Assembly (NCBI RefSeq): GCF_055900595.2
Contig: NZ_CM148325.1
Reading direction: 5' to 3' (one strand)
DNA length: 64,000 nucleotides
In this document: piece by piece, positions 1 to 64,000 of the stretch
Layout: each line of letters begins with the position of its first letter
Position numbering within the stretch: position 1 is the first letter of the stretch
Made by a program: the position numbers and the translations under genes
The notes under the pieces: generated by a model
Databases searched by the model: none
Told to the model about the DNA's origin: nothing
The model's input: the letters and a program-made list of their open reading frames with translations, nothing else

Positions 1-1381
1 GCCAGTAATCCACCGTTGGCAGATAACCACTACCGTAGTAAATCGGACTGGGTCCGGTGGCGTATGGTGTAAGAATGCTCCCCAGACCAATGGCCGCGCC
101 AACCATCAGGCAGAACACGGGAAGCGGGATTTCCGGCATCGCCAGCGCGGCGGCAATCATCATCGGCGCGAGAGCGGAGGTATACGCCGTGGCGCTGGCA
201 AAGAAGTAGCGTAGCAGATAAAACACCACAATCAACGCCACCATCACCATCGTTGGCGAATAACCGCTTAAGCTGCCTGCTAACAGTTTGCCAAACCAGC
301 TAATAAAACCGGTGTTGTTGAGTCCGGTAGCGAGGGTGATAAGCGAGGCCAGCCAGAAGAAAACGTTCCACGCCGCTTTATTACTGACAATATCGTCCCA
401 GCAGATAATGCGCAGAAGCAGCATCAGTGCCACCACGCTGTAACCGACCATCGCGGCATCGATATAATCACCGCCGAAAATCCACAGCACCAGTGCGCCT
501 ACCATCAGCCCCAGCATCCGTTTTTCACGAGAACAGAGCGGGCCCATTGCCTGCAGTTCCGTCTCTGCCCAGCGCGGCACCTGATCGCCAGACTTCAGTA
601 CCGGCGGGTACAGCACGTAAGCCAGCCAGGGAACCAGCAGAACCAGTAAAATGCTGAGCGGCAACATCCCGAGGAACCAGTCGCCCCAGCTCAGCGTGGC
701 GTGAGATGCGCTTTTCATCAGGCCAATTAACAGCAAATTTGGAGCCATCGCCGTCAGGAAAATGGCGCTGGTCACGCAGTCGGCAATAATCCCCATCCAC
801 ATGATGTACGAGCCAATGCTGCGCGAACTGCTGTCGTTTGGTTGTGATTGATAGAGTGGTGGCAGGTTACGGATGATGGGATAGATAATCCCCGCACCGC
901 GCGCCGAGTTGGACGGTGTTACAGGTGCCAGGATCAGCTCGGAGAACATTACCGCATAGCCGAGAAACAGCGTACGATGCCCCATCTTTTTCACCAGAAT
1001 CAGCGCGATACGTCGCCCCAGCCCGGTTTTTTCATAGCCTGTGCCAAACATAAAGGCGGCGAAAATCAGCCAGATAACCGAATTAGAAAAACCAGAAACC
1101 GCCCAGGAGAGGGATTTGGCGGTGAACTTAAAACCTGGCTGGGCGAGCTGCTCCGGGCTAAACAGCAGCCACGGCGAGAGAATGGCGATAATGGAGATAC
1201 CCACCATCGCCACCACGGCACCCGGCACGGGTTCGAGGATCAGTCCAACGATCACGCCAGTAAAAACGGCAAAGTAGAGCCAGGTATGACTCTCCAGCCC
1301 TGCGGGAACCGGAATTAGAGCAATAATGGCGATGACCGCCAGCGGCGCAAGGTATCGCCACCATTCAGTGGAAGGTTTCAT
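1..1381 (-). CDS. ttdT: L-tartrate/succinate antiporter TtdT, partial (N-terminus at 1381, C-terminus beyond window start)
   Basis: Minus-strand translation from ATG at 1381 (MKPSTEWWRYLAPLAVIAII...) is a polytopic membrane protein; open to the window edge; position next to ttdB/ttdA. Not in ORF track because it is truncated. Confidence 0.8.
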   Translation of the reverse strand, partial: MKPSTEWWRYLAPLAVIAIIALIPVPAGLESHTWLYFAVFTGVIVGLILEPVPGAVVAMVGISIIAILSPWLLFSPEQLAQPGFKFTAKSLSWAVSGFSNSVIWLIFAAFMFGTGYEKTGLGRRIALILVKKMGHRTLFLGYAVMFSELILAPVTPSNSARGAGIIYPIIRNLPPLYQSQPNDSSSRSIGSYIMWMGIIADCVTSAIFLTAMAPNLLLIGLMKSASHATLSWGDWFLGMLPLSILLVLLVPWLAYVLYPPVLKSGDQVPRWAETELQAMGPLCSREKRMLGLMVGALVLWIFGGDYIDAAMVGYSVVALMLLLRIICWDDIVSNKAAWNVFFWLASLITLATGLNNTGFISWFGKLLAGSLSGYSPTMVMVALIVVFYLLRYFFASATAYTSALAPMMIAAALAMPEIPLPVFCLMVGAAIGLGSILTPYATGPSPIYYGSGYLPTVDYW

Positions 1382-1430
1382 CGTGTTATGCCTGCGAAAA
1401 AGGAGAGGGGGGTGAGCCTCTCCGGGAGGG

Positions 1431-2036
1431 TTATTTGATGTAGTGGACGTGCTCGCAAATCTCTTCCACGATGGGATCGCGGCGTTCGGCGAACAGCTTT
1501 TTGTTTTCGGCTATCAGGTTGTTGCCGTGGGTATCAATAGAGACAATCAGCGGACCGAACTCTTTGACCCGGCAGACCCACAGCGACTCCGGCATCCCGA
1601 GTTCTGTCCAGTGCACCTCTTCAATCTCTTCCACCTGGGTTGCCGCCAGTACTGCGCAGCCTGCCGGGAAAATCACATGCAGCGCCTTGAATTTCTGGCA
1701 GCCTTCTTCGGTCAGCGGCCCCATTCCGCCTTTGCCGACCACCAGTTTCACGCCGGTCTGTTCGATAAATTCACGTTCAAAACTTTCCATACGCATACTG
1801 GTTGTCGGGCCGACGGATACCATCTCCCATTTGTCGCCGTTTTTGCGCACGATGGGGCCAGCGTGGAAAATCGCTTTGCCGTTGAGATCGTAAGGGATCG
1901 GACGTTTGAGTTCGATCAAGCGACGGTGACAAACGTCACGGCAGGTTACCAGCGTACCGGTCAGGTAGATCACATCGCCGACGCGAATATCTTGCAGATC
2001 TTCAGCTTTGATCGGGGTTGTCAGGATCTTTTTCAT
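1431..2036 (-). CDS. ttdB: L(+)-tartrate dehydratase beta subunit
   Basis: 201-aa ORF; 4-bp overlap with upstream ttdA; fumarate-hydratase class I C-terminal-like sequence. Confidence 0.88.
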
Positions 2037-2944
2037 AACGCGCTCCGGGTGTGAGACAGATTTTCAAAGGTGAGATCGGCATGAACCAGCAGTGTGCCGC
2101 GACGATGCGCCCAGCAGCCGGTAGAAACAGCAACGCCGATGGTTGACGGATGGCGGGCGGCAGATTCGATATGTACGCCCATCACTGAACTGTTGCCAGT
2201 CAGCCCCTGTGGACCAATCCCCAGACGGTTGAGTCCTTCTTCCAGGCGTAGTTCCAGCTCTGCCGCTTTTGGATTGGGATGGCGGCTGCCAATTGGGCGC
2301 AAAATGGCTTTACGTGAGAGCACAGCGGCGGTTTCCACCGAGGTGGCGATGCCCACGCCTACCAGTACCGGTGGACAGGCGTTTACGGCGAGGGTGGAGA
2401 TATTTTCGAAGACGAATTTCACTACGCCTTCGTAGCCTTCCGACGGCATTAACACTTTCGAACGACCAGGCAACGTGCAGCCGCCGCCTGCCATGTAAAC
2501 TTCGATTTCCGCATCGTCACCGTCGGGGACGATATCCCAGGTGACCCACGGTACGCCGCTGCCGGTATTTTTGCCGGTGTTCACTTCGTCAAAAATTTCT
2601 ACCGCATTGTGACGCAGTGGCGCTTTGACGGTTGCCTCTTCCACGGCTTGCTTAAGAATGCTTTGCAGCTCGCCAAGCAGTGGGAAACGGGAACCGACCT
2701 TAACAAAAAACATGATTTCGCCGGTGTCCTGACAGGCAGGACGATTCAGGTCGATTGCTTTTTGCATGTTGTCGAACATCGTGTGGTAGATGATTTTCCC
2801 CATCGACGACGTTTCGGCATCCTTTAGCTGTTTTAGTTTGTCCACCACGTCATCGGGCATTCGGGTAGAAATCATGGCGGTAAAGTTAGCGACAATCTCC
2901 GTCAACTTATTCACTGCCTGTTGCTTATTACTTTCGCTCATCAT
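2033..2944 (-). CDS. ttdA: L(+)-tartrate dehydratase alpha subunit
   Basis: 303-aa ORF; divergent from LysR regulator ttdR; Fe-S hydrolyase alpha-like sequence. Confidence 0.88.
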
Positions 2945-3150
2945 GGCAACTCCAGTTTATGTATTTGTCTGGAAAAATTCACCGCCACAAACTACCACTA
3001 AAAATGTGGTTTTATATTTTTTGCCGCCGTGAATATGTAATTCACAGTTCGTGAATCAACGCGAAAATAAGAATGAATATTGCGCCAGAGCAGGGAATGG
3101 CAATGTTTTGCGAAATACACTGCGCTTATCATAACTGCGGATAATTAACG

Positions 3151-4083
3151 ATGCTGAATAGCTGGCCTTTAGCCAAAGATTTGCAGGTACTGGTAGAAAT
3201 CGTCCACAGCGGGAGTTTTAGCGCCGCAGCGGCGACGCTTGGGCAGACGCCTGCATTTGTCACCAAGCGGATCCAAATCCTTGAAAATACGCTGGCAACA
3301 ACGCTGCTGAACCGCTCCGCTCGCGGCGTGGCGCTGACTGAAAGTGGCCAACGTTGTTACGAGCATGCGCTGGAAATCCTCACCCAATATCAGAGACTGG
3401 TCGATGACGTCACGCAAATCAAAACGCGCCCGGAGGGGATGATTCGTATTGGCTGTAGTTTTGGTTTTGGGCGCAGCCATATTGCGCCAGCTATTACCGA
3501 ACTGATGCGCAATTATCCTGAGTTACAGGTGCATTTTGAATTGTTCGATCGGCAAATTGATTTAGTGCAGGATAATATTGATCTGGATATTCGTATTAAT
3601 GACGAAATTCCTGATTATTATATTGCGCATCTTTTGACAAAAAATAAACGAATATTATGTGCAGCACCTGAGTATCTGCAAAAATATCCGCAGCCACAAT
3701 CCTTGCAGGAATTAAGTCGTCATGACTGTCTGGTGACCAAAGAGCGCGATATGACCCACGGAATATGGGAGTTGGGGAACGGTCAGGAGAAAAAATCGGT
3801 GAAGGTAAGCGGGCACCTTTCCTCCAATAGCGGCGAGATTGTGCTGCAATGGGCGCTGGAAGGAAAAGGAATTATGCTGCGTTCTGAGTGGGATGTTTTA
3901 CCGTTTCTGGAGAGTGGCAAACTGGTGCGAGTATTGCCGGAGTATGCACAAAGCGCCAATATCTGGGCTGTTTACCGGGAGCCGCTCTATCGCAGCATGA
4001 AATTACGTGTCTGCGTGGAATTTCTGGCAGCATGGTGCCAGCAGCGGCTGGGCAAGCCCGACGAAGGCTATCAGGTTATGTAG
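3151..4083 (+). CDS. ttdR: LysR-family transcriptional activator of ttdAB
   Basis: 310-aa ORF with N-terminal HTH (LysR type) and substrate-binding domain; divergent from ttdA. Confidence 0.88.
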
Positions 4084-4095
4084 ACTCGCGAAAAA

Positions 4096-4713
4096 TCACT
4101 CAGGATCCTTTTCGCGCTTTCTTTTGAATTTCGTCCAGATTTTTGTCTCCTGACGACGCCACAGACGCTGGATGTTGTCATGATGGCGCAGCAGGATCAG
4201 GCATGAGAGCATCGAAACCGGGAAGGTGAATTGTGGCTTAAACCACCAGACGTAAAATGGAGCAATCAGTGCGCTGACAATCGCTCCCAGCGACGAGTAT
4301 CCGCTCAATAGCACGGTCAGTAACCAGGTTCCCGCCATTACTCCGGTGAGATCCCAGCCAATTGGTGCGATGGCACCAAAAGCGGTAGCAACGCCTTTTC
4401 CTCCTTTAAAACCGAAGAAAACGGGCCAGATGTGTCCAAGGCAGGCGGCGATGGCAATTAAGCCTAGCCAGAAGGGGCTGACACCTAATTCATACGCGCC
4501 CCAGACGGGCAACATTCCTTTCAGAACGTCGAAAATCAGTACTGCTACGGCTGCTCCCTTGCCACCGATACGTAACACATTGGTTGCGCCAGGATTACCG
4601 GAGCCGCTGGTTCGCGGATCGGGCAGCCCACACAAGCGGCAAACCAGAATGGCACTGGAAATGGAGCCGCAGAGGTACGCGATGAGGATCATTCCAGGCG
4701 CGATTGCACTCAT
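4096..4713 (-). CDS. plsY: glycerol-3-phosphate acyltransferase PlsY
   Basis: 205-aa polytopic membrane ORF matching PlsY (YgiH). Confidence 0.88.
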
Positions 4714-4817
4714 AAGCTGTTCCGTTTTGAAAATTCGTGTTCAACGATGAATCTGTGGATAATACGCACATTTCGCCGGAAGTGGTATCCGGTTAGCCAA
4801 AAAGCAGGCAGGACGTG

Positions 4818-5186
4818 ATGGATATTGTATTTATAGAGCAACTTTCGGTAATCACCACTATTGGTGTTTACGACTGGGAACAGACCATCGAACAGAAGTT
4901 AGTGTTTGATATCGAAATGGCGTGGGATAACCGTAAAGCGGCGAAAAGTGATGATGTGGCGGATTGCCTCAGTTACGCTGACATTGCAGAAACGGTAGTC
5001 AGCCACGTCGAGGGCGCGCGTTTTGCGCTGGTGGAACGTGTGGCGGAAGAGGTGGCGGAGCTGCTGTTAGCACGCTTCAACTCGCCGTGGGTGCGTATCA
5101 AACTCAGCAAGCCAGGCGCAGTGGCGCGGGCGGCGAATGTTGGCGTCATCATTGAGCGTGGCAATAATCTGAAAGAAAATAATTAA
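4818..5186 (+). CDS. folB: dihydroneopterin aldolase
   Basis: ORF MDIVFIEQLSVITTIGVYDWEQ...; track ORF starts at GTG 4815, ATG at 4818 chosen. Confidence 0.85.
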   Translation: MDIVFIEQLSVITTIGVYDWEQTIEQKLVFDIEMAWDNRKAAKSDDVADCLSYADIAETVVSHVEGARFALVERVAEEVAELLLARFNSPWVRIKLSKPGAVARAANVGVIIERGNNLKENN

Positions 5187-5276
5187 TTTTACAGCTGTTA
5201 AACCAAACGGTTATAACCTGGTCATACTGCAATAGTTTGGACAAGCGTTACATTTTTATAATTTAGGGGTTTATTG

Positions 5277-6098
5277 ATGAGCGATATGCACTCGCTGCTG
5301 ATAGCGGCAATATTGGGTGTGGTCGAAGGATTGACAGAATTTCTGCCGGTATCCAGCACGGGCCATATGATTATTGTCGGTCACTTGTTGGGATTTGAGG
5401 GCGACACGGCGAAAACCTTTGAAGTCGTGATCCAGTTAGGATCAATTCTGGCGGTAGTAGTGATGTTCTGGCGACGTCTGTTTGGCCTTATTGGTATTCA
5501 CTTTGGTCGTCCGCTGCAACACGAAGGAGAAAGCAAAGGCCGTTTAACGCTGATCCACATTCTGCTTGGCATGATCCCAGCGGTAGTACTGGGGCTGTTG
5601 TTCCACGACACGATTAAGTCGTTGTTTAATCCAATAAATGTGATGTATGCGCTGGTCGTTGGCGGTCTGTTGCTGATTGCCGCCGAATGCCTGAAACCAA
5701 AAGAACCGCGTGCGCCGGGTCTCGATGATATGACCTATCGTCAGGCGTTTATGATTGGCTGCTTCCAGTGTCTGGCGCTGTGGCCAGGTTTCTCCCGTTC
5801 CGGGGCGACCATTTCAGGTGGGATGCTGATGGGCGTGAGCCGTTATGCGGCTTCTGAGTTCTCGTTCCTGCTGGCGGTGCCGATGATGATGGGCGCAACG
5901 GCGCTCGATCTCTACAAAAGCTGGGGCTTCCTGACAACTGGCGATATCCCGATGTTTGCCGTTGGGTTTATCACTGCCTTCGTAGTGGCGCTGATAGCGA
6001 TTAAAACCTTCCTGCAATTGATTAAGCGCATTTCGTTTATCCCTTTCGCCATTTATCGCTTTATTGTGGCGGCTGCGGTGTATGTCGTGTTCTTTTGA
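5277..6098 (+). CDS. uppP: undecaprenyl-diphosphate phosphatase (BacA/UppP)
   Basis: Membrane [33 protein letters not shown]...; second ATG of track ORF chosen as start. Confidence 0.88.
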
Positions 6099-6110
6099 TT
6101 GAGGAATAGT

Positions 6111-6142
6111 GTCGGATATGACGCTTGTGCGTCTTATCCGAC
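6111..6142. repeat. REP-like imperfect palindrome between convergent uppP and cca
   Basis: gtcggatatgacgc...gcgtcttatccgac inverted repeat (one mismatch), followed by ctggccgg. Confidence 0.45.
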
Positions 6143-6178
6143 CTGGCCGGTGTTTGCAATAAATTGAAATTCAAGTGC

Positions 6179-7417
6179 TTAATCAGGCTTTGGACAACGT
6201 TGTTCCTTCCAGCTGGCTACCGCCGCAATCCGCCGTCGGGTCAGCTCTTCGCGAATCTCCACACCTTTAAATCCCGCTTCAACGACGGCTTTTGTCGGCA
6301 CTGACTGTGCCACTTCCCAGGCTTCGCGCAACCAGCGGCCTTGCGGGTAGTCCGCTGATTCAAAACCGGTTCTGCCGCGCACATCAGCCTCGCTGGTCAG
6401 CGCCAGTTGCTCGACACGCTGCGGTTTACGCCAGGCGTCGATGGAATCAAATAGTTTGACGATGGTTTTTGGGTTCAGCATTGGGAAGGTGTGGATGAGA
6501 TCGTGAAACTCAGCCACCAGTCTGGCTAAATCGCGAATTTCATTTGGCACGCGCAGACGCTGGCATAGTTGTTCCACTAACTTCACACCCACCGGGCCAT
6601 GACCATGATGACGCGGCCAAAGTTCTGGCGGCGTCAGTCCTTTACCGAGATCGTGGCATAGCGTTGCGAAACGGACATCGACCTGCGGACTTAGCATCGC
6701 CGCCATTGAGAGCGTCATTAAGGTGTGAATACCGGTGTCGATTTCCGGATGCCACTTGGCAGGGGCCGGAACGCCAAACAGGGCGTCAATTTCCGGGAAT
6801 AAAACGCGCAGTGCGCCGCAATCGCGCAGTACCTGGAAGAACACCTGGGGATTGCGGGTAGTGAGGGCGCTTTCCGTCTCTTTCCACACCCGTTCAGGCG
6901 TCAGGTGTTCCAGTTCACCCGCGTGGGTCATCTCGCGCATCAGCGCCAGAGTTTCATCGGCAATACGAAAACCGAGGTGGGCATAACGCGCAGCAAAACG
7001 CGCCACGCGCAGTACGCGTAACGGATCTTCGCCAAAAGCGGGGGAAACATGGCGCAACAGACGATTTTGCAGATCGCCCAGACCGTTGTACGGGTCGATA
7101 ATCTCGCCGTTATCGTCCTGGGCCAGCGCATTAATGGTCAGATCGCGCCGCTTAAGATCATCTTCCAGCGTGACATCCGGTGCGGCATAGCAGGTAAAAC
7201 CGGTGTAACCGGAACCGGATTTCCGTTCGGTACGTGCCAGCGCATACTCTTCATGCGTTTGCGGATGCAGAAAAACAGGAAAATCGCGGCCTACCTGCTG
7301 GTAGCCCGCGTCGAGCATCTCCTGTGGCGTACTACCGACTACCACCCAATCTCTGTCTTTGACCGGTAGCCCTAACAATGCATCCCGAACAGCACCACCG
7401 ACCAGATAAATCTTCAC
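6179..7417 (-). CDS. cca: tRNA nucleotidyltransferase (CCA-adding enzyme) with HD phosphohydrolase domain
   Basis: 412-aa [31 protein letters not shown]...; HD motif (LCHDLGKG). Confidence 0.9.
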
Positions 7418-7480
7418 GCCATCATCCCTTCGTCAAATACACAATTCCTAATAATAAGACAGTGCAACGAAGAAGGCGAT

Positions 7481-8101
7481 TTAGTTCATCCAGCGATCTT
7501 TACGTTTGCGCGTTGGGATCAGGTGCGGCAGTACCAGACCGAGCAGCAAGCCAAGCCCCAGCACGCCGCCACCATACATAAACCACTGCATGATGATGGT
7601 GCGCTGTTTGTCATCCAGCTGCACGCTGGCGGCATCGACCTTTTTCTGCGCGACAATCAGCTCGTTTTTCAGTTTCTGATTTTCTTCTTTTAACCCGTTG
7701 ATCACGCTGTCGCTCTGCGCCACTTTTTGCTGCATTTCTGCGGTGCGCTGATTCCAGGTGTTATCGATATTGGTGAGCTTATCGGTCAGGGTTTTGACCT
7801 GATTTTCCAGATCTGGCACACGGGAGCGCAGGCTTGGCTCTGTGCTAAGTTGTTTCAACGGGATCCAGGCAGTACGGCCAGAGCTGTCTTTCACCTGGGC
7901 ATAATTGGTGTTGGCGTCAGTTTGTAATAAGGTCACTTCCTCGCCGGCGTTAACCGTGCCCACGAGGCGATAATGGTCTCCCGGACCGCTACGGACCCAG
8001 GTATTCAGTTCGTCAGAAACATAGCGCGTTTCTTCAGCGTGTGAGACGGCAGTGGCGCTAAGCGCGAGTAAAGTTAATCCGATCAGGCGTAATTTTGGCA
8101 T
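7481..8101 (-). CDS. ygiM: SH3-domain signal-transduction protein YgiM (HtrG)
   Basis: 206-aa ORF with signal peptide, coiled-coil segment and C-terminal TM helix. Confidence 0.8.
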   Translation of the reverse strand: MPKLRLIGLTLLALSATAVSHAEETRYVSDELNTWVRSGPGDHYRLVGTVNAGEEVTLLQTDANTNYAQVKDSSGRTAWIPLKQLSTEPSLRSRVPDLENQVKTLTDKLTNIDNTWNQRTAEMQQKVAQSDSVINGLKEENQKLKNELIVAQKKVDAASVQLDDKQRTIIMQWFMYGGGVLGLGLLLGLVLPHLIPTRKRKDRWMN

Positions 8102-8443
8102 CAGGCTGTCGTTATTGTCATGGAAAGTGGAACGATAGTAGTGGCATCAGTGTCGCTACGCAAAGCATTCGACATCAATCGGAATCCTCTGTGTCAGGTC
8201 TTGCCACTGCTTCAAACTTTTACGCCCGTCAAATTGCCCGTTGCATGGCAATTTGGCGCAAAATACTATCTACTGACAAAAAAGATCGCATTAAGTTCGC
8301 CGTTCATCGTCACTTATGTGACATAACCGATAAGTAAAGGCCTTGACATCCTCCCCCACCTTCGCGCAAAGCGACTCAGGAGGGGGATTCCCTTGTCAGG
8401 GTAGCAATACGTTGCCGCATTGCCCGGTTCCTCGCTCGACGGC

Positions 8444-9649
8444 TTACGCCGCCTTACGGGCGCGTCCTTTACGGACTGACGGCAATATTTGTCCTGCCGC
8501 CATGACTTCAAAACCTGCTGTTAATATATTGCGAGCGCCGTTTACATCGGCGTTTGCCGTATAGCCGCACGCGGTACAGATAAAGCTCGCCTGCGTCCTG
8601 CGGTTATTTTTCGATGTATGCCCACAACATGCGCATTTCTGACTGGTGTACGCCGGATTAATCGCCAGCACATCACCGCCGCGCCATGCCTGCTTATATT
8701 CGAGCTGGCGGCGCATTTCTGCCCAGCCCTGATCCAGTATCGCCCGGTTAAGACCTGATTTTGCCGCGACGTTGCGCCCCGGCTGGTCTACCGTACCCGC
8801 TGCTGATTTTGACATGTTCGAAACCTTTAAATCCTCAATGACTATCATCGCGTGGTTTTTGCTGATCGTCGTCGTGGTTTTATGAAGGTAATCGCGGCGG
8901 ATGTTTGCGATATGAGAGTGGAAACGGGAAATCTTCGCTTTCTGCTTTTTCCAGTTGGCGGAGAATTTAACCATCCGGGCCAGACGGCGCTGTAAGCGAG
9001 CCAGCTTATCCTGATTTTTTTTAAAGCTGTTTACCGGTTCAAAGACCGTGCCGTCTGAAAGTGTTGCCAGCTTTGTTATACCTGCATCCAGGCCTATTGC
9101 GCTGGTCGATGCGTGAATCGGATCGGTAACAGCTAATTCGACCTGAAAAGACACATACCAGTGTCCGGCATGCTGGCTGATGGTGCAATTTTTAATGACG
9201 CCTTCAATCTTCCGGGACTGACGAAATTTAACCCAGCCCAGTCCTGACGAGAGTTTCACACGGCCATAATCCAGCCCACAATATTTGCTGAAATTGACGA
9301 ACCGGATAGAGTCGCAGCCTTTGGTTTTCTTTTTGAAAACGGGCTTTTCAGCCGTCAGGGATTTATCAAAACAGCGATCCCATGCGCTCCGCAGGTCTTT
9401 CAGTTTCTGCTGGAGGTTGTCAGTGTAACCCTCAGCAAGAAAGGCCAGCTCAGGGAGTTTTTTCCAGCCCGTAAGTCGTTTATTCAGGTCGAAAGCTGAC
9501 GGAATTTTTCCGCCCGCGTCATGAATGCTCAGTGTTTCATTCAGTGCATAGTTCCAGACAAAGCGAGCGCAACCGCACAACTGACGCAACCTTTGCGCCT
9601 GCTGGTCAGTGGGGTAGAGCCTGTATTTATATGCTTTCTGGATTAACAT
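8444..9649 (-). CDS. tnpB: TnpB (OrfB) RuvC-like putative RNA-guided endonuclease of IS200/IS605 family
   Basis: 401-aa ORF; RuvC-I (AIGLDAGI), RuvC-II (IVIEDLKV), zinc finger CACCGH...CTACGY, RuvC-III (NADVNGARNI) all present. Confidence 0.9.
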   Translation of the reverse strand: MLIQKAYKYRLYPTDQQAQRLRQLCGCARFVWNYALNETLSIHDAGGKIPSAFDLNKRLTGWKKLPELAFLAEGYTDNLQQKLKDLRSAWDRCFDKSLTAEKPVFKKKTKGCDSIRFVNFSKYCGLDYGRVKLSSGLGWVKFRQSRKIEGVIKNCTISQHAGHWYVSFQVELAVTDPIHASTSAIGLDAGITKLATLSDGTVFEPVNSFKKNQDKLARLQRRLARMVKFSANWKKQKAKISRFHSHIANIRRDYLHKTTTTISKNHAMIVIEDLKVSNMSKSAAGTVDQPGRNVAAKSGLNRAILDQGWAEMRRQLEYKQAWRGGDVLAINPAYTSQKCACCGHTSKNNRRTQASFICTACGYTANADVNGARNILTAGFEVMAAGQILPSVRKGRARKAA

Positions 9650-9661
9650 TTTGCATTCAGT

Positions 9662-10114
9662 ATGTGGTTATTTAGAATGTACAATATATCCACATTTTTT
9701 TGGGAGGATCAATACGTGTGCGAAATCAATCGTTCACGCTATTCAGCTTACCTGTTGCATGTTCACGTTGTTTTTATGACAAAATACCGCCGTCCAGTTT
9801 TTGGTGAATTGCATCATGCAAACATGCGTCAGTATGTAGCGGAGGTATGCGCGGACTTTGGCGCCGAGTTAAAGGAATGTGACGGCGAGGCAGATCATGT
9901 TCACATGCTGATTGAATACCCACCGTTGGTGCAACTCACAAAGCTGGTAAACAGCCTTAAGTCCGTTACCAGTAGGCGGCTGCGGAATGATTTTATTGAT
10001 TTGCGCGCCGCGTATTCAAAGCCCGTACTCTGGTCACGCTCTTATTTCATCGGTTCATGTGGTGGAGCACCGCTGGAAGTTGTGAAAAAGTATATTCAGA
10101 ATCAGCGTGGCTGA
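9662..10114 (+). CDS. tnpA: IS200/IS605-family Y1 (HUH) transposase TnpA
   Basis: 150-aa ORF; HVHML (HuH) motif and C-terminal catalytic Tyr region (SYFIGSCGG); true start may be internal to the track ORF. Confidence 0.82.
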   Translation: MWLFRMYNISTFFWEDQYVCEINRSRYSAYLLHVHVVFMTKYRRPVFGELHHANMRQYVAEVCADFGAELKECDGEADHVHMLIEYPPLVQLTKLVNSLKSVTSRRLRNDFIDLRAAYSKPVLWSRSYFIGSCGGAPLEVVKKYIQNQRG

Positions 10115-10184
10115 TAAACTGCGGGCTTAACAGCCCAAATTCCCCTCCCGCCTACGTTGGGGGGGAGTACCCAGTGGAGGAAGG

Positions 10185-11486
10185 ATGGCTCAGGAAATCG
10201 AATTAAAGTTTATTGTTAATCACAGTGCCGTTGAGGCGTTGCGTGACCATCTCAATACGCTGGGCGGCGAGCACCATGACCCCGTGCAGTTGCTGAATAT
10301 TTACTACGAAACGCTGGATAACTGGCTGCGTGGGCACGACATGGGCTTACGTATCCGTGGCGAAAACGGTCGCTATGAGATGACCATGAAAGTTGCAGGA
10401 AGAGTGACAGGCGGCTTACACCAGCGCCCGGAATATAACGTGGCTTTGAGCGAACCGACGCTCGACCTGGCGCAGTTACCGACGGAAGTCTGGCCGAACG
10501 GCGAATTGCCTGCCGATCTCGCTTCCCGCGTACAACCGCTGTTCAGCACCGATTTTTATCGCGAAAAGTGGCTGGTAGAGGTCGATGGTAGCCAAATTGA
10601 AATCGCTCTCGACCAGGGGGAAGTGAAAGCGGGGGAATTTGCTGAGCCTATCTGCGAGCTTGAACTGGAACTGCTTAGCGGCGACACGCGCGCCGTGCTG
10701 AAACTGGCGAACCAACTGGTATCGCAAACCGGATTACGTCAGGGCAGCCTGAGCAAAGCCGCGCGCGGCTATCATCTGGCGCAGGGCAATCCCGCGCGTG
10801 AAATCAAACCGACCACCATTTTGCATGTTGCGGCAAAAGCCGATGTGGAACAGGGGCTGGAAGCGGCGCTCGAGCTGGCGTTAGCGCAATGGCAGTATCA
10901 TGAAGAACTGTGGGTCCGCGGCAACGATGCGGCGAAAGAGCAAGTGCTGGCTGCCATTGGCCTGGTCCGTCATACGCTGATGCTGTTCGGTGGCATTGTG
11001 CCGCGTAAAGCGAGCACTCACTTACGTGACCTGCTGACTCAATGCGAAGCGACCATCGCATCTGCGGTGTCTGCCGTAACGGCGGTCTACTCTACCGAAA
11101 CGGCGATGGCGAAGCTGGCGTTGACCGAATGGCTGGTAAGCAAAGCCTGGCAGCCGTTTTTAGATGCCAAAGCGCAGGGCAAAATCAGCGATTCTTTCAA
11201 ACGCTTTGCCGATATCCATCTTTCCCGCCATGCCGCTGAACTGAAAAGCGTTTTCTGCCAGCCATTAGGCGATCGCTACCGTGACCAATTGCCGCGCCTG
11301 ACGCGTGACATTGACTCAATATTGTTGCTGGCGGGTTACTACGATCCTCTCGTCGCGCAAGCCTGGCTGGAGAACTGGCAGGGACTGCGTCATGCCATTG
11401 CGACCGGGCAACGCATTGAAATTGAACATTTCCGTAATGAGGCAAACAATCAGGAACCGTTCTGGTTGCACAGCGGAAAACGTTAA
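10185..11486 (+). CDS. ygiF: inorganic triphosphatase (CYTH + CHAD domains) YgiF
   Basis: 433-aa [14 protein letters not shown]... (CYTH EXEXK motif); immediately upstream of glnE. Confidence 0.88.
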
Positions 11487-11508
11487 TCAGGCAAGGATAA
11501 AATCGCTT

Positions 11509-14349
11509 ATGAAGCCGCTCTCTTCACCGTTACAGCAGTACTGGCAGACCGTTGTTGAGCGGCTGCCAGCGCCTTTAGCCGAGGAATCACTTAGCGCACA
11601 GGCGAAGTCAGTACTTACCTTCAGTGATTTTGTGCAGGACAGCGTAATTGCGCATCCAGAGTGGCTGACGGAACTGGAAAGCCAGCCGCCGCAGGCCGAC
11701 GAATGGCAGCATTACGGTGCATGGTTGCAGAAGGCGCTCAGTGATGTAAGCGACGAAGCAGGGTTAATGCGTGAGCTGCGTCTGTTCCGGCGGCGCATTA
11801 TGGTGCGCATTGCCTGGGCGCAAACGCTGGCACTGGTTACTGAAGAGAGCATATTGCAGCAGCTCAGCCATCTGGCGGAGACATTGATTGTCGCCGCGCG
11901 TGACTGGCTGTATGAGGCCTGCTGCCGCGAGTGGGGTACGCCCTGCAATGCGCAGGGTGAAGCGCAACCGCTGCTGATTTTAGGCATGGGTAAACTGGGC
12001 GGCGGGGAGCTGAATTTTTCCTCAGATATCGATCTGATTTTTGTCTGGCCGGAACATGGTTGCACGCAGGGCGGACGCAGGGAACTGGATAACGCTCAGT
12101 TCTTTACCCGCATGGGTCAGCGGCTGATTAAAGTGCTGGATCAACCAACGCAGGATGGTTTTGTTTATCGCGTGGATATGCGACTGCGTCCGTTTGGCGA
12201 AAGTGGCCCGCTGGTGCTGAGCTTTGCGGCACTGGAAGACTATTACCAGGAGCAGGGGCGCGACTGGGAGCGTTACGCGATGGTCAAGGCGCGGATTATG
12301 GGGGATAGCGAAGGCGTCTATGCTAACGAGTTGCGTGCGATGCTGCGCCCGTTTGTTTTCCGCCGTTACATCGATTTCAGCGTCATCCAGTCGCTGCGCA
12401 ACATGAAAGGGATGATTGCCCGTGAAGTACGTCGTCGTGGTTTGACCGATAACATCAAACTTGGCGCGGGTGGCATTCGCGAAATTGAATTTATCGTCCA
12501 GGTATTCCAGCTCATTCGCGGCGGGCGCGAACCGTCGCTGCAATCGCGCTCTTTACTGCCAACGCTCAGCGCCATTGCCGCGCTGCATCTGCTTTCTGAA
12601 AACGATGCCGAACAATTGCGAGTGGCGTATCTCTTCCTGCGGCGTCTGGAAAACCTGCTGCAAAGCATTAACGACGAACAAACTCAGACGCTTCCTTCGG
12701 ATGAGCTTAACCGTGCGCGGCTGGCATGGGCAATGGATTTCGCGGACTGGCCGCAACTAACCGGGGCGCTGACCGGACATATGACCAATGTGCGCCGGGT
12801 GTTTAACGAATTGATTGGCGATGACGAAAGCGAAACACAGGAAGAGTCGCTATCGGAACAGTGGCGTGAGTTGTGGCAGGATGCGTTGCAGGAAGATGAC
12901 ACTACGCCAGTACTGGCGCATCTTAGCGAAGATGATCGCAAACAGGTGCTAACACTGATTGCCGATTTCCGCAAAGAGCTGGATAAGCGCACAATCGGGC
13001 CGCGAGGACGTCAGGTGCTCGACCATCTGATGCCGCATCTGCTAAGTGATGTCTGTGCGCGTGAAGACGCTGCTGTCACGCTGTCGCGCATTACGGCTTT
13101 GCTGGTGGGGATTGTTACCCGCACTACCTATCTTGAGCTGCTTAGTGAATTCCCCGCAGCGCTTAAGCATTTGATTTCGCTGTGCGCCGCATCGCCGATG
13201 ATTGCCAGCCAACTGGCGCGTTATCCATTATTGCTGGACGAACTGCTCGATCCGAACACTCTTTACCAGCCGACGGCGACGGATGCCTACCGTGATGAAC
13301 TGCGCCAGTATTTGCTGCGCGTGCCGGAAGATGACGAAGAACAACAGCTTGAGGCGCTGCGTCAGTTCAAACAGGCGCAACTGTTACGTATTGCGGCAGC
13401 GGATATCGCCGGTACGCTACCGGTAATGAAAGTGAGCGATCACTTAACCTGGCTGGCGGAAGCTATGATAGATGCCGTCGTTCAGCAGGCGTGGGTTCAA
13501 ATGGTTGCCCGCTACGGTAAACCGAATCACCTGAACGAACGCGAAGGGCGTGGTTTTGCGGTGGTCGGCTACGGCAAGCTGGGCGGCTGGGAGTTAGGCT
13601 ACAGTTCCGATCTTGACCTGATCTTCCTCCATGATTGCCCAATGGATGCGATGACTGACGGCGAGCGGGAAATCGACGGGCGACAGTTTTATCTGCGTCT
13701 GGCGCAACGCATTATGCACCTGTTCAGCACGCGAACTTCTTCCGGTATTTTGTACGAAGTGGATGCACGGCTGCGTCCGTCCGGGGCGGCGGGAATGCTG
13801 GTTACCTCTGCAGAAGCGTTTGCCGATTATCAGAAAAACGAGGCCTGGACGTGGGAGCATCAGGCGCTGGTGCGTGCGCGTGTAGTGTACGGCGATCCGC
13901 AGCTCACCGCGCACTTTGACGCGGTGCGTCGCGAGATTATGACGCTGCCGCGTGAAGGTAAAACTCTGCAAACGGAAGTGCGGGAAATGCGCGAGAAAAT
14001 GCGCGCGCATCTCGGCAATAAACATCGCGATCGCTTTGATATCAAAGCCGATGAAGGCGGAATTACCGATATCGAATTTATTACCCAATATCTGGTGTTG
14101 CGCTACGCTCATGAAAAACCGAAGTTAACGCGCTGGTCAGACAACGTGCGTATTCTGGAGCTGCTGGCGCAAAACGACATTATGGAAGAGCAGGAAGCGA
14201 TGGCGCTGACCCGTGCTTACACGACGCTGCGCGATGAACTTCATCATCTGGCATTACAGGAATTGCCGGGTCATGTGCCGGAAGATTGCTTTACCGCAGA
14301 GCGTGAACTGGTGCGGGCAAGCTGGCAGAAGTGGCTGGTGGAAGAATGA
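11509..14349 (+). CDS. glnE: glutamine synthetase adenylyltransferase/adenylyl-removing enzyme
   Basis: 946-aa product from ATG 11509 ([20 protein letters not shown]...); track ORF 11305 is an upstream in-frame extension overlapping ygiF. Confidence 0.92.
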
Positions 14350-14396
14350 AGTATGGTATTATCGCGCGCAAATTTTGAATCTCTCAGGAGACAGGA

Positions 14397-15830
14397 ATGA
14401 AAGTAACGCTGCCAGAGTTTGAACGTGCAGGAGTGATGGTGGTTGGTGATGTGATGCTGGATCGTTACTGGTACGGTCCCACCAGCCGTATCTCGCCGGA
14501 AGCGCCGGTGCCCGTGGTTAAAGTGAATACCATCGAAGAACGTCCGGGCGGCGCGGCTAACGTGGCGATGAATATCGCTTCTCTCGGTGCTAATGCACGC
14601 CTGGTCGGGTTGACGGGCATTGACGATGCGGCGCGCGCGCTGAGTAAATCTCTGGCCGACGTCAACGTCAAATGCGACTTCGTTTCTGTACCGACGCATC
14701 CGACCATCACCAAATTACGGGTACTTTCCCGCAACCAACAGCTGATCCGTCTGGATTTTGAAGAAGGTTTCGAAGGGGTTGATCCGCAGCCGCTGCACGA
14801 GCGGATTAATCAGGCGCTGAGTTCGATTGGCGCGCTGGTGCTCTCTGACTACGCGAAAGGTGCGCTGGCAAGCGTGCAGCAGATGATCCAACTGGCGCGT
14901 AAAGCGGGCGTTCCGGTGCTGATTGATCCAAAAGGCACCGATTTTGAGCGCTACCGCGGCGCTACGCTGTTAACGCCGAATCTCTCGGAATTTGAAGCTG
15001 TTGTCGGTAAATGTAAGACCGAAGAAGAGATTGTTGAGCGCGGCATGAAACTGATTGCCGATTACGAACTCTCGGCTCTGTTGGTGACCCGTTCCGAACA
15101 AGGGATGTCGCTGCTGCAACCGGGTAAAGAGCCGCTGCATATGCCAACCCAGGCGCAAGAAGTGTATGACGTCACCGGTGCGGGCGATACGGTGATTGGT
15201 GTGCTGGCAGCAACGCTGGCGGCGGGTAATTCGCTGGAAGAAGCCTGCTTCTTTGCCAACGCGGCGGCCGGTGTGGTGGTTGGCAAACTGGGAACATCCA
15301 CGGTTTCGCCGATCGAGCTGGAAAATGCAGTACGTGGACGTGCAGATACCGGCTTTGGTGTGATGACCGAAGAGGAACTGAAGCTTGCTGTAGCGGCGGC
15401 GCGTAAACGCGGTGAAAAAGTGGTGATGACCAATGGCGTCTTCGACATCCTGCACGCCGGGCACGTCTCCTATCTGGCAAATGCCCGCAAACTGGGTGAC
15501 CGCCTGATTGTCGCTGTGAACAGCGATGCCTCCACCAAACGGCTGAAAGGGGATTCCCGCCCCGTTAACCCTCTCGAACAGCGTATGATTGTGCTGGGGG
15601 CACTGGAAGCGGTCGACTGGGTGGTGTCGTTTGAAGAAGACACGCCGCAGCGCTTGATCGCCGGGATCTTGCCAGACCTGCTGGTGAAAGGCGGCGACTA
15701 TAAACCAGAAGAGATTGCCGGGAGTAAAGAAGTCTGGGCCAACGGTGGCGAAGTGTTGGTGCTCAACTTTGAAGACGGTTGCTCAACGACCAACATCATC
15801 AAGAAGATCCAACAGGATAAAAAAGGCTAA
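14397..15830 (+). CDS. hldE: bifunctional D-glycero-beta-D-manno-heptose-7-phosphate kinase / heptose-1-phosphate adenylyltransferase
   Basis: 477-aa [30 protein letters not shown]... Confidence 0.92.
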
Positions 15831-15909
15831 CCGGAAAGCGGTTCACAGATCTCGCTTCGAACCAGGCAGGCCTATTGACGCTGTTGTTTTTTCAACCTAA
15901 AGTAAAGGA

Positions 15910-16058
15910 ACAAGGGTAAGGGAGGATTTCTCCCCCCTCTGAATTGGTTGTTAATAAGCCTGGAAACTTACTAGTAACAACACAATCAGTATGATGACGA
16001 ACTTCATCATAACCCTTTCCTTCTATAAGGCCCCTTCTTCGGGAGGGGCTTTCCCGTT
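15910..16058 (+). ncRNA. sibD: Sib-family antisense antitoxin RNA (predicted), fully overlapping ibs copy 1
   Basis: Plus-strand promoter TTGACG(15875-80)-17nt-TAAAGT(15898-903); hairpin gcccct-tcttcggg-aggggc at 16029-16049 followed by T-rich tract. Ends approximate. Confidence 0.5.
15951..16010 (-). CDS. ibsD: Ibs-family type I toxin, 19 aa (MMKFVIILIVLLLVSFQAY)
   Basis: Minus-strand ATGATG at 16010, stop at 15951-15953; hydrophobic peptide matching the Ibs toxin pattern; symbol by position (ibsD/ibsE assignment uncertain). Confidence 0.7.
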   Translation of the reverse strand: MMKFVIILIVLLLVSFQAY

Positions 16059-16286
16059 TCAGCCCCTTGCTGACTCCCCGATTGTTGATGAGCGCCAGAC
16101 CCCGCGCAATGCTTTCCCAGAGGCAGTTTTGCCTTCCCCGAGCAGTCACGCAAAACGCTGCAACAGCCTGATCATTTGCAGTTTTTTGTGGAACACAGAT
16201 ATAAAAAATCCCCGGTTTTTTGGGCCAGGGATATGTGTTAATGAAACCTTCTTGACGCTGATTTTTTTTCAACCTAAAGTAAAGGA

Positions 16287-16434
16287 ACAAGGGTAAGGGA
16301 GGATTTCTCCCCCCTCTGAATGGCCGTTAATAAGCGTGGAAACTTATCAGTAACAGCACAATCAGTATGATGACGAACTTCATCATAACCCTTTCCTTAT
16401 GTAAGGCCCCTTCCTCGGGAGGGGCTTTCCCGTT
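16287..16434 (+). ncRNA. sibE: Sib-family antisense antitoxin RNA (predicted), copy 2
   Basis: Promoter TTGACG(16252-57)-17nt-TAAAGT(16275-80); terminator hairpin 16405-16425 + T tract. Ends approximate. Confidence 0.5.
16327..16386 (-). CDS. ibsE: Ibs-family type I toxin, 19 aa (MMKFVIILIVLLLISFHAY)
   Basis: Second repeat copy; minus-strand ATGATG at 16386, stop 16327-16329. Confidence 0.7.
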   Translation of the reverse strand: MMKFVIILIVLLLISFHAY

Positions 16435-16624
16435 TCAGCCCCTTGCTGACTCCCCGATTGTTGATGAGCGCCAGACCCCGCGCAATGCTTTCTCTTATGC
16501 AGTTTTCTCTTCCCCGAGTTGGCTCGCAAAACGCTGTAACAACCTGATCATTTGTACTTTTTAGCGGAACGCAGATATAAAAAATCCCCGGCTTTTTGGG
16601 CCAGGGATGTTCATAGTTGAAAAT

Positions 16625-18301
16625 TTATTCTATGTTTTCTGCGACGGGAGTTGTTGAGGTTAAGGGTGAAGTCAATGCCGCCAGTGAGCCGCCTGAAACG
16701 CCAATTTCATTGAGCAAGGAGTCAATCAGCGGTGCCTGTGTGCGGTAAGAAAGGGCGGCAGACAATGCCTGTTCTGCCAGGTTTCCGCCACTAACGCTGC
16801 CTGATGCCGCATCCCCCGCAGCACCACCTCGGTTTAATCCATCGACCTGAATAATCTTGATGCCGTCAATGGACTTCATCGGCTCAACGGATTTCTCTAT
16901 TACTGCAGGTAACGACTGTAATAGCGCCAGTTTGAATTTAAGGCTGGTTTGCTCGTCAGAAAGTACGTTGATAGCGTCGTTCAGCGCACGTTGCGCTTCT
17001 GCTTCCGCCAGGCCTTTTTTGCGTGTTGCTTCGGCTAACTCAACGATCGCCGCCGCCTGCATCTCTGCGGCTTCTTTCTCTGCGGCTTCTTTCTCTGCTT
17101 TCGCCCGCACGGTCAGTTCAACCGCTTTGGTTTCTGCATCCTGCGCGGCAGCGATTAGGGCAACTTGTTTAGCACGATCGGCTTCTGCGGTCTGGCGAGT
17201 GGTTTCTACGTTTTGCTGGGCGCTTACCGCTTCTGCAAGTGCAAGGTTGGCACGCGCTTCCGCTTGTGACTGCTGTTCCGATTTGGCGGCAATAGCGATC
17301 GATTTCGTCTGGTTGGCGATTTCGGTGACCTGCTGCTGTTCGATCTCTTTAATGCGAACTTCACGTTCAGCTTCAACTTTTCTGGAACGGACGACCTGTT
17401 CGCGGTCGATTTCCGTTTCCTGAATCTGTCGTTCAGCCAGAATTCGCGTCTGCTCTGCTTCCCGACGACGCTCGGCCTCAAAAGCCGCAATTTTCGCATT
17501 CTGCTCAGCGGTACGGGTTTTAACCTGCTGCTCCTGCTCAAGCGTCATAAACGCTTCTTGCTGTTCAATCTCCAGCTTCCGCGAAAGCGCATCACGGTTT
17601 TTCTCACGCACCGCAACTTCTACATCCTGTTCAACTTCGTTACGTTCGCGACGACGGCGCTCCGTCTCCTGCGTCAGCTTGGTTAAACCTTCGGCGTCAA
17701 AGGCGTTGTTAGGATTGAAATGTTCCTTCGACGTCTGGTTAAAGTTGGTAAGTGAAACGCTTTCCAGTTCCAGGCCGTTTTTCGACAGATCTTCAGCAAC
17801 GGTATTTTGTACGCCCTGCACGAAGTTCTCGCGGGTATCCTGTAACTCATGCATGGTCATTTGTGCAGCTGTTGCACGGAGGGCATCGACAAATTTATCT
17901 TCAACCAACATACGTAAGTCTTCAGGCGACAGGGTGCGTTGCCCCAGCGTCTGGGCGGCGGTGGCAATACCTTCCACTGACGGTTTTACCCGCACAAAGA
18001 AAGCGACAACGACATCGACGCGCATACGATCTTTCGTAATCAGGCTATCAATGGTTGAGCGGCTGACTTCCAGCTTCAGAGTATTCATATTGATGGGGAT
18101 TATTTCATGAAAGATCGGCATCACGATTGCGCCACCGCTCATTACCACTTTTTGCCCACCTAAACCAGTACGAACAAAAGCTTGCTCTGCCGAAGCGCGA
18201 CGATAGAGCCTGGCGAAAATAATTCCAATAATAAACAGAATGCATACGGCAATAATTGCGGTAAACATCCAGGAGGGCACAGAATTAACAATATCATCCA
18301 T
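16625..18301 (-). CDS. yqiK: SPFH/band-7 (flotillin-like) membrane protein YqiK
   Basis: 558-aa ORF; N-terminal TM, SPFH domain, long Ala/Glu/Gln-rich coiled-coil. Confidence 0.85.
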   Translation of the reverse strand: MDDIVNSVPSWMFTAIIAVCILFIIGIIFARLYRRASAEQAFVRTGLGGQKVVMSGGAIVMPIFHEIIPINMNTLKLEVSRSTIDSLITKDRMRVDVVVAFFVRVKPSVEGIATAAQTLGQRTLSPEDLRMLVEDKFVDALRATAAQMTMHELQDTRENFVQGVQNTVAEDLSKNGLELESVSLTNFNQTSKEHFNPNNAFDAEGLTKLTQETERRRRERNEVEQDVEVAVREKNRDALSRKLEIEQQEAFMTLEQEQQVKTRTAEQNAKIAAFEAERRREAEQTRILAERQIQETEIDREQVVRSRKVEAEREVRIKEIEQQQVTEIANQTKSIAIAAKSEQQSQAEARANLALAEAVSAQQNVETTRQTAEADRAKQVALIAAAQDAETKAVELTVRAKAEKEAAEKEAAEMQAAAIVELAEATRKKGLAEAEAQRALNDAINVLSDEQTSLKFKLALLQSLPAVIEKSVEPMKSIDGIKIIQVDGLNRGGAAGDAASGSVSGGNLAEQALSAALSYRTQAPLIDSLLNEIGVSGGSLAALTSPLTSTTPVAENIE

Positions 18302-18327
18302 TATTAAATTTCCTTTTGATTAATAAA

Positions 18328-18957
18328 TTACAGTATTTGGGGCCAGGGTTTTTTTTTCGCCAAATATCGCGTTGCAGAAAGTCGGCAAATAATTAATACT
18401 TTGTCTCCTTTAGTGAAAGTTTTTTCTTCTTCAGGTTCCAGTAGTAAATAATGTATTTGGCCAAATTGATCGGTGAGTTTTCCTTCACAGGGGTTACCTG
18501 AAGTGGCCTGATGTCCGGTAATTAATGCCATGCAGCCAATATATTCTTCTTCTGTAATAGCTGAACTATGGTCGCGTGGAATCCAGGGCGCAACTATTTT
18601 ACCGGTATAATGCACCGCAATAATCGTTAGCAGTAAACTGACAGGAACCACAAACAGATTTGTGAGTGGTGATTGCCAGACCATGATGCAGACCTGCTGT
18701 AGCAGGATGCCAATAAGGCCAAAAAAACCAGCATGTAAGCAGAGAACGACGAGAGCTGGCAATCTTCCAAAATTGAGATAATGAAGTGCCTGGCTAATAT
18801 GACCTGTGGTTATGGAATCATAATGGTCAAGATGTGCATCAAGAGCACCGGAAAGCATGTGACCGCAGATAAGTGCAAAAATTTCTAAAAGGCCGATCAA
18901 AAGTACAAAAGAAATAGCGAAAAGATAAGGGGTGTTATAGTCAGCGAATAAAATCAT
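18328..18957 (-). CDS. yqiJ: NfeD-like inner membrane protein YqiJ (partner of YqiK)
   Basis: 209-aa membrane ORF immediately upstream of yqiK in the same orientation. Confidence 0.82.
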
Positions 18958-19226
18958 ATGTCACTCCAATGTCCATTTAGTGACGCAATATTTATTTTGC
19001 GATAATTTCCTTGCTTACATTTATCTTTGTTAATAATAACACATGTTAGCGATGTTCTGAAAGAGAAAGTCTTTTAATGTTGTTTTTTTATTTTTCACTA
19101 AAAAGTGTGATCGGGAACAATATATTTACGCACGTTATGTTTAAAGGCACTACACTGATTGGGGAATACTGAAATCAGAAAAAGCATATGGCCTTAAAAG
19201 GTATGCGATAACCGGAGGATGTGCTT

Positions 19227-19427
19227 ATGGATCATAGTCTTAATTCTTTAAATAACTTCGATTTCCTGGCGCGTAGTTTTGCCAGAATGCACGCAGAAGG
19301 TCGCCCGGTCGATATTCTGGCCGTTACTGGTAACATGGATGAAGAACATAGAACCTGGTTTTGCGCACGTTATGCCTGGTATTGCCAACAGATGATGCAA
19401 ACCAGAGAACTGGAATTAGAACATTGA
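19227..19427 (+). CDS. glgS: surface composition regulator GlgS
   Basis: 66-aa [32 protein letters not shown]... Confidence 0.85.
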
Positions 19428-19431
19428 TATT

Positions 19432-19454
19432 ACGGGCCGTCTGGCCCGTTTTTG
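19432..19454. terminator. bidirectional Rho-independent terminator between convergent glgS and ubiK
   Basis: acgggcc-gtct-ggcccgt stem-loop followed by TTTTG. Confidence 0.5.
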
Positions 19455-19461
19455 TGGTGCT

Positions 19462-19761
19462 TTATTCTGCTTTATCAACCGGCGGGATAGCTGGAGGAGA
19501 TTGAAGTTCTGCTACCGGATTATTGCGCGCTTCCAGTTCGCTGATGCGTTGTTCCAGTAACGCCAGTTTTTCACGAGTCCGTAACAGGACTTGCGTCTGA
19601 ACGTCGAATTCTTCGCGGCTTACCAGATCGAGACGCGTCAACTGCGCTTGTAGGGTTTGGCGGATTTTTTTCTCCACATCTTCCCCGAACTCCCTGATTC
19701 CTTTAGGCATTGATTCGTGAACCTGGCGAGCGATTTGCTCAATTTTTTTCGGGTCAATCAT
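19462..19761 (-). CDS. ubiK: ubiquinone biosynthesis accessory factor UbiK (YqiC)
   Basis: [35 protein letters not shown]...; coiled-coil BMFP-like; start chosen internal to the 119-aa track ORF. Confidence 0.8.
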
Positions 19762-19883
19762 TGTAGTTTCCCTGTACTGATAGGTGTTGAGTGCCATTGT
19801 AGTGCGATAAGGGTAAGTCATAAACCAGAATTATGTGAAGCTATGCGTTGCTGCCGCTAATCATTAGCGTTATAGTGAATCCG

Positions 19884-20134
19884 CTTATTCTCAGGGCGGG
19901 GCGAAATTCCCCACCGGCGGTAAATCAACTCAGTTGAAAGCCCGCGAGCGCTTTGGGTGCGAACTCAAAGGACAGCAGATCCGGTGTAATTCCGGGGCCG
20001 ACGGTTAGAGTCCGGATGGGAGAGAGTAACGATTCTGTCGGGCATGGACCCGCTCACGTTATTTTGGCTATATGCCGCCACTCCTAAGACTGCCCTGATT
20101 CTGGTAACCATAATTTTAGTGAGGTTTTTTTACC
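19884..20134 (+). promoter_or_regulatory. FMN riboswitch (RFN element) in ribB leader (sroG region)
   Basis: Conserved RFN aptamer motifs (ttctcagggcggggcgaaattcccc...ggacagcagatccggtgtaattccggggccgacggttagagtccggatgggagag); preceded by promoter TTGCTG(19848)-17-TATAGT(19871). Confidence 0.75.
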
Positions 20135-20788
20135 ATGAATCAGACGCTACTTTCCTCTTTTGGTACGCCTTTCGAACGTGTTGAAAATGCACTGGCTGCG
20201 CTGCGTGAAGGACGCGGTGTAATGGTGCTTGATGATGAAGACCGTGAAAACGAAGGCGATATGATCTTCCCGGCAGAAACCATGACCGTTGAGCAGATGG
20301 CGCTGACCATTCGCCACGGTAGCGGTATTGTTTGCCTGTGCATTACTGAAGATCGCCGTAAACAACTCGATCTGCCAATGATGGTAGAAAATAACACCAG
20401 CGCCTATGGCACCGGTTTTACCGTGACCATTGAAGCGGCTGAAGGTGTGACTACCGGTGTTTCTGCCGCTGACCGTATTACTACCGTTCGCGCAGCGATT
20501 GCCGATGGCGCAAAACCTTCTGATCTGAATCGTCCTGGCCACGTTTTCCCACTGCGCGCGCAGGCGGGTGGTGTGCTGACGCGTGGCGGCCATACTGAAG
20601 CGACTATTGATCTGATGACGCTGGCAGGCTTTAAACCGGCTGGTGTGCTGTGTGAGCTGACTAATGACGATGGCACGATGGCGCGTGCACCAGAGTGCAT
20701 TGAGTTTGCCAATAAACACAATATGGCGCTCGTGACTATTGAAGACCTGGTGGCATACCGTCAGGCACATGAGCGTAAAGCTAGCTGA
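20135..20788 (+). CDS. ribB: 3,4-dihydroxy-2-butanone-4-phosphate synthase
   Basis: 217-aa [45 protein letters not shown]... Confidence 0.92.
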
Positions 20789-20820
20789 AAACCGCTGCTT
20801 AATTTACCGCGTTAATCAAT

Positions 20821-21528
20821 AAATATCCTCCGGCATAGCCGGAGGTTTTTCAAATGCGCCTGTAAGGCTCTGTTACCAGCCGCGCCCTAACAGGCGCATA
20901 CGATCTGACATTTGCATTCAACTTCGTTACTTACGGCCCGTAAACGGGCTGCCCGGATATGGAATCGATAACTGCTCCCCCATTTTATCCTCTTCAAGCT
21001 GGTGCTTTATGTAGTCCTGTATCTTCGCCGTGTTCTTACCCACCGTATCGACATAGTACCCTCGGCACCAGAACTCCCTGTTTCTGTATTTGAATTTCAA
21101 ATCCCCAAACTGCTCGTAAAGCATCAGACTGCTTTTCCCTTTCAGATATCCCATAAAGCCGGATACGCTCATTTTGGGTGGGATTTCCACAAGCATATGG
21201 ATATGATCTGCGCAGCACTCTGCTTCCAGAATCCGTACGCTTTTCCACTCACACAGCTTTCTCAAAATACTGCCTATCGCCCTACGCTTCTCTCCGTAAA
21301 ACGCCAGTCTTCGGTATTTCGGCGCAAAAACTATGTGATATTTACAGTTCCAGCGGGTGTGCGCTAAGCTCTTTTCGTCCCCCATTGGGACCCCCTTTTG
21401 ATTTCTTGTTTGACACTTGCAGTTGCCAGACCGCAAGGTGTTTTAACAAATCAAAAGGGGTTTTAATAACTGGCTCAAAGCTGAAAGCTTTCCGGAACCC
21501 CCAGCCTAGCTGGGGGTTTTCTGTGCAC
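20821..21528 (-). mobile_element. IS200 insertion sequence (~708 bp); ends inferred (+/-20 bp)
   Basis: 152-aa IS200 TnpA; left end (high coordinate) inferred from hairpins at 21495-21517 and 21391-21460, which match the recalled IS200 leader positions (nt 12-34 and 69-138). Confidence 0.65.
20927..21385 (-). CDS. tnpA: IS200 transposase TnpA (Y1/HUH)
   Basis: MGDEKSLAHTRWNCKYHIVFAPKYRR...HIHMLVEIPP...; 152 aa from second in-frame ATG. Confidence 0.9.
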   Translation of the reverse strand: MGDEKSLAHTRWNCKYHIVFAPKYRRLAFYGEKRRAIGSILRKLCEWKSVRILEAECCADHIHMLVEIPPKMSVSGFMGYLKGKSSLMLYEQFGDLKFKYRNREFWCRGYYVDTVGKNTAKIQDYIKHQLEEDKMGEQLSIPYPGSPFTGRK

Positions 21529-21530
21529 AA

Positions 21531-21565
21531 GAAACCGAAGCTATTACTGGCTTCGGTTTTTATTT
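21531..21565 (+). terminator. Rho-independent terminator, probably the native ribB terminator displaced by IS200
   Basis: gaaaccgaagc-tattactg-gcttcggttt followed by TTTATTTT, immediately outside the inferred IS200 left end. Confidence 0.5.
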
Positions 21566-21761
21566 TGCTCTTGTTATGCAAGATGTTAATTCCTCTTCTC
21601 TTTCTATGAGAAAATTTCATTAATATCAGGCATTCTTTTCCATTATGATCAAAATCATATAATTGTTCCGTTATTATGCGACCATATGAATATATCCGAA
21701 AAAGGATATGTGAATTTTATGCGCTAAATGTTTAGTATTGTTAAATATTAAGGGTAAAAGG

Positions 21762-21932
21762 ATGTTTATCGCCTGGTACTGGATTGTATTGATTGCTCTG
21801 GTTGTGGTGGGTTATTTACTGCATTTGAAACGTTATTGTCGGGCGTTTCGTCAGGACAGAGACGCACTGCTTGAAGCGCGGAATAAATACTTAAACAGTA
21901 CGAGAGAAGAGACAGCCGAGAAGGTAGAATAG
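21762..21932 (+). CDS. small (56 aa) single-TM membrane protein, unnamed
   Basis: RBS aagggtaaaagg-ATG; N-terminal hydrophobic helix then charged tail; followed by a 12-bp-stem hairpin (21950-21980). Confidence 0.4.
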   Translation: MFIAWYWIVLIALVVVGYLLHLKRYCRAFRQDRDALLEARNKYLNSTREETAEKVE

Positions 21933-21949
21933 GGCTTTAGTGAAGCTGG

Positions 21950-21980
21950 CAGAAGTTGTCCATGCGCTGGACAACTTCTG
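21950..21980. terminator. bidirectional terminator hairpin between small ORF and zupT
   Basis: cagaagttgtcc-atgcgct-ggacaacttctg perfect 12-bp stem, T-rich 3' flank. Confidence 0.55.
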
Positions 21981-21989
21981 ATGTTGCTT

Positions 21990-22763
21990 TTAACCAATTC
22001 CCGCCGTTTGTAGTAGCACTAAACTGAATCCCATCACTGACATTCCACATAGCACGCCATAGCTGGGGTTATTATTGGGGTCAATCTCTTTAGCTAGCGG
22101 CATTAATTCATCAACCGAGAGCGCCACCATAATTCCTGCAACCGCCGCCATGATTGCCGCCATGACCACCGGAGAAATCATGCTACCGAGGATTAACCAC
22201 GCCAGAACACCACCAAGAATTTCTGCCAGCCCAGAAATGCCCGCCCACAAAATTGCGGTGCGTTTTGACCCCGTTGCCGCGTAAACCGGCCCCGCAACTG
22301 CCAGACCTTCAGGAATATTATGCAATGCAACAGCCAGCGCGATGCCAAAGCCCAGCTCCAGGTTACTGCTCGCCGTGACAAAGGTGGCAATGCCTTCCGG
22401 GAAGTTATGCAGACTGATGCCGAGAGTGAGCAGAATGGCTGTGCGCTTGATCGATTTTGGCAACGGCTGCACCGATTTTTGCATTAAATCCTGCGGATGC
22501 GCATGTGGCAACATGCGGTCCAGACCAAAATAGCCAAGCAGACCGAAGATAAACATTCCATAACCCAGCACAGGCGACATTCCTTCGGCGGCTAATGCGG
22601 CAGGAAGCATTTCCATTAATGAGATGAGCAACATAATCCCCGCCGCAAATCCTAGCGAAAACGCCAGTAAGCGGTTCGAGGGTTTTTGTCCGAGAACGCC
22701 GAGAAACGCGCCAATAAACGTGGCTGCCCCCGCCAGTATGGTCAGAATGAGAGGTACTGACAT
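21990..22763 (-). CDS. zupT: ZIP-family zinc transporter ZupT
   Basis: 257-aa membrane ORF from [20 protein letters not shown]... Confidence 0.88.
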
Positions 22764-22878
22764 CGACAACTCCTTATAAATCTTTACCTTCAGGCAGATC
22801 GTCAAAATAACTGATGATCATCATCATTGTTATCCGGGTTCTTACTCCGCCGAACAAGCGTATTGTGAGGATATCAAA

Positions 22879-23694
22879 ATGACACCTTTAGTTAAGGATA
22901 TCATCATGTCTTCAACACGTATGCCAGCATTGTTTTTAGGTCACGGTAGTCCGATGAACGTGCTGGAAGATAATTTGTATACCCGCAGCTGGCAGAAGTT
23001 GGGGATGACATTGCCACGCCCGCAAGCGATTGTTGTGGTTTCGGCTCACTGGTTTACCCGTGGAACTGGAGTGACCGCGATGGAGACGCCGCCCACGATT
23101 CATGATTTTGGCGGTTTTCCGCAGGCGCTGTACGACACCCATTATCCTGCTCCGGGTTCGCCTGCGCTGGCACAGCGTCTGGTTGAGCTGTTAGCGCCGG
23201 TCCCTGTGACGCTGGATAAAGAAGCCTGGGGCTTTGACCACGGTTCCTGGGGCGTGCTGATTAAGATGTATCCTGACGCCGATATCCCGATGGTGCAGTT
23301 GAGTATCGACAGTACCAAACCTGCCGCCTGGCACTTTGAGATGGGGCGTAAACTGGCGGCTCTGCGAGACGAAGGAATAATGTTGGTCGCCAGCGGTAAC
23401 GTGGTGCATAACCTGCGTACGGTGAAGTGGCACGGTGATAGTTCACCGTATCCTTGGGCGATGTCGTTTAATGAGTATGTGAAAGCGAATCTGACGTGGC
23501 AAGGACCGGTAGAACAGCATCCTCTGGTGAATTATCTCGACCATGAAGGTGGCGCGTTATCGAACCCAACGCCAGAGCACTATCTGCCGTTGTTGTATGT
23601 CTTAGGTGCGTGGGATGGGCAGGAGCCAATTACCATTCCGGTCGATGGTATAGAAATGGGCAGTTTAAGTATGTTGTCGGTGCAGATAGGCTAA
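22879..23694 (+). CDS. ygiD: 4,5-DOPA dioxygenase extradiol-like protein YgiD
   Basis: ORF ...MPALFLGHGSPMNVLED...; start could be the internal ATG at 22909. Confidence 0.8.
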   Translation: MTPLVKDIIMSSTRMPALFLGHGSPMNVLEDNLYTRSWQKLGMTLPRPQAIVVVSAHWFTRGTGVTAMETPPTIHDFGGFPQALYDTHYPAPGSPALAQRLVELLAPVPVTLDKEAWGFDHGSWGVLIKMYPDADIPMVQLSIDSTKPAAWHFEMGRKLAALRDEGIMLVASGNVVHNLRTVKWHGDSSPYPWAMSFNEYVKANLTWQGPVEQHPLVNYLDHEGGALSNPTPEHYLPLLYVLGAWDGQEPITIPVDGIEMGSLSMLSVQIG

Positions 23695-23731
23695 TAATTA
23701 CCGGATGGCGAGTGCCATCCGGTATCATGGC

Positions 23732-24892
23732 TTATTCAACAAAAATATGTGGATAAAACCGAGACATATCCTGGGTGATCAATGCACGGTCTTCACGAAT
23801 GCCAATTCCGGCAGGTTGATCGTTCACCAGCCAGCTACCAATCAGCATATAGCTATCGCCGAATTTTGGTAACGGGTGGAATTGCTGAACAATCATCCCT
23901 TCTTCGCCATACGGACCTTCTGCTGCTTCAATGGTTTTGCCGTTCTCAATGATCGACACGTTTGCGCCTTCACGGGAGAAGATCGGTTTAACCACATATT
24001 TTTCCATTTGCGGATGATCATCTTCCGCAAAATAAGCGGGCAGCAGGTTCGGGTGATTCGGGAACATCTCCCACAGTAGCGGCAGAAGCGCTTTGTTGGA
24101 GATAATGCTCTTCCACGCCGGTTCCAGCCAGCGTACGCCTGCATCCTCCAGCTTGGTGGAGAACATCTCACGCAGCATAAATTCCCACGGATACAGCTTG
24201 AACAGGTTAGAAATCACCTGATCCTGTAAATCCGTGAACTGACCTTTTTCGCCTAAACCGATATCGTCGATGTAGAGGAATTCAGTAGCGATTTCAGCTT
24301 CTGTCGCGCAGTCCTGCAAATACTGAATGGTTCCGCGATCTTCCACCGTGTCGCGACAGCAGGTGAGATGCAGCAACTGGAAGCCATACTGTTCACGCAG
24401 CTGGACAAAGCGATCGATCAGCTTCTCTTGCAGACTGTTAAACTGGTCGCTGCCTTCCGGCAGGTTACCGGCGTTAAGCTGATCTTCCAGCCAGATCCAC
24501 TGAAAGAATGCGGCTTCATACAGTGACGTTGGCGTATCGGCGTTATTTTCCAGAAGTTTAGGTTCGCCAGTACCATCCCACGCCAGATCAAGACGCGAAT
24601 AAAGCGATGGCTGGTGAGTCAGCCATGACTGGCGCACAAAACTCCAGGTGTGTTTTGGAATGCGGAATTTGGTCATCAGCTCATCGCTGGCGATCACTTT
24701 TTCAACCACTTTCAGGCACATCTGGTGCAGTTCGGCGGTGACTTCTTCCAGCTTTTCAACCTGGGAGAGGGTCAACTTGTAGTAAGCATCTTCACACCAG
24801 TATGGCTCTCCGTACATGGTGTGAAAATTGAAACCGTATTCGTGGGCTTTTTCGCGCCAGTCCGGACGCTCGGTAATACTGACTCTTTCCAT
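23732..24892 (-). CDS. ygiC: glutathionylspermidine synthase-like ATP-grasp protein YgiC
   Basis: 386-aa [35 protein letters not shown]... Confidence 0.88.
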
Positions 24893-24897
24893 CGGTA

Positions 24898-25569
24898 TCA
24901 GCCACCCATTGAACGAGAAGAGGTGCCAGTTGCGCTACGCTGCATGGTGCTTTGTTTGGCAACAGATTCACCAAAGCCACCGCGGGTAACGGTAGTGGTG
25001 GTCGCCGGTTTCGGTGCCATGGCTGTCTTCGGTACGGTCATGGTGCGGCCTGGCTGCGCTGCGCCATAGTTTTTACCGGTGGCATCAGTATATTTACCGT
25101 AAGCCGGGCTGGCTGGGTTTTTCGAGGAGAACAGCGGCTGTTGTGCAAAGCCCGCGCCGCCGCCCATCAGACGCCCCATCATGTAACCGGCCATCAGCGG
25201 CATCCAGAAACTCCCGCTGGATTGCTGGGCCTGCGCCTGGTTTTCTGGTGCCATACCAGCCTGGGCTGGTGCCTGCTGGCACTGGCCTTCGCCAAATTCA
25301 GCAATACAGTCTTCACGAGTGGCGTATTTCGGCGCAGTACGTTCGGCTTCTTTCAGCGCATTGTTGTACGCAGTGGTACATTCTGCGCTTTTGCCTGGGT
25401 TTGCGGCTGAGCAGTCATCAGCATTTTGATACAGAGACACTGTCTCATCACTCTTTTCACAGCCTGCCAGCATAAAAACAGTGGCAACAGCAAGAGCGAC
25501 AGGTGTCAGATGGCGTGCGCTCCAGTTTTTGCGGAACGATGCGTGGCGTATGGATTTTGTCCGTTTCAT
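24898..25569 (-). CDS. ygiB: DUF1190 lipoprotein-like protein YgiB
   Basis: [37 protein letters not shown]...; co-directional with tolC and ygiC. Confidence 0.82.
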
Positions 25570-25716
25570 TTTTGTCTTCCGGGACCAGTGGTAAATACCC
25601 ATCAGAATAGAGGATGGCTGGTCGAAATTGAAGCGGGAAGGGGGAAGAATGCGGCAGATAACCCGTATCTTTACGTTGCCTTACGTTCAGACGGGGCCGA
25701 AGCCCCGTCGTCAGCA

Positions 25717-27198
25717 TCAGTTACGGAAAGGGTTATGACCGTTACTGGTAGTCGTGCGTGCGGATGCTTGCTGAACGGCTGGGGCCGGGCTATCTGGTGC
25801 ATAACCATCAGCAATAGCATTTTGTTCTGGCGTTTGCGGCGCAACGTTTTCTGGATTAGTGGAAACCGGTTTGCTCAGCGCATTGTTCAGTGCCAGCAGA
25901 TCCTGCTCGTTCAACGTACCCAGAGCTGATTTAATATTCAACTGGTTAATCAGGTAGTTATAACGCGCATTCGCCAGCTCTTGCTTGGCGTTGTACAGCG
26001 TGGTGGTGGCATCCAGCACATCAACAATGGTACGCGTACCGACCGAGTAGCCCGCTTCCATCGCGTCTAATGAGCTTTGAGCGGAAACTACGGCTTGTTT
26101 GTAGGCGTTAATGCTACTGATAGAAGCATTAATATTGTTGAAGGAGGAACGTACGGTTTGCACGACGCTACGATGGGCGCTTTCCAGTTGCTCACTGGCA
26201 CCAACAAAGTTGTACTGGGCCTGTTTCACCTGCGAGTTAACCATTCCGCCCTGATAAATCGGCAGCGAGAAGCTCAGACCAACTTTGTTCTGGCCCATAT
26301 TGCTATCGTCATACTGGGTACCAGCGGCACCACGGGTTTTCGAACCGCTATATGAGGTGTCAGAAATCCCGGTAGAAGCCGTTAAATCCAGAGTCGGTAA
26401 GTGACCATCCTGCGCCTGGCGAATTTGCTCGCGCGCCAGGTCCTGGCTCAAACGTGCCTGTAACAGCGACAGGTTGCGTTTTTCGGCTTCTTTCAGCAGC
26501 GCGTTAACCGGCTGTGGTTTGTCGGTTTTAAAGTTATCGACATTCAGTGCCGCCAGTTCCGGATAGTAATTACCGGTGATCTGACGCAGTTGCTCTACAG
26601 CGTTATCGAGGTTATTACGTGCGGTCACTTCATTCGCCAGCACGGTATCGTACTGTGCACGGGCGTTCTGCACGTCGGTGATCGCCACCAGGCCCACGTT
26701 AAAACGTTGAGTGGTTTGATCTAACTGACGGTAGATCGCTTCTTTTTGCGCCTGCGTATAGGAAAGAACATCAATGGCATTCAACACGTTGAAATAAGCA
26801 GTCGCGGTGTTGAGGATCAAGGTTTGTTGATCGGTCTGATACGTGACGTCCTGAATACCCGCTGCTTTTTCCTGTAGCGTTAACGCACGCCATTTCGACA
26901 TATCAAAAATGGATTGAGTTAACTGCAGGGACGCACTGGTCGCGTTAGAGTTGATGCCGTTCGCGTCGCGGTAGCCGTTGCTATAGGTGTAATCTGCACC
27001 TAAACCTAGCTGTGGCAGTAATGGACTGCGCGCTTCATTAATTTTTTCAAAGGCAGCATCACGATCGGCGGCAGACTTACGCAATTCCGGGTTACTAAGG
27101 CGTGCTTGCTGATAAACTTGCATCAGGTTCTCGGCCTGGCTCAACGTACTGAACCCAGAAAGGCTCAGGCCGATAAGAATGGGGAGCAATTTCTTCAT
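25717..27198 (-). CDS. tolC: outer membrane efflux channel TolC
   Basis: 493-aa product from MKKLLPILIGLSLSGFS...; track ORF has a 13-codon upstream extension. Confidence 0.93.
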   Translation of the reverse strand: MKKLLPILIGLSLSGFSTLSQAENLMQVYQQARLSNPELRKSAADRDAAFEKINEARSPLLPQLGLGADYTYSNGYRDANGINSNATSASLQLTQSIFDMSKWRALTLQEKAAGIQDVTYQTDQQTLILNTATAYFNVLNAIDVLSYTQAQKEAIYRQLDQTTQRFNVGLVAITDVQNARAQYDTVLANEVTARNNLDNAVEQLRQITGNYYPELAALNVDNFKTDKPQPVNALLKEAEKRNLSLLQARLSQDLAREQIRQAQDGHLPTLDLTASTGISDTSYSGSKTRGAAGTQYDDSNMGQNKVGLSFSLPIYQGGMVNSQVKQAQYNFVGASEQLESAHRSVVQTVRSSFNNINASISSINAYKQAVVSAQSSLDAMEAGYSVGTRTIVDVLDATTTLYNAKQELANARYNYLINQLNIKSALGTLNEQDLLALNNALSKPVSTNPENVAPQTPEQNAIADGYAPDSPAPAVQQASARTTTSNGHNPFRN

Positions 27199-27402
27199 TT
27201 GCATTCCTTGTGGTGAAGCAGTATTTAGCGCGATCAAACTGTAAAATTATTGCGGATTCTAGCAGAAGCCGCTACCGCAAAAGGTTGGCGTTACGTGCCA
27301 TAGGGCGTTAATGTGCCTCAATTTAACACATGACTGCTCAAACGGCAGTCAAACGTCGCTGAAATTCACATTTAATTCACTATTAGTGCCAGGACATTAA
27401 CA

Positions 27403-28032
27403 ATGCTTAAGCCAGACAACCTGCCCGTTACTTTTGGCAAAAACGATGTTGAAATTATTGCACGAGAAACACTTTATCGCGGCTTTTTTTCATTAGATCT
27501 TTATAGATTTCGTCATCGTCTATTCAACGGGCAAATGAGTCGTGAGGTACGGCGGGAAATTTTTGAGCGCGGTCACGCCGCAGTCTTGCTACCCTTTGAC
27601 CCAGTGCGCGATGAAGTTGTGCTGATTGAGCAGATTCGGATTGCCGCGTATGACACCAGCGAAACCCCCTGGCTACTGGAGATGGTGGCCGGGATGATTG
27701 AAGAGGGTGAAAGTGTGGAAGATGTCGCCCGTCGCGAAGCGATTGAAGAGGCGGGACTGATAGTCAAACGGACCAAACCGGTGTTAAGTTTCCTGGCAAG
27801 CCCTGGGGGCACCAGTGAGCGTTCGTCAATTATGGTGGGCGAAGTGGACGCCACGACCGCAAGCGGTATTCACGGTCTGGCTGATGAAAACGAAGATATT
27901 CGCGTTCATGTGGTAAGCCGGGAACAGGCATACCAATGGGTAGAAGAGGGGAAAATCGACAACGCAGCGTCGGTCATCGCTTTGCAATGGCTGCAGCTGC
28001 ATCATCAAGCGTTAAAAAATGAGTGGGCATAA
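27403..28032 (+). CDS. nudF: ADP-ribose pyrophosphatase (Nudix)
   Basis: 209-aa ORF with Nudix box ([22 protein letters not shown]). Confidence 0.9.
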
Positions 28033-28455
28033 ATGAAGCGTTACACACCTGACTTTCCTGAAATGATGCGCCTGTGCGAGATGAACTTTTCACAATTGCG
28101 GCGTTTGTTACCGCGCAATGACGCACCCGGCGAAACTGTAAGCTATCAGGTGGCAAACGCACAATATCGGCTAACGATTGTGGAATCGACCCGATACACT
28201 ACCCTGGTGACAATCGAACAGACTGCGCCCGCGATCAGTTACTGGAGCCTTCCGTCAATGACGGTGCGTCTGTATCATGACGCGATGGTGGCTGAAGTGT
28301 GTTCAAGTCAGCAGATTTTTCGCTTCAAAGCGCGGTATGATTATCCTAATAAAAAGTTGCATCAACGCGACGAAAAGCATCAAATTAACCAGTTTTTAGC
28401 GGACTGGTTGCGATACTGTTTAGCACATGGAGCGATGGCGATTCCGGTTTATTAG
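28033..28455 (+). CDS. yqiB: DUF1249 protein YqiB
   Basis: 140-aa ORF abutting nudF stop. Confidence 0.82.
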
Positions 28456-28479
28456 CGTCGTGAAACCTAAGGACACCAT

Positions 28480-29307
28480 TTGGAAAGCCTGTTAACCCTT
28501 CCTCTGGCTGGTGAGGCCAGAGTCAGGATTTTACAAATTACCGACACTCACCTGTTTGCGCAAAAGCACGAAGCCCTGTTGGGGGTAAATACCTGGGAAA
28601 GCTACCAGGCGGTGCTGGAGGCGATTCGTCCACACCAGCACGAATTCGACCTGATTGTCGCGACCGGTGATTTAGCGCAGGATCAATCCTCTGCGGCCTA
28701 TCAGCATTTCGCTGAAGGCATCGCAAGTTTTCGTGCGCCCTGCGTCTGGCTGCCGGGCAACCACGATTTTCAGCCTGCGATGTACAGCGCGCTACAGGAT
28801 GCGGGGATCTCCCCGGCGAAGCGGGTGTTTATTGGTGAGCAATGGCAAATCCTGTTGCTGGATAGCCAGGTGTTTGGCGTGCCGCACGGTGAGCTGAGCG
28901 AGTTTCAGCTTGAGTGGCTGGAACGTAAACTGGCTGATGCGCCAGAACGCCATACGTTGCTGCTGCTGCACCATCATCCGTTGCCTGCGGGCTGTAGCTG
29001 GCTTGACCAACACAGTCTGCGTAACGCGGGCGAACTGGATAACGTGCTGGCGAAGTTTCCGAACGTTAAATACTTGCTGTGTGGACATATCCATCAGGAG
29101 CTGGATCTCGACTGGAATGGTCGCCGCCTGCTGGCAACGCCATCGACCTGTGTACAGTTTAAGCCGCATTGTTCCAACTTTACGCTGGACACCATCGCGC
29201 CTGGCTGGCGTACGCTCGAGTTACATGCTGATGGTACGCTGACCACCGAGGTGCACCGCCTGGCGGACACACGTTTCCAACCTGATACCGCTTCAGAAGG
29301 CTACTGA
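28480..29307 (+). CDS. cpdA: 3',5'-cyclic AMP phosphodiesterase (metallophosphoesterase)
   Basis: 275-aa ORF with GDLAQD and GNHD motifs. Confidence 0.9.
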
Positions 29308-29888
29308 TGTCTACGCTTCTTTATTTACACGGTTTCAACAGTTCGCCGCGCTCTGCAAAAGCGAGTTTGTTGAAAAACTGGCTGGCGGAACATCACCCTG
29401 ACGTTGAGATGATCATTCCGCAGTTACCACCGTACCCTTCCGATGCGGCAGAACTGCTGGAATCCATTGTCCTGGAACATGGCGGCGATTCGCTGGGGAT
29501 CGTCGGTTCATCACTGGGGGGATATTACGCCACCTGGTTGTCGCAATGTTTTATGCTGCCCGCCGTGGTGGTAAACCCAGCGGTGCGCCCGTTTGAACTG
29601 CTGACGGACTATCTCGGTCAGAACGAGAACCCCTACACCGGGCAGCAATATGTGCTAGAGTCACGCCATATTTACGATCTCAAAGTCATGCAGATTGACC
29701 CGCTGGAAGCGCCGGATTTGATTTGGCTGCTGCAACAGACGGGAGATGAAGTGCTGGATTACCGCCAGGCGGTGGCGTACTACGCTTCCTGCCGCCAGAC
29801 TGTTATAGAAGGCGGCAACCATGCATTCACAGGCTTCGAAGATTATTTCAACCCGATCGTCGATTTTCTTGGTCTGCACCATCTCTGA
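29307..29888 (+). CDS. yqiA: esterase YqiA (alpha/beta hydrolase)
   Basis: 193-aa [22 protein letters not shown]...; GSSLGG nucleophile elbow. Confidence 0.85.
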
Positions 29889-29913
29889 CGATCAACTCGA
29901 ATTGCTAACTTAA

Positions 29914-31809
<1,896 letters not shown>

Positions 31810-31856
31810 AGGAAAGAACATTGCCCGGTCAGGATGGCCGGGCAAACAAGGCAGGA

Positions 31857-32171
31857 TTAAATCCCTGGCTGCAGAATACGAATATTCATCTCCAGCACGT
31901 CGCCTTTTACGGCTTCGCTGTACGCCTTCATGTGCGGGGTTTGCAGATGCGCTTCAAGGTGCGCGATGCTTTCCCACTGCTCAATCATCACGATAGAATC
32001 CGGTGCCATAGACTGGAAACTCACGCCAGCAGCACAATCCACCATTGGCGCATAGCCGTGGCAACCTTCTTCTTTCAGTACGGTTGGAACGATTTTAGCA
32101 AACTGATCCAACACTGCCTGACGGTGATGTTGACCAGGACGAGTACGGATTTCTGCGATTACTGTAATCAT
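31857..32171 (-). CDS. ygiN: quinol monooxygenase YgiN (ABM domain)
   Basis: 104-aa ORF MITVIAEIRTRPGQHHRQAVLDQF... Confidence 0.85.
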   Translation of the reverse strand: MITVIAEIRTRPGQHHRQAVLDQFAKIVPTVLKEEGCHGYAPMVDCAAGVSFQSMAPDSIVMIEQWESIAHLEAHLQTPHMKAYSEAVKGDVLEMNIRILQPGI

Positions 32172-32201
32172 GGTTAACTCCTTCTAAAGCCAGAGCTCTA
32201 G

Positions 32202-32783
32202 TTAACCAAAAATTTCCACAAGATGCTTGCGATATTCTTCAGTATAGCGGGGAACATCAGGCATTTTTATCACGTCATTAGCGATAAATGTCGGCAGCGG
32301 TTCCATACCAAGGAATTGGTTTGCTTTATGGAATGGTAGATACACACCGTCAACGCCAACCCCGTGGAAGAACTGATCTTTTTCGGTGAAAGCTTCCATT
32401 GGTGCGTTCCAGGTCAGGGAAAGCATATATTTTTTACCTTGTACCAGACCGCCAGAACCGTATTTTTTCGACGGATCTTTGCGGGTACGACCATCGCTGG
32501 CATACAGCGTACCGTGACCTTCGGTGAATACATCATCAATGTATTTTTTCACCGTCCACGGCGCGCCCATCCACCAGCCTGGCATCTGCCAGATCACCAC
32601 ATCAGCCCAGAGAAAGTTTTGTACTTCCGCTTTGACATCGTAGTCGCTGTCGGCGCGAACGATGCGGACATCATGCCCGAGGTCGCGCAGCGTGCCATCC
32701 GCGACTTCGGTCAGGGTGTCGTTCAGTTGACCATTGGAGTGGGCGAATTTTTTCGCGCCGTTGATAATCAGGATGTTGCTCAT
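32202..32783 (-). CDS. mdaB: NADPH:quinone oxidoreductase MdaB
   Basis: 193-aa flavodoxin-like ORF MSNILIINGAKKFAHSNGQLNDTL... Confidence 0.9.
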   Translation of the reverse strand: MSNILIINGAKKFAHSNGQLNDTLTEVADGTLRDLGHDVRIVRADSDYDVKAEVQNFLWADVVIWQMPGWWMGAPWTVKKYIDDVFTEGHGTLYASDGRTRKDPSKKYGSGGLVQGKKYMLSLTWNAPMEAFTEKDQFFHGVGVDGVYLPFHKANQFLGMEPLPTFIANDVIKMPDVPRYTEEYRKHLVEIFG

Positions 32784-33099
32784 TTTTTAACCTCAAGGTG
32801 AGACGTTTGCCGACTATAGTACGTCACAGAGCGGTACGGTGAAATTAGCAAAATGTGCAAACTCTTTTGCGAATTTAGCAAAAGTCTGATCTTGCTCCGA
32901 TTCACCGATGCAGGATAAATATTTTCTGAAAATGACAATACTGATAGCCATTCCTCATAATTCCTACTCGCACCGGATTAATTTACAGGTTTGGTTCGGT
33001 TTTTTGGGGATTAAAAATATGGCGTTGGATAAGTAAAAATGAAAATATCAACGCGTCACGTTGATAATTATAAATGGATTTTTATGAGCGTGCTAACAT

Positions 33100-33432
33100 A
33101 TGTTAAAGCATAAAATTCAAACAATATTTGAAGCTCTGTTATATATAATGCTTACTTATTGGTTAATAGATGCTTTTTTTGCATTCAATAAGTATGACTG
33201 GATGCTTGAGTCGGGAGACAATATTTGCAGTATACCTTCCGTTTCAGGCGAAGATCGTATATTGCAAACAATGATTGCAGCATTTTTTCTTCTGACGCCA
33301 CTTATTATTATTATCTTAAGAAAACTCTTTGTGCGAGAAATGTTTGAGTTTTGGTTATATGTAATCTCGCTCGTTATTTGTTTGGTTTGTGGTTGGTGGC
33401 TTTTTTGGGGACGGTTTATATTTTGCTATTAA
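33100..33432 (+). CDS. ygiZ: inner membrane protein YgiZ
   Basis: 110-aa hydrophobic ORF in AT-rich context adjacent to qseC. Confidence 0.7.
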   Translation: MLKHKIQTIFEALLYIMLTYWLIDAFFAFNKYDWMLESGDNICSIPSVSGEDRILQTMIAAFFLLTPLIIIILRKLFVREMFEFWLYVISLVICLVCGWWLFWGRFIFCY

Positions 33433-33438
33433 TAAAAT

Positions 33439-33468
33439 CTATGAGAGTCGTTTTAACGGCTCTCATAG
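33439..33468. terminator. bidirectional terminator hairpin between convergent ygiZ and qseC
   Basis: ctatgagag-tcgttttaacgg-ctctcatag 9-bp stem. Confidence 0.45.
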
Positions 33469-33477
33469 ACAGAGAAG

Positions 33478-34827
33478 TTACCAGCTTACTTTCGCCTCAA
33501 ATCCACCTTGTTCCGCATTCCCAAACTCAACATTCATGCCATGCAGCTTGGCGATTCGCTGGACAATTGAAAGCCCAAGTCCACTGCCGGTAGCGGTTTG
33601 TCCGGGTGGGCGATAGAAGCGTTCGCCAATTCTCGCCAGTGCCTCTGGTGTCACACCGGGGCCGTTATCCCTCACGATGAAATTATCGGCATTCAGCGTG
33701 ACGTCCACCACGCTACCTTGTGGACTGTAGCGCACGGCGTTATCCAGCAAATTTCGCACCAACAAACTTAGCAATAGCGGTTGTCCGGTGCGTTTGATGC
33801 CGTGGGCATTGAGTGTCAGTCGCACGTCAATTTTCGCCTGCTGCGCCGTGTGGTAAATATCCATCACCGACGATTGCAGGAGATCTTCAAGCGGGATCTC
33901 CGCGACGTCCTGAAGGTTATCCAGTGAGTCCAGCCGCGATAGCGTGAGCAGTTGATCAACCAGACGAGTAGCACGATCGATTCCGGAATGTAATTGAAGC
34001 AGCGCTTTTTTCCGCGCCTGCGGATCATCGTCAGAGAGCTGCGCAACTTCGGTTTGCACTTTCAGCGCCGTTAACGGGCTACGAAGTTCGTGAGCTGCGT
34101 CGGAGGTAAAGCGTCGTTCACGAACCATCATCGCATGTGTGCGGGCGAACAGTTGATTCAACGACTCAACCAGTGGACGCACTTCGCTGGGTACGCCCGT
34201 CGCGTTTAGTGGTTTTTCCGAGTCAGGGTCACGCATACGTAGTGCCAGCGCCAGTTTGTTCAGCGGCGCGAGTTCACGACCCAGTAGTACCATCATGATG
34301 ATTAACATAATCGGCAGTGCGACAAGCCACGGGATCAATTGCCCGGCAACAATTGCCAGCGCCATGTCTTCGCGGTATTCCCATTCCTGACCAACAACGA
34401 TGCGATATTTGCCATCAGGTGAGGTCATCCAGACAAAACGCCAGGGATCGTCTTCACCGACCAGTTGCCCGTCAGCAAAACCTTCCCGTTGATAGCTATA
34501 GGGAATATCTTCTCCGTTATCGCCATCGTTAAGGACCATTCTGCCGTCGTGGGTAAAGATGGCAAAGGTCAGCGCATCGTCATCAACATGACCGTGTTTT
34601 AATTTATTTGGCGTCTGTGCCATGCGATCCGCCGCGTTGATTTCGTTGAGATCGAGCGTACTTAACCGTTTGGCAAACAGCATCAGTTGGGTGTCGAACA
34701 ACTCATCGACGTTATCCGTTGTTTGTTTCCAGGCGACAAAGCTGGAAAGCAGCCAGGTCACCGAGGCCAGAATTAAAAAGATTAGCGTCAGCCTGACTCG
34801 CAGACTAAGACGTTGGGTAAATTTCAT
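33478..34827 (-). CDS. qseC: two-component sensor histidine kinase QseC
   Basis: 449-aa ORF with two TM segments, HAMP and H-box (AAHELRSPL) and HATPase domain; 4-bp overlap with qseB. Confidence 0.9.
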
Positions 34828-35483
34828 TTCTCACCTAATGTGTAGCCAATACCATGCACGGTACGAATAAAATCACTACCGAGTTTGCGTCGCAGATGAT
34901 GCACATGCACTTCAACGGCATTACTGGTGACCTCTTCGTCCCAGGTATACAGTTTCTCTTCAATCAGTTTGCGCGGCAGTACTCGACCAGCGTTACGCAT
35001 CAGTAATTCCAGCAGGGCAAATTCTTTTGGTTTCAGCGTTAAGGGTTCGCCAGCCAGCGTGGCGATACGTTTGCCGGGGTCGAGCATGACGTTGCCGTGG
35101 CGCAGCTCGTTGCTGGCCTGGCCGTTGGTTCGGCGCATCAGAGCTTCCAGCCTGGCGGCGACTTCTATCAACGCAAAAGGTTTACACAGATAATCGTCAG
35201 CTCCCAGACGCAGCCCTTCTACACGTTCCGCCAGCGCATCGCGCGCAGTCAGGATTAATACCGGCTCACGCTGACCTTTTTCTCGCCATTCGCGCAAAAT
35301 ATCGCGACCATCCATGCCCGGTAAGGTTAAATCCAGGATCACCGCATCATAAGGTGCGCTATATAGCGCCTCTTTTCCCTGACGACCTTGTGTAAACCAG
35401 TCGACGCTAAAACCCATTTTACTAAGGCCCGTTTTGATGCCGTCGCCAATCAGCATGTCATCTTCTATCAGTAAAATTCGCAT
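34824..35483 (-). CDS. qseB: OmpR-family response regulator QseB
   Basis: 219-aa [18 protein letters not shown]...; receiver + winged helix. Confidence 0.9.
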
Positions 35484-35634
35484 TTTTTCATCCCTGCGAT
35501 AACCATATTTGCTGCCAGTAAACCGTGTTGTAACGCGCTCTGTACAGCACTAAATTTTATTTTTTTCCCTTAAGAAGTTGTTAAGGACTATCTTGTTAAA
35601 TGCTCGAAAACAGACATTAAAGGGAGTAATAAAC

Positions 35635-36027
35635 ATGAAAAAATTCGCAGCAGTAATCGCAGTAATGGCCCTGTGCAGTGCACCGGTGATGGCAGCAGAG
35701 CAGGGCGGTTTTTCTGGTCCATCGGCAACACAAAGTCAGGCCGGAGGATTCCAGGGGCCGAATGGCAGCGTAACGACCGTAGAAAGCGCAAAATCCCTGC
35801 GTGATGACACTTGGGTCACCCTGCGCGGCAATATCGTTGAACGTATCTCTGACGATCTCTACGTGTTCAAAGATGCCAGCGGTACTATCAATGTTGATAT
35901 CGACCACAAACGCTGGAACGGCGTGACGGTGACCCCGAAAGATACCGTTGAGATTCAGGGTGAAGTCGATAAAGACTGGAACTCTGTTGAAATTGACGTC
36001 AAACAGATCCGCAAAGTAAATCCGTAA
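35635..36027 (+). CDS. ygiW: BOF/YgiW-family periplasmic OB-fold stress protein
   Basis: 130-aa product from MKKFAAVIAVMALCSAPVMAAEQGGF...; signal peptide. Confidence 0.85.
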   Translation: MKKFAAVIAVMALCSAPVMAAEQGGFSGPSATQSQAGGFQGPNGSVTTVESAKSLRDDTWVTLRGNIVERISDDLYVFKDASGTINVDIDHKRWNGVTVTPKDTVEIQGEVDKDWNSVEIDVKQIRKVNP

Positions 36028-36079
36028 TTGTTAGCGCTCCCGGGACACGTTCCCGGGAATAATTTCGCAGGGAGGCAAA

Positions 36080-36562
36080 ATGAAAAACCTGACACTGGAT
36101 GTAAATATTATCGATTTCCCATCAATCCCTGTGGCGATGTTGCCACATCGCTGTAGCCCTGAATTGCTCAACTACAGCGTGGCGAAATTTATCATGTGGC
36201 GTAAAGAAACGGGGCTTTCTCCTGTTAACCAAAGCCAGACTTTTGGTGTCGCCTGGGATGACCCTGCCACCACCGTACCGGAAGCGTTTCGCTTTGATAT
36301 CTGCGGCAGCGTTAACGAACCGATTCCCGATAATCGTTATGGCGTGAGTAATGGTGAACTTACCGGTGGACGTTATGCCGTGGCCCGCCACGTTGGCGAG
36401 CTGGACGATATTTCACATACGGTATGGGGCATCATTCGCCACTGGCTGCCTGCAAGCGGCGAGAAAATGCGTAAAGCACCGATTCTGTTTCACTACACCA
36501 ATCTTGCCGAAGGGGTAACAGAGCAGCGACTGGAAACGGATGTTTATGTGCCGTTGGCGTGA
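36080..36562 (+). CDS. ygiV: GyrI-like small-molecule-binding domain protein YgiV
   Basis: 160-aa ORF MKNLTLDVNIIDFPSIPVAMLPHR... Confidence 0.78.
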   Translation: MKNLTLDVNIIDFPSIPVAMLPHRCSPELLNYSVAKFIMWRKETGLSPVNQSQTFGVAWDDPATTVPEAFRFDICGSVNEPIPDNRYGVSNGELTGGRYAVARHVGELDDISHTVWGIIRHWLPASGEKMRKAPILFHYTNLAEGVTEQRLETDVYVPLA

Positions 36563-36899
36563 TGAAGAATCTTTACCGGAGTGTGAGTCAAATCACTCGC
36601 TATCAGTTTAAGTTAACGATGCCACAGGCGTAATGTTGTCCGCTCAGACTCTGACGGCACAGGATTTTGTCCTTCCACACAGAAACCGCCATTGGCGGTT
36701 TTCCGCTGCATAATCCTCAGGATTATGTCTATAGCAAAGAGTTGTATATAAAGGCACATTGGTGCCTTTATCGCCGTCGGAGCACGTCCGGCGGCGCTAT
36801 TCACGCTGATCTCCTGTGACTCGACGCGGCAGATAATGTAGTATCTCCGGCAATATTGCCCCTTTGAAGGCTGGCGAATAAGTTGAGGAATCAGAATTA

Positions 36900-39158
36900 A
36901 TGAGCGATATGGCAGAGCGCCTTGCGCTACATGAATTTACGGAAAACGCCTACTTAAATTACTCCATGTACGTAATCATGGACCGTGCGTTGCCGTTTAT
37001 TGGTGATGGTCTGAAACCTGTTCAGCGCCGCATTGTGTATGCGATGTCTGAACTGGGACTAAATGCCAGCGCCAAATTTAAAAAATCGGCCCGTACCGTC
37101 GGTGACGTACTGGGTAAATACCATCCGCACGGTGATAGCGCCTGTTATGAAGCGATGGTCCTGATGGCACAGCCGTTCTCTTACCGTTATCCGCTGGTTG
37201 ATGGTCAGGGGAACTGGGGCGCGCCGGACGATCCGAAATCGTTCGCAGCAATGCGTTACACCGAATCCCGGTTGTCGAAATATTCCGAGCTGCTATTGAG
37301 CGAGCTGGGGCAGGGGACGGCTGACTGGGTGCCAAACTTCGACGGCACTTTGCAGGAGCCGAAAATGCTGCCTGCCCGTCTGCCAAACATTTTGCTTAAC
37401 GGCACCACCGGTATTGCCGTCGGTATGGCGACCGATATTCCACCGCATAACCTGCGTGAAGTGGCTCAGGCAGCAATCGCATTAATCGACCAGCCGAAAA
37501 CCACGCTCGACCAGCTGCTGGATATCGTGCAGGGGCCGGATTATCCGACTGAAGCGGAAATCATCACTTCGCGCGCCGAGATCCGTAAAATTTACGAGAA
37601 CGGACGTGGTTCAGTGCGTATGCGCGCGGTGTGGAAGAAAGAAGATGGCGCGGTGGTTATCAGCGCATTGCCGCATCAGGTTTCAGGTGCGCGTGTACTG
37701 GAGCAAATTGCTGCGCAAATGCGCAACAAAAAGCTGCCGATGGTTGACGATCTGCGCGATGAATCTGACCACGAGAATCCGACCCGTCTGGTGATTGTGC
37801 CGCGTTCCAACCGTGTGGATATGGATCAGGTGATGAACCACCTCTTCGCAACCACCGATCTGGAAAAGAGCTATCGTATTAACCTCAATATGATCGGTCT
37901 GGATGGGCGTCCGGCGGTGAAAAACCTGCTGGAAATCCTTTCCGAATGGCTGGTGTTCCGCCGTGATACCGTGCGCCGCCGTCTGAACTATCGTCTGGAG
38001 AAAGTCCTCAAGCGCCTGCATATTCTGGAAGGTTTGCTGGTGGCGTTTCTCAATATCGACGAAGTGATTGAGATCATTCGCAATGAAGATGAACCGAAAC
38101 CGGCGCTGATGTCGCGCTTTGGCCTCACGGAAACTCAGGCGGAAGCGATCCTCGAACTGAAACTGCGTCATCTCGCCAAACTGGAAGAGATGAAGATTCG
38201 CGGTGAGCAGAGTGAGCTGGAAAAAGAGCGCGACCAGTTGCAAGGCATTCTGGCGTCCGAGCGTAAAATGAATAACCTGCTGAAGAAAGAACTGCAGGCA
38301 GACGCGCAAGCCTATGGTGACGATCGTCGTTCGCCGTTGCAGGAACGCGAAGAAGCGAAAGCGATGAGCGAGCACGACATGTTGCCGTCTGAACCTGTCA
38401 CCATTGTGCTGTCGCAGATGGGCTGGGTACGCAGCGCTAAAGGCCATGACATCGACGCGCCGGGCCTGAATTATAAAGCGGGTGATAGTTTCAAAGCAGC
38501 GGTGAAAGGTAAGAGCAACCAACCGGTAGTGTTTGTTGACTCCACCGGTCGTAGCTATGCTATCGACCCGATTACGCTGCCGTCGGCACGTGGTCAGGGC
38601 GAGCCGCTCACCGGCAAATTGACGTTGCCGCCTGGGGCGACCGTTGACCATATGCTGATGGAAAGCGACGATCAGAAACTGTTGATGGCTTCCGATGCGG
38701 GTTACGGTTTCGTCTGCACCTTTAACGATCTGGTGGCGCGTAACCGTGCAGGTAAGGCCTTAATCACTTTACCGGAAAATGCCCATGTTATGCCGCCTGT
38801 GGTGATTGAGGACGCTTCTGATATGCTGCTGGCAATCACTCAGGCAGGCCGTATGTTGATGTTCCCGGTAAGCGATCTGCCGCAGCTGTCGAAGGGCAAA
38901 GGCAACAAGATTATCAACATTCCATCGGCAGAAGCCGCGCGTGGAGAAGATGGTCTGGCGCAACTGTACGTTCTGCCGCCGCAAAGCACGCTGACCATTC
39001 ATGTTGGGAAACGCAAAATTAAACTGCGTCCGGAAGAGCTACAGAAAGTCACTGGCGAACGTGGACGCCGCGGTACGTTGATGCGCGGTTTGCAGCGTAT
39101 CGATCGTGTCGAGATCGACTCTCCTCGCCGCGCCAGCAGCGGCGATAGCGAAGAGTAG
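36900..39158 (+). CDS. parC: DNA topoisomerase IV subunit A
   Basis: 752-aa ORF; active-site AAMRYTE motif. Confidence 0.95.
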
Positions 39159-39199
39159 TATGCCGGGGAGGGTATTGCTTCCTCCCGCTTGCAAGGAAC

Positions 39200-39229
39200 G
39201 CCGGATGAAACGTTAAGTCGTCATCCGGC
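39200..39229. repeat. REP-like palindrome/terminator downstream of parC
   Basis: gccggatga-aacgttaagtcg-tcatccggc 9-bp stem; preceded by a second hairpin at ~39165-39190. Confidence 0.4.
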
Positions 39230-39391
39230 AGCATATTCAACCCCCGGAAACGATAAAAATTCCCTTGAAACCGTTGTTTATTCATGCGTTGCGATTAACA
39301 ATACGCTTTTCCAGAGAGCGGCTTTTAACAATGCCCTAACCTGATTTCAGGTGACGTACAATGCCAGTCTCTCAGACCTTCAGAGGGTGTT

Positions 39392-40129
39392 ATGCTATAT
39401 ATCTTTCGTCTTATTATTACCGTGATTTACAGCATCTTAGTCTGTGTATTCGGCTCCATTTACTGCCTTTTCAGCCCGCGTAACCCGAAACATGTAGCCA
39501 CCTTTGGGCATATGTTTGGTCGTCTTGCGCCGCTGTTCGGCCTGAAAGTTGAGTGTCGCAAACCTGCAGATGCTGAAAGCTACGGCAATGCTATTTATAT
39601 TGCTAACCACCAGAACAACTATGACATGGTGACAGCATCGAACATTGTGCAACCGCCGACGGTGACGGTAGGTAAAAAGAGTTTGCTGTGGATCCCCTTC
39701 TTTGGTCAGTTGTACTGGCTAACCGGCAACTTATTGATCGACAGAAATAACCGCACTAAAGCTCACGGCACCATTGCAGAAGTAGTGAATCACTTCAAAA
39801 AACGCCGTATTTCCATCTGGATGTTCCCGGAAGGTACCCGCAGCCGTGGTCGCGGCCTGCTGCCGTTCAAGACCGGAGCATTTCACGCGGCAATTGCGGC
39901 GGGCGTCCCGATTATTCCCGTGTGCGTCTCTACAACTTCGAATAAGATTAATCTTAATCGGCTACACAACGGTCTGGTGATTGTCGAAATGCTGCCGCCA
40001 ATTGACGTCAGTCAGTATGGCAAAGATCAGGTTCGCGAGTTGGCTGCCCATTGTCGTTCGATAATGGAACAAAAAATCGCTGAGCTCGATAAAGAAGTCG
40101 CAGAACGCGAAGCCGCCGGAAGAGTTTAA
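39392..40129 (+). CDS. plsC: 1-acyl-sn-glycerol-3-phosphate acyltransferase
   Basis: 245-aa ORF with HQNNYD (HX4D) and FPEGTR motifs. Confidence 0.9.
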   Translation: MLYIFRLIITVIYSILVCVFGSIYCLFSPRNPKHVATFGHMFGRLAPLFGLKVECRKPADAESYGNAIYIANHQNNYDMVTASNIVQPPTVTVGKKSLLWIPFFGQLYWLTGNLLIDRNNRTKAHGTIAEVVNHFKKRRISIWMFPEGTRSRGRGLLPFKTGAFHAAIAAGVPIIPVCVSTTSNKINLNRLHNGLVIVEMLPPIDVSQYGKDQVRELAAHCRSIMEQKIAELDKEVAEREAAGRV

Positions 40130-40202
40130 GTCGGCAATCTGTATTTTTGCGGGAACACTTTCCTGCACGGTATTACTTTAGCCAGTTTTACATGGAGCAA
40201 AT

Positions 40203-41615
40203 ATGTCACTCAGTCGGCGTCAGTTCATTCAGGCATCGGGGATTGCACTTTGTGCAGGCGCTGTTCCCCTGAAGGCCAGCGCAGCCGGGCAACAGCAACC
40301 GCTACCCGTTCCGCCGCTGCTTGAATCTCGCCGTGGGCAACCGCTGTTTATGACTGTACAACGTGCGCACTGGTCATTTACGCCAGGAACGCGCGCATCG
40401 GTCTGGGGAATCAATGGTCGTTACCTGGGGCCGACTATCCGCGTCTGGAAGGGCGATGATGTTAAGCTGATCTACAGTAACCGCCTGACAGAAAATGTCT
40501 CAATGACGGTGTCTGGTTTACAGGTGCCTGGCCCGCTGATGGGCGGTCCGGCACGGATGATGTCGCCAAACGCTGACTGGGCACCCGTATTACCCATTCG
40601 CCAGAACGCAGCGACATTGTGGTATCACGCTAATACCCCCAATCGCACGGCTCAGCAGGTCTATAATGGCCTTGCCGGAATGTGGCTGGTGGAAGATGAA
40701 GTCAGCAAGTCGCTGCCTATCCCCAACCATTATGGTGTGGATGATTTTCCGGTCATTATCCAGGATAAACGGCTGGATAATTTTGGTACGCCAGAATACA
40801 ACGAACCGGGAAGCGGCGGCTTTGTTGGAGATACGCTGCTGGTCAACGGTGTACAAAGCCCGTACGTTGAAGTCTCGCGTGGCTGGGTGCGCTTGCGTCT
40901 GTTGAACGCGTCGAACTCTCGTCGCTATCAACTACAGATGAGCGATGGTCGCCCGTTACATGTGATTTCTGGCGATCAGGGATTCTTGCCTGCTCCTGTA
41001 TCGGTGAAGCAACTTTCGCTGGCACCGGGCGAGCGCCGCGAGATTCTGGTGGATATGAGCAACGGTGATGAAGTGTCGATCACCTGTGGCGAAGCGGCGA
41101 GCATTGTTGATCGTATTCGTGGCTTCTTTGAGCCATCCAGCATTCTGGTTTCTACGCTGGTGCTCACGTTGCGCCCGACCGGGCTACTGCCGCTGGTTAC
41201 TGACAGCCTGCCGATGCGCCTGCTGCCAACTGAAATTATGGCCGGTTCGCCGATTCGCAGTCGCGATATCAGTCTGGGTGATGACCCGGGTATCAATGGG
41301 CAGCTGTGGGACGTCAACCGTATTGATGTCACCGCGCAGCAAGGAACGTGGGAACGCTGGACGGTACGCGCGGACGAGCCGCAAGCGTTCCATATTGAAG
41401 GCGTGATGTTCCAGATCCGTAACGTGAATGGCGCGATGCCGTTCCCGGAAGACAGAGGCTGGAAAGATACCGTTTGGGTTGACGGACAAGTGGAGCTGCT
41501 TGTTTATTTCGGTCAGCCTTCCTGGGCGCACTTCCCGTTCTACTTCAACAGTCAGACGCTGGAAATGGCGGACCGTGGCTCGATTGGGCAATTGTTGGTC
41601 AATCCGGTACCGTAA
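40203..41615 (+). CDS. ftsP: cell division protein FtsP (SufI), multicopper-oxidase fold, Tat substrate
   Basis: 470-aa ORF with twin-arginine signal (SRRQFIQASG). Confidence 0.9.
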   Translation: MSLSRRQFIQASGIALCAGAVPLKASAAGQQQPLPVPPLLESRRGQPLFMTVQRAHWSFTPGTRASVWGINGRYLGPTIRVWKGDDVKLIYSNRLTENVSMTVSGLQVPGPLMGGPARMMSPNADWAPVLPIRQNAATLWYHANTPNRTAQQVYNGLAGMWLVEDEVSKSLPIPNHYGVDDFPVIIQDKRLDNFGTPEYNEPGSGGFVGDTLLVNGVQSPYVEVSRGWVRLRLLNASNSRRYQLQMSDGRPLHVISGDQGFLPAPVSVKQLSLAPGERREILVDMSNGDEVSITCGEAASIVDRIRGFFEPSSILVSTLVLTLRPTGLLPLVTDSLPMRLLPTEIMAGSPIRSRDISLGDDPGINGQLWDVNRIDVTAQQGTWERWTVRADEPQAFHIEGVMFQIRNVNGAMPFPEDRGWKDTVWVDGQVELLVYFGQPSWAHFPFYFNSQTLEMADRGSIGQLLVNPVP

Positions 41616-41724
41616 TCGCCATACTCGCCCGAGAGGGCGAGTATGGAATACTTTTCGATTTCTCTTTCGTTCCGGCTTATAATCCCCGGCCTTTGATTAT
41701 TTTTTTATCATTTCTGGAAGCAAA

Positions 41725-43944
41725 ATGAGCTCTATCTCCCTGATCCAACCGGATCGCGACCTGTTCTCCTGGCCGCAGTACTGGGCCGCCTGTTTTGGAC
41801 CGGCACCGTTTTTGCCGATGTCTCGTGAAGAGATGGATCAACTTGGCTGGGATAGCTGCGACATCATTTTGGTTACTGGCGACGCGTATGTCGATCACCC
41901 CAGCTTTGGGATGGCGATTTGCGGTCGTATGCTTGAAGCGCAGGGCTTTCGTGTCGGGATCATCGCCCAGCCAGACTGGAGCAGCAAAGACGACTTTATG
42001 CGTCTGGGCAAACCGAATCTGTTTTTCGGCGTTACCGCAGGCAACATGGACTCGATGATCAACCGTTACACTGCCGATCGCCGTTTGCGTCATGACGATG
42101 CCTACACGCCAGATAACGTCGCGGGTAAGCGCCCGGATCGCGCCACCCTGGTTTATACCCAACGCTGTAAAGAGGCGTGGAAAGATGTGCCGGTGATCCT
42201 CGGCGGTATTGAGGCTAGTTTGCGTCGTACCGCGCATTATGATTACTGGTCTGATACCGTGCGCCGTTCCGTGCTGGTGGATTCCAAAGCCGACATGCTG
42301 ATGTTCGGTAACGGTGAGCGTCCGCTGGTGGAAGTGGCGCATCGTCTGGCGATGGGTGAGCCGATTAGTGAAATCCGCGATGTGCGTAATACCGCGATTA
42401 TCGTAAAAGAGGCGTTGCCAGGCTGGAGCGGTGTGGATTCCACCCGTCTTGATACTCCTGGGAAAATCGACCCGATCCCGCATCCGTATGGTGAAGATTT
42501 GCCGTGCGCGGATAACAAACCGGTGGCCCCGAAAAAGCAGGAAGCGAAAGCCGTAACCGTGCAGCCACCGCGCCCGAAACCGTGGGAAAAAACTTACGTA
42601 TTGCTGCCTTCTTTCGAGAAAGTGAAGGGCGATAAAGTGCTGTACGCTCATGCTTCGCGTATTCTGCACCATGAAACCAACCCAGGCTGCGCGCGTGCGC
42701 TGATGCAAAAACATGGCGACCGCTATGTATGGATCAACCCGCCTGCCATCCCGCTTTCTACCGAAGAGATGGACAGCGTCTTTGCGCTGCCGTACAAGCG
42801 CGTGCCGCATCCGGCTTACGGTAATGCCCGAATTCCGGCTTACGAAATGATCCGTTTCTCTGTCAACATTATGCGCGGCTGCTTTGGCGGCTGCTCTTTC
42901 TGCTCTATTACCGAGCATGAAGGTCGCATTATTCAGAGCCGTTCGGAAGATTCGATCATCAACGAGATTGAAGCGATCCGCGACACCGTGCCAGGCTTTA
43001 CGGGCGTGATTTCCGATCTCGGTGGGCCAACTGCCAACATGTATATGTTGCGCTGCAAATCGCCGCGCGCCGAGCAGACTTGCCGCCGTTTATCGTGCGT
43101 TTACCCGGATATTTGTCCTCATATGGACACTAACCACGAACCGACGATCAACCTCTATCGCCGCGCGCGTGATCTGAAAGGCATTAAAAAGATCCTCATC
43201 GCTTCCGGCGTGCGTTATGACATCGCCGTGGAAGATCCGCGCTATATCAAAGAGCTGGCGACCCATCACGTTGGCGGTTATCTGAAGATTGCCCCGGAAC
43301 ATACCGAAGAAGGGCCGTTGTCGAAGATGATGAAGCCGGGCATGGGCAGCTATGACCGCTTTAAAGAGCTGTTCGATACCTACTCGAAACAGGCAGGTAA
43401 AGAGCAATATCTGATCCCGTATTTCATCTCGGCACACCCCGGTACGCGTGATGAAGATATGGTGAATCTGGCGCTGTGGCTGAAAAAGCATCGCTTCCGT
43501 CTCGACCAGGTACAGAACTTCTACCCGTCGCCGTTGGCTAACTCCACCACCATGTATTACACCGGGAAAAACCCGCTGGCGAAGATCGGTTACAAGAGTG
43601 AAGACGTCTTCGTACCGAAGGGCGACAAACAGCGTCGTTTGCATAAAGCGTTGTTGCGTTACCACGATCCGGCAAACTGGCCGTTAATCCGTCAGGCGCT
43701 GGAAGCGATGGGTAAAAAGCATCTGATTGGCAGCCGTCGTGATTGCTTAGTGCCTGCGCCAACCATTGAAGAGATGCGCGAAGCCCGCCGTCAGAACCGC
43801 AATACCCGTCCGGCGTTGACTAAACATACGCCGATGGCGACCCAGCGTCAGACGCCTGCTACGGCAAAAAAAGCGTCGTCTACGCCATCTCGCCCGGTGA
43901 ATGCTGGTGCAAAGAAACGGCCTAAAGCGGCGGTTGGTCGTTAA
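41725..43944 (+). CDS. ygiQ: radical SAM protein YgiQ (UPF0313)
   Basis: 739-aa ORF with CxxxCxxC-like radical SAM cluster (CFGGCSFCS) and basic C-terminal tail. Confidence 0.88.
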
Positions 43945-43982
43945 GTGAAATGTGCCCGGCAGCAATGATACTGCCGGGAAAT

Positions 43983-44213
43983 TTATAACCTTGGTTTATA
44001 AGGACTGTTACGAACGTCTAAGCGGTAATGCGCTCTTGCTGTTTCGTCTTTAACTTGCTGAATTTCCGGACGCAGGGCGTCAATATCCTGTTGCAGTTGA
44101 TTAATTTTGTTATTCAATGCCTGAATATCATGTTCCAGGTGTTCAATTTTGGCATTGCTGGTACAGCCAACAAGATACAGCGCCAGCGGAATGGATAAGA
44201 TAAGTTTGTTCAT
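43983..44213 (-). CDS. Lpp-like coiled-coil lipoprotein (paralog of the adjacent gene)
   Basis: MNKLILSIPLALYLVGC lipobox then heptad-repeat segment (IEHLEHDIQALNNKINQLQQDIDALRPEIQQ); start chosen internal to the track ORF. Confidence 0.6.
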   Translation of the reverse strand: MNKLILSIPLALYLVGCTSNAKIEHLEHDIQALNNKINQLQQDIDALRPEIQQVKDETARAHYRLDVRNSPYKPRL

Positions 44214-44230
44214 TATGAATTCCAGAACCG

Positions 44231-44488
44231 TCATTCCGCATACATACGCAAGCAGCGCAGGCAATCAAAATAGTCCTGAGCATCAAGACGCGTATTGGCT
44301 CTGTTAGCTTCGGATTTTGCCGCATAGATTTGCGGGCGTAATGCTTTCATATCCTGCTCAAGCCGGGCGATTTTGGCATTTAATGTTTGCACATTGCTCG
44401 CCAGCTGATTGACCTTTTGCTCATTGACGCAGCCGCTGAGCAAGCAGGTTGCCAGAACAACAGCCCCCACGGTGAAAATCGTTTTCAT
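44231..44488 (-). CDS. yqhH: Lpp-like coiled-coil lipoprotein YqhH
   Basis: 85-aa [23 protein letters not shown]... lipobox plus heptad repeats ([29 protein letters not shown]). Confidence 0.72.
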
Positions 44489-44538
44489 ATAGTATTCCCT
44501 TTTATTTATTGTTCCGGCTAATTGTTATTTAATTCAGC

Positions 44539-45465
44539 TCATTGCTTTAATCTGGCGGCGGTTTTCACCTCAATCTGTTTAAGTAGGCTGCCGCTGTTCG
44601 GGCGGATAAAATCAGCGATTTCCCACTTACCTTCGCGCCGCTGTAAAACCAGTTCTTGCTCTTCGTTGTTGCCATTGGTCAGCGTAAAACGAACATGAAT
44701 GCGGGCGGAATCGGTGGTTTTCTCCAGGACACGGATTTCATCAACGCGTGAAAATAGCGACTCTTCGCCAAAACAGATCGGATTGTCGTAAATAAATTGC
44801 CGTTCTATTTGCATATCTTCATCGGGATTGTTGGCAGTCTTGAAGGTGGTTTTATAGAAGGCATTGACCGCCTGGCGGTAAGAGTCGGAAACCACCCACG
44901 TCCACGGCCAGCTATAATCAGCAATATGTTCAAAGAGTTCGGCAACAAAGGCTTCCGGCTGTTCTTTTTGCAACGAAGCTACAGCGGCCAGCGTTTTTTC
45001 ATTCTCGCTATTAACTGCTTGTAAGACGCTGCCATGATTGCTGACAATATCGTCAATGACCCAACGACCATTTTCCGCCACCATTTTCAGTGTCTGCGTG
45101 GTCTTTTCTTTATCGTCTTTAAAGATACGAAAGCGCACAACGGCATCGGCATGATCGGCGTCAGGTTGGGTTATCGCTACGCTTTCTAACACCAGATCGC
45201 CAAAATCCTGACAATCACAAACCGGATCATAATCCAGCCAGCCAATATTGCCCGGCAGCGTAAGATTGTCGTTCAGGGTAAGCGCCTGTTGAATACGCGC
45301 AGAAGTTATCGCTCGCTCTCCGGTTTCACCAAAATAAGGCGTACTGGCATCTGATTTATAGTTCTGATAAATCTGCCGGACTGTTTGTTCTACGGTCTGT
45401 GAAGGAGGCTGCGCGTGTACGGTAAAACTTGCCAGGGCTGCTAAAAACAGAAGTATTATTTTCAT
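44539..45465 (-). CDS. yqhG: DUF3828 periplasmic protein YqhG
   Basis: 308-aa ORF with signal peptide MKIILLFLAALASFTVHA. Confidence 0.8.
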   Translation of the reverse strand: MKIILLFLAALASFTVHAQPPSQTVEQTVRQIYQNYKSDASTPYFGETGERAITSARIQQALTLNDNLTLPGNIGWLDYDPVCDCQDFGDLVLESVAITQPDADHADAVVRFRIFKDDKEKTTQTLKMVAENGRWVIDDIVSNHGSVLQAVNSENEKTLAAVASLQKEQPEAFVAELFEHIADYSWPWTWVVSDSYRQAVNAFYKTTFKTANNPDEDMQIERQFIYDNPICFGEESLFSRVDEIRVLEKTTDSARIHVRFTLTNGNNEEQELVLQRREGKWEIADFIRPNSGSLLKQIEVKTAARLKQ

Positions 45466-45664
45466 CTGTTTTTCACCTCTCCGTTGCGTTTATCCCGGGT
45501 GTAGATGAATTGTTCCTTTAAGAGCTTCCTGCTCTGCATGATGATGTCCTTATATTTGGCATTCCTGAACAAGGAAGAGTAACAATGGGCAGGACGCGAG
45601 GGGAATAAATGATTTCTGAAAAGTCCGGTAGCGGAACATTACCGCCACCGGGAGAATTTGCGCG

Positions 45665-46492
45665 TTAGCCGCCGAACTGGTCGGGATCGGGGCCGAGGCG
45701 TTTGCCCTGGTCGAGTTTGGCAATTTCACCTAGCTCGTCTTTGTCGAGACGGAAATCCCAGACATCAAAGTTTTCGGCAATACGTGAAGGTGTTACCGAT
45801 TTCGGGATCACCACCAGGCCGTTATCCAGATGCCAGCGGATAACAATCTGCGCCGGGGTTTTGCCGTATTTATCTGCCAGATCGCGAATGACTTTCTGAT
45901 CGAAAACGCCTTTCCCACCTTGCGCTAATGGGCTCCAGGATTCGGTCTGGATTTTGTGTGTCGCGTTCCAGGCGTGAAGCTGGCGTTGCTGCATCAGCGG
46001 GTGGAGTTCAATCTGGTTTATCACCGGCGTCACGCCAGTTTCATCAATCAGGCGTTGCAGGTGGTGGATCTGGAAGTTGCACACGCCGATGCTTTTGATT
46101 AAGCCCTCTTTTTGCAATTCGATCATGCCCTTCCATGCTTCGACATAATGGTCAATAGCAGGAACGGGCCAGTGCATTAAGTAAAGGTCGACATAATCAA
46201 GCTGGAGTTTTTTCAGGCTGTCGAGCAGGGCTTCGCGGGGGCGCTTGTGGTCGTCGTTCCACAGTTTAGTGGTGATGAACAGTTCTTCTCTGTTAACTGA
46301 GGCATTTTTCAGGGCTTTGCCGACACCTTCTTCGTTCTTATAGGCCGCGGCGGTATCAATCGAGCGATAACCCACGTCTAACGCTTTTTGAATGGCAGTG
46401 ATTACTTCCTCATTACTTGCTTGCCAGACGCCCAGTCCCAACTGGGGCATGACATTGCCATCCTGTAGCTTAATAACGGTTGGATTAGCCAT
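45665..46492 (-). CDS. dkgA: aldo-keto reductase (2,5-diketo-D-gluconate reductase A / methylglyoxal reductase)
   Basis: 275-aa AKR ORF MANPTVIKLQDGNVMPQLGLGVWQ... Confidence 0.9.
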   Translation of the reverse strand: MANPTVIKLQDGNVMPQLGLGVWQASNEEVITAIQKALDVGYRSIDTAAAYKNEEGVGKALKNASVNREELFITTKLWNDDHKRPREALLDSLKKLQLDYVDLYLMHWPVPAIDHYVEAWKGMIELQKEGLIKSIGVCNFQIHHLQRLIDETGVTPVINQIELHPLMQQRQLHAWNATHKIQTESWSPLAQGGKGVFDQKVIRDLADKYGKTPAQIVIRWHLDNGLVVIPKSVTPSRIAENFDVWDFRLDKDELGEIAKLDQGKRLGPDPDQFGG

Positions 46493-46596
46493 ACGTTCCT
46501 CCTTTATATGAACTCACCGGAGCAGGCTCCGGTGAGGTGTTGTGAACTTAAGTCTGGACGAAATGCCCGAAAACGAAAGTTTGAGGCGTAAAAAGC

Positions 46597-47760
46597 TTAG
46601 CGGGCGGCTTCGTATATGCGGCGGCTGACATCCAGCGTAATGTCATGATTTTCGCCCAGTTGGGTCATACCGTGCTCTTCCAGTTTTTTCAACAAAGCCG
46701 GGATGGAGCTGCCGTCCAGACCGTAGTCGGAGAGGTGGGTCGGCACGCCTAATTGCTCAAAGAAATTGCGGGTTGCGGCAATCGCGGCGTCAATACGCTC
46801 ATCGTCAGAACCTTCTGTGATGTTCCAGACGCGTTCAGCATATTGCAGCAGTTTAGCGCGTTTAGTGTCGCGTTTCTCATTCCACAGTGCAGGCAGGACG
46901 ATAGCCAGCGTTTGCGCGTGATCCAGACCGTGCATCGCAGTCAGTTCGTGGCCCAGCATATGCGTTGCCCAATCCTGGGGTACACCTGCGCCAATTAAAC
47001 CGTTCAGCGCCTGAGTCGCCGCCCACATAACGTTGGCGCGTACATCGTAGTTTTCTGGCTCTTTCAGGGCTTTCGGACCATCTTCGATCAGCGTCAGCAA
47101 AATGCCTTCTGCGAAACGGTCCTGAATTTTGGCATCAACCGGTTTGGTAACATACTGTTCCACGGTGTGCACAAAGGCATCCACTACACCGTTAGCCACC
47201 TGACGCGGCGGCAGAGTGTAGGTATAAACCGGATCGAGCACGGCAAATACCGGCTGAACATGGGCAGAATGGAACGCCTGCTTGTCGCCTGTAGTTTTAC
47301 GGGAGATGACCGCACCTGCGTTGGATTCTGAACCGGTTGCTGGCAGCGTCAGCACACAGCCCATCGGGATGGCGCTTTTAATCTCTTTACCGCCCGTTTG
47401 TAGAATGTGCCACGGATCGATATTTTCTGGATAGTTAGCCGCCGCAGCGATAAATTTGGTGCCGTCCAGTACAGAACCGCCGCCAACCGCCAGCAGGAAG
47501 GTTACTTTCTGTTCGCGAACCAGTTTCACGGCATTCATCAGCGTTTCATAAGCCGGGTTTGGCTCAATACCGCCAAATTCCAGCACGTCCATGCCTTTCA
47601 GGGCATCCAGAACTTGATCGAGAACGCCGGTTTTTTTCACGCTGCCGCCGCCGTAGGTAATCAATACGCGTGCATCGTGAGGAATTTGCTCGCGTAAACA
47701 AGCGATTGCGCCTTTACCAAACAGAATGCGGGTTGGGGTGTGCAGATTAAAGTTGTTCAT
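46597..47760 (-). CDS. yqhD: NADPH-dependent aldehyde reductase (iron-containing alcohol dehydrogenase family)
   Basis: 387-aa product from [19 protein letters not shown]...; track ORF has an 8-codon extension. Confidence 0.9.
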
Positions 47761-47896
47761 TACTTGCTCCCTTTGCTGGGTCAATATGAGGGCAGAGATC
47801 GGTCTGCCTGATGTTTTTCATTGTGGTCGCCAGCGCCGTACCTCTCAATGCTCATTTCTGCCAATGTCTTGCCTATTTCTCCAGAGTGCTGGAGAA

Positions 47897-48853
47897 ATGC
47901 TACAAAATTGCGCACAATCAAATTGCCGCATTATTCCTAAGAAATTACGCGATATGAAACGTGAAGAGATTTGCCGCTTGCTGGCGGGTAAAGTTAATAA
48001 ACTGAAAAATAAAGAAAATAGTTTGTCAGAGCTATTGCCCGATGTGCGTTTGTTGTATGGCGAGACGCCTTTCGCACGTACGCCGGTGATGTACGAGCCC
48101 GGCATCATAATTCTCTTTTCTGGGCATAAAATCGGTTATATCAATGAACGCGTGTTTCGTTATGATGCCAATGAATATCTGCTGCTGACGGTGCCGTTGC
48201 CGTTTGAGTGCGAAACTTATGCAACGTCAGAGGTACCGCTGGCAGGGTTGCGTCTCAATGTCGATGTTTTGCAGTTACAAGAGCTGTTGATGGACATTGG
48301 CGAAGATGAGCATTTTCGTCCGTCGATGGCAGCCAGCGGGATTAACTCTGCCACGTTATCAGAAGAGATTTTATGTGCGGCGGAGCGGTTACTCGACGTG
48401 ATGGAGCGACCGCTGGATGCGCGTATTCTCGGCAAACAGATCATCCGCGAAATTCTGTACTACGTGCTGACCGGACCTTGCGGTGGCGCGTTACTGGCGC
48501 TGGTCAGCCGTCAGACCCACTTCAGCCTGATTAGTCGTGTGCTGAAACGAATTGAGAATAAATACACCGAAAACCTGAGCGTCGAGCAACTGGCGGCAGA
48601 AGCCAACATGAGCGTATCGGCGTTCCACCATAATTTTAAGTCTGTCACTAGCACCTCGCCGTTGCAGTATTTGAAGAATTACCGTCTGCATAAGGCGCGG
48701 ATGATGATTATCCACGACGGCATGAAGGCCAGTGCAGCAGCGATGCGCGTCGGCTACGAAAGCGCGTCGCAATTTAGCCGTGAGTTTAAACGTTACTTTG
48801 GTGTGACACCGGGGGAGGATGCGGCAAGAATGCGGGCGATGCAGGGGAGTTAA
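47897..48853 (+). CDS. yqhC: AraC-family transcriptional activator of yqhD-dkgA
   Basis: 318-aa product from [16 protein letters not shown]...; C-terminal AraC HTH; track ORF start 47726 overlaps the yqhD start. Confidence 0.85.
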
Positions 48854-48892
48854 ATGCGTTCCCGGTACCGCAACCGGGAACGGGGGAAATTG

Positions 48893-49552
48893 TCAGGCGT
48901 TACAGTATTTCTTTTTAATCACCACAAACAGCGTGCCTAACAAGCCTGCAGTTAACAAGGCAATCGGCAGGATCATCAGGAATGTCATTACCTGATCTTC
49001 ATGCCGTTTAACGAACGGAATCATGCTTAAGGCATAGCCGAAACTGGTTACTACGCTGACCCACAGCAATCCGCTTAGCCAGTTGAAAAACTGGAAGCGA
49101 CGGTTTGGTAGACCGGAAATACCCGCCATGGTTGGCAACAGCGTACGGACAAATGCGAGAAAACGTCCAGCCAGCAGCGCCAGCAGACCGTGACGGTCAA
49201 ACATACAGGTAGCACGCTGGTGATATTTGGCAGGAAGCTGTGCCAGCCAGCCTTTCACCGTTTTAGTATTCCCTAACCAGCGCCCCTGAATATAACTTAA
49301 CCAGCAGCCCAAACTTGCTGCGGCGGTCAGAATCGCAATCGTTGGCAGAAAATCCATAACCCCCTGGGCAATCAATGCGCCTGCCAGTATCAACAAGCTG
49401 TCGCCTGGCAAAAATGAGGCGGGCAGCAGGCCGTTTTCTAAAAACAGCGTGGCAAACATGACAAAGTAAACAACGCTAACAATATGAGGATCCGCCAGCG
49501 CGGCAAAGTCGTGTTGCCAGAGCGCAGCGATGATATCTTGAATAACAGCCAT
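48893..49552 (-). CDS. yghB: DedA-family inner membrane protein YghB
   Basis: 219-aa membrane ORF. Confidence 0.85.
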
Positions 49553-49690
49553 GGACTTTCCTGTGGAACAGCGTTTAAGCCTTTATCTGCCTATTGTACT
49601 CCTGAATCACCCGGGACGCCTTGATCCCGGACGCAACAATTTAAGACTTTTCACAATTAAATGTCTGCAAATTTGTCCAAACTGGCAACA

Positions 49691-50878
49691 TTACACAATT
49701 CGCGCAAAACCGGCGTCCAGATCGGCAATCAAATCGTCGACATCTTCCAGACCAATATGCAGGCGAATCAAGGTCCCGCTAAAATCGATCTCGCCTTGTG
49801 GACGAATGGCGGCGATATGTTCTGGTTGATTTGCCAGGATCAACGATTCATAACCGCCCCACGAGTAGGCCATGCTGAATAAACTGAAGTTATCCAGATA
49901 GTTCGCCAGCTCTTCATCATTGAGTTTTTTCTTAAGCACAAAGGAAAATAGCCCGCTGCTACCTGTAAAGTCTCGTTGCCAGAATTCGTGACCTTTACTG
50001 CCAGGCAGAGCAGGGTGGTTAACTCGTGCTACTTGCGGATGTTCCGCCAGCCATTTAGCTACTTTCAGGCTACTTTCGTGATGTTGACGCAGGCGAACAC
50101 CCAAAGTGCGCAGGCCACGGCTGGTTATATAGGCGGTATCGGCATCGACCATCTGCCCCATCAGATAGGCATTCTCCCGTAGCTGCTCCCAGCAACGGGC
50201 ATTGCATACGGCAGTACCAATCATCGCATCTGAATGCCCAACCAGATATTTGGTAGCGGCCTGAATGGAAACATCAATGCCAAAATCCAGCGCCTTAAAC
50301 AGCACGCCGGCCGCCCAGGTGTTATCGATCATAATGATGGCATCTGGCACTACACTGCGCACGGCGGCAACAATCGCCGGAACGTCGTGGACTTCCATGG
50401 TGATGGAGCCCGGCGATTCCAGAAATACAATTTTAGTGTTTGGCTGCACATGTTTAACAATATTCGCGCCAATCAGCGGATCAAACCACGATGTCGTTAC
50501 GCCCAGTTTGCTGAGGATTTTGCTACAGAAATCCTGACTCGGTTCATAGGCGGTGTTGGTCATCAACACATGATCGCCCTGTTCGACAAAAGCAAGAATG
50601 GAATTAGCAACCGCTGCTGCTCCGCAGGGGAACAGCACGCAGCCTGCGCCACCTTCCAGTTCGCACATCGCTTCTTGTAAGGAGAAATGGGTTAACGTTC
50701 CACGCCGTCCATAAAACAACTCGCCATTGGCGCGATTGCGTGTCGCGTGTTTTTTGGCTTCCACACTGTCAAAGACCAGCGAAGAAGCGCGCTGAATCAC
50801 GCTATTTACCGCGCCGAGAGTGTATTTTTTGCTGCGTCCTGCGTTGACCAGTTGAGTATCAAGCTTGTTTTCCGCCAT
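49691..50878 (-). CDS. metC: cystathionine beta-lyase (PLP-dependent)
   Basis: 395-aa product from [27 protein letters not shown]...; track ORF has a 45-codon extension. Confidence 0.9.
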
Positions 50879-50896
50879 GTCCGGATTCCTGTTTTT

Positions 50897-50912
50897 ATAC
50901 GTCTGGATGTCT
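50897..50912. promoter_or_regulatory. putative MetJ operator (tandem met-box-like 8-mers) upstream of metC
   Basis: atacgtct ggatgtct resemble the AGACGTCT met-box consensus (7/8 and 6/8), 19-34 bp upstream of the metC start. Confidence 0.4.
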
Positions 50913-51129
50913 AAACTAGCATGAATATTCGCGGGCGCATCCTGAAGAATTGGCATAAAGCAGAAAATTTTTGCAAATGGCGTGCTGGTGACTTTTTTAC
51001 TGCGTAAACGCAAGGAAAAGAAAGCAAAGGTACGGCAGTATGCAAATAGTAATGAGAACGACTATCAATTCGACGCCGTTTTGATATTATTATGCGCAGA
51101 TTTTGTGACTTGCGTCCTGGAGATACACA

Positions 51130-51864
51130 GTGGGTAATAATTTAATGCAGACGGACCTTTCCGTCTGGGGTATGTATCAGCACGCCGATATTGTCGTTAA
51201 GTGCGTGATGATTGGGCTTATTTTGGCCTCCGTAGTCACTTGGGCAATCTTCTTCAGTAAGAGCGTTGAGTTCTTCAATCAGAAGCGTCGCCTGAAACGC
51301 GAACAGCAACTGCTGGCCCAAGCGCGTTCCTTGAACCAGGCCAACGATATCGCCGCTGATTTTGGTAGCAAAAGCTTAAGCCTGCATTTGCTCAATGAAG
51401 CGCAGGATGAGCTGGAACTGTCAGAAGGCAGCGACGATAACGAAGGTATTAAAGAACGTACCAGCTTCCGTCTGGAGCGTCGGGTCGCCGCCGTGGGGCG
51501 TCAAATGGGCCGCGGTAACGGCTACCTTGCAACCATCGGCGCGATTTCGCCGTTTGTGGGCCTCTTTGGTACGGTCTGGGGCATCATGAACAGCTTTATC
51601 GGTATTGCGCAAACGCAGACCACTAATCTGGCTGTCGTTGCGCCGGGTATCGCAGAAGCTCTGTTAGCAACGGCAATCGGCCTCGTGGCAGCGATTCCAG
51701 CGGTCGTTATCTATAACGTATTTGCACGTCAGATTGGCGGCTTTAAAGCGATGCTGGGTGATGTCGCAGCGCAGGTATTATTGCTGCAAAGTCGTGACCT
51801 GGATCTGGAAGCCAGCGCCGCTGCGCATCCGGTTCGTGTCGCCCAAAAATTACGCGCAGGATAA
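51130..51864 (+). CDS. exbB: TonB-system energizer ExbB
   Basis: 244-aa ORF, GTG start, MGNNLMQTDLSVWGMYQHADIVVK... Confidence 0.9.
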   Translation: MGNNLMQTDLSVWGMYQHADIVVKCVMIGLILASVVTWAIFFSKSVEFFNQKRRLKREQQLLAQARSLNQANDIAADFGSKSLSLHLLNEAQDELELSEGSDDNEGIKERTSFRLERRVAAVGRQMGRGNGYLATIGAISPFVGLFGTVWGIMNSFIGIAQTQTTNLAVVAPGIAEALLATAIGLVAAIPAVVIYNVFARQIGGFKAMLGDVAAQVLLLQSRDLDLEASAAAHPVRVAQKLRAG

Positions 51865-51870
51865 TGTTCG

Positions 51871-52296
51871 ATGGCAATGCATCTTAACGAAAACCTCGAC
51901 GATAACGGCGAAATGCATGATATCAACGTGACGCCGTTTATCGACGTGATGTTGGTTCTGCTGATTATCTTTATGGTGGCAGCGCCGTTAGCGACGGTAG
52001 ATGTGAAGGTGAACTTGCCTGCTTCTACCAGCACGCCGCAGCCTCGTCCGGAAAAACCGGTTTATCTGTCGGTGAAGGCGGACAACTCGATGTTTATCGG
52101 TAACGATCCGGTCACCGATGAAACAATGGTTACAGCGCTGAATGCGTTAACCGAAGGTAAGAAAGATACCACTATCTTCTTCCGTGCGGATAAAACCGTC
52201 GATTACGAGACGTTGATGAAGGTAATGGATACGCTGCATCAGGCGGGTTACCTGAAGATAGGTCTGGTCGGCGAAGAAACTGCCAAAGCGAAGTAA
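51871..52296 (+). CDS. exbD: TonB-system energizer ExbD
   Basis: 141-aa ORF MAMHLNENLDDNGEMHDINVTPFIDVMLVLLIIFMV... Confidence 0.9.
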   Translation: MAMHLNENLDDNGEMHDINVTPFIDVMLVLLIIFMVAAPLATVDVKVNLPASTSTPQPRPEKPVYLSVKADNSMFIGNDPVTDETMVTALNALTEGKKDTTIFFRADKTVDYETLMKVMDTLHQAGYLKIGLVGEETAKAK

Positions 52297-52304
52297 AGAC
52301 AATT

Positions 52305-52402
52305 GCCTGATGCGCTACGCTTATCAGGCCTACAAAATATATTGCAACATATTGAATTTGCATGACATGTAGGCCGGATAAGGCGTTTAGACCGCATCCG
52401 GC
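52305..52402. repeat. BIME: two REP elements in inverted orientation
   Basis: gcctgatgcgctacgcttatcaggcctac ... gtaggccggataaggcgtttagaccgcatccggc. Confidence 0.6.
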
Positions 52403-52423
52403 AAGAGTTAAATGCATAATGAT

Positions 52424-52457
52424 GCCCGGTTGCTTTTCGCAACCGGGCATTTTTTTA
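52424..52457. terminator. Rho-independent terminator (exbBD / yghA convergent)
   Basis: gcccggttgc-ttttc-gcaaccgggc followed by ATTTTTTT. Confidence 0.55.
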
Positions 52458-53339
52458 GCCTAAATGCTCGCCGCCGCACACGCCGTGCACTTCTGCGGTG
52501 ACATAGCTCGACTCCTGACTTGCTAGATAAACATATACAGGGGCCAGTTCCGCCGGTTGCCCCGCACGTTTCATTGGTGTTTGCTGACCAAACTGCGGGA
52601 TCTTATCCTGCGTTTGTCCACCGGAAATTTGCAGTGCTGTCCAGATAGGGCCTGGTGCGACAATGTTCACTCGAATGCCTTTTTCTGCGACCTGTTTTGC
52701 CAGGCCACGGCTGTAGTTCAGAATCGCCGCCTTCGTAGCCGCATAGTCCAGCAAATGTGGGCTTGGCTGGTACGCCTGGATTGACGAAGTGGTGATGATA
52801 CTGGCACCTTTCGGTAGCAGGGGGATCGCTTCCTGGGTGAGCCAGAACAGTGCGAAAACGTTAATGGCAAACGTCTTTTGAAACTGTTCGCTGGTGAGGT
52901 CTGCAATATCAGGAATAGCAACCTGTTTCCCGGCGACCAGCGCCATAATATCCAGCCCGCCTAACGCCTTATGCGCTTCGTGAACCAGCGAACGGGCAAA
53001 CTTCTCATCGCTTAAATCGCCAGGCAGCAGGACGGCTTTGCGTCCGCATTCTTCAATGATCTTTTTCACATCCTGAGCGTCTTCTTCTTCCACGGGAAGA
53101 TAACTGATCGCTACGTCAGCGCCTTCACGCGCGTAAGCGATGGCGGCAGCACGACCGATTCCGGAATCGCCCCCTGTCACCAGTGCTTTACGATCTTTCA
53201 GGCGACCGCTACCAACATAGGTTTTCTCGCCGCAATCCGGCACCGGTGTCATTTTCGCCTGGATGCCTGGCGTCGGTTGTTTCTGTTTGGGATATTCACC
53301 AGTGTAATACTGCGTGGTCGGGTCTTTTAAATGAGACAT
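52455..53339 (-). CDS. yghA: NADP-dependent short-chain dehydrogenase/reductase YghA
   Basis: 294-aa ORF with TGGDSGIG Rossmann motif. Confidence 0.85.
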
Positions 53340-53460
53340 TGTTTTTCTCCCTTCAGGTTCAACGTCCTTTAAGGGTAGACGCTCTCGATGCGTTGATAAG
53401 GGAACCAGGAAGATCCCTAAACCTCGGATTTATGCGACAAAGGTTTAACGGATATGTTGA

Positions 53461-54024
<564 letters not shown>

Positions 54025-54063
54025 TCTGATTCGGGCGCGGTTCTCGCGCCCGTTATTAACAGG

Positions 54064-55104
54064 TCATTTATCGGAAGACGCCTGCCACAGATTCAGCTCG
54101 CCATCGGCGATATGCTGATCAATCTGCGCCAGCTCCTCGGTGCTAAATGTCAGATTATTTAGTGCCTGCACATTCTCTTCCAGTTGCTCCGCGCGGCTGG
54201 CACCAATCAATACCGACGTCACTCGCTCATCTTTCAGCAACCAGCTTAACGCCATTTGCGCCATTGATTGTCCACGCTGCTGTGCCATTTCATTCAATAA
54301 CCGCAGGCTGTTGAGGTTGGCTTCGGTGAGCATTTTCGGCGTCAGGCCACGAACTTTATTCCCTTCACGATGCATACGTGAATTTTCAGGAATACCGTTG
54401 AGATATTTGCCGGTCAGCAATCCCTGAGCCAGAGGAGTAAAGGCAATGCAGCCCACGCCGTTATGTTGCAGGGTATCCAGCAGGCCGCTTTTATCCACCC
54501 AGCGGTTCAGCAAATTGTACGAAGGTTGATGAATTAACAGCGGAATTTTCCACTCGCGCAGCAACTCGACCATTTTTTGCGTCCGCTCTGGCGAGTAAGA
54601 GGAGATCCCGACATAAAGCGCCTTACCGCTTTGTACCACATGAGCCAGCGCAGAGGCGGTTTCTTCCATCGGCGTATTTTCATCGACGCGATGAGAGTAA
54701 AAGATATCGACATACTCAAGCCCCATCCGCTTCAGGCTTTGGTCGAGGCTGGCGAGCAGGTATTTACGTGAGCCGCCAGAGCCGTACGGGCCGGGCCACA
54801 TATCGTATCCGGCTTTGGTAGAGATAATCAGTTCATCGCGATAAGCGGCAAAATCCTCCCGCAGCAGGCGACCAAAGTTCTCTTCTGCGCTTCCTGGAGG
54901 CGGCCCGTAATTGTTGGCTAAATCAAAGTGCGTAATGCCCAAATCAAACGCTTTGCGCAGGATCGCACGCTGTGATTCCAGTGCGTTAACGTGACCGAAA
55001 TTGTGCCATAAACCGAGCGATAACGCGGGCAGGCGTAAACCGCTTTTTCCGCAATAGCGGTATTGCATCTGCCCGTAACGTTCGGGATTCGCTAACCAGA
55101 CCAT
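54064..55104 (-). CDS. gpr: L-glyceraldehyde 3-phosphate reductase (aldo-keto reductase)
   Basis: 346-aa product from MVWLANPERYGQMQYRYCGKSGLRLPALSLGLW...; track ORF has a 37-codon extension. Confidence 0.9.
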   Translation of the reverse strand: MVWLANPERYGQMQYRYCGKSGLRLPALSLGLWHNFGHVNALESQRAILRKAFDLGITHFDLANNYGPPPGSAEENFGRLLREDFAAYRDELIISTKAGYDMWPGPYGSGGSRKYLLASLDQSLKRMGLEYVDIFYSHRVDENTPMEETASALAHVVQSGKALYVGISSYSPERTQKMVELLREWKIPLLIHQPSYNLLNRWVDKSGLLDTLQHNGVGCIAFTPLAQGLLTGKYLNGIPENSRMHREGNKVRGLTPKMLTEANLNSLRLLNEMAQQRGQSMAQMALSWLLKDERVTSVLIGASRAEQLEENVQALNNLTFSTEELAQIDQHIADGELNLWQASSDK

Positions 55105-55791
55105 GACCTCTCCTTTCCACCATTCAATTTCGAAACAATGTTTCCAGTTTAGCGATTTACCAGGGGGGATCCCGTAGCATCGCTCACAGTGTGACGAAAA
55201 ACTGGGCAAAAACACGTGCTTATGCTTTGCTTAAAAAAACACCAATTAAGGAGTGCAATGATGCCGCGTCTGACCGCTAAAGATTTCCCACAAGAGTTGC
55301 TGGATTACTACGACTATTACGCTCACGGGAAAATTTCGAAACGTGAGTTCCTCAACCTTGCGGCGAAGTATGCGGTGGGCGGGATGACGGCATTAGCGTT
55401 GTTTGATTTGCTCAAGCCAAATTATGCGCTGGCGACTCAGGTAGAGTTTACCGACCCGGAAATTGTTGCTGAGTACATCACGTATTCTTCGCCAAATGGT
55501 CACGGCGAGGTACGGGGTTATCTGGTGAAGCCCGCAAAGATGAGCGGCAAAACGCCAGCCGTGGTGGTGGTGCATGAGAATCGTGGACTGAATCCGTATA
55601 TCGAAGATGTGGCACGGCGAGTAGCGAAGGCGGGGTATATCGCCCTGGCACCTGACGGCTTAAGTTCCGTTGGAGGTTATCCGGGTAATGATGATAAAGG
55701 TCGTGAGCTGCAACAGCAGGTTGATCCAACCAAACTGATGAATGATTTCTTTGCCGCAATTGAGTTTATGCAACGCTATCCGCAAGCGACA

Positions 55792-55800
55792 GGCAAAGTG
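55792..55800. repeat. 9-bp target site duplication (GGCAAAGTG), left copy
   Basis: Identical 9-mer directly flanks both IS10 ends. Confidence 0.85.
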
Positions 55801-55813
55801 CTGAGAGATCCCC

Positions 55814-57022
55814 TCATAATTTCCCCAAAACGTAACCATGTGTGAATAGATTTTGAGTAAGCAGGGTTGCAGCCACGAGTGAGTCTTCCCTTGTTATTGT
55901 GTAGCCAGAATGCCGCAAAACTTCCATGCCTAAGCGAACTGTTGAGAGTACGTTTCGATTTCTGACTGTGTTAGCCTGGAAGTGCTTGTCCCAACCTTGT
56001 TTCTGAGCATGAACGCCCGCAAGCCAACATGTTAGTTGAAGCATCAGGGCGATTAGCAGCATGATATCAAAACGCTCTGAGCTGCTCGTTCGGCTATGGC
56101 GTAGGCCTAGTCCGTAGGCAGGACTTTTCAAGTCTCGGAAGGTTTCTTCAATCTGCATTCGCTTCGAATAGATATTAACAAGTTGTTTGGGTGTTCGAAT
56201 TTCAACAGGTAAGTTAGTTGCTAGAATCCATGGCTCCTTTGCCGACGCTGAGTAGATTTTAGGTGACGGGTGGTGACAATGAGTCCGTGTCGAGCGCTGA
56301 TTTTTTCGGCCTTTAGAGCGAGATTTATACAATAGAATTTGGCATGAGATTGGATTGCTTTTAGTCAGCCTCTTATAGCCTAAAGTCTTTGAGTGACTAG
56401 ATGACATATCATGTAAGTTGCTGATAGGTTTCCAGTTTTCCGCTCCTAGGTCTGCATATTGTACTTTTCCTCTTACTCGACTTAACCAGTACCAACCCAG
56501 CTTCTCAACGGATTTATACCATGGCACTTTAAAGCCAGCATCACTGACAATGAGCGGTGTGGTGTTACTCGGTAGAATGCTCGCAAGGTCGGCTAGAAAT
56601 TGGTCATGAGCTTTCTTTGAACATTGCTCTGAAAGCGGGAACGCTTTCTCATAAAGAGTAACAGAACGACCGTGTAGTGCGACTGAAGCTCGCAATACCA
56701 TAAGCCGTTTTTGCTCACGGATATCAGACCAGTCAACAAGTACAATGGGCATCGTATTGCCCGAACAGATAAAGCTAGCATGCCAACGGTATACAGCGAG
56801 TCGCTCTTTGTGGAGGTGACGATTACCTAACAATCGGTCGATTCGTTTGATGTTATGTTTTGTTCTCGCTTTGGTTGGCAGGTTACGGCCAAGTTCGGTA
56901 AGAGTGAGAGTTTTACAGTCAAGTAAGGCGTGGCAAGCCAACGTTAAGCTGTTGAGTCGTTTTAAGTGTAATTCGGGGCAGAATTGGTAAAGAGAGTCGT
57001 GTAAAATATCGAGTTCGCACAT
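55814..57022 (-). CDS. tnp: IS10 transposase (IS4 family, DDE)
   Basis: 402-aa ORF MCELDILHDSLYQFCPELHLKRLNSLTLACHALLDCKTLTLTELGRNLPTKARTKHNIKRIDRLLGN... Confidence 0.95.
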   Translation of the reverse strand: MCELDILHDSLYQFCPELHLKRLNSLTLACHALLDCKTLTLTELGRNLPTKARTKHNIKRIDRLLGNRHLHKERLAVYRWHASFICSGNTMPIVLVDWSDIREQKRLMVLRASVALHGRSVTLYEKAFPLSEQCSKKAHDQFLADLASILPSNTTPLIVSDAGFKVPWYKSVEKLGWYWLSRVRGKVQYADLGAENWKPISNLHDMSSSHSKTLGYKRLTKSNPISCQILLYKSRSKGRKNQRSTRTHCHHPSPKIYSASAKEPWILATNLPVEIRTPKQLVNIYSKRMQIEETFRDLKSPAYGLGLRHSRTSSSERFDIMLLIALMLQLTCWLAGVHAQKQGWDKHFQANTVRNRNVLSTVRLGMEVLRHSGYTITREDSLVAATLLTQNLFTHGYVLGKL

Positions 57023-57083
57023 TTTGTTGTCTGATTATTGATTTTTGGCGAAACCATTTGATCATATGACAAGATGTGTATCC
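57015..57083 (+). ncRNA. IS10 RNA-OUT antisense RNA (predicted from IS10 coordinates)
   Basis: Corresponds to IS10 bp 115-47; sequence tcgcacattttgttgtctgattattgatttttggcgaaaccatttgatcatatgacaagatgtgtatcc is antisense to the transposase start; GATC (dam) site in the pIN -10 region. Confidence 0.5.
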
Positions 57084-57129
57084 ACCTTAACTTAATGATT
57101 TTTACCAAAATCATTAGGGGATTCATCAG

Positions 57130-57138
57130 GGCAAAGTG
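57130..57138. repeat. 9-bp target site duplication (GGCAAAGTG), right copy
   Basis: Identical to 55792-55800. Confidence 0.85.
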
Positions 57139-57604
57139 GGTATTACCGGATTTTGCTATGGCGGTGGTGTATCGAACGCGGCGGCTGTCGCGTATCCGGA
57201 ACTGGCCTGCGCGGTGCCGTTTTATGGTCGTCAGGCACCCACTGCCGATGTGGCGAAGATTGAAGCGCCTTTACTGCTCCACTACGCGGAACTGGATACC
57301 CGAATCAACGAGGGCTGGCCCGCTTACGAGGCGGCGTTGAAAGCCAATAATAAGGTCTATGAGGCGTATATCTATCCGGGGGTTAATCACGGATTCCATA
57401 ATGATTCCACGCCCCGTTATGACAAATCTGCCGCCGATCTTGCCTGGCAAAGGACGCTGAAATGGTTCGATAAATATCTCTCCTGATAGGTTTATCTCTT
57501 ACGGGATTACGTCTTAAACAAGCATGAAAAAATAGCGTGCGCAAAAGTCGTTCTTTGCCTAAAATATCGCTATATATGACAATATATAGCGAATGAGGTG
57601 AACG

Positions 57605-57892
57605 ATGAATAACCATTTTGGTAAAGGCTTAATGGCGGGATTAAAAGCAACGCATGCCGACAGTGCGGTTAATGTGACAAAATACTGTGCCGGTTATAAA
57701 CGCGGTTTTGTATTAGGCTACTCACACCGGATGTACGAAAAGACCGGAGATCGCCAGCTTAGCGCCTGGGAAGCGGGGATTCTGACGCGCCGCTATGGAC
57801 TGGATAAAGAGATGGTAATGGATTTCTTTCGTGAGAATAATTCCTGTTCTACGTTGCGCTTTTTTATGGCCGGTTATCGCCTCGAAAATTGA
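57605..57892 (+). CDS. yghW: DUF2623 protein YghW
   Basis: 95-aa [38 protein letters not shown]... Confidence 0.75.
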
Positions 57893-58080
57893 TCAAACAT
57901 ACGTATTATCTTGCTTTAATTAATTACACTAATGCTTATTCCCTTCGTTTTAGTGCCCCGCCGCAGTATCATGATATCGATAACCATAATAAATGTGTGG
58001 TAAATGGCGCATCGATCGCATTATTGATTTTGCGATTGAGGCAAAATATATGCCAGGTCTTCGCAACGGAATAACTATAA

Positions 58081-59199
58081 ATGACTGGAGATAACACCCT
58101 CATCCATTCTCACGGCATTAACCGTCGTGATTTCATGAAGCTTTGTGCAGCATTAGCCGCCACCATGGGGTTAAGTAGCAAAGCCGCTGCAGAGATGGCC
58201 GAATCGGTTACTAACCCGCAGCGTCCGCCAGTTATCTGGATTGGCGCGCAGGAGTGCACCGGTTGTACGGAATCTCTGCTTCGTGCAACGCATCCAACGG
58301 TAGAAAACCTCATGCTGGAGACGATCTCTCTGGAGTATCACGAAGTGCTTTCCGCCGCCTTCGGTCATCAGGTCGAAGAGAACAAACATAACGCTCTTGA
58401 GAAGTACAAAGGGCAGTATGTGTTAGTGGTAGATGGTTCCATCCCATTAAAAGATAATGGTATTTATTGCATGGTTGCTGGTGAGCCGATTGTGGATCAC
58501 ATCCGCAAAGCGGCGGAAGGCGCAGCAGCCATTATCGCTATCGGTTCCTGCTCTGCGTGGGGCGGTGTTGCTGCAGCTGGAGTTAACCCAACTGGCGCTG
58601 TCAGCCTGCAAGAAGTTCTGCCGGGCAAAACCGTTATCAACATTCCGGGCTGCCCACCGAACCCGCACAACTTCCTCGCGACCGTTGCGCACATCATCAC
58701 TTACGGCAAACCGCCGAAACTGGATGACAAAAACCGTCCGACTTTCGCCTATGGCCGTCTGATTCACGAACACTGCGAACGCCGCCCGCACTTCGATGCT
58801 GGTCGTTTTGCCAAAGAGTTCGGTGATGAAGGCCACCGCGAAGGCTGGTGCCTGTACCACCTCGGCTGTAAAGGGCCAGAAACTTACGGCAACTGCTCAA
58901 CGCTGCAATTCTGCGATGTTGGTGGTGTGTGGCCGGTGGCGATTGGTCACCCGTGCTATGGCTGTAACGAAGAAGGTATCGGCTTCCATAAAGGCATCCA
59001 TCAGCTTGCCAACGTCGAAAACCAGACTCCGCGTTCGCAGAAACCGGATGTTAACGCTAAAGAGGGCGGCAACGTCTCTGCGGGCGCTATCGGTTTGCTC
59101 GGCGGTGTGGTTGGGCTGGTTGCCGGTGTCAGCGTGATGGCGGTGCGTGAACTGGGTCGTCAGCAAAAGAAAGATAACGCTGACTCACGGGGAGAATAA
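58081..59199 (+). CDS. hybO: [NiFe] hydrogenase 2 small subunit
   Basis: 372-aa ORF with Tat signal ([16 protein letters not shown]) and Fe-S cysteine motifs. Confidence 0.95.
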
Positions 59200-59201
59200 C
59201 C

Positions 59202-60188
59202 GTGAACAGACGTAATTTTATTAAAGCAGCCTCCTGCGGGGCATTGCTGACGGGCGCGTTGCCGTCTGTCAGTCATGCGGCTGCTGAAAACCGCCCGCCA
59301 ATTCCGGGATCGCTGGGGATGTTGTATGACTCGACGCTGTGCGTAGGCTGCCAGGCTTGCGTCACTAAGTGTCAGGATATCAACTTCCCTGAACGTAACC
59401 CACAAGGGGAACAGACCTGGTCGAATAACGACAAACTGTCGCCGTACACCAATAACATTATCCAGGTGTGGACCAGCGGCACGGGAGTCAACAAAGACCA
59501 GGAAGAGAACGGCTATGCGTACATTAAGAAACAGTGTATGCACTGCGTCGATCCGAACTGTGTCTCCGTGTGCCCGGTCTCCGCGCTGAAAAAAGATCCG
59601 AAAACCGGCATTGTCCATTACGACAAAGATGTGTGCACCGGCTGCCGTTACTGCATGGTCGCCTGCCCGTACAACGTGCCGAAGTACGACTACAACAACC
59701 CGTTTGGTGCGCTGCATAAGTGCGAGCTGTGCAACCAGAAAGGTGTGGAACGTCTTGATAAAGGCGGTCTGCCTGGCTGCGTAGAAGTGTGCCCGGCGGG
59801 CGCGGTGATTTTTGGTACGCGTGAAGAGCTGATGGCGGAGGCGAAAAAACGTCTGGCGCTGAAGCCTGGCAGCGAATACCACTATCCGCGTCAGACGCTG
59901 AAATCTGGCGACACTTACCTGCATACGGTGCCGAAATATTATCCGCATCTGTACGGCGAGAAAGAGGGCGGCGGTACTCAGGTACTGGTACTGACGGGTG
60001 TGCCTTATGAAAATCTCGACCTGCCGAAACTGGACGATCTTTCTACTGGTGCGCGTTCCGAACATGTTCAACACACCCTGTATAAAGGCATGATGCTACC
60101 ACTGGCTGTGCTGGCGGGCTTAACCGTGCTGGTTCGTCGCAACACCAAAAACGACCATCACGACGGAGGAGACGATCATGAGTCATGA
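59202..60188 (+). CDS. hybA: hydrogenase 2 4Fe-4S ferredoxin-type component
   Basis: 328-aa ORF with Tat-like signal ([13 protein letters not shown]) and multiple CxxCxxCxxxCP motifs. Confidence 0.92.
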
Positions 60189-61356
60189 TCCACAACCGCT
60201 GGGCGGCAAAATCATCAGTAAACCGGTCATGATTTTTGGACCGTTAATCGTCATCTGTATGCTCCTGATTGTGAAGCGTCTGGTGTTCGGTCTGGGCTCT
60301 GTCTCTGACCTGAACGGCGGCTTCCCGTGGGGCGTGTGGATCGCGTTTGACCTGTTGATCGGCACCGGCTTCGCCTGTGGCGGCTGGGCGCTGGCGTGGG
60401 CGGTATACGTCTTTAACCGTGGGCAATACCATCCGCTGGTACGTCCGGCACTGTTGGCAAGTCTGTTTGGTTACTCACTGGGTGGCTTGTCGATCACTAT
60501 CGACGTGGGGCGCTACTGGAACCTGCCGTACTTCTACATTCCGGGTCACTTCAACGTGAACTCGGTACTGTTCGAGACGGCGGTCTGTATGACCATCTAC
60601 ATCGGCGTGATGGCACTGGAGTTTGCTCCGGCACTGTTTGAACGTCTGGGCTGGAAAGTGTCGCTACAGCGTCTGAACAAGGTGATGTTCTTCATCATCG
60701 CGCTCGGCGCGCTGCTGCCAACTATGCACCAGTCTTCAATGGGGTCGCTGATGATCTCGGCGGGCTACAAGGTGCATCCGCTGTGGCAAAGCTATGAAAT
60801 GTTGCCGCTGTTCTCGCTGTTGACGGCGTTCATCATGGGCTTCTCGATTGTCATCTTTGAAGGTTCGCTGGTGCAGGCGGGTCTGCGTGGCAACGGTCCG
60901 GATGAAAAGAGCCTGTTCGTCAAACTGACCAACACCATCAGTGTGTTGCTGGCGATTTTCATCGTGTTGCGCTTTGGCGAGCTGATCTATCGCGACAAGC
61001 TGTCGTTAGCGTTTGCCGGTGACTTCTACTCCGTGATGTTCTGGATTGAAGTCCTGCTGATGCTCTTCCCGCTGGTTGTTCTGCGTGTGGCGAAGCTGCG
61101 TAATGATTCCCGCATGCTGTTCCTGTCAGCATTGAGCGCACTGTTAGGTTGTGCAACCTGGCGTCTGACCTATTCGCTGGTGGCATTCAACCCGGGCGGC
61201 GGTTACGCCTACTTCCCGACCTGGGAAGAACTGTTGATTTCTATTGGTTTTGTGGCTATTGAGATTTGCGCTTACATCGTACTCATTCGTCTACTGCCGA
61301 TACTTCCTCCTTTAAAACAAAACGATCATAATCGTCATGAGGCGAGCAAAGCATGA
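60178..61356 (+). CDS. hybB: hydrogenase 2 integral membrane subunit (NrfD/PsrC-like)
   Basis: 392-aa polytopic membrane ORF; 11-bp overlap with hybA. Confidence 0.92.
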
Positions 61357-63056
61357 GCCAGAGAATTACTATTGATCCGGTAACCCGAATTGAAGGGCAT
61401 TTACGCATCGATTGCGAAATCGAAAATGGCGTCGTTTCGAAAGCATGGGCTTCCGGTACCATGTGGCGCGGCATGGAAGAGATCGTGAAAAACCGCGATC
61501 CGCGCGATGCATGGATGATTGTGCAACGTATCTGTGGCGTATGTACTACCACTCACGCGCTGTCTTCTGTCCGTGTGGCAGAGAGCGCGCTGAATATCGA
61601 CGTTCCGGTTAACGCGCAATACATCCGTAACATCATTCTGGCTGCGCACACCACGCATGACCATATCGTTCATTTCTATCAGCTTTCAGCGCTGGACTGG
61701 GTGGACATCACTTCTGCACTGCAAGCTGACCCAACCAAAGCCTCGGAAATGCTGAAAGGCGTTTCGACCTGGCATCTGAACAGCCCGGAAGAGTTCACTA
61801 AAGTTCAGAACAAGATCAAAGATCTGGTTGCCAGCGGTCAGTTGGGTATTTTCGCTAATGGCTACTGGGGGCACCCGGCAATGAAACTGCCGCCGGAAGT
61901 GAACCTGATTGCGGTAGCGCACTACCTGCAGGCGCTGGAGTGCCAGCGTGACGCTAACCGCGTCGTGGCGCTGCTGGGCGGTAAAACGCCGCACATTCAG
62001 AACCTGGCGGTAGGTGGTGTCGCGAACCCGATCAACCTCGACGGTCTGGGTGTGCTGAACCTTGAGCGCCTGATGTACATCAAGTCTTTCATCGACAAAC
62101 TGAGCGACTTTGTTGAGCAGGTTTACAAGGTTGATACCGCGGTTATCGCCGCGTTCTATCCGGAATGGCTGACGCGCGGCAAAGGTGCGGTGAACTACCT
62201 GAGCGTGCCGGAATTCCCGACCGACAGCAAAAACGGCAGCTTCCTGTTCCCGGGCGGCTACATTGAGAATGCGGATCTGTCCTCGTATCGCCCGATCACT
62301 TCCCACTCCGATGAATACCTGATCAAAGGCATTCAGGAAAGCGCGAAGCACTCCTGGTATAAAGACGAAGCGCCGCAGGCACCGTGGGAAGGTACCACCA
62401 TTCCGGCTTATGATGGTTGGTCTGACGACGGGAAATATTCCTGGGTGAAATCACCGACTTTCTACGGCAAAACGGTAGAAGTGGGTCCGCTGGCTAATAT
62501 GCTGGTGAAACTGGCGGCAGGTCGCGAATCTACCCAGAATAAACTGAATGAAATCGTTGCGATTTATCAGAAACTGACTGGCAACACGCTGGAAGTGGCG
62601 CAGCTGCACTCCACGCTGGGCCGTATTATTGGTCGTACCGTTCACTGCTGCGAATTGCAGGATATCCTGCAAAACCAATACAGTGCACTGATCACCAATA
62701 TCGGCAAAGGCGATCACACCACCTTCGTGAAACCGAACATTCCGGCAACGGGTGAGTTCAAAGGTGTTGGCTTCCTCGAAGCGCCGCGCGGTATGCTCTC
62801 TCACTGGATGGTTATTAAAGACGGTATCATCAGCAACTACCAGGCGGTTGTTCCATCAACCTGGAACTCTGGCCCGCGTAACTTCAATGATGACGTCGGT
62901 CCTTACGAGCAGTCGCTGGTGGGTACGCCGGTTGCCGATCCGAATAAACCGCTGGAAGTGGTGCGTACCATTCACTCCTTCGACCCGTGCATGGCCTGTG
63001 CGGTACACGTAGTGGATGCCGACGGCAACGAAGTGGTTTCAGTGAAGGTTCTGTAA
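61353..63056 (+). CDS. hybC: [NiFe] hydrogenase 2 large subunit
   Basis: 567-aa ORF; N-terminal RICGVCTTTH and C-terminal DPCMACAVH Ni-binding motifs. Confidence 0.95.
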   Translation: MSQRITIDPVTRIEGHLRIDCEIENGVVSKAWASGTMWRGMEEIVKNRDPRDAWMIVQRICGVCTTTHALSSVRVAESALNIDVPVNAQYIRNIILAAHTTHDHIVHFYQLSALDWVDITSALQADPTKASEMLKGVSTWHLNSPEEFTKVQNKIKDLVASGQLGIFANGYWGHPAMKLPPEVNLIAVAHYLQALECQRDANRVVALLGGKTPHIQNLAVGGVANPINLDGLGVLNLERLMYIKSFIDKLSDFVEQVYKVDTAVIAAFYPEWLTRGKGAVNYLSVPEFPTDSKNGSFLFPGGYIENADLSSYRPITSHSDEYLIKGIQESAKHSWYKDEAPQAPWEGTTIPAYDGWSDDGKYSWVKSPTFYGKTVEVGPLANMLVKLAAGRESTQNKLNEIVAIYQKLTGNTLEVAQLHSTLGRIIGRTVHCCELQDILQNQYSALITNIGKGDHTTFVKPNIPATGEFKGVGFLEAPRGMLSHWMVIKDGIISNYQAVVPSTWNSGPRNFNDDVGPYEQSLVGTPVADPNKPLEVVRTIHSFDPCMACAVHVVDADGNEVVSVKVL

Positions 63057-63550
63057 TGCGTATTTTAGTCTTAGGGGTTGGCAATATTTTGCTGACCGAT
63101 GAAGCCATCGGTGTGCGGATTGTCGAAGCGTTAGAGCAACGATATATTCTGCCAGATTATGTTGAGATCCTCGATGGCGGCACGGCGGGAATGGAGCTGC
63201 TTGGCGACATGGCAAATCGTGATCATCTGATCATTGCGGATGCCATTGTGTCGAAGAAGAGCGCGCCGGGAACGATGATGATCCTGCGGGATGAAGAAGT
63301 TCCGGCGTTGTTTACCAACAAAATCTCTCCGCATCAGCTTGGCCTGGCCGACGTATTGTCGGCCCTGCGCTTCACCGGTGAGTTTCCGAAAAAGCTGACC
63401 CTGGTCGGCGTGATCCCGGAATCGCTGGAGCCACACATCGGCTTAACGCCGACGGTTGAAGCAATGATTGAACCTGCGCTTGAGCATGTTCTGGCTGCGC
63501 TGCGCGAATCAGGCGTGGAAGCCATCCCACGGGAGGCGATTCATGACTGA
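63056..63550 (+). CDS. hybD: hydrogenase 2 maturation endopeptidase
   Basis: 164-aa product from MRILVLGVGNILLTDEAIGVRIVE...; start overlaps hybC stop. Confidence 0.9.
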   Translation: MRILVLGVGNILLTDEAIGVRIVEALEQRYILPDYVEILDGGTAGMELLGDMANRDHLIIADAIVSKKSAPGTMMILRDEEVPALFTNKISPHQLGLADVLSALRFTGEFPKKLTLVGVIPESLEPHIGLTPTVEAMIEPALEHVLAALRESGVEAIPREAIHD

Positions 63551-64000
63551 AGAGATAGCAGGTTTCCAGACCTCCCCGAAGGCGCAAGTACAGGCAGCGT
63601 TTGAAGAAATTGCCCGGCGTTCGATGCACGATCTCTCTTTTCTGCATCCTTCAATGCCGGTGTATGTTTCTGACTTTACGCTGTTCGAAGGTCAGTGGAC
63701 GGGGTGTGTGATCACCCCGTGGATGCTGAGTGCGGTTATCTTCCCCGGCCCGGATCAACTCTGGCCACTGCGCAAAGTGAGTGAAAAAATTGGTCTGCAA
63801 CTGCCGTATGGCACCATGACCTTTACCGTTGGCGAACTGGACGGTGTTTCGCAATACCTCTCCTGCTCGCTGATGTCGCCGCTTTCGCACAGCATGTCGA
63901 TTGAAGAGGGCCAACGCCTGACGGATGACTGCGCACGAATGATCCTTTCGCTGCCAGTCACGAATCCGGATGTACCACACGCAGGGCGTCGCGCCCTGCT
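63543..64000 (+). CDS. hybE: hydrogenase 2-specific chaperone HybE, partial (runs off window end)
   Basis: ATG 63543 (MTEEIAGFQTSPKAQVQAAFEEIARR...), 8-bp overlap with hybD; open to the window edge. Confidence 0.8.
   Translation, partial: MTEEIAGFQTSPKAQVQAAFEEIARRSMHDLSFLHPSMPVYVSDFTLFEGQWTGCVITPWMLSAVIFPGPDQLWPLRKVSEKIGLQLPYGTMTFTVGELDGVSQYLSCSLMSPLSHSMSIEEGQRLTDDCARMILSLPVTNPDVPHAGRRAL

Follow-up and report, generated by a model that had tools for sequence, protein, structure and literature searches.

In E. coli, template switching is documented as a route by which quasi-palindromes are corrected (PMC7202029), and it has been proposed for conserved perfect inverted repeats in Proteobacteria (PMC5941160). 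The palindrome cluster upstream of parC that is described here resembles such template-switch mutations (PMC7202029; PMC5941160; PMC8794818) in one respect. Its third palindrome, P3, passed from a form pairing at 8 of 10 positions to a perfect one as if by copying the opposite arm, with the polarity given by outgroups. It differs from them in that the two P3 corrections fall on opposite arms and the loop has kept its orientation. Intrinsic terminators, including the bidirectional types, are also similar. P1 (GAAACCGCC-AUU-GGCGGUUUU) and P3 (AUAAAGGCAC-AUUG-GUGCCUUUAU) share with them an A-tract, a G+C core, a short loop and a 3’ U run, whereas the U-tracts of P1 and P3 are short (4 and 3 U, respectively) and the G+C cores comprise 5 bp. 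The third relation is to ygiS (b3020), which encodes an ABC-transporter periplasmic binding protein in K-12. A remnant is found in the same position between ygiV and parC with a 3’ reading frame of 71 nt kept, and compared to ygiS-positive strains the downstream hairpins and the parC promoter region of the remnant allele are identical. Rather than an element with a regulatory task, the palindrome cluster is probably a by-product of ygiS decay and thus a deletion scar of the ordinary kind.

A summary of the features is given in Table 1. In the window (the whole 64-kb stretch of DNA that was analysed) qseC and qseB are located on the minus strand, followed on the plus strand by ygiW, ygiV, a gap of 337 bp, parC and plsC. 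RefSeq gene names are derived from CP098223, which differs from the window at 2 of 6,337 bases. K-12 exhibits the order ygiV-mqsR-mqsA-ygiS-parC and CFT073 the order ygiV-ygiS-parC without mqsRA, the distance from the end of ygiS to parC being 137 bp in both. Intact ygiS is present in about three quarters of the complete E. coli genomes. Moreover, parC is directly preceded by intact ygiS in E. albertii, E. whittamii and three Citrobacter species. Hence ygiS is ancestral at this site, and the window allele represents a loss rather than an insertion or a failure to gain the gene.

Table 1. Features of the ygiV-parC interval. Positions refer to the window; L002 coordinates refer to CFT073. Arms and loops of palindromes are separated by hyphens.
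Feature	Position	Strand	Sequence, match or basis
ygiV, upstream gene	36080..36562	+	160-aa ORF; RefSeq name from CP098223
ygiV-ygiS spacer relic, mqsRA-free form	36563..36640	+	68/78 identical to CFT073 L002:2856-2933
Internal ygiS fragment, nt 315-347	36641..36673	+	30/33 identical to CFT073 L002:3278-3310
13-nt island AGAAACCGCCATT, ygiS nt 896-908, gives P1 left arm	36681..36693	+	Exact match
P1	36683-36701		AAACCGCCA-T-TGGCGGTTT; 9+1+9, perfect
Last 71 nt of ygiS (nt 1538-1608), encodes (I)GGFPLHNPQDYVYSKELYIKAH	36692..36762	+	Homology
P2	36709-36727		CATAATCCT-C-AGGATTATG; 9+1+9, perfect
P3	36748-36771		ATAAAGGCAC-ATTG-GTGCCTTTAT; 10+4+10, perfect
H4, G+C-rich 10-bp hairpin right after P3	36772-36796	+	CGCCGTCGGA-GCACG-TCCGGCGGCG; -19.5 kcal/mol
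Candidate parC promoter	36816..36844	+	GTGACT, 17 nt, TAGTAT; inferred from sequence
parC, downstream gene	36900..39158	+	752-aa ORF; RefSeq annotation

The preliminary description had pointed to three perfect palindromes within 90 bp upstream of parC. All of them are present and slightly longer than noted there. H4, a fourth hairpin that is stronger than P1-P3, was omitted from its list. The background was estimated from 100 dinucleotide-preserving shuffles of the window. The 64-kb window contains 26 perfect palindromes of the hairpin type (arms of 8 nt or more), compared to 7.2 +/- 2.7 in the shuffles. Three of them per 90 bp are found at a single place in the window and in 0 of 100 shuffles, where the largest cluster held 1 palindrome in 93 cases and 2 in the remaining 7. 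The P1 sequence is unique within the window. Folding of the RNA from 36660 to 36830 predicts five consecutive hairpins (P1, P2, a small one, P3 and H4) with -69.9 kcal/mol (z = -5.6 vs shuffles). The loop ATTG, described before as shared by two of the palindromes, is a superficial resemblance: P1 and P3 have CATTGG in common, which stands in different registers. P1 is of the odd type, with T36692 as its centre and an AUU triloop, and P3 is of the even type, with AUUG as its loop. P1, P2 and P3 do not exhibit a common half-site.

Judged by alignment, the 337-bp gap is what is left of a ygiS pseudogene, namely a few pieces that have kept the order of the gene. The spacer relic at its left end has lost the -10 region and the start codon of ygiS. 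The internal fragment reaches a local alignment score of 27 compared to a maximum of 17 in 200 shuffles. The next 7 nt (TCCACAC, 36674..36680) have no significant match in ygiS. The 13-nt island is found exactly in CFT073, K-12 and 2014C-3338, while a match of at least 13 nt was obtained in 0 of 5,000 shuffles of the 20-nt piece. From 36692 to 36899 the window is identical to the 3’ end of CFT073 ygiS and the adjoining spacer at 204 of 208 positions (98.1%). The translation of the remnant, IGGFPLHNPQDYVYSKELYIKAH, compared to the YgiS C-terminus, VGGFPLHNPQDYVYSKELYIKAH*, keeps YgiS residues in frame, and the ygiS stop codon TGA now reads TGG at 36760-36762. PGAP places a pseudogene fragment at the equivalent of 36691-36759 in CP098223, with the RefSeq label ‘hypothetical protein, incomplete’.

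Six substitutions relative to the K-12-like sequence accumulate within 18 bp of the former ygiS upstream region (36601-36618). A template-switch donor for this cluster was considered and rejected, the best nearby reverse-complement match being merely 8 nt long. MFDS1022581, one of the deletion genomes, carries the K-12 form at these positions. Hence this patch is mosaic.

P1 lies exactly on the join of ygiS nt 908 to nt 1538. In intact ygiS its arms are a dispersed 9-bp inverted repeat (nt 898-906 and 1539-1547, 632 bp apart) and no hairpin equivalent to P1 exists. The intact contexts at the junction are ...GAGAAACCGCCATT|TAACG... and ...CCCTACGTT|GGCGGTTTTCC..., which have a TT microhomology in common. 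The P1 RNA is predicted to form a hairpin of 9 bp with an AUU loop and UUUU inside and after the stem (-12.5 kcal/mol). All 13 deletion genomes carry P1, and it is absent from the rest of the 5,426 complete E. coli genomes. An alternative origin is a template switch by which the local quasi-palindrome AAACC-CTACG-TTGGCGGTTT would have become perfect. In that case, however, the 13-nt match to ygiS nt 896-908 has to be a product of chance. We favour a simple deletion with its junction at nt 908/1538 as the probable origin of P1, although this reading requires a coincidence of its own: only ~3.5e-4 of random deletions within ygiS would bring together inverted-repeat arms of 8 bp or more. The exact 28-nt P1 junction was not found in a metagenome scan, and no intermediate alleles were recovered.

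P2 is made of ygiS codons, namely CAT AAT CCT CAG GAT TAT G (His-Asn-Pro-Gln-Asp-Tyr), which read near-identically on both strands. It pairs at 8/9 positions in K-12 and CFT073 (ccC) and at 9/9 with the synonymous ccT. The latter also occurs in the intact ygiS of ~78 genomes, in E. whittamii and in E1V33, while ccG is found in one deletion genome. The variable base is part of the 3-nt hairpin loop, hence the energy is the same (-8.8 kcal/mol) for C, T or G. The idea that three of the four remnant substitutions perfect a palindrome was discarded, as the P2 base is a loop position and a standing synonymous polymorphism in intact ygiS.

P3 spans the former ygiS stop codon. The form ATcAAGGCAc-ATTG-aTGCCTTTAT pairs at 8/10 positions (-6.6 kcal/mol) and is found in K-12, CFT073, E. 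albertii, E. whittamii, Escherichia sp. E1V33 and three deletion genomes. As judged from the outgroups, this 8/10 form is ancestral and the perfect form derived. The latter results from C->A at 36750 and A->G at 36762, which repair both mismatches (-13.1 kcal/mol), each single step being worth ~3.2 kcal/mol. The derived bases complement the opposite arm, A36750 with T36769 and G36762 with C36757. Perfect P3 occurs in 9 of the ~4,640 genomes matching the segment, all of them deletion genomes. Neither of the two single-step intermediates is found in these ~4,640 genomes, i.e. the two changes always occur together. A->G at 36762 destroys the ygiS stop codon and is thus tolerable only in a pseudogene. 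An exchange of TGA for TGG after the death of ygiS fits the order in which the deletion is seen in 13 genomes and perfect P3 in 9 of them. A single four-point template switch does not seem to fit both changes, since it would invert the ATTG loop and the loop is not inverted. With corrections in different arms in addition, two events or hairpin-templated repair are probably to be assumed instead of one simple switch.

Variation of the hairpins in other lineages was also considered. In the 2014C-3338 lineage (~78 ygiS-positive genomes) the P3 stem shows a compensatory G-C to A-T change at the cost of an Ala to Thr exchange in YgiS. This hints at some constraint on the predicted hairpin, but the covariation statistics are weak with one pair in one lineage, and the C1 lineage carries a disrupted P3 stem. 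All positions of the H4 stem pair (100%) in 10 Escherichia alleles, among which changes from U.G to U-A and from G-C to G.U occur. At the place of H4, Citrobacter exhibits different, unrelated G+C-rich hairpins. H4 has no U-tract on either strand; conceivable roles are those of a 3’-end stabiliser, a pause site or an insulator. Taken together, the alleles are no more than suggestive of a structural conservation of H4 and the P3 stem.

The deletion allele of the window is rare (13/5,426 complete E. coli genomes) and its flanks differ by 0.5-1.7%. The right-hand 208 bp (36692-36899) are present in essentially all of the 5,426 genomes, the whole gap in 13. All four allele combinations at 36732 and 36750 are observed. 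Hence either the allele moved between backgrounds or its flanks were replaced, by recombination. The block of ygiW, ygiV and the remnant (window 35500-36900 compared to L007-L010) is near-identical among the 13 deletion genomes, with the qseC and parC flanks differing by up to 1.7%.

Other losses of ygiS were found at the same place. The commoner allele, in 1,357 of the 5,426 genomes, has ygiS replaced by a single-copy, unannotated insert of 243 bp, which is flanked by ygiS codon 7 on one side and by the terminal 43 nt on the other. A group II intron origin of the insert was rejected as it has no Rfam support. The insert is located at 4258-4510 in L003 (CP026085) and at 2740-2990 in L005, the equivalent of window 36563-36730. 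In strain wlxctx60 (L006, AP045833, ~4500-4510) ygiS has lost its 3’ end by a clean deletion, the borders of which are CGCTGAT direct repeats. Everything upstream of the equivalent of 36804 is lost here, including P2, P3 and H4, and the truncated ygiS ends within 96 bp of parC. Escherichia sp. E1V33 (L028, 3001-3431) carries an independent internal deletion which leaves roughly codons 27-85 and the last ~80 codons of ygiS, with P2, P3 and H4 intact. The window allele differs from the 243-bp replacement as well as from the wlxctx60 and E1V33 deletions, and is far rarer than the replacement. The ygiV-parC interval is thus a hotspot of independent ygiS losses with at least 4 alleles, one of them in a quarter of the E. 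coli genomes, which bears on work tying ygiS and mqsRA to bile-salt (deoxycholate) tolerance.

Termination of ygiV, another function suggested in the preliminary description, was evaluated in silico. A terminator was defined as a G+C-rich stem-loop followed by a U-rich tract with at least 5 U in 8. The consensus scan of 36000-37200 returned no site on either strand. Downstream of P1 stands UUUUCCGC, downstream of P3 UUUAUCGC; P1 fails the scan because only 4 U follow. According to the Term-seq data for K-12 (supplements of Adams et al. 2021) there is no 3’ end at the ygiS stop codon/P3, at H4 or upstream of parC, where ygiS is perhaps poorly expressed. A classical terminator discriminant is below 0 for all these hairpins. 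It is uninformative, since the ygiW hairpin, which is supported by Term-seq, also scores negative. P1 and P3 may possibly act as weak intrinsic terminators, perhaps in both directions.

A perfect palindrome, TCCCGGGA-CACGT-TCCCGGGA, is located at 36038-36058 between ygiW and ygiV. Its K-12 equivalent coincides with a strong 3’ end in the Term-seq data, 18 nt before ygiV (Adams et al. 2021).

Two functions proposed for the cluster in the preliminary description concern parC and mqsRA. A dimeric regulator of parC might use P1-P3 as operators, and the perfect dyad symmetry of 19-24 bp at a distance of 45-135 bp upstream of the putative parC -35 is what suggests it. The candidate promoter (Table 1) is below the scan threshold (9/12) and the consensus promoter scan gave no sites; a literature search for the parC promoter yielded no usable result. 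Against an operator, the bases in question encode part of YgiS in about three quarters of E. coli, P1 is limited to 13 of 5,426 genomes and perfect P3 to 9, and the three palindromes lack a common half-site. Moreover, wlxctx60 dispenses with P2, P3 and H4 and retains the essential gene parC. Conservation between Escherichia and Citrobacter begins only at TGTGACTC (36816, the putative -35 region), which is downstream of all palindromes and kept in wlxctx60. An MqsA-type motif (ACCT-N2-4-AGGT) is not found here, its sole match in the window being at 32790. We therefore regard the operator as very improbable. An attachment or excision scar of a mobile ygiS-mqsRA module would be in line with the variable presence of mqsRA at the locus (present in K-12, absent from CFT073). 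However, comparison with K-12 places the module junction ~115 bp to the left of P1. In K-12, mqsRA directly follows the ygiV stop codon, between TGATG and CTTTACCGG (equivalents of 36564 and 36571), and in the window this point is undisturbed and mqsRA-free as in CFT073. Furthermore, ygiS was not cleanly excised but left three fragments in gene order, and the gene is ancestral next to parC in E. albertii, E. whittamii and Citrobacter. The mobile-module reading is hence scarcely credible. What holds of the proposed scar is the part on ygiS, as P1 sits on an internal deletion junction of this gene; the part on mqsRA does not.

A more serious competitor is an array of insulators or terminators, by which selection after the loss of ygiS would have favoured the P1 junction and the P3 substitutions as a barrier against ygiW-ygiV read-through to the promoter of the essential parC. 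Two of the palindromes themselves speak in its favour. P1 combines an A-tract, a 5-bp G+C core, a triloop and UUUU, reaching -12.5 kcal/mol where the intact gene has no hairpin, and the stability of P3 doubled from -6.6 to -13.1 kcal/mol. The two coincidences, i.e. the P1 junction (~3.5e-4) and the location of both P3 changes at mismatches, sit uneasily with a purely neutral account and are what selection would yield. The compensatory pair change in the P3 stem of another lineage and the retention of P3 and H4 in 3 of 4 independent ygiS-loss alleles point in the same direction. On the other hand, none of the terminator-like sites passes the consensus scan, Term-seq of K-12 detects no 3’ end at the ygiS stop codon or H4, and the discriminant is below 0 for all hairpins, which is of little weight. 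In addition, P3 is weak in three deletion genomes and disrupted in the C1 lineage, wlxctx60 is devoid of P2, P3 and H4, and the covariation comprises one pair in one lineage. On balance, the predicted insulator array is unlikely. That hairpins in front of an essential gene were rebuilt and strengthened after gene loss, with P1 arising as a new terminator-like hairpin and P3 then perfected in a concerted two-base change, is a doubtful proposition. If true, the locus would be a population-level snapshot of hairpin-templated quasi-palindrome correction, or of an adaptive repair of transcriptional insulation upstream of parC.

The preferred reading, decay of ygiS, is as follows. The lineage lost ygiS by deletions leaving three short pieces in gene order. 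Joining of nt 908 to nt 1538 at the TT microhomology probably brought the 9-bp inverted repeat together, giving rise to P1. P2 consists of inherited ygiS codons. P3 goes back to the old, imperfect hairpin at the stop codon, in which two substitutions turned both mismatches into pairs once ygiS was dead. We infer that this perfecting reflects a known mutational bias, by which one arm of a quasi-palindrome is corrected from the other (template switching or hairpin-templated repair), and is not a result of selection. The comparisons establish where each palindrome came from, the direction of the changes and their frequencies in the population, the mutational mechanism and any terminating activity being presumed. 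P1, P2, the small hairpin, P3 and H4 would today be at most passive and may halt or delay transcription arriving from ygiW-ygiV ahead of the parC promoter. The P3/H4 pair may formerly have stopped or paused ygiS read-through likewise.

None of the tests applied assigns the remnant to a family of terminators, operators or RNAs; the Rfam search of 36000-37200 gave no match at E <= 1. It represents a new allele of a familiar kind, i.e. a deletion scar or pseudogene remnant with the 3’ hairpins of the old gene. Seemingly the only mildly unusual aspect is the perfecting of a palindrome after gene loss, which is cleanly sampled. The locus provides a clean case from nature in which imperfect inverted repeats turned perfect after the coding constraint was lifted, with ancestral, derived and compensated states sampled. 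It also calls for caution, as a striking palindrome cluster upstream of an essential gene can be the debris of a deleted gene, which genome comparison resolves.

A minor observation concerns the reading frame across the former stop codon. The change of TGA to TGG opened an ORF of 50 codons with a TTG start (window 36667-36819, plus strand), which consists of the YgiS tail and 19 new residues running through P3 and H4.

Follow-up and report, generated by a model that had tools for sequence, protein, structure and literature searches.

An Lpp-family lipoprotein gene between yqhH and ygiQ in Escherichia coli cryptic clade I

We analyzed the locus at 43983–44488 in a stretch of 64,000 nt (the window) taken from contig NZ_CM148325.1 of RefSeq assembly GCF_055900595.2. 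The minus strand carries yqhG (44539–45465), yqhH (44231–44488) and a second Lpp-family gene (43983–44213), which we call type C. According to its ORF and annotation, yqhG is the first gene of the yqhG–yqhH unit and encodes a 308-aa secreted protein of the DUF3828/YbjP–YqhG family; yqhH encodes an 85-aa Lpp paralog, and the type C ORF encodes a 76-aa precursor. The two adjoining minus-strand genes proposed in the earlier note are thus both found. Their junction (44214–44234, minus strand) holds a 17-bp spacer at 44214–44230. On the other side of the type C gene, a G+C-rich hairpin at 43955–43978, with a 10-bp stem CCCGGCAGUA/UGCUGCCGGG, separates it from the convergent gene ygiQ (41725–43944, plus strand), which encodes a radical SAM protein and provides the conserved anchor for placing the Salmonella gene described below. 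The hairpin has a fold energy of -19.5 kcal/mol (z -4.9); its T tract is weak, and the consensus terminator scan did not flag it. In an alignment of K-12, E1V33, E. albertii and Salmonella, the equivalent hairpin of K-12 lies directly 3′ of yqhH, so the type C gene falls inside the transcription unit. The distance from the yqhH stop to the ygiQ stop is 42 bp in K-12 and 286 bp in the window, which agrees with the statement, made with some doubt in the earlier note, that K-12 has yqhH alone at this position. Some recent RefSeq records label yqhG 'YqhG/Tai3 family protein', Tai3 being a type VI amidase immunity protein. The NCBIfam scan did not reproduce this label for YqhG and gave only a borderline match to Rv0361_Cterm (38.5 bits, cut-off 37).

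The gene at 44231–44488 (minus strand) is yqhH, and its protein is identical to that of K-12. The product matches the NCBIfam equivalog NF007428 'lipoprotein YqhH' with 197.7 bits against a cut-off of 120, and the RefSeq protein WP_000848528.1 is common to K-12 and a 100%-matching strain. YqhH also matches the Pfam family PF04728 (LPP) with 47.9 bits (gathering score 29.1). Its lipobox is LLSGC (L-S-G-C, with Cys20), and its C-terminus reads ...CLRMYAE, which contains no Lys. The tail of YqhH is longer than that of type C and has two Cys residues. YqhH has been judged unable to crosslink (bioRxiv 10.1101/2025.11.13.688167).

The type C CDS is already annotated in RefSeq by its domain name (WP_001037462.1, 'LPP leucine zipper domain-containing protein'), and our literature search found no study or mention of this protein. 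On sequence grounds, it is a third kind of Lpp-family lipoprotein. The 76-aa precursor has the sequence MNKLILSIPLALYLVGCTSNAKIEHLEHDIQALNNKINQLQQDIDALRPEIQQVKDETARAHYRLDVRNSPYKPRL. Codons 1–16 (44166–44213, minus strand) encode the predicted signal peptide, in which a short, positively charged n-region (MNK) precedes 12 hydrophobic core residues and the lipobox (YLVGC). The sequence reads MNKLILSIPLALYLVG-C, an assignment made from the residues themselves, and the Cys17 codon of the lipobox L-V-G-C lies at 44163–44165. The mature protein of 60 aa is encoded at 43986–44165, and the stop codon is at 43983–43985, all on the minus strand. Among the ten alleles from clade I DNA, the lipobox is L-V-G-C or L-A-G-C in all ten, L-A-G-C being the commonest; rare database alleles have a Cys-to-Gly lipobox (one variant) or a truncated start. 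The motif ALRP(E/Q)I can be read in both YqhH and type C, and both proteins lack a C-terminal Lys (...CLRMYAE and ...SPYKPRL), as had been proposed. The same is true of the signal peptide, lipobox Cys (LLSGC and YLVGC) and heptad coiled coil attributed to each gene, both products scoring above the Pfam LPP threshold.

To place type C within the family, we compared its scores against several profiles. Type C matches PF04728 with 42.1 bits (gathering score 29.1) and is therefore a member of the Lpp family. It falls below the cut-offs of NF011925 'major outer membrane lipoprotein' (68.9 bits, cut-off 108) and of the YqhH equivalog NF007428 (51.9 bits, cut-off 120), and thus it is an ortholog of neither Lpp nor YqhH. 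The score against NF040598 (Lpp/OprI alanine-zipper lipoproteins) is also below the cut-off (34.7 bits, cut-off 43). Apart from the lipidated Cys1, the mature chain is free of Cys, and it does not end in Lys; both traits set it apart from LppB-like proteins, and its C-terminus, ...S-P-Y-K-P-R-L, does not carry the Lpp box ...Y-R-K. The pairwise alignments suggested in the earlier note give 45% identity between YqhH and type C (56 residues, 53.9 bits, E 2e-16), 45% between Lpp and type C (74 residues, 71.6 bits) and 51% between Lpp and YqhH (67 residues, 73.6 bits). Type C aligns without gaps to 54–57 residues of the mature Lpp chains 9RLD and 1EQ7 (E ~4e-13 to 4e-12). Its a/d core (mature positions 7, 10, 14 ... 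49) reads I-L-I-L-I-L-I-L-I-V-T-A-L, in the same register as Lpp and YqhH; the Lpp core reads I-L-V-L-V-L-V-M-V-A-A-A-L, with no indels between the two. The AlphaFold2 model, a monomer that carries no information on the oligomeric state, shows one helix spanning residues 7–68. The mean pLDDT of the 10-residue blocks is 87–96 across residues 21–60, Pro49 included, and the C-terminal 8-residue tail, at the protein end ...RNSPYKPRL, is unstructured.

Further members of the family were also seen. A type C variant on an ENA metagenome contig of 567 nt (P0002) lacks exactly 14 residues (NKINQLQQDIDALR), which corresponds to two heptads; the phase of the coiled coil would stay, and the rod would be shorter. 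Large phages of Salmonella, Cronobacter and Erwinia carry Lpp homologs with 36–40% identity to type C (e.g. GU070616.1 70143–70376 and MT920315.1 134747–134977).

The type C start is assigned to the ATG at 44213, 17 bp 3′ of the yqhH stop, where a weak GGA lies 9–11 nt before the ATG. An alternative in-frame ATG at 44232–44234 overlaps the yqhH TGA as ATGA; it would give an 83-aa precursor with the same mature protein, and this form is chosen by some annotation pipelines. In Salmonella, a strong AAGGAAG precedes the ortholog, whose start is the equivalent MNK codon, and thus we take 44213 as the homologous start. The arrangement suggests that translation of type C is probably coupled to that of yqhH. 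A consensus scan of 43800–45800 found no sigma-70-like promoter. In K-12, the yqhGH unit is reported to be activated by BglJ–RcsB and repressed by H-NS (PMC3950696). Given the promoter scan and this repression, the type C protein may be rarely made.

We then examined the gene content of the locus across E. coli, as the earlier note had advised. The yqhH half of the locus has a match in 5,415 of 5,426 complete E. coli genomes, and the 286-bp second half, containing type C, in 18. Type C is annotated as an intact CDS in every one of these 18 genomes. Both across the 3.7-kb locus and in each of the two flanking segments compared (3.5 kb each), these 18 genomes are the nearest neighbors of the window, which is 96–98% identical to K-12 over its whole length. 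Type C thus marks a deep lineage and not a local island, and divergence limited to this locus is ruled out. No genome among the 5,426 has clade-I-like flanks without the type C gene. Published work places seven of the 18 carrier strains in Escherichia cryptic clade I or calls them 'Cryptic'. Cryptic clade I includes EC42405 and 2013C-4282 (PMC10100065); the other five, all ST485, are listed in PMC13064198, four of them (E400634, E500002, E600003 and E200086) as 'Cryptic I' and one (100117) as 'Cryptic'. The source genome of the window belongs to E. coli cryptic clade I. Within E. coli, type C survives only in this clade, and K-12 and the rest have a short, gene-less junction. The 244-bp presence/absence difference is therefore a compact marker by which clade I can be told from all other complete E. 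coli genomes in the collection. In a large protein collection, the 90% cluster of type C contains 31 sequence variants on hundreds of contigs, all named Escherichia, and a word-indexed protein search with type C returned only its own two 90% clusters. On one clade-I-like contig (L003, 7626–9986), which carries the L47M allele of type C, two extra genes of 230 and 474 aa lie between ygiQ and ftsP; they have no Pfam match and are missing from the window and from K-12.

Relatives of type C are few. Across 1.84 billion representatives, an exhaustive HMMER profile search recovered only 56, and the closest outside its own cluster is a 64-aa Salmonella enterica protein with 66% identity. A positional ortholog beside ygiQ is present in some Salmonella enterica. 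In two Salmonella loci (L005 and L023), it is flanked by an 82-aa LPP gene on one side and by ygiQ on the other, and the hairpin is the same. A frameshift gave rise to the 64-aa form, in which the shifted frame reads ...KDEAARANYRIDDRNSPFSPRL. An 81-aa form is intact, but a 5-residue AAKDE duplication breaks its heptad phase. Both forms are rare, on 2–3 contigs each. The Salmonella ortholog ends ...NSPFSPRL, with Ser at the position of Lys57 and P-R-L kept. Between clade I and Salmonella, the nucleotide identity is 77% for type C and 85% for ygiQ, the dS values are 0.84 and 1.15, and the dN/dS values are 0.21 (0.20 for the mature part) and 0.023, respectively. The GC content of type C is 41%, compared with 51.5% for the window. 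The identity, dS and dN/dS values fit an ortholog that would be older than the Escherichia–Salmonella split and under purifying, though relaxed, selection. A chance ORF at 43983–44213 is ruled out by the 18 intact CDSs in 18 carriers, the hundreds of contigs and the Salmonella positional ortholog. The earlier note had made its claim depend on the conservation and lipobox of this ORF, and both are present.

The Salmonella gene also bears on how the pair arose. A recent tandem duplication of yqhH in this lineage would place two genes of one family next to each other on the same strand with a common ALRP motif, as is seen. However, identity between the two proteins is only 45%, and at the DNA level the type C segment gave no match to yqhH, in a search that returned only the 18 loci. 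Type C is no closer to YqhH than to Lpp (the identity is the same and the bit score is lower), and the Salmonella ortholog is already separate from the YqhH-like gene. This origin is hardly credible, and the Salmonella ortholog beside ygiQ rules it out. Judged by these comparisons, type C is an old paralog and no recent copy of yqhH. The description 'tandem pair of paralogs' thus holds for adjoining genes of the Lpp family on one strand, but it does not extend to a recent duplication, given the equal identity of type C to YqhH and Lpp and the ortholog in Salmonella.

Variation within clade I raises a further question about the age of the segment. Ten clade I haplotypes have four segregating sites in the 286-bp type C segment, compared with 37 in 464 flanking bp (Fisher p 5e-5). 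The type C CDS shows zero synonymous differences among its ten clade I alleles. Three amino-acid variants were seen, two in the signal peptide (Y13C and V15A) and one, L47M, in the mature protein, which thus varies at a single residue. The neighboring genes have pS values of 0.15 (yqhH, 17 bp away) and 0.09 (ygiQ). There are two possible readings. First, the flanks may be mosaics of ordinary E. coli imports, whose donors lack the segment and cannot diversify it. Second, the segment may have entered or swept clade I after the flanks diverged. K-12, E1V33 and E. albertii have a common short junction, composed of the yqhH TGA, TAAAAA and the hairpin, so recent entry is conceivable. A specific form of the second reading is that Escherichia lost type C once, early, and that recombination with an unsampled relative later returned the 244-bp segment to clade I. 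The common short junction, the low GC content of type C and the scarcity of segregating sites, none of them synonymous in the CDS, all point this way. However, nothing closer than the Salmonella ortholog (66–70% identity) was found in the 1.84 billion representatives, and searches of plasmid and phage collections gave only Lpp, YqhH and phage Lpp homologs of ≤45% identity, with no type C copy and no sign of a mobile vector. The dS of type C is of the same order as that of ygiQ, as expected of vertical descent, and the low diversity is otherwise explained if imports from E. coli sensu stricto diversify the flanks and not a segment that these donors lack. We therefore regard re-acquisition as unlikely, though a serious alternative to continuous descent.

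The yqhH alleles of clade I (window 44231–44488; loci L012–L019 and L003) fall into two classes that are ~7% apart in DNA, with 92.6% and 97–99% identity to K-12, and their proteins are the same or nearly so. Their pN is 0.003 beside the pS given above, pointing to mosaicism by recombination together with strong purifying selection.

Type C is not the only additional Lpp paralog in the interval beside ygiQ. In Salmonella, the stretch from dkgA to ygiQ contains three LPP genes, namely a YqhH-like gene, an 82-aa gene with a product ending ..CYHPRL and, sometimes, type C. In E. albertii (L010, 3228–3476) and Escherichia sp. E1V33 (L009, 3959–4207), a different 82-aa LPP paralog, ending WP[DN]G..PPR[WY], lies between yqhG and yqhH, and protein names indicate that E. 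ruysiae and E. whittamii have this paralog as well. The upstream paralog of E. albertii and E1V33 came to light in a scan of GTDB representative genomes with one narrow peptide pattern, derived from an alignment of LRP-type paralogs, which gave three loci, none of them type C. No gene 3′ of yqhH was found in the Escherichia species with the upstream 82-aa paralog. The 82-aa paralogs of E. albertii, E. ruysiae, E. whittamii and Salmonella resemble type C in their family and in their position in the yqhG/dkgA–ygiQ interval, and like type C they carry the LR(P/Q) motif, end in Pro-Arg-hydrophobic at the C-terminus and lack a terminal Lys. They differ from type C in their low identity (41–44%), in their position upstream and not downstream of yqhH, and in a longer Trp/Pro-rich tail. 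Since the paralog sets differ between Salmonella and the Escherichia species, Lpp paralogs without a terminal Lys have a small birth-and-death locus in the interval next to ygiQ.

Two side observations concern these loci. In Salmonella enterica, the lipobox Cys of the YqhH-like gene (L020–L022, 3001–3234) is replaced by Arg (LLSGRVNE), and the product is probably no longer a lipoprotein. The E. albertii locus has additional ORFs of 227 and 137 aa with no family match, and the larger of the two is similar to an ORF of 244 aa located before the 82-aa LPP gene in Salmonella.

Taken together, 43983–44213 (minus strand) is a real, intact Lpp-family gene and an old paralog, and we consider it probable that its product forms a permanently free, outer-membrane-anchored, Lpp-like rod. 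The precursor would be lipidated at Cys17 and then cut by signal peptidase II. Under the Lol sorting rule, Asp at +2 keeps a lipoprotein in the inner membrane; type C has Thr at +2 and Ser at +3 and thus no Asp retention signal, so it would be sorted to the outer membrane by Lol. From that membrane, the 60-residue chain would then hang as a coiled coil like that of Lpp. Lpp is attached to peptidoglycan through its C-terminal Lys by the L,D-transpeptidases (LdtA/B/C). Since type C ends Y-K-P-R-L, with no terminal Lys, these enzymes are predicted to be unable to link it to peptidoglycan, and covalent tethering is unlikely. In Lpp, loss of the terminal Lys lowers the attachment ~50-fold (PMC12274547).

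A covalent tether could still be envisaged through Lys57, either directly or after trimming of P-R-L to expose ...S-P-Y-K. Tyr56-Lys57 of type C aligns with Tyr56-Arg57 of Lpp, and the penultimate Lys of Dickeya OutB takes over once it is C-terminal (PMC12274547). However, the Salmonella ortholog has Ser at position 57 and conserves P-R-L, and the internal Lys55 did not rescue Lpp without Lys58, the loss being ~50-fold (PMC12274547). No trimming protease is known for the Lpp family, which also weighs against such a tether. Crosslinking through Lys57 is very improbable, and we reject it because Lys57 is not conserved in Salmonella.

The free rod remains our preferred reading, and YqhH and type C, neither with a terminal Lys, may have a different envelope role, as the earlier note had suggested. 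In Salmonella, LppB–Lpp heterotrimers lower crosslinking, and the same has been suggested for YqhH (bioRxiv 10.1101/2025.11.13.688167). Since the core register of type C is the same as that of Lpp and YqhH, mixed trimers are possible; by analogy, and as speculation, type C may enter mixed trimers with YqhH or Lpp and would thereby cut the number of covalent tethers. The mid-helix Pro (LRP) and the C-terminal P-R-L of type C are conserved and have no counterpart in Lpp, and they may reflect a different partner or mode of action. A similar tail ending recurs in the neighboring paralogs as HPRL or PPR[WY]. It is conceivable, though we would put little weight on it, that type C, the 82-aa paralogs and YqhH make up a distinct branch of the Lpp family, with a helix LR[P/Q] motif, a non-Lys tail and, outside YqhH, the Pro-Arg-hydrophobic ending. 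Its members would be gained and lost by lineage beside ygiQ and, as non-covalent or dominant-negative subunits, would control the tightness of outer-membrane tethering. If so, clade I would have an envelope-tuning component that is missing from ordinary E. coli.

Whatever its role, it is dispensable, since type C is lost in nearly all Escherichia and frameshifted or duplicated internally in Salmonella. The gene could then be a decaying relic, open in clade I but unexpressed or without a role and heading for the deletion that is fixed elsewhere. Of the 5,426 complete E. coli genomes, 5,408 lack it, as do the genomes representing other Escherichia species, and the rare Salmonella copies (2–3 contigs each) are frameshifted or have the non-heptad duplication. 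The weak Shine–Dalgarno, the GC content below that of the window and the rare alleles with a Cys-to-Gly lipobox or a truncated start are in line with such decay. On the other side, each of the 18 clade I genomes has the gene intact, it recurs on hundreds of contigs, dN/dS against Salmonella is low over the whole gene and its mature part, and only one mature residue varies among the ten clade I alleles. We find the relic reading rather improbable.

Comparison with the known members places the free-rod reading in context. No E. coli protein is more abundant than Lpp, and nothing else joins the outer membrane covalently to the cell wall. Type C shares with Lpp (Braun's lipoprotein; 1EQ7 and 9RLD) the signal peptide, the lipobox, the PF04728 domain and the a/d register, and the mature lengths are close (60 residues in type C and 58 in Lpp). 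It differs from Lpp in ending Y-K-P-R-L and not Y-R-K, in having Pro of the LRP motif in place of Lpp Ser33, in sitting at the yqhH locus and not the lpp locus, and in being confined to one clade. With YqhH, type C shares the operon, strand, family and LRP motif, and neither has a terminal Lys, both being presumed uncrosslinked; however, the identity is only 45%, the YqhH tail is longer with two Cys, and YqhH is found in 5,415 genomes compared with 18 for type C. A comparable tandem arrangement exists in Salmonella, where LppB is an additional member of the Lpp family next to its relative LppA. Unlike type C, LppB keeps the terminal Lys, has a redox-active Cys and sits at the lpp locus. The role proposed for LppB, less covalent tethering through mixed trimers (bioRxiv 10.1101/2025.11.13.688167), would apply to type C by analogy only.

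Recent work suggests that mixed trimers are a means by which Lpp paralogs (LppB, for instance, and perhaps YqhH) adjust the link between the outer membrane and the wall. Type C provides a natural presence/absence variant for testing the effect of non-crosslinkable Lpp paralogs on the envelope, in a clade from which Shiga-toxin and enterotoxin producers are reported to be emerging. Nothing is overturned by these results; the family, fold and likely location of type C are as expected.

Lastly, some features elsewhere in the window were recorded. An IS10 copy at 55814–57130, with a 402-aa transposase (55814–57022, minus strand) and an Rfam RNA-OUT match (57015–57084), splits a yghX-like dienelactone-hydrolase ORF into halves at 55216–55845 and 57136–57486. 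The yghX gene of K-12 has no insertion, but it is frameshifted. The ygiS–mqsA–mqsR block of K-12 (~2.5 kb), which includes the MqsRA toxin–antitoxin pair, is missing from the window, and 128 unrelated bases at 36564–36692 replace it between the ygiV-side and parC-side sequences. Rfam matches at the gathering score, located at 15875–16401, 19883–20031, 21395–21518 and 46531–46594, comprise two tandem SIB antitoxin RNAs, an FMN riboswitch, STnc490 and the ES173 sRNA, each of them expected in this E. coli region.

Follow-up and report, generated by a model that had tools for sequence, protein, structure and literature searches.

The DNA immediately upstream of metC in this stretch is almost certainly the canonical two-box MetJ operator of E. 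coli metC, unchanged from that of K-12. Two 8-mers, ATACGTCT and GGATGTCT on the plus strand, adjoin in register at positions 50897 to 50912 of the window (the whole stretch of DNA analyzed, 64,000 bases). Because metC is encoded on the minus strand, upstream lies toward higher plus-strand coordinates; read in the direction of the gene, the operator is AGACATCC-AGACGTAT, separated from the metC ATG by a gap of 18 nt. The plus strand around the operator reads ...tgtttttATACGTCTGGATGTCTaaactagcatg..., and positions 50890 to 50925 read tgtttttATACGTCTGGATGTCTaaactagcatgaat. An earlier note on this DNA had pointed to tandem 8-mers resembling MetJ boxes within 50880 to 50930, just upstream of the metC start, and both parts of that description hold. 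The gene and the boxes are as follows:

49691..50878, minus strand: metC coding sequence, cystathionine beta-lyase, 395 aa (from the open reading frame, the RefSeq annotation of matching E. coli DNA, and orthologues)
50897..50904, minus strand: met box 2 (ATG-proximal), AGACGTAT in the metC direction, ATACGTCT on the plus strand
50905..50912, minus strand: met box 1 (promoter-proximal), AGACATCC in the metC direction, GGATGTCT on the plus strand

The list of open reading frames gives a longer frame of 440 aa with a TTG start (49691 to 51013), to which the metC ATG is internal (50878 to 50876; MAENKLDTQ...). Of 5,426 complete E. coli genomes, 5,422 carry matching DNA annotated as "metC: cystathionine beta-lyase" beside a divergent exbB, and the gene order in K-12 MG1655 is the same (yghA-exbD-exbB / metC-yghB-yqhC). 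The metC-exbB intergenic region is 251 bp long. A search of the 64-kb window for metJ found no copy; metJ was found in all 122 nonsymbiotic Enterobacteriales genomes surveyed previously (PMC3228920 Table 2). Positions 50700 to 51200 were 100% identical to E. coli Z0117EC0005 (dog) and approximately 97 to 98% identical to most complete E. coli genomes, and the N terminus of MetC (codons 3 to 5) reads MAENK here and MADKK in K-12. This identity pattern, taken with the MetC N terminus, suggests a somewhat divergent E. coli lineage.

Score and background of the met boxes

We scored the boxes with the published MetJ matrix of Augustus and Spicer 2011 and applied the site criteria given there (PMC3228920, Table 3 and Methods), under which the met-box consensus, AGACGTCT, is worth 12.58 bits per box, each box must reach at least one-quarter of the consensus score, and the whole site must reach at least the consensus score, 12.58 bits. 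Box 1 scored 8.96 bits (agreement with the consensus at 6 of 8 positions) and box 2 scored 9.96 bits (7 of 8). The two-box site thus totals 18.92 bits and passes the thresholds; since the K-12 metC met boxes belonged to the initial training set of the matrix, this score and the known site are not entirely independent. The same Methods place operators typically within approximately 75 bp of the start codon of a methionine gene, and the site here falls well inside that distance of the metC ATG. A third met box was ruled out, given that the flanking 8-mers scored −9.4 (GCTAGTTT) and −8.7 (AAAAACAG); the 8-mer upstream of the box pair is a −10-like element.

Across the 64-kb window, 609 single 8-mers exceeded the per-box threshold, and one site, the metC operator, passed the published criteria. 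In 500 dinucleotide-preserving shuffles, threshold-passing sites arose at 0.57 per window, and any site of at least 18.92 bits appeared in 0.8% of shuffles (approximately 1.25 × 10−7 per position). The earlier note had named a poor matrix score relative to background as the outcome that would speak against its proposal; the scan instead returned the best tandem match in the window, of a strength rarely reached in shuffled sequence. The shuffle test and the 80-species footprint described below are free of the circularity introduced by matrix training.

Conservation across Enterobacteriaceae

A protein-guided scan, with one genome per species, yielded 80 Enterobacteriaceae metC loci whose MetC orthologues are 85 to 97% identical in protein sequence, from genera including Escherichia, Citrobacter, Salmonella, Klebsiella, Raoultella, Kosakonia, Enterobacter, Leclercia, and Kluyvera. 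A passing two-box site was found directly upstream of metC in all 80 loci (14.4 to 20.3 bits), and the loci, which total 285,530 bases, contained no further passing site. The distance from site to ATG was 16 to 22 nt in the 78 loci with a full-length protein match, and the gap was 18 or 19 nt in 68 of the 80; the two gap outliers are loci whose protein match begins at residue 4 or 7. One odd 16-mer, ACATGTCCGACAAGCC, proved to be an artifact: the tblastn match began at residue 7, placing the operator beyond the 60-nt search zone, and a normal site is present at that locus.

Across the 80 species, box 1 takes the form (A/G)GAC(A/G)TCC, and box 2 is near-invariant, with the variants AGACGGAT, AGATGGAT, and AGACGGTT. 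The recurrent box substitutions (A1G, G5A, C12T, T14G, and A3C; artifact locus set aside) are mild under the matrix, each at −1.4 to −3.1 bits compared with an average of −3.9 bits for the 48 single changes that are possible, and a change at position 15 is neutral or favorable. Among 5,422 complete E. coli genomes, 5,102 match the 42-nt core at 50884 to 50925 with 100% identity.

The metC operators of Salmonella, Citrobacter, Klebsiella, Enterobacter, Kosakonia, and others likewise consist of two boxes at the same place relative to the ATG, abutting TGnTAGTYT. They differ from the present one at one to three positions, as in Salmonella (AGACATCCAGACGGTT, 16.6 bits) and Klebsiella (AGACGTCCAGACGTAT, 20.3 bits). 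Published entries for Salmonella (agacatccagacggtt) and Enterobacter sp. 638 (ggacgtccagacggat) both have a gap of 18 (PMC3228920 Table S1). The metC genes of Yersinia, Vibrio, and Pasteurellales are described as lacking metboxes (PMC3228920), and Yersinia pestis metC carries no metbox mark in Table S1 of that study. One of the 80 loci, CACSKA010000008.1, is labeled "Chryseobacterium sp. 18061"; it carries an Enterobacteriaceae-type metC (85% identical) with a standard MetJ operator and is probably from a contaminated or mislabeled assembly.

Promoter geometry and the rest of the intergenic region

Alignment of the metC upstream regions revealed a conserved block of the form TC(A/G)TG-n-TAGT(T/C)T | (A/G)GAC(A/G)TCC | AGACGTAT | AAAA-ACAGG (78 distinct upstream sequences), in which the boxes are flanked by candidate signals for transcription and translation:

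50913..50921, minus strand: putative extended −10, TGCTAGTTT, abutting box 1, from the phylogenetic footprint (TG at 50921-50920, variable n at 50919, TAGTTT at 50918-50913)
50904..50908, minus strand: predicted metC transcription start zone, approximately 7 nt after the conserved −10 hexamer, inside the boxes
50887..50896, minus strand: A-rich stretch and Shine-Dalgarno-like AAAAACAGGA (AGGA at 50890-50887, 8 nt before the ATG)

The TG and TAGT(T/C)T elements are near-invariant, and the column between them carries zero information, all four bases occurring there (78 to 79 sequences). Given this information-free position between near-invariant TG and TAGTTT, we infer that TGCTAGTTT is the extended −10 of metC (TGnTAnnnT) and that it would act independently of a −35 element. 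On the K-12 chromosome (NC_000913.3), with the metC ATG at 3,152,236, the predicted start zone would fall at approximately 3,152,206 to 3,152,210. In the same 78 to 79 sequences, the −35 region is not conserved and the spacer to the ATG varies. A scan of 50800 to 51200 with strict sigma-70 and terminator consensus patterns returned no match, and the promoter assignment therefore draws on the footprint. The AAAA-ACAGG element at the other end of the block is near-invariant in the 78 sequences. No Rfam RNA family matched at E ≤ 1 within 50600 to 51300, and a riboswitch or leader RNA was rejected on that result.

In the mechanism that we propose, two ribbon-helix-helix MetJ dimers would bind the boxes cooperatively once the corepressor S-adenosylmethionine (SAM) is bound. 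Structural work by Somers and Phillips in 1992 is reported to show that each MetJ dimer reads a single box through a beta-ribbon inserted in the major groove, that neighboring dimers touch, and that SAM increases affinity. The boxes (50912 to 50897 in the direction of transcription) lie directly downstream of the putative −10 and would span approximately −6 to +10 of the predicted start, and the MetJ tetramer would sit where RNA polymerase has to open and enter the DNA. When methionine and SAM are plentiful, the initiation region would be occluded and metC repressed. Occlusion as the mode of repression follows from this −6 to +10 geometry and is as provisional as the start position, which was placed from the conserved −10. 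The fixed position of the operator against TGnTAGTTT in the 80-species footprint would then give repression a straightforward geometric basis.

Midway along, at approximately 50958 to 51016, the metC-exbB intergenic region contains a second near-invariant block, which reads TTCCTTGCGTTTACGCAGTAAAAAAG and AAAATTTTCTGC in the metC direction (79 sequences); a near-palindrome, TGCGTAAACGCA, is found within it at 51001 to 51012. This block might serve either promoter, as a binding site for a regulator or as an UP-like element. We regard as unlikely the combined reading, in which metC would be transcribed from a −35-independent extended −10 with its start inside the boxes and the second block would be an undescribed input to metC and/or exbBD.

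The exbBD operon is under iron/Fur control. A search for the Fur consensus allowing up to 3 mismatches gave no match, and the best intergenic match, AGTAATGAGAACGACTATC at 51048 to 51066, agrees at only 13 of 19 positions. This match lies in a near-invariant exbB-proximal block and fits the iron/Fur control of exbBD, and TATTAT hexamers at 51085 to 51093 adjoin it. Fur matches of at least 13/19 occur 24 times in the window, so that the match to AGTAATGAGAACGACTATC alone is weak. Other matches to the Fur consensus, at 14 to 15 of 19 positions, were observed at 34294-34312, 22813-22834, 19856-19874, 33297-33315, and 57973-57991.

MetJ binding, alternative readings, and comparison with K-12

The literature describes the metC operator as the shortest natural MetJ operator, and it has been used as the "F-metC" substrate in MetJ binding assays (PMC2650099). 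Two MetJ dimers bound an 18-bp metC duplex, with an EC50 of 96 nM in the presence of SAM versus 2900 nM in its absence, a SAM effect of roughly 30-fold (PMC2650099). In PMC3228920, where E. coli operators were assayed with lacZ fusions and gel shifts, the metC upstream region was shifted, and the exceptions to direct repression discussed in the text are exbB and metH, not metC. In vivo, loss of metJ derepresses metC enough to alter phenotype, according to the passages of PMC12188003 and PMC4803232 that cite Kang et al. 2011. MetJ-SAM binding and in vivo repression, published for the identical K-12 sequence, would carry over to this strain by analogy. The earlier note had called the boxes consistent with MetJ repression, a suggestion that gains support from the published binding and derepression of the identical K-12 sequence and from the conservation of the site in 80 of 80 loci. 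MetJ control of metC also explains known phenotypes, such as the D-alanine independence of alr dadX mutants lacking metJ.

Met-box-like 8-mers are common enough that a functionless, chance likeness to the consensus deserves consideration: the window holds 609 of them above the per-box threshold, and approximately 0.57 passing tandem sites are expected per 64 kb. However, a score of 18.92 bits was reached in only 0.8% of shuffles, a methionine gene begins 18 nt from the site, its sequence is that of an experimentally bound K-12 operator, and it is kept at the same position in 80 of 80 species. Conservation and identity to a validated operator refute the chance explanation, to which we give practically no credence. 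Another proposal is that the operator chiefly controls the divergent exbBD operon and not metC. The 251-bp intergenic region is common to exbB and metC, and a fragment cloned as the exbB upstream region was also bound by MetJ in gel shift assays (PMC3228920), but the boxes are approximately 218 bp from the exbB start codon versus 18 bp from the metC ATG, and exbB was not MetJ regulated in published in vivo data (PMC3228920). Regulation of exbB through the metC boxes was rejected on those in vivo data, and control chiefly of exbBD appears remote in the extreme.

The block might also be conserved only for metC expression, as core promoter, initial transcribed region, and ribosome-binding region, and not for MetJ binding. 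Because the boxes are embedded between the conserved −10-like element and the A-rich/Shine-Dalgarno stretch, some of the conservation could serve initiation or translation, and the promoter or translation and MetJ roles of the block are not mutually exclusive. As a complete account, however, conservation for expression alone is very improbable: the 16 bp give an in-register fit to the MetJ matrix, the substitutions that recur are ones tolerated by MetJ, SAM-dependent MetJ binding to the 16-mer has been published (PMC2650099), and metC is derepressed on metJ loss in the accounts of Kang et al. 2011 given by PMC12188003 and PMC4803232. The canonical MetJ operator of metC, our preferred reading, is already known, and there is nothing new in the boxes themselves. 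The canonical methionine/SAM feedback on cystathionine beta-lyase appears to be kept in this E. coli lineage, and little follows from this beyond correct annotation.

Comparison with the K-12 metC operator, which the earlier note had put forward as a check, gave exact agreement. The published entry for b3008 metC reads 18.92, 2 boxes, 9.46, gap 18, and agacatccagacgtat (PMC3228920 Table S1), and the 16-mer, box count, score, and ATG gap found here are all identical to it. The table gives the same 16-mer 52 times, for strains of E. coli, Shigella, and E. fergusonii. Relative to MG1655, the operator, the promoter core (−10-like), and the Shine-Dalgarno region are the same base for base, with identity unbroken from 64 nt upstream of the boxes through the Shine-Dalgarno region. 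The 251-bp intergenic region as a whole contains 3 differences from K-12, 2 of them far upstream of the boxes and 1, the first difference met past the Shine-Dalgarno region, at −4 from the ATG. Scored with the same matrix, the operators of metA, metB/metJ, metF, metE/metR, metN, metK, and mmuP share the tandem 8-bp architecture of the metC site. Those other E. coli MetJ operators contain 3 to 4 boxes and score 15 to 31 bits, whereas metC has only 2 boxes, like ybdH/mtnE.

Follow-up and report, generated by a model that had tools for sequence, protein, structure and literature searches.

An IS10 element flanked by a perfect 9-bp duplication splits yghX in Escherichia coli

The IS10 element and its parts

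The window (the whole 64-kb stretch of DNA that was analysed) carries yghX in two pieces, with an IS10 element between them. The element occupies positions 55801..57129 on the minus strand, which is exactly 1329 bp between two copies of the 9-mer GGCAAAGTG, as checked with a script, and it is placed in the ISVsa5 family by the NCBI annotation. Along the window strand the inside end, at 55801, comes first (CTGAGAGATCCCCTCATAATTTCCCC), and the outside end, at 57129, comes last, in reverse complement (CTGATGAATCCCCTAATGATTTTGGTAAAAATCATTAAG). The initial annotation of this DNA had described a complete 1329-bp IS10 with recognizable inside and outside ends; its coordinates are exact, and both termini were identified. 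The G+C content of the element is 44%, compared with 51% in the flanks. A script check of the 64-kb window found no second IS10 and no other piece of one.

The terminal inverted repeats are imperfect, and each is located at the exact terminus of the element. The outside-end repeat (57107..57129, minus strand, IS10 nt 1-23) reads CTGATGAATCCCCTAATGATTTT, and the inside-end repeat (55801..55823, minus strand, IS10 nt 1307-1329) reads CTGAGAGATCCCCTCATAATTTC; the two ends have the same base at 17 of their first 23 positions. Adjoining the outside-end repeat is an IHF-like site, AATCATTAAGTTA (57088-57100), which we take to be an IHF binding site from general knowledge of IS10. GATC occurs at only two sites in the element, at nt 67-70 (57060..57063, in the pIN -10 region) and at nt 1320-1323 (55807-55810, within the inside-end repeat). 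These are presumably the known Dam-regulated sites of IS10, the regulatory role being assigned from the established biology of the element.

The sole long open reading frame is the transposase gene (55814..57022, minus strand), which is uninterrupted and encodes a protein of 402 amino acids. This protein matches the IS4-family transposase profile, NCBIfam NF033591, at 402 bits (cut-off 152), and the DDE residues D97, D161 and E292 are all kept. We also identified RNA-OUT, the antisense RNA that represses translation of the transposase, at 57015..57084 on the plus strand (Rfam RF00240, 97.3 bits against a gathering score of 41, model positions 1-70 of 70). It corresponds to IS10 nt 115 to 46 and overlaps the start of the transposase gene at nt 108. 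A consensus promoter scan of positions 56850-57650 picked up neither pIN nor pOUT. These promoters were placed via the RNA-OUT match and published IS10 coordinates, and a -35 hexamer is not claimed. With both ends, a DDE transposase, the pIN/RNA-OUT pair and both Dam sites, this IS10 appears to hold all of the parts needed for further moves and for self-restraint. By its sequence the copy is complete, and we expect it to work and to regulate itself; indirect evidence that such an element can transpose comes from E. coli genomes with identical or near-identical copies at up to 45 places.

The target duplication, the empty site and the age of the insertion

The left copy of GGCAAAGTG (55792..55800) makes up yghX codons G179-K180-V181, and the right copy (57130..57138) abuts the IS10 outside end. 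These are the only two occurrences of the 9-mer when both strands of the 64-kb window are scanned, and an element would have the same 9-mer directly at its two ends by chance with a probability of only about 4^-9 (4e-6). The perfect 9-bp duplication described in the initial annotation is present at 55792-55800 and 57130-57138, and whether it is a duplication could be established from a homologous site that lacks the element.

Such a site is found in a near-clonal relative. Only 8 of the 5,426 complete E. coli genomes have at least 99% identity to the window over positions 34000-55800, and one of the eight is E. coli E500002, from human stool in India. Over the approximately 62 kb compared, roughly 15-20 substitutions, a few small indels and two IS insertions separate E500002 from the window. 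Its yghX is uninterrupted and annotated as 'YghX family hydrolase' (WP_001360974.1), and it carries GGCAAAGTG once, at the homologous position. Window positions 55261-55800 joined to 57139-57486 give the E500002 yghX, nucleotide for nucleotide. E500002 is a true empty site, and the comparison demonstrates the duplication directly.

The insertion had also been proposed to be recent, and the distribution of the occupied site agrees with this. No complete E. coli genome among the 5,426 has the occupied site, at a threshold of at least 80% coverage of a query spanning both junctions. The presence of IS10 in relatives was scored by counting the matching places in each record for a lineage-specific 21.8-kb query, with and without IS10 appended to it; the counts refer to chromosomes only. 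For the six nearest chromosomes that appear in both searches, appending IS10 adds no matching place in five and one place in the sixth, that of E500002. IS10 has therefore not resided for long on the chromosomes of this lineage. We conclude that the insertion happened recently and is limited to this strain or clone.

An independent assembly, SRR27886137, confirms that the organism really carries the insertion. A short-read contig from this assembly starts 30 nt inside the IS10 outside end, has the same junction as the window, and is 100.000% identical to window positions 57100-64000 over 6,901 bp. This contig (and another from an unrelated lineage, described below) was found by exact look-up of the 116-aa open reading frame of the yghX 3' fragment in a large assembly collection. 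The break at k-1 = 30 nt into IS10 suggests that, in that genome, the IS end has at least two different contexts. For the 5' fusion products, of 195 and 194 aa, the assembly collection has no exact record, as expected if short-read contigs break within the IS. The insertion is a clone-specific marker, and PCR across 55700-57250 tells the clone from near-identical relatives.

The split gene and other losses of yghX

The yghX 5' fragment (55258..55845, plus strand) consists of codons 1-181 followed by 14 IS-derived codons (LRDPLIISPKRNHV), with a stop at 55843-55845. Its ATG is at 55258; the RefSeq start is the second ATG, at 55261. The fragment codes for the N-terminal leader plus the first half of the dienelactone hydrolase (DLH) domain, and for no catalytic residue. 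The 3' fragment (57139..57486, plus strand) comprises codons 182-296 and the stop, in frame with the 5' part, and the catalytic triad is encoded entirely on it: Cys187 (57154-57156, in the GFCYGG motif), Asp233 and His265. Apart from a fortuitous GTG within the duplication, the 3' fragment lacks its own promoter and start signal. The transposase gene is antisense to yghX.

Restoring the gene (55258-55800 plus 57139-57486) gives a reading frame that is open over 296 codons. The restored protein scores 586.3 bits against NCBIfam NF041440 (cut-off 460), in a match that extends over the entire profile (positions 1-292 of 292); in the window as it stands the gene is split, so no single open reading frame matches this profile at full length. 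The Pfam DLH domain is found at residues 85-295 (164 bits, 3.8e-48), and the match to PDB 4ZV9 has E = 8e-160 with only 4 substitutions. Cys187, Asp233 and His265 align to C123, D171 and H202 of the Pseudomonas dienelactone hydrolase, and were aligned to 4ZV9 as well. The restored protein shares the Cys-Asp-His triad with the YghX family hydrolase of the DLH fold (4ZV9; DLH 1DIN), the difference being the split that follows codon 181 in the gene of this strain. The description of yghX as a split gene of the dienelactone-hydrolase family, continuous on restoration and with a GFCYGG motif, holds in full. The restored reading frame carries no other disabling lesion, and is 100% identical in nucleotide sequence to an annotated intact yghX.

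We predict that the yghX allele is null because the insertion lies after codon 181, upstream of Cys187, Asp233 and His265. No full-length protein would be possible, and the enzyme activity is probably lost. Transcription of the neighbouring genes could also be affected. RNA-OUT runs in the direction of the outside end, sense relative to the yghX 3' fragment and yghW, and both RNA-OUT and pOUT are directed out of IS10 into the yghX 3' fragment, yghW (57605-57892) and hybO (58081). Because activation of adjacent genes is known for IS10 (references cited in PMC4574204), read-through transcription from pOUT could reach the yghX 3' fragment and yghW/hybO.

We conclude, with a probability of about 93%, that in a wild E. 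coli other than K-12 a single intact IS10 moved by cut-and-paste into codons 179-181 of yghX, a gene that was functional apart from this, and that it created a recent null mutation. No observation speaks against this reading. From the established biology of IS10, the transposase would have made cuts staggered by 9 bp in the target, and gap repair would have generated the duplication of GGCAAAGTG. The product of the 5' fragment would have 181 YghX residues and 14 IS-derived residues, with the triad missing. The element, the mechanism and the gene offer nothing new, and the event is an ordinary one, of little importance beyond correct annotation: yghX here is a pseudogene, inactivated by a mobile element, and the inserted copy is a complete, probably active IS10/ISVsa5.

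The initial annotation proposed a comparison of the restored gene with the K-12 allele. The K-12 allele is itself a pseudogene, with two frameshifts, which makes the restored allele the better of the two. K-12 yghX (b4658, overlapping the small open reading frame yqhI) lies at the same locus, between gpr and yghW, and the gene is likewise inactive. However, K-12 has a 2-bp and a 1-bp deletion (at restored-gene nt ~112 and ~473, respectively) and no IS, whereas the window allele is intact apart from IS10.

We identified further disruptions of yghX in other genomes. In one locus of the assembly collection (L008) an IS1 end is located 12 nt upstream and breaks the gene. Seven fetched loci (L013-L019), taken to be Shigella-like, have a 1-bp insertion inside the same 9-mer, with IS1 transposase genes adjoining. 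The yghX genes of other lineages have nonsense codons at Q171 or Q175. A contiguous yghX is kept in 5,416 of 5,425 complete E. coli genomes. We conclude that yghX is dispensable and decays repeatedly, and the insertion described here adds to the evidence for its repeated loss in E. coli and Shigella. In K-12 strain engineering, yghX is used as a neutral integration site. Judged by titles and abstracts, the yghX papers found appear to be mostly strain-engineering work, and no functional study turned up among them; a search for literature on yghX together with insertion sequences found nothing relevant.

The target site is also occupied in another assembly, SRR35371900 (L007), in which the first bases of a contig are those of the IS10 outside end, followed directly by GGCAAAGTG and oriented as in the window. 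The flank of this contig differs from the window at 185 of 6,899 bases (2.7%). Three avian strains, 104, E166 and APEC O2-211, match this flank at 100% identity, and all three have the empty site. The junction is an independent insertion at the same site in an unrelated wild lineage, which is consistent with target preference. Recombinational transfer of the L007 junction was considered and rejected, given that the first allele difference is 11 nt past the duplication and that the flank has the 2.7% divergence given above. Look-up of the 116-aa open reading frame detects only those disruptions that make that reading frame; ascertainment is strongly biased to this site and yields no estimate of hotspot strength. 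A same-site insertion in an unrelated lineage is a mildly interesting point in itself.

As a target, the site matches the classical GCTNAGC core (target preference NGCTNAGCN) at 4 of 6 positions. A score that is equal or better is reached by 44 of the 883 sites in yghX, which places it in the top 5%. It fits in full the relaxed IS10 consensus NRCNNNGYN, as quoted in PMC4574204. With only four of the six positions matched, it does not appear to be a canonical IS10 hotspot.

The site could nevertheless be preferred or selected for IS10, rather than hit by neutral accident, if loss of yghX is useful, if pOUT pointing into yghW and the hyb operon is useful, or if there is a strong local hotspot. 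The unrelated wild lineage with IS10 in the same 9-mer and the same orientation would fit such an explanation, as would the fact that RNA-OUT/pOUT faces the yghX 3' fragment and yghW, and that yghX is also broken by IS1, by the 1-bp insertion, by nonsense codons and by the two K-12 frameshifts. However, the second insertion came from a look-up that sees only one exact reading frame and that draws on a very large assembly collection, the insertion is in none of the 5,426 complete genomes, yghX is contiguous in nearly all of those scored for it, and repeated decay of a dispensable gene suffices for the other lesions. We therefore regard preference or selection as unlikely. That GGCAAAGTG in yghX is a genuine natural IS10 hotspot, hit independently in unrelated lineages and possibly kept as useful, seems to us quite improbable. 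If it were so, the gain might lie in yghW or the hydrogenase-2 operon being transcribed from pOUT, or in the loss of a periplasmic thiol hydrolase.

Kinship of the IS10 copy

E. coli 55989, a wild, enteroaggregative isolate, has copies that match the IS10 in yghX at 100% nucleotide identity along the full 1329 bp. The window and 55989 copies are alike in ends, transposase, RNA-OUT, Dam sites and 9-bp duplication, and only the insertion site differs. As reference modules for Tn10 we used IS10-Right and IS10-Left of plasmid R100 (NC_002134), both of which have the same length and organisation as the window IS10. There are 4 nucleotide differences from IS10-Left, all in the outside end (nt 24, 25, 27 and 47), where the window copy has the IS10-Right bases. 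There are 11 differences from IS10-Right (nt 83, 107, 410, 425, 903, 1249, 1268, 1271, 1272, 1281 and 1300), and at these the window copy has the IS10-Left bases. By this comparison, nt 1-47 (the outside end) are of IS10-Right type and nt 48-1329 of IS10-Left type. The difference from IS10-Right at nt 83 is in the RNA-IN/RNA-OUT pairing region, and that at nt 107 is just before the ATG. The transposase is exactly the IS10-Left protein, and is 4 amino acids off that of IS10-Right (V266I, L381S, A389T and A398V). The copy is thus neither Tn10 module, but the form labelled ISVsa5 by NCBI.

The initial annotation had seen in this IS10 a hint of a Tn10 history in the strain. The element would then be an arm or remnant of Tn10, and the locus would have a history of carrying a tetracycline-resistance transposon. 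IS10 is the terminal module of Tn10, the R100 modules are only 4 and 11 positions off the window copy, and the same-clone contig (SRR27886137) that ends 30 nt into the IS suggests several contexts for the IS end. However, the duplication abuts both ends of a single IS10, which is the signature of solo transposition; a composite transposon would carry it outside the whole unit. The Tn10 interior (6,489 bp, from R100), which in the composite carries tetR/tet(B)/tetCD/jemABC between two inverted IS10 copies, has no blastn match in the 64-kb window, which also holds no second IS10, and the window copy is identical to neither module. IS10 is, moreover, far more common than the Tn10 interior: full-length IS10 is present in 1,173 of the 5,426 complete E. 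coli genomes, about three times as many as the 361 that have at least 80% of the interior. Places matching IS10, full-length or partial, have a median of 2 per genome with any match and number up to 45. A composite Tn10 at the locus was rejected, as there is one IS10 only and the interior is missing from the window. We consider a Tn10 history at this locus very unlikely, and the earlier hint is not supported. An IS10 copy in a wild isolate is not evidence of Tn10 or of tetracycline resistance.

It is extremely unlikely that the insertion is an artefact, either of misassembly or of an IS10 hop from a cloning host into a clone: contamination with IS10 from cloning hosts is a documented artefact (PMC4574204, PMC2758499) and the junction is in no complete RefSeq genome, but SRR27886137 shares the junction and has a flank of 100% identity, both junctions are exact and the duplication perfect, and the window copy is separated by 11 substitutions from IS10-Right (the module acting as the autonomous IS in Tn10; PMC4574204) and identical to the copies in wild isolate 55989. 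An origin in a laboratory host was rejected, because the element is not the IS10-Right of Tn10 and the junction was recovered independently in SRR27886137.

In an evenly spaced sample of the ranked matches, full-length IS10 copies in E. coli have 99.0-100% identity to the window copy, mostly 99.5-99.8%. It is mildly interesting that the common free-living form of IS10 is a clean mosaic of both Tn10 modules.

A second IS10 insertion and other lesions in yghX

The 9-mer of yghX that carries IS10 in the window (the element at 55801-57129, minus strand, with target duplications at 55792-55800 and 57130-57138) has been used by this element in another genome. The start of a short-read contig from SRR35371900 (L007 1-40), compared with window positions 57102-57140, shows IS10 joined to this very 9-mer, with the element oriented as it is in the window. 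The flanking sequence of this contig shares 97.3% identity with the window, but matches at 100% that of the avian strains 104, E166 and APEC O2-211, in which the yghX site is empty. This insertion is an independent event in an unrelated wild lineage.

Further independent yghX lesions are grouped within the ~40 bp that also hold the IS10 site. They are an IS1 end that lies 12 nt upstream (L008 1-45), nonsense codons at Q171 or Q175 (L005 and L010-L012, ~2970-2990) and a 1-bp insertion within the 9-mer itself (GGCATAAGTG), found at ~2990-3000 in seven loci (L013-L019) that have IS1 transposase genes on their flanks. At least part of this grouping reflects ascertainment bias, because the look-up used the exact 116-aa ORF of the yghX 3' fragment as query. 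One contig from SRR35641241 (L009 1-19) opens with Tn5 mosaic end / Nextera sequence (AGATGTGTATAAGAGACAG) joined to yghX (GCAAAGTGG); this start is probably an adapter or Tn5-library junction rather than a natural element.

Relationship of the IS10 to the Tn10 modules

Comparison of window positions 55801-57129 with the two IS10 modules of Tn10 on plasmid R100 (L003 36132-37460 and 43950-45278) shows that the window IS10 is an exact mosaic of both, with the bases of IS10-Right at nt 24-47 and those of IS10-Left at nt 83-1300. This mosaic form is widespread and free-living. Either it is a recombinant or the two Tn10 modules may have diverged from it as their ancestor; both are possibilities. 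Because the difference from IS10-Right at nt 83 falls where RNA-IN and RNA-OUT pair, the window IS10 and IS10-Right could cross-inhibit each other imperfectly through their antisense RNAs.

The YghX leader and the region upstream

Residues 2-37 of restored YghX, the ORF rejoined without IS10 and one 9-mer, match Pfam PF23678 (YqhI-like), and the K-12 small protein YqhI (L002 4598-4741) is the N-terminal stub of a frameshifted yghX. The leader of ~59 residues (residues 1-59, window 55258-55434) is missing from the crystallised domain, as 4ZV9 begins near YghX residue 58. With SKREFL, a hydrophobic stretch and ALA preceding T60, the leader resembles a Tat-type signal peptide in which KR replaces RR, and this likeness would suggest that YghX is a periplasmic enzyme. 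Upstream, in the gpr-yghX intergenic region (window ~55145), there is a 1-bp indel between the window (TTTCCAGTTT) and the near-clonal relative E500002 (TTTCAGTTT), which could be genuine or could stem from a sequencing error in one or other of the two assemblies.

IS200-type elements in the window and in E500002

An IS200 of ~0.7 kb lies between ribB and yqiD (window ~20824-21527). Its tnpA (20927-21385, minus strand) encodes a 152-aa protein whose score for the IS200/IS605 transposase family NF033573 is 144 bits. The element is not present in E500002 when that genome is compared with the window, and it is the second strain-specific mobile element of the window. Between ygiF and ygiM (window ~8440-10115), the E500002 annotation places ISEc41, with an IS200/IS605-like tnpA, and a gene for the RNA-guided endonuclease TnpB/InsQ. 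We infer that the window shares this pair because its alignment with E500002 is unbroken there, at 99.97% identity; the pair is not strain-specific.

Follow-up and report, generated by a model that had tools for sequence, protein, structure and literature searches.

This locus raises the question of which kind of IS10 has interrupted yghX and whether the control region at the outside end of the element is the one expected of a canonical copy. IS10 is an insertion sequence of the IS4 family, and the control of its transposase by RNA-IN, RNA-OUT and Dam methylation is already known and among the best-studied antisense systems. The original prediction, made from the letters of the window (the whole 64-kb stretch of DNA that we analysed), was that an intact IS10 antisense control region, to be compared with IS10-Right, lies at 57010-57090. 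We find it highly probable that this interval controls the transposase of a complete and recently inserted IS10 that is of the IS10-Left type and has a Right-like outer 47 bp.

The element itself has what a complete IS10 should have, i.e., a length of 1329 bp, an outside and an inside end, a single transposase ORF of 402 aa, and a 9-bp target duplication (Table 1). Its outside-end repeat CTGATGAATCCCCTAATGATTTT was found once in the 64-kb window (0.00 occurrences expected by chance), and the search with this end gave a single IS10 copy there. A decayed or partial insertion sequence was rejected in view of the intact ORF, ends, and duplication. The insertion point lies after codon 180 of yghX, and the 5' frame of the gene continues for 15 codons inside IS10 before it meets a stop. 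Flanking DNA is 100% identical to that of eight genomes including E. coli Z0117EC0005, which carries an uninterrupted yghX of 295 aa. A 600-nt empty site that we reconstructed with a single copy of GGCAAAGTG was matched exactly in this relative, and the split halves of yghX show no mismatch to its intact allele over 888 nt. A search of 5426 complete E. coli genomes did not find the yghX::IS10 junction. Given the empty site in a relative, the perfect match of both yghX halves, and the absence of the junction from these genomes, the insertion is a genuine transposition event, apparently a recent one, and has newly inactivated yghX in the strain carrying the window.

Table 1. Positions of the IS10 element, its control region and the flanking genes in the 64-kb window (nt n of IS10 is window position 57130-n).
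Feature	IS10 nt	Window position	Strand	Basis or remark
Complete IS10, 1329 bp		55801..57129	-	Ungapped full-length alignment to both R100 Tn10 IS10 copies
Inside end (begins CTGAGAGATCCCC)		55801		Read from sequence
Outside end		57129		Read from sequence
Outside-end terminal repeat CTGATGAATCCCCTAATGATTTT, 23 bp	1-23	57107..57129	-	Exact match
Target-site duplication GGCAAAGTG, 9 bp, left copy		55792..55800		Direct repeat
Target-site duplication GGCAAAGTG, 9 bp, right copy		57130..57138		Direct repeat
yghX 5' fragment, codons 1-180		55261..55800	+
yghX 3' fragment, codons 181-295 and stop		57139..57486	+	Downstream of pOUT
Transposase ORF, 402 aa		55814..57022	-	Sole long ORF of the element
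Transposase ATG	108-110	57022-57020	-	Inside the RNA-OUT interval
RNA-OUT, 69 nt	115 to 47	57015..57083	+	RF00240; length and 3' end from PMC5006887
RNA-IN start	81	57049	-
RNA-IN/RNA-OUT overlap, 35 bp	81-115	57015..57049		Spans RNA-IN 5' end, ribosome-binding region and ATG
Variant, G in IS10-Right, C here	83	57047		RNA-IN +3; RNA-OUT loop position 33 (C>G)
Variant, G in IS10-Right, A here	107	57023		-1 of ATG; RNA-OUT stem position 9 (C>U)
pIN -10-like TCAAAT	69-74	57056-57061	-	GATC overlaps; region 57056..57063
pIN -35-like TGGATA	46-51	57079..57084	-	Inferred from 17-bp spacing to -10
pOUT promoter region		about 56975..57014	+	Identity of nt 108-409 to IS10-Right
pOUT -10-like TAAAAT		57002-57007	+	8-13 nt upstream of RNA-OUT start
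Dam site GATC	67-70	57060-57063		Overlaps pIN -10 region
Second Dam site GATC, inside end	1320-1323	55807..55810
IHF-site-like AATCATTAAGTTA	30-42	57088..57100	-	At outside end
yghW, 95 aa		57605..57892	+	First gene beyond yghX that pOUT read-out would reach
hybO		58081-59199	+	Downstream of pOUT

For classification of this copy, the two IS10 copies of Tn10 on plasmid R100 (NC_002134) were used for comparison (the reference record of IS10-Right is J01829), and the R100 arms were assigned by their neighbours with IS10-Right on the side of tetD and IS10-Left on the side of the gltS homologue. The window IS10 differs from R100 IS10-Right at 11 positions (nt 83, 107, 410, 425, 903, 1249, 1268, 1271, 1272, 1281, and 1300) and carries the IS10-Left allele at every one of them, while it differs from R100 IS10-Left at 4 positions (nt 24, 25, 27, and 47), each with the IS10-Right allele. 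Its transposase is identical to the R100 IS10-Left protein WP_001352368.1, and four residues (V266I, L381S, A389T, and A398V) set it apart from that of IS10-Right. The element thus lacks G83, G107, and the Right transposase, being 11 nt and 4 aa off, and it does not carry IS10-Left alleles along its whole length either, with Left-type alleles from nt 83 to 1300 and Right-type ones at nt 24, 25, 27, and 47. By these alignments, the window IS10 is a mosaic in which the outer 47 bp are IS10-Right-like and the control region and body are of the IS10-Left type.

The innermost of the Right-type positions, nt 47, falls within the pIN -35-like hexamer; it is G in the window and in IS10-Right and A in R100 IS10-Left, but it is polymorphic among IS10-Left copies: In E. 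coli 4/2-1, which has a bona fide Tn10, the left arm of this transposon carries G47. This arm is identical to the window IS10 except for nt 24, 25, and 27, and its 96-nt control region (nt 30-125) is the same as in the window. As an arm of a transposon, the IS10-Left of Tn10 differs from the window copy, which is a solitary insertion sequence. IS10-Right of Tn10 shares with the window copy the length of 1329 bp, the architecture, and the coordinates and predicted fold of RNA-OUT but is set apart by its 11 substitutions, 2 of them in the antisense overlap, and by the four altered amino acids.

The frequency of the different control regions was assessed by a census of complete E. coli genomes with a 96-nt query (IS10 nt 30-125), for which one mismatch already lowers identity to below 99%. 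IS10 was found in about 2050 records and, with each record represented by its best place, the IS10-Right type (nt 47/83/107 = G/G/G) was matched exactly in 1712 E. coli records, the R100 IS10-Left type (A/C/A) in 622, and the window type (G/C/A) in 22 to 23. A scan across species, using one genome per species and IUPAC codes at nt 83 and 107, returned 12 loci, which are too few for a census and comprise 6 of the IS10-Right type, 4 of the IS10-Left type, and 2 C83/G107 recombinants; the window haplotype was seen at none of these 12 loci. That this is simply IS10-Right with the control region of the textbooks is refuted by the alignment to the R100 copies and can practically be discarded. In favour of this reading, the outside 82 nt (with the pIN -35, -10, and GATC) and nt 108-409 (with pOUT) match R100 IS10-Right exactly and this type of control region is by far the commonest in E. 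coli; against it, 11 positions differ, nt 83 and 107 lie within the antisense overlap, and the transposase is four residues off and equal to the IS10-Left protein. For annotation, the copy is best treated as IS10-Left-type (PGAP: ISVsa5-family) rather than as IS10-Right.

The antisense RNA itself is readily recognized. On the plus strand, Rfam family RF00240 (RNA-OUT) aligns to 57015-57084 with its entire model (positions 1-70 of 70) and scores 97.3 bits (E = 5.4e-21; gathering score 41), and a scan of the whole window gave the same match. RNA-OUT is 69 nt long, terminates at IS10 nt 47, and is perfectly complementary over its first 35 nt to the part of the transposase mRNA where translation is initiated (PMC5006887); we derived the coordinates of RNA-OUT and RNA-IN from this length, 3' end, and complementarity. 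In the window, these antisense 35 nt cover the 5' end, the ribosome-binding region, and the start codon of the mRNA, and the cognate 35-bp duplex is perfect with a predicted energy of -58.1 kcal/mol (IS10-Right cognate: -60.2 kcal/mol). The predicted shape is a long stem (positions 3-16 with 52-65) under a weakly paired loop domain, with a minimum free energy (MFE) of -21.3 kcal/mol and a z-score of -4.0, and the RF00240 alignment flags no non-standard pair. The full-length match and the start codon inside it bear out that RNA-OUT lies on the plus strand across the transposase start. Its proposed interval of 57010-57090 does enclose RNA-OUT, but pOUT falls just to the left of it. A separate match to ryfA at 57305-57340 (13 bits versus a gathering score of 80) was discarded as chance.

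The promoters had to be judged in a different way. A generic sigma-70 promoter and terminator scan of 56800-57300 gave no matches, pIN and pOUT included, but its criterion of at least 9/12 matches misses known weak or atypical promoters, so that this blank is expected for the weak pIN and uninformative on pOUT, and we therefore relied on identity to IS10-Right instead. For pOUT, TTGGTA was not accepted as the -35 element because it is just 12 bp away from TAAAAT. GATC occurs exactly twice in the element, and both Dam sites of IS10, at the pIN -10 region and at the inside end, are present by sequence. At the outside end, AATCATTAAGTTA is a putative IHF site. The predicted GATC in the pIN -10 region was found in its place, in line with the overlap of a Dam site and the pIN -10 described for IS10 (PMC5006887).

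Two of the 69 nt of RNA-OUT differ from the IS10-Right version, and both stem from the variants in the antisense overlap. The change at nt 83 places a G at loop position 33, as in the RF00240 consensus, and the change at nt 107 turns the stem pair C9-G59 into U9·G59, with a G·U pair where the consensus has C at position 9. The predicted fold is the same in both types, and the MFE of -21.3 kcal/mol in the window compares with -23.9 kcal/mol for IS10-Right, a loss of 2.6 kcal/mol in predicted stem stability that is due wholly to U9·G59. Cognate pairing remains perfect because RNA-IN and RNA-OUT are both copied from the same DNA, and both changes are conservative according to these models.

Since the sequence is not that of IS10-Right and the RNA-OUT stem carries a conservative change, the original prediction is supported only in part. 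The control region deserves to be called intact as a structure, undisrupted and with its Dam site present, but not as an IS10-Right region, given the 2 differing nucleotides of RNA-OUT. Likewise, the expected agreement with IS10-Right extends to the pIN, GATC, and pOUT regions but breaks down at the 11 positions with IS10-Left alleles. The prediction had further staked itself on the pOUT elements and the RNA-OUT stem showing no divergence; the pOUT region is indeed identical to IS10-Right, but the stem is changed at nt 107, which formally contradicts it.

By analogy to the IS10 literature, transcription, RNA stability, and repression at this element would follow the established scheme. The weak pIN would start RNA-IN, i.e., the transposase mRNA, on the minus strand at 57049, while pOUT, described as a typical promoter, would start the 69-nt RNA-OUT on the plus strand at 57015. 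The 5' end of RNA-IN is unstructured, and Hfq aids pairing (PMC5006887, PMC4737173, PMC1994261). The loop of RNA-OUT would meet this 5' end first and pairing would begin there, as pairing is seeded by the contact of loop and 5' end (PMC4737173, PMC4033574), and the resulting duplex would block ribosome binding. Transposase would thus be limited when several IS10 copies are present (multicopy inhibition), and the antisense effect is known to matter mainly under these circumstances (PMC5006887, PMC4737173, PMC1994261), with a single-copy IS10 being little affected by RNA-OUT (PMC5006887). Full Dam methylation of the -10 region would additionally hold pIN low except just after replication.

It could be argued that this region is present but forms part of a weakened relic, in which the four amino acid substitutions and the IS10-Left alleles at nt 83 and 107 make for a poorly expressed or poorly active element and the G·U pair shortens the half-life of RNA-OUT. 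We consider this unlikely, though several observations point in its direction. IS10-Left has been called functionally defective or inactive (Foster 1981, as cited in PMC11148124), and, to the extent that this secondhand account goes, the IS10-Left-type transposase may have a lower activity or a lower expression. The predicted RNA-OUT stem is less stable by the 2.6 kcal/mol given above, and the single stem changes R5 and HH104 destabilise RNA-OUT, whose function depends on the stability of its stem (PMC5006887); the U9 variant may therefore have a shorter half-life and weaken control quantitatively. The exact control-region haplotype is also rare, as the 22 to 23 E. coli records of the census illustrate.

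Against a relic stands that the same element is found elsewhere. In E. coli 55989, an identical 1329-bp IS10 occupies a site between dkgB and yafC, flanked by the duplication GATTAAGCC, and another one is found within cdgI in E. coli isolate AF56 with the duplication AACAAAGTG, so that the identical element is known from three loci with a target duplication of its own at each. Its occurrence elsewhere in these two genomes shows the window allele to be mobile. The insertion into yghX appears recent, with no mismatch in the gene and a junction that is absent from all 5426 complete genomes, and an IS10-Left copy has transposed onto a plasmid in NEB5alpha (PMC11481808). Furthermore, the C83/A107 control region as such is common, given that its R100 IS10-Left version (A47) was matched exactly in 622 records, and some genomes with the window type have 28 to 40 IS10 places. 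G·U is a standard pair, and the RF00240 alignment accordingly raises no flag at this position. The same allele at other loci, the recent insertion into yghX, and the jump of an IS10-Left copy in NEB5alpha together suggest that the window allele is a living element.

Another possibility is an outward effect of the insertion, in that the chief local consequence might be the action of pOUT as a mobile promoter for the yghX 3' fragment, yghW, and possibly hybO. The gene positions agree with the original prediction that pOUT reads on the plus strand toward the outside end, the yghX 3' fragment, and yghW, and pOUT also faces hybO. Termination of RNA-OUT within the insertion sequence, as had been expected, holds for the 69-nt species that ends at nt 47, but pOUT is known from experiments to read out into flanking DNA: The otsBA genes were activated by IS10 insertions whose pOUT faced them (PMC2744996), and a review gives a level of about 10% of lacUV5 for such read-out (PMC9330008). 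Prediction on the plus strand from 57000 to 58200 gave no terminator-like site, and the only hairpins in the fold of 57015-57160 were that of RNA-OUT and an A/U-rich one formed by the outside-end repeat. However, between the IS end and yghW lie about 475 nt of yghX fragment that would be translated poorly or not at all, which would favour Rho-dependent termination, and the native upstream regions of yghW and the hyb operon are kept. Moreover, outward transcription would add to the antisense function rather than replace it. We regard it as doubtful that read-out is the main effect and retain the transposase control region of an IS10-Left-type element as our reading of the interval; at the same time, pOUT now faces yghW and the hyb operon and could alter their expression.

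Apart from annotation, the significance of this locus is slight, and the exact element is already present in public genomes. The variant at nt 83 nevertheless leads to a more general, tentative idea: Natural IS10 copies could fall into two antisense specificity classes, one with G83 (Right type) and one with C83 (Left type, as in the window). Position 83 forms the third base pair of the seed between the RNA-OUT loop and the 5' end of RNA-IN, and in crosses between the Right type and the window type this pair would become a C·C or G·G mismatch. For the two crosses, the predicted energies of the 5-nt seed are -0.4 and -1.2 kcal/mol versus -4.6 and -5.2 kcal/mol for the cognate pairs, and full-duplex energies are -47.8 and -54.2 kcal/mol versus -58.1 and -60.2 kcal/mol. 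Because of this seed mismatch, Left-type and Right-type copies may only partly inhibit each other.

The specificity of RNA-IN/RNA-OUT pairing is governed by a 5-bp seed (PMC4033574), and mutations in this seed have yielded orthogonal pairs (PMC4737173). In the engineered orthogonal RNA-IN/RNA-OUT pairs of Mutalik et al. 2012, as far as they are described in PMC4033574 and PMC4737173, the seed is changed in both partners together, just as it is by the substitution at nt 83. These pairs were designed, whereas nt 83 of the window is a natural variant at a single position with a specificity that is predicted from energies. The idea of such classes may already have been treated in the classical IS10 literature (Kittle et al. 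1989; Halling et al. 1982). If true, IS10 lineages, including the two arms of Tn10, would partly escape mutual multicopy inhibition and could raise their copy number independently within one genome. The C83 allele provides a naturally occurring case for examining how a seed mismatch affects specificity between IS10 lineages in the same cell.

The chromosomal Tn10 of E. coli 4/2-1 (NZ_CP023834.1, 2090871-2100017) carries an IS10-Left with G at nt 47, the position that is A in IS10-Left of R100, so that across the control region (nt 30-125) it matches the window copy exactly. This position lies within the pIN -35-like hexamer and also at the 3' end of RNA-OUT. The two other variant positions of the control region, nt 83 and nt 107, are not strictly linked, since the haplotype C83/G107 occurs in the IS10-like copies L008 and L016 (contigs of Vibrio sp. 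Isolate32 and V. cincinnatiensis). Beyond its matched region, L016 is either divergent or out of register, because 504 of its 1329 positions mismatch each reference in an ungapped, position-by-position comparison.

At least 40 IS10 match pieces were found in E. coli ET12567 (NZ_CP045457.1), a laboratory strain that was derived by construction from GM2929 according to its record and that is known as dam- dcm-. This number is consistent with an expansion of IS10 after loss of Dam control.

The inside end of IS10 is described to contain the outward promoters pIII and OUTIIp between nt 1000 and nt 1230 (PMC11481808), and the stretch holding them in the window copy has the same sequence as IS10-Right. 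In this copy, both promoters would be directed antisense through the yghX 5' fragment and toward gpr (see the table).

Features of the window around the IS10 insertion and additional Rfam RNAs
Feature	Position	Strand	Remark
Sib antitoxin RNA	15875-16025		Rfam, above gathering score
Sib antitoxin RNA	16252-16401		Rfam, above gathering score
FMN riboswitch	19883-20031		Rfam, above gathering score
STnc490	21395-21518		Rfam, above gathering score
ES173 sRNA	46531-46594		Rfam, above gathering score
gpr	end at 54064	minus	ORF
yghX fragment	55261-55800		YghX-family hydrolase, 295 aa when whole
IS10 inside-end segment	55801-56130	minus	IS10 nt 1000-1329
yghX fragment	57139-57486		YghX-family hydrolase, 295 aa when whole

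Between yghX and yghW lies a 26-bp near-perfect palindrome, TCGCTATATATTGTCATATATAGCGA (57567-57592). A scan called it terminator-like, but in the minus-strand orientation alone, and its possible roles are to bind a regulator or to terminate convergent transcription.

The 9-bp target duplication is GGCAAAGTG for the window copy (57130-57138) and AACAAAGTG for the AF56 copy (flanking locus L018). The two have CAAAGTG in common, and both match the IS10 target consensus GCTNAGC (as quoted in PMC2744996) imperfectly. In the window, IS10 interrupts yghX past codon 180, and both halves of the gene agree at every position with the uninterrupted yghX of E. coli Z0117EC0005. Judging from these sequence comparisons, the yghX knockout is recent and private to the window's strain or lineage, because the same insertion was found in none of the 5426 complete E. 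coli genomes searched.
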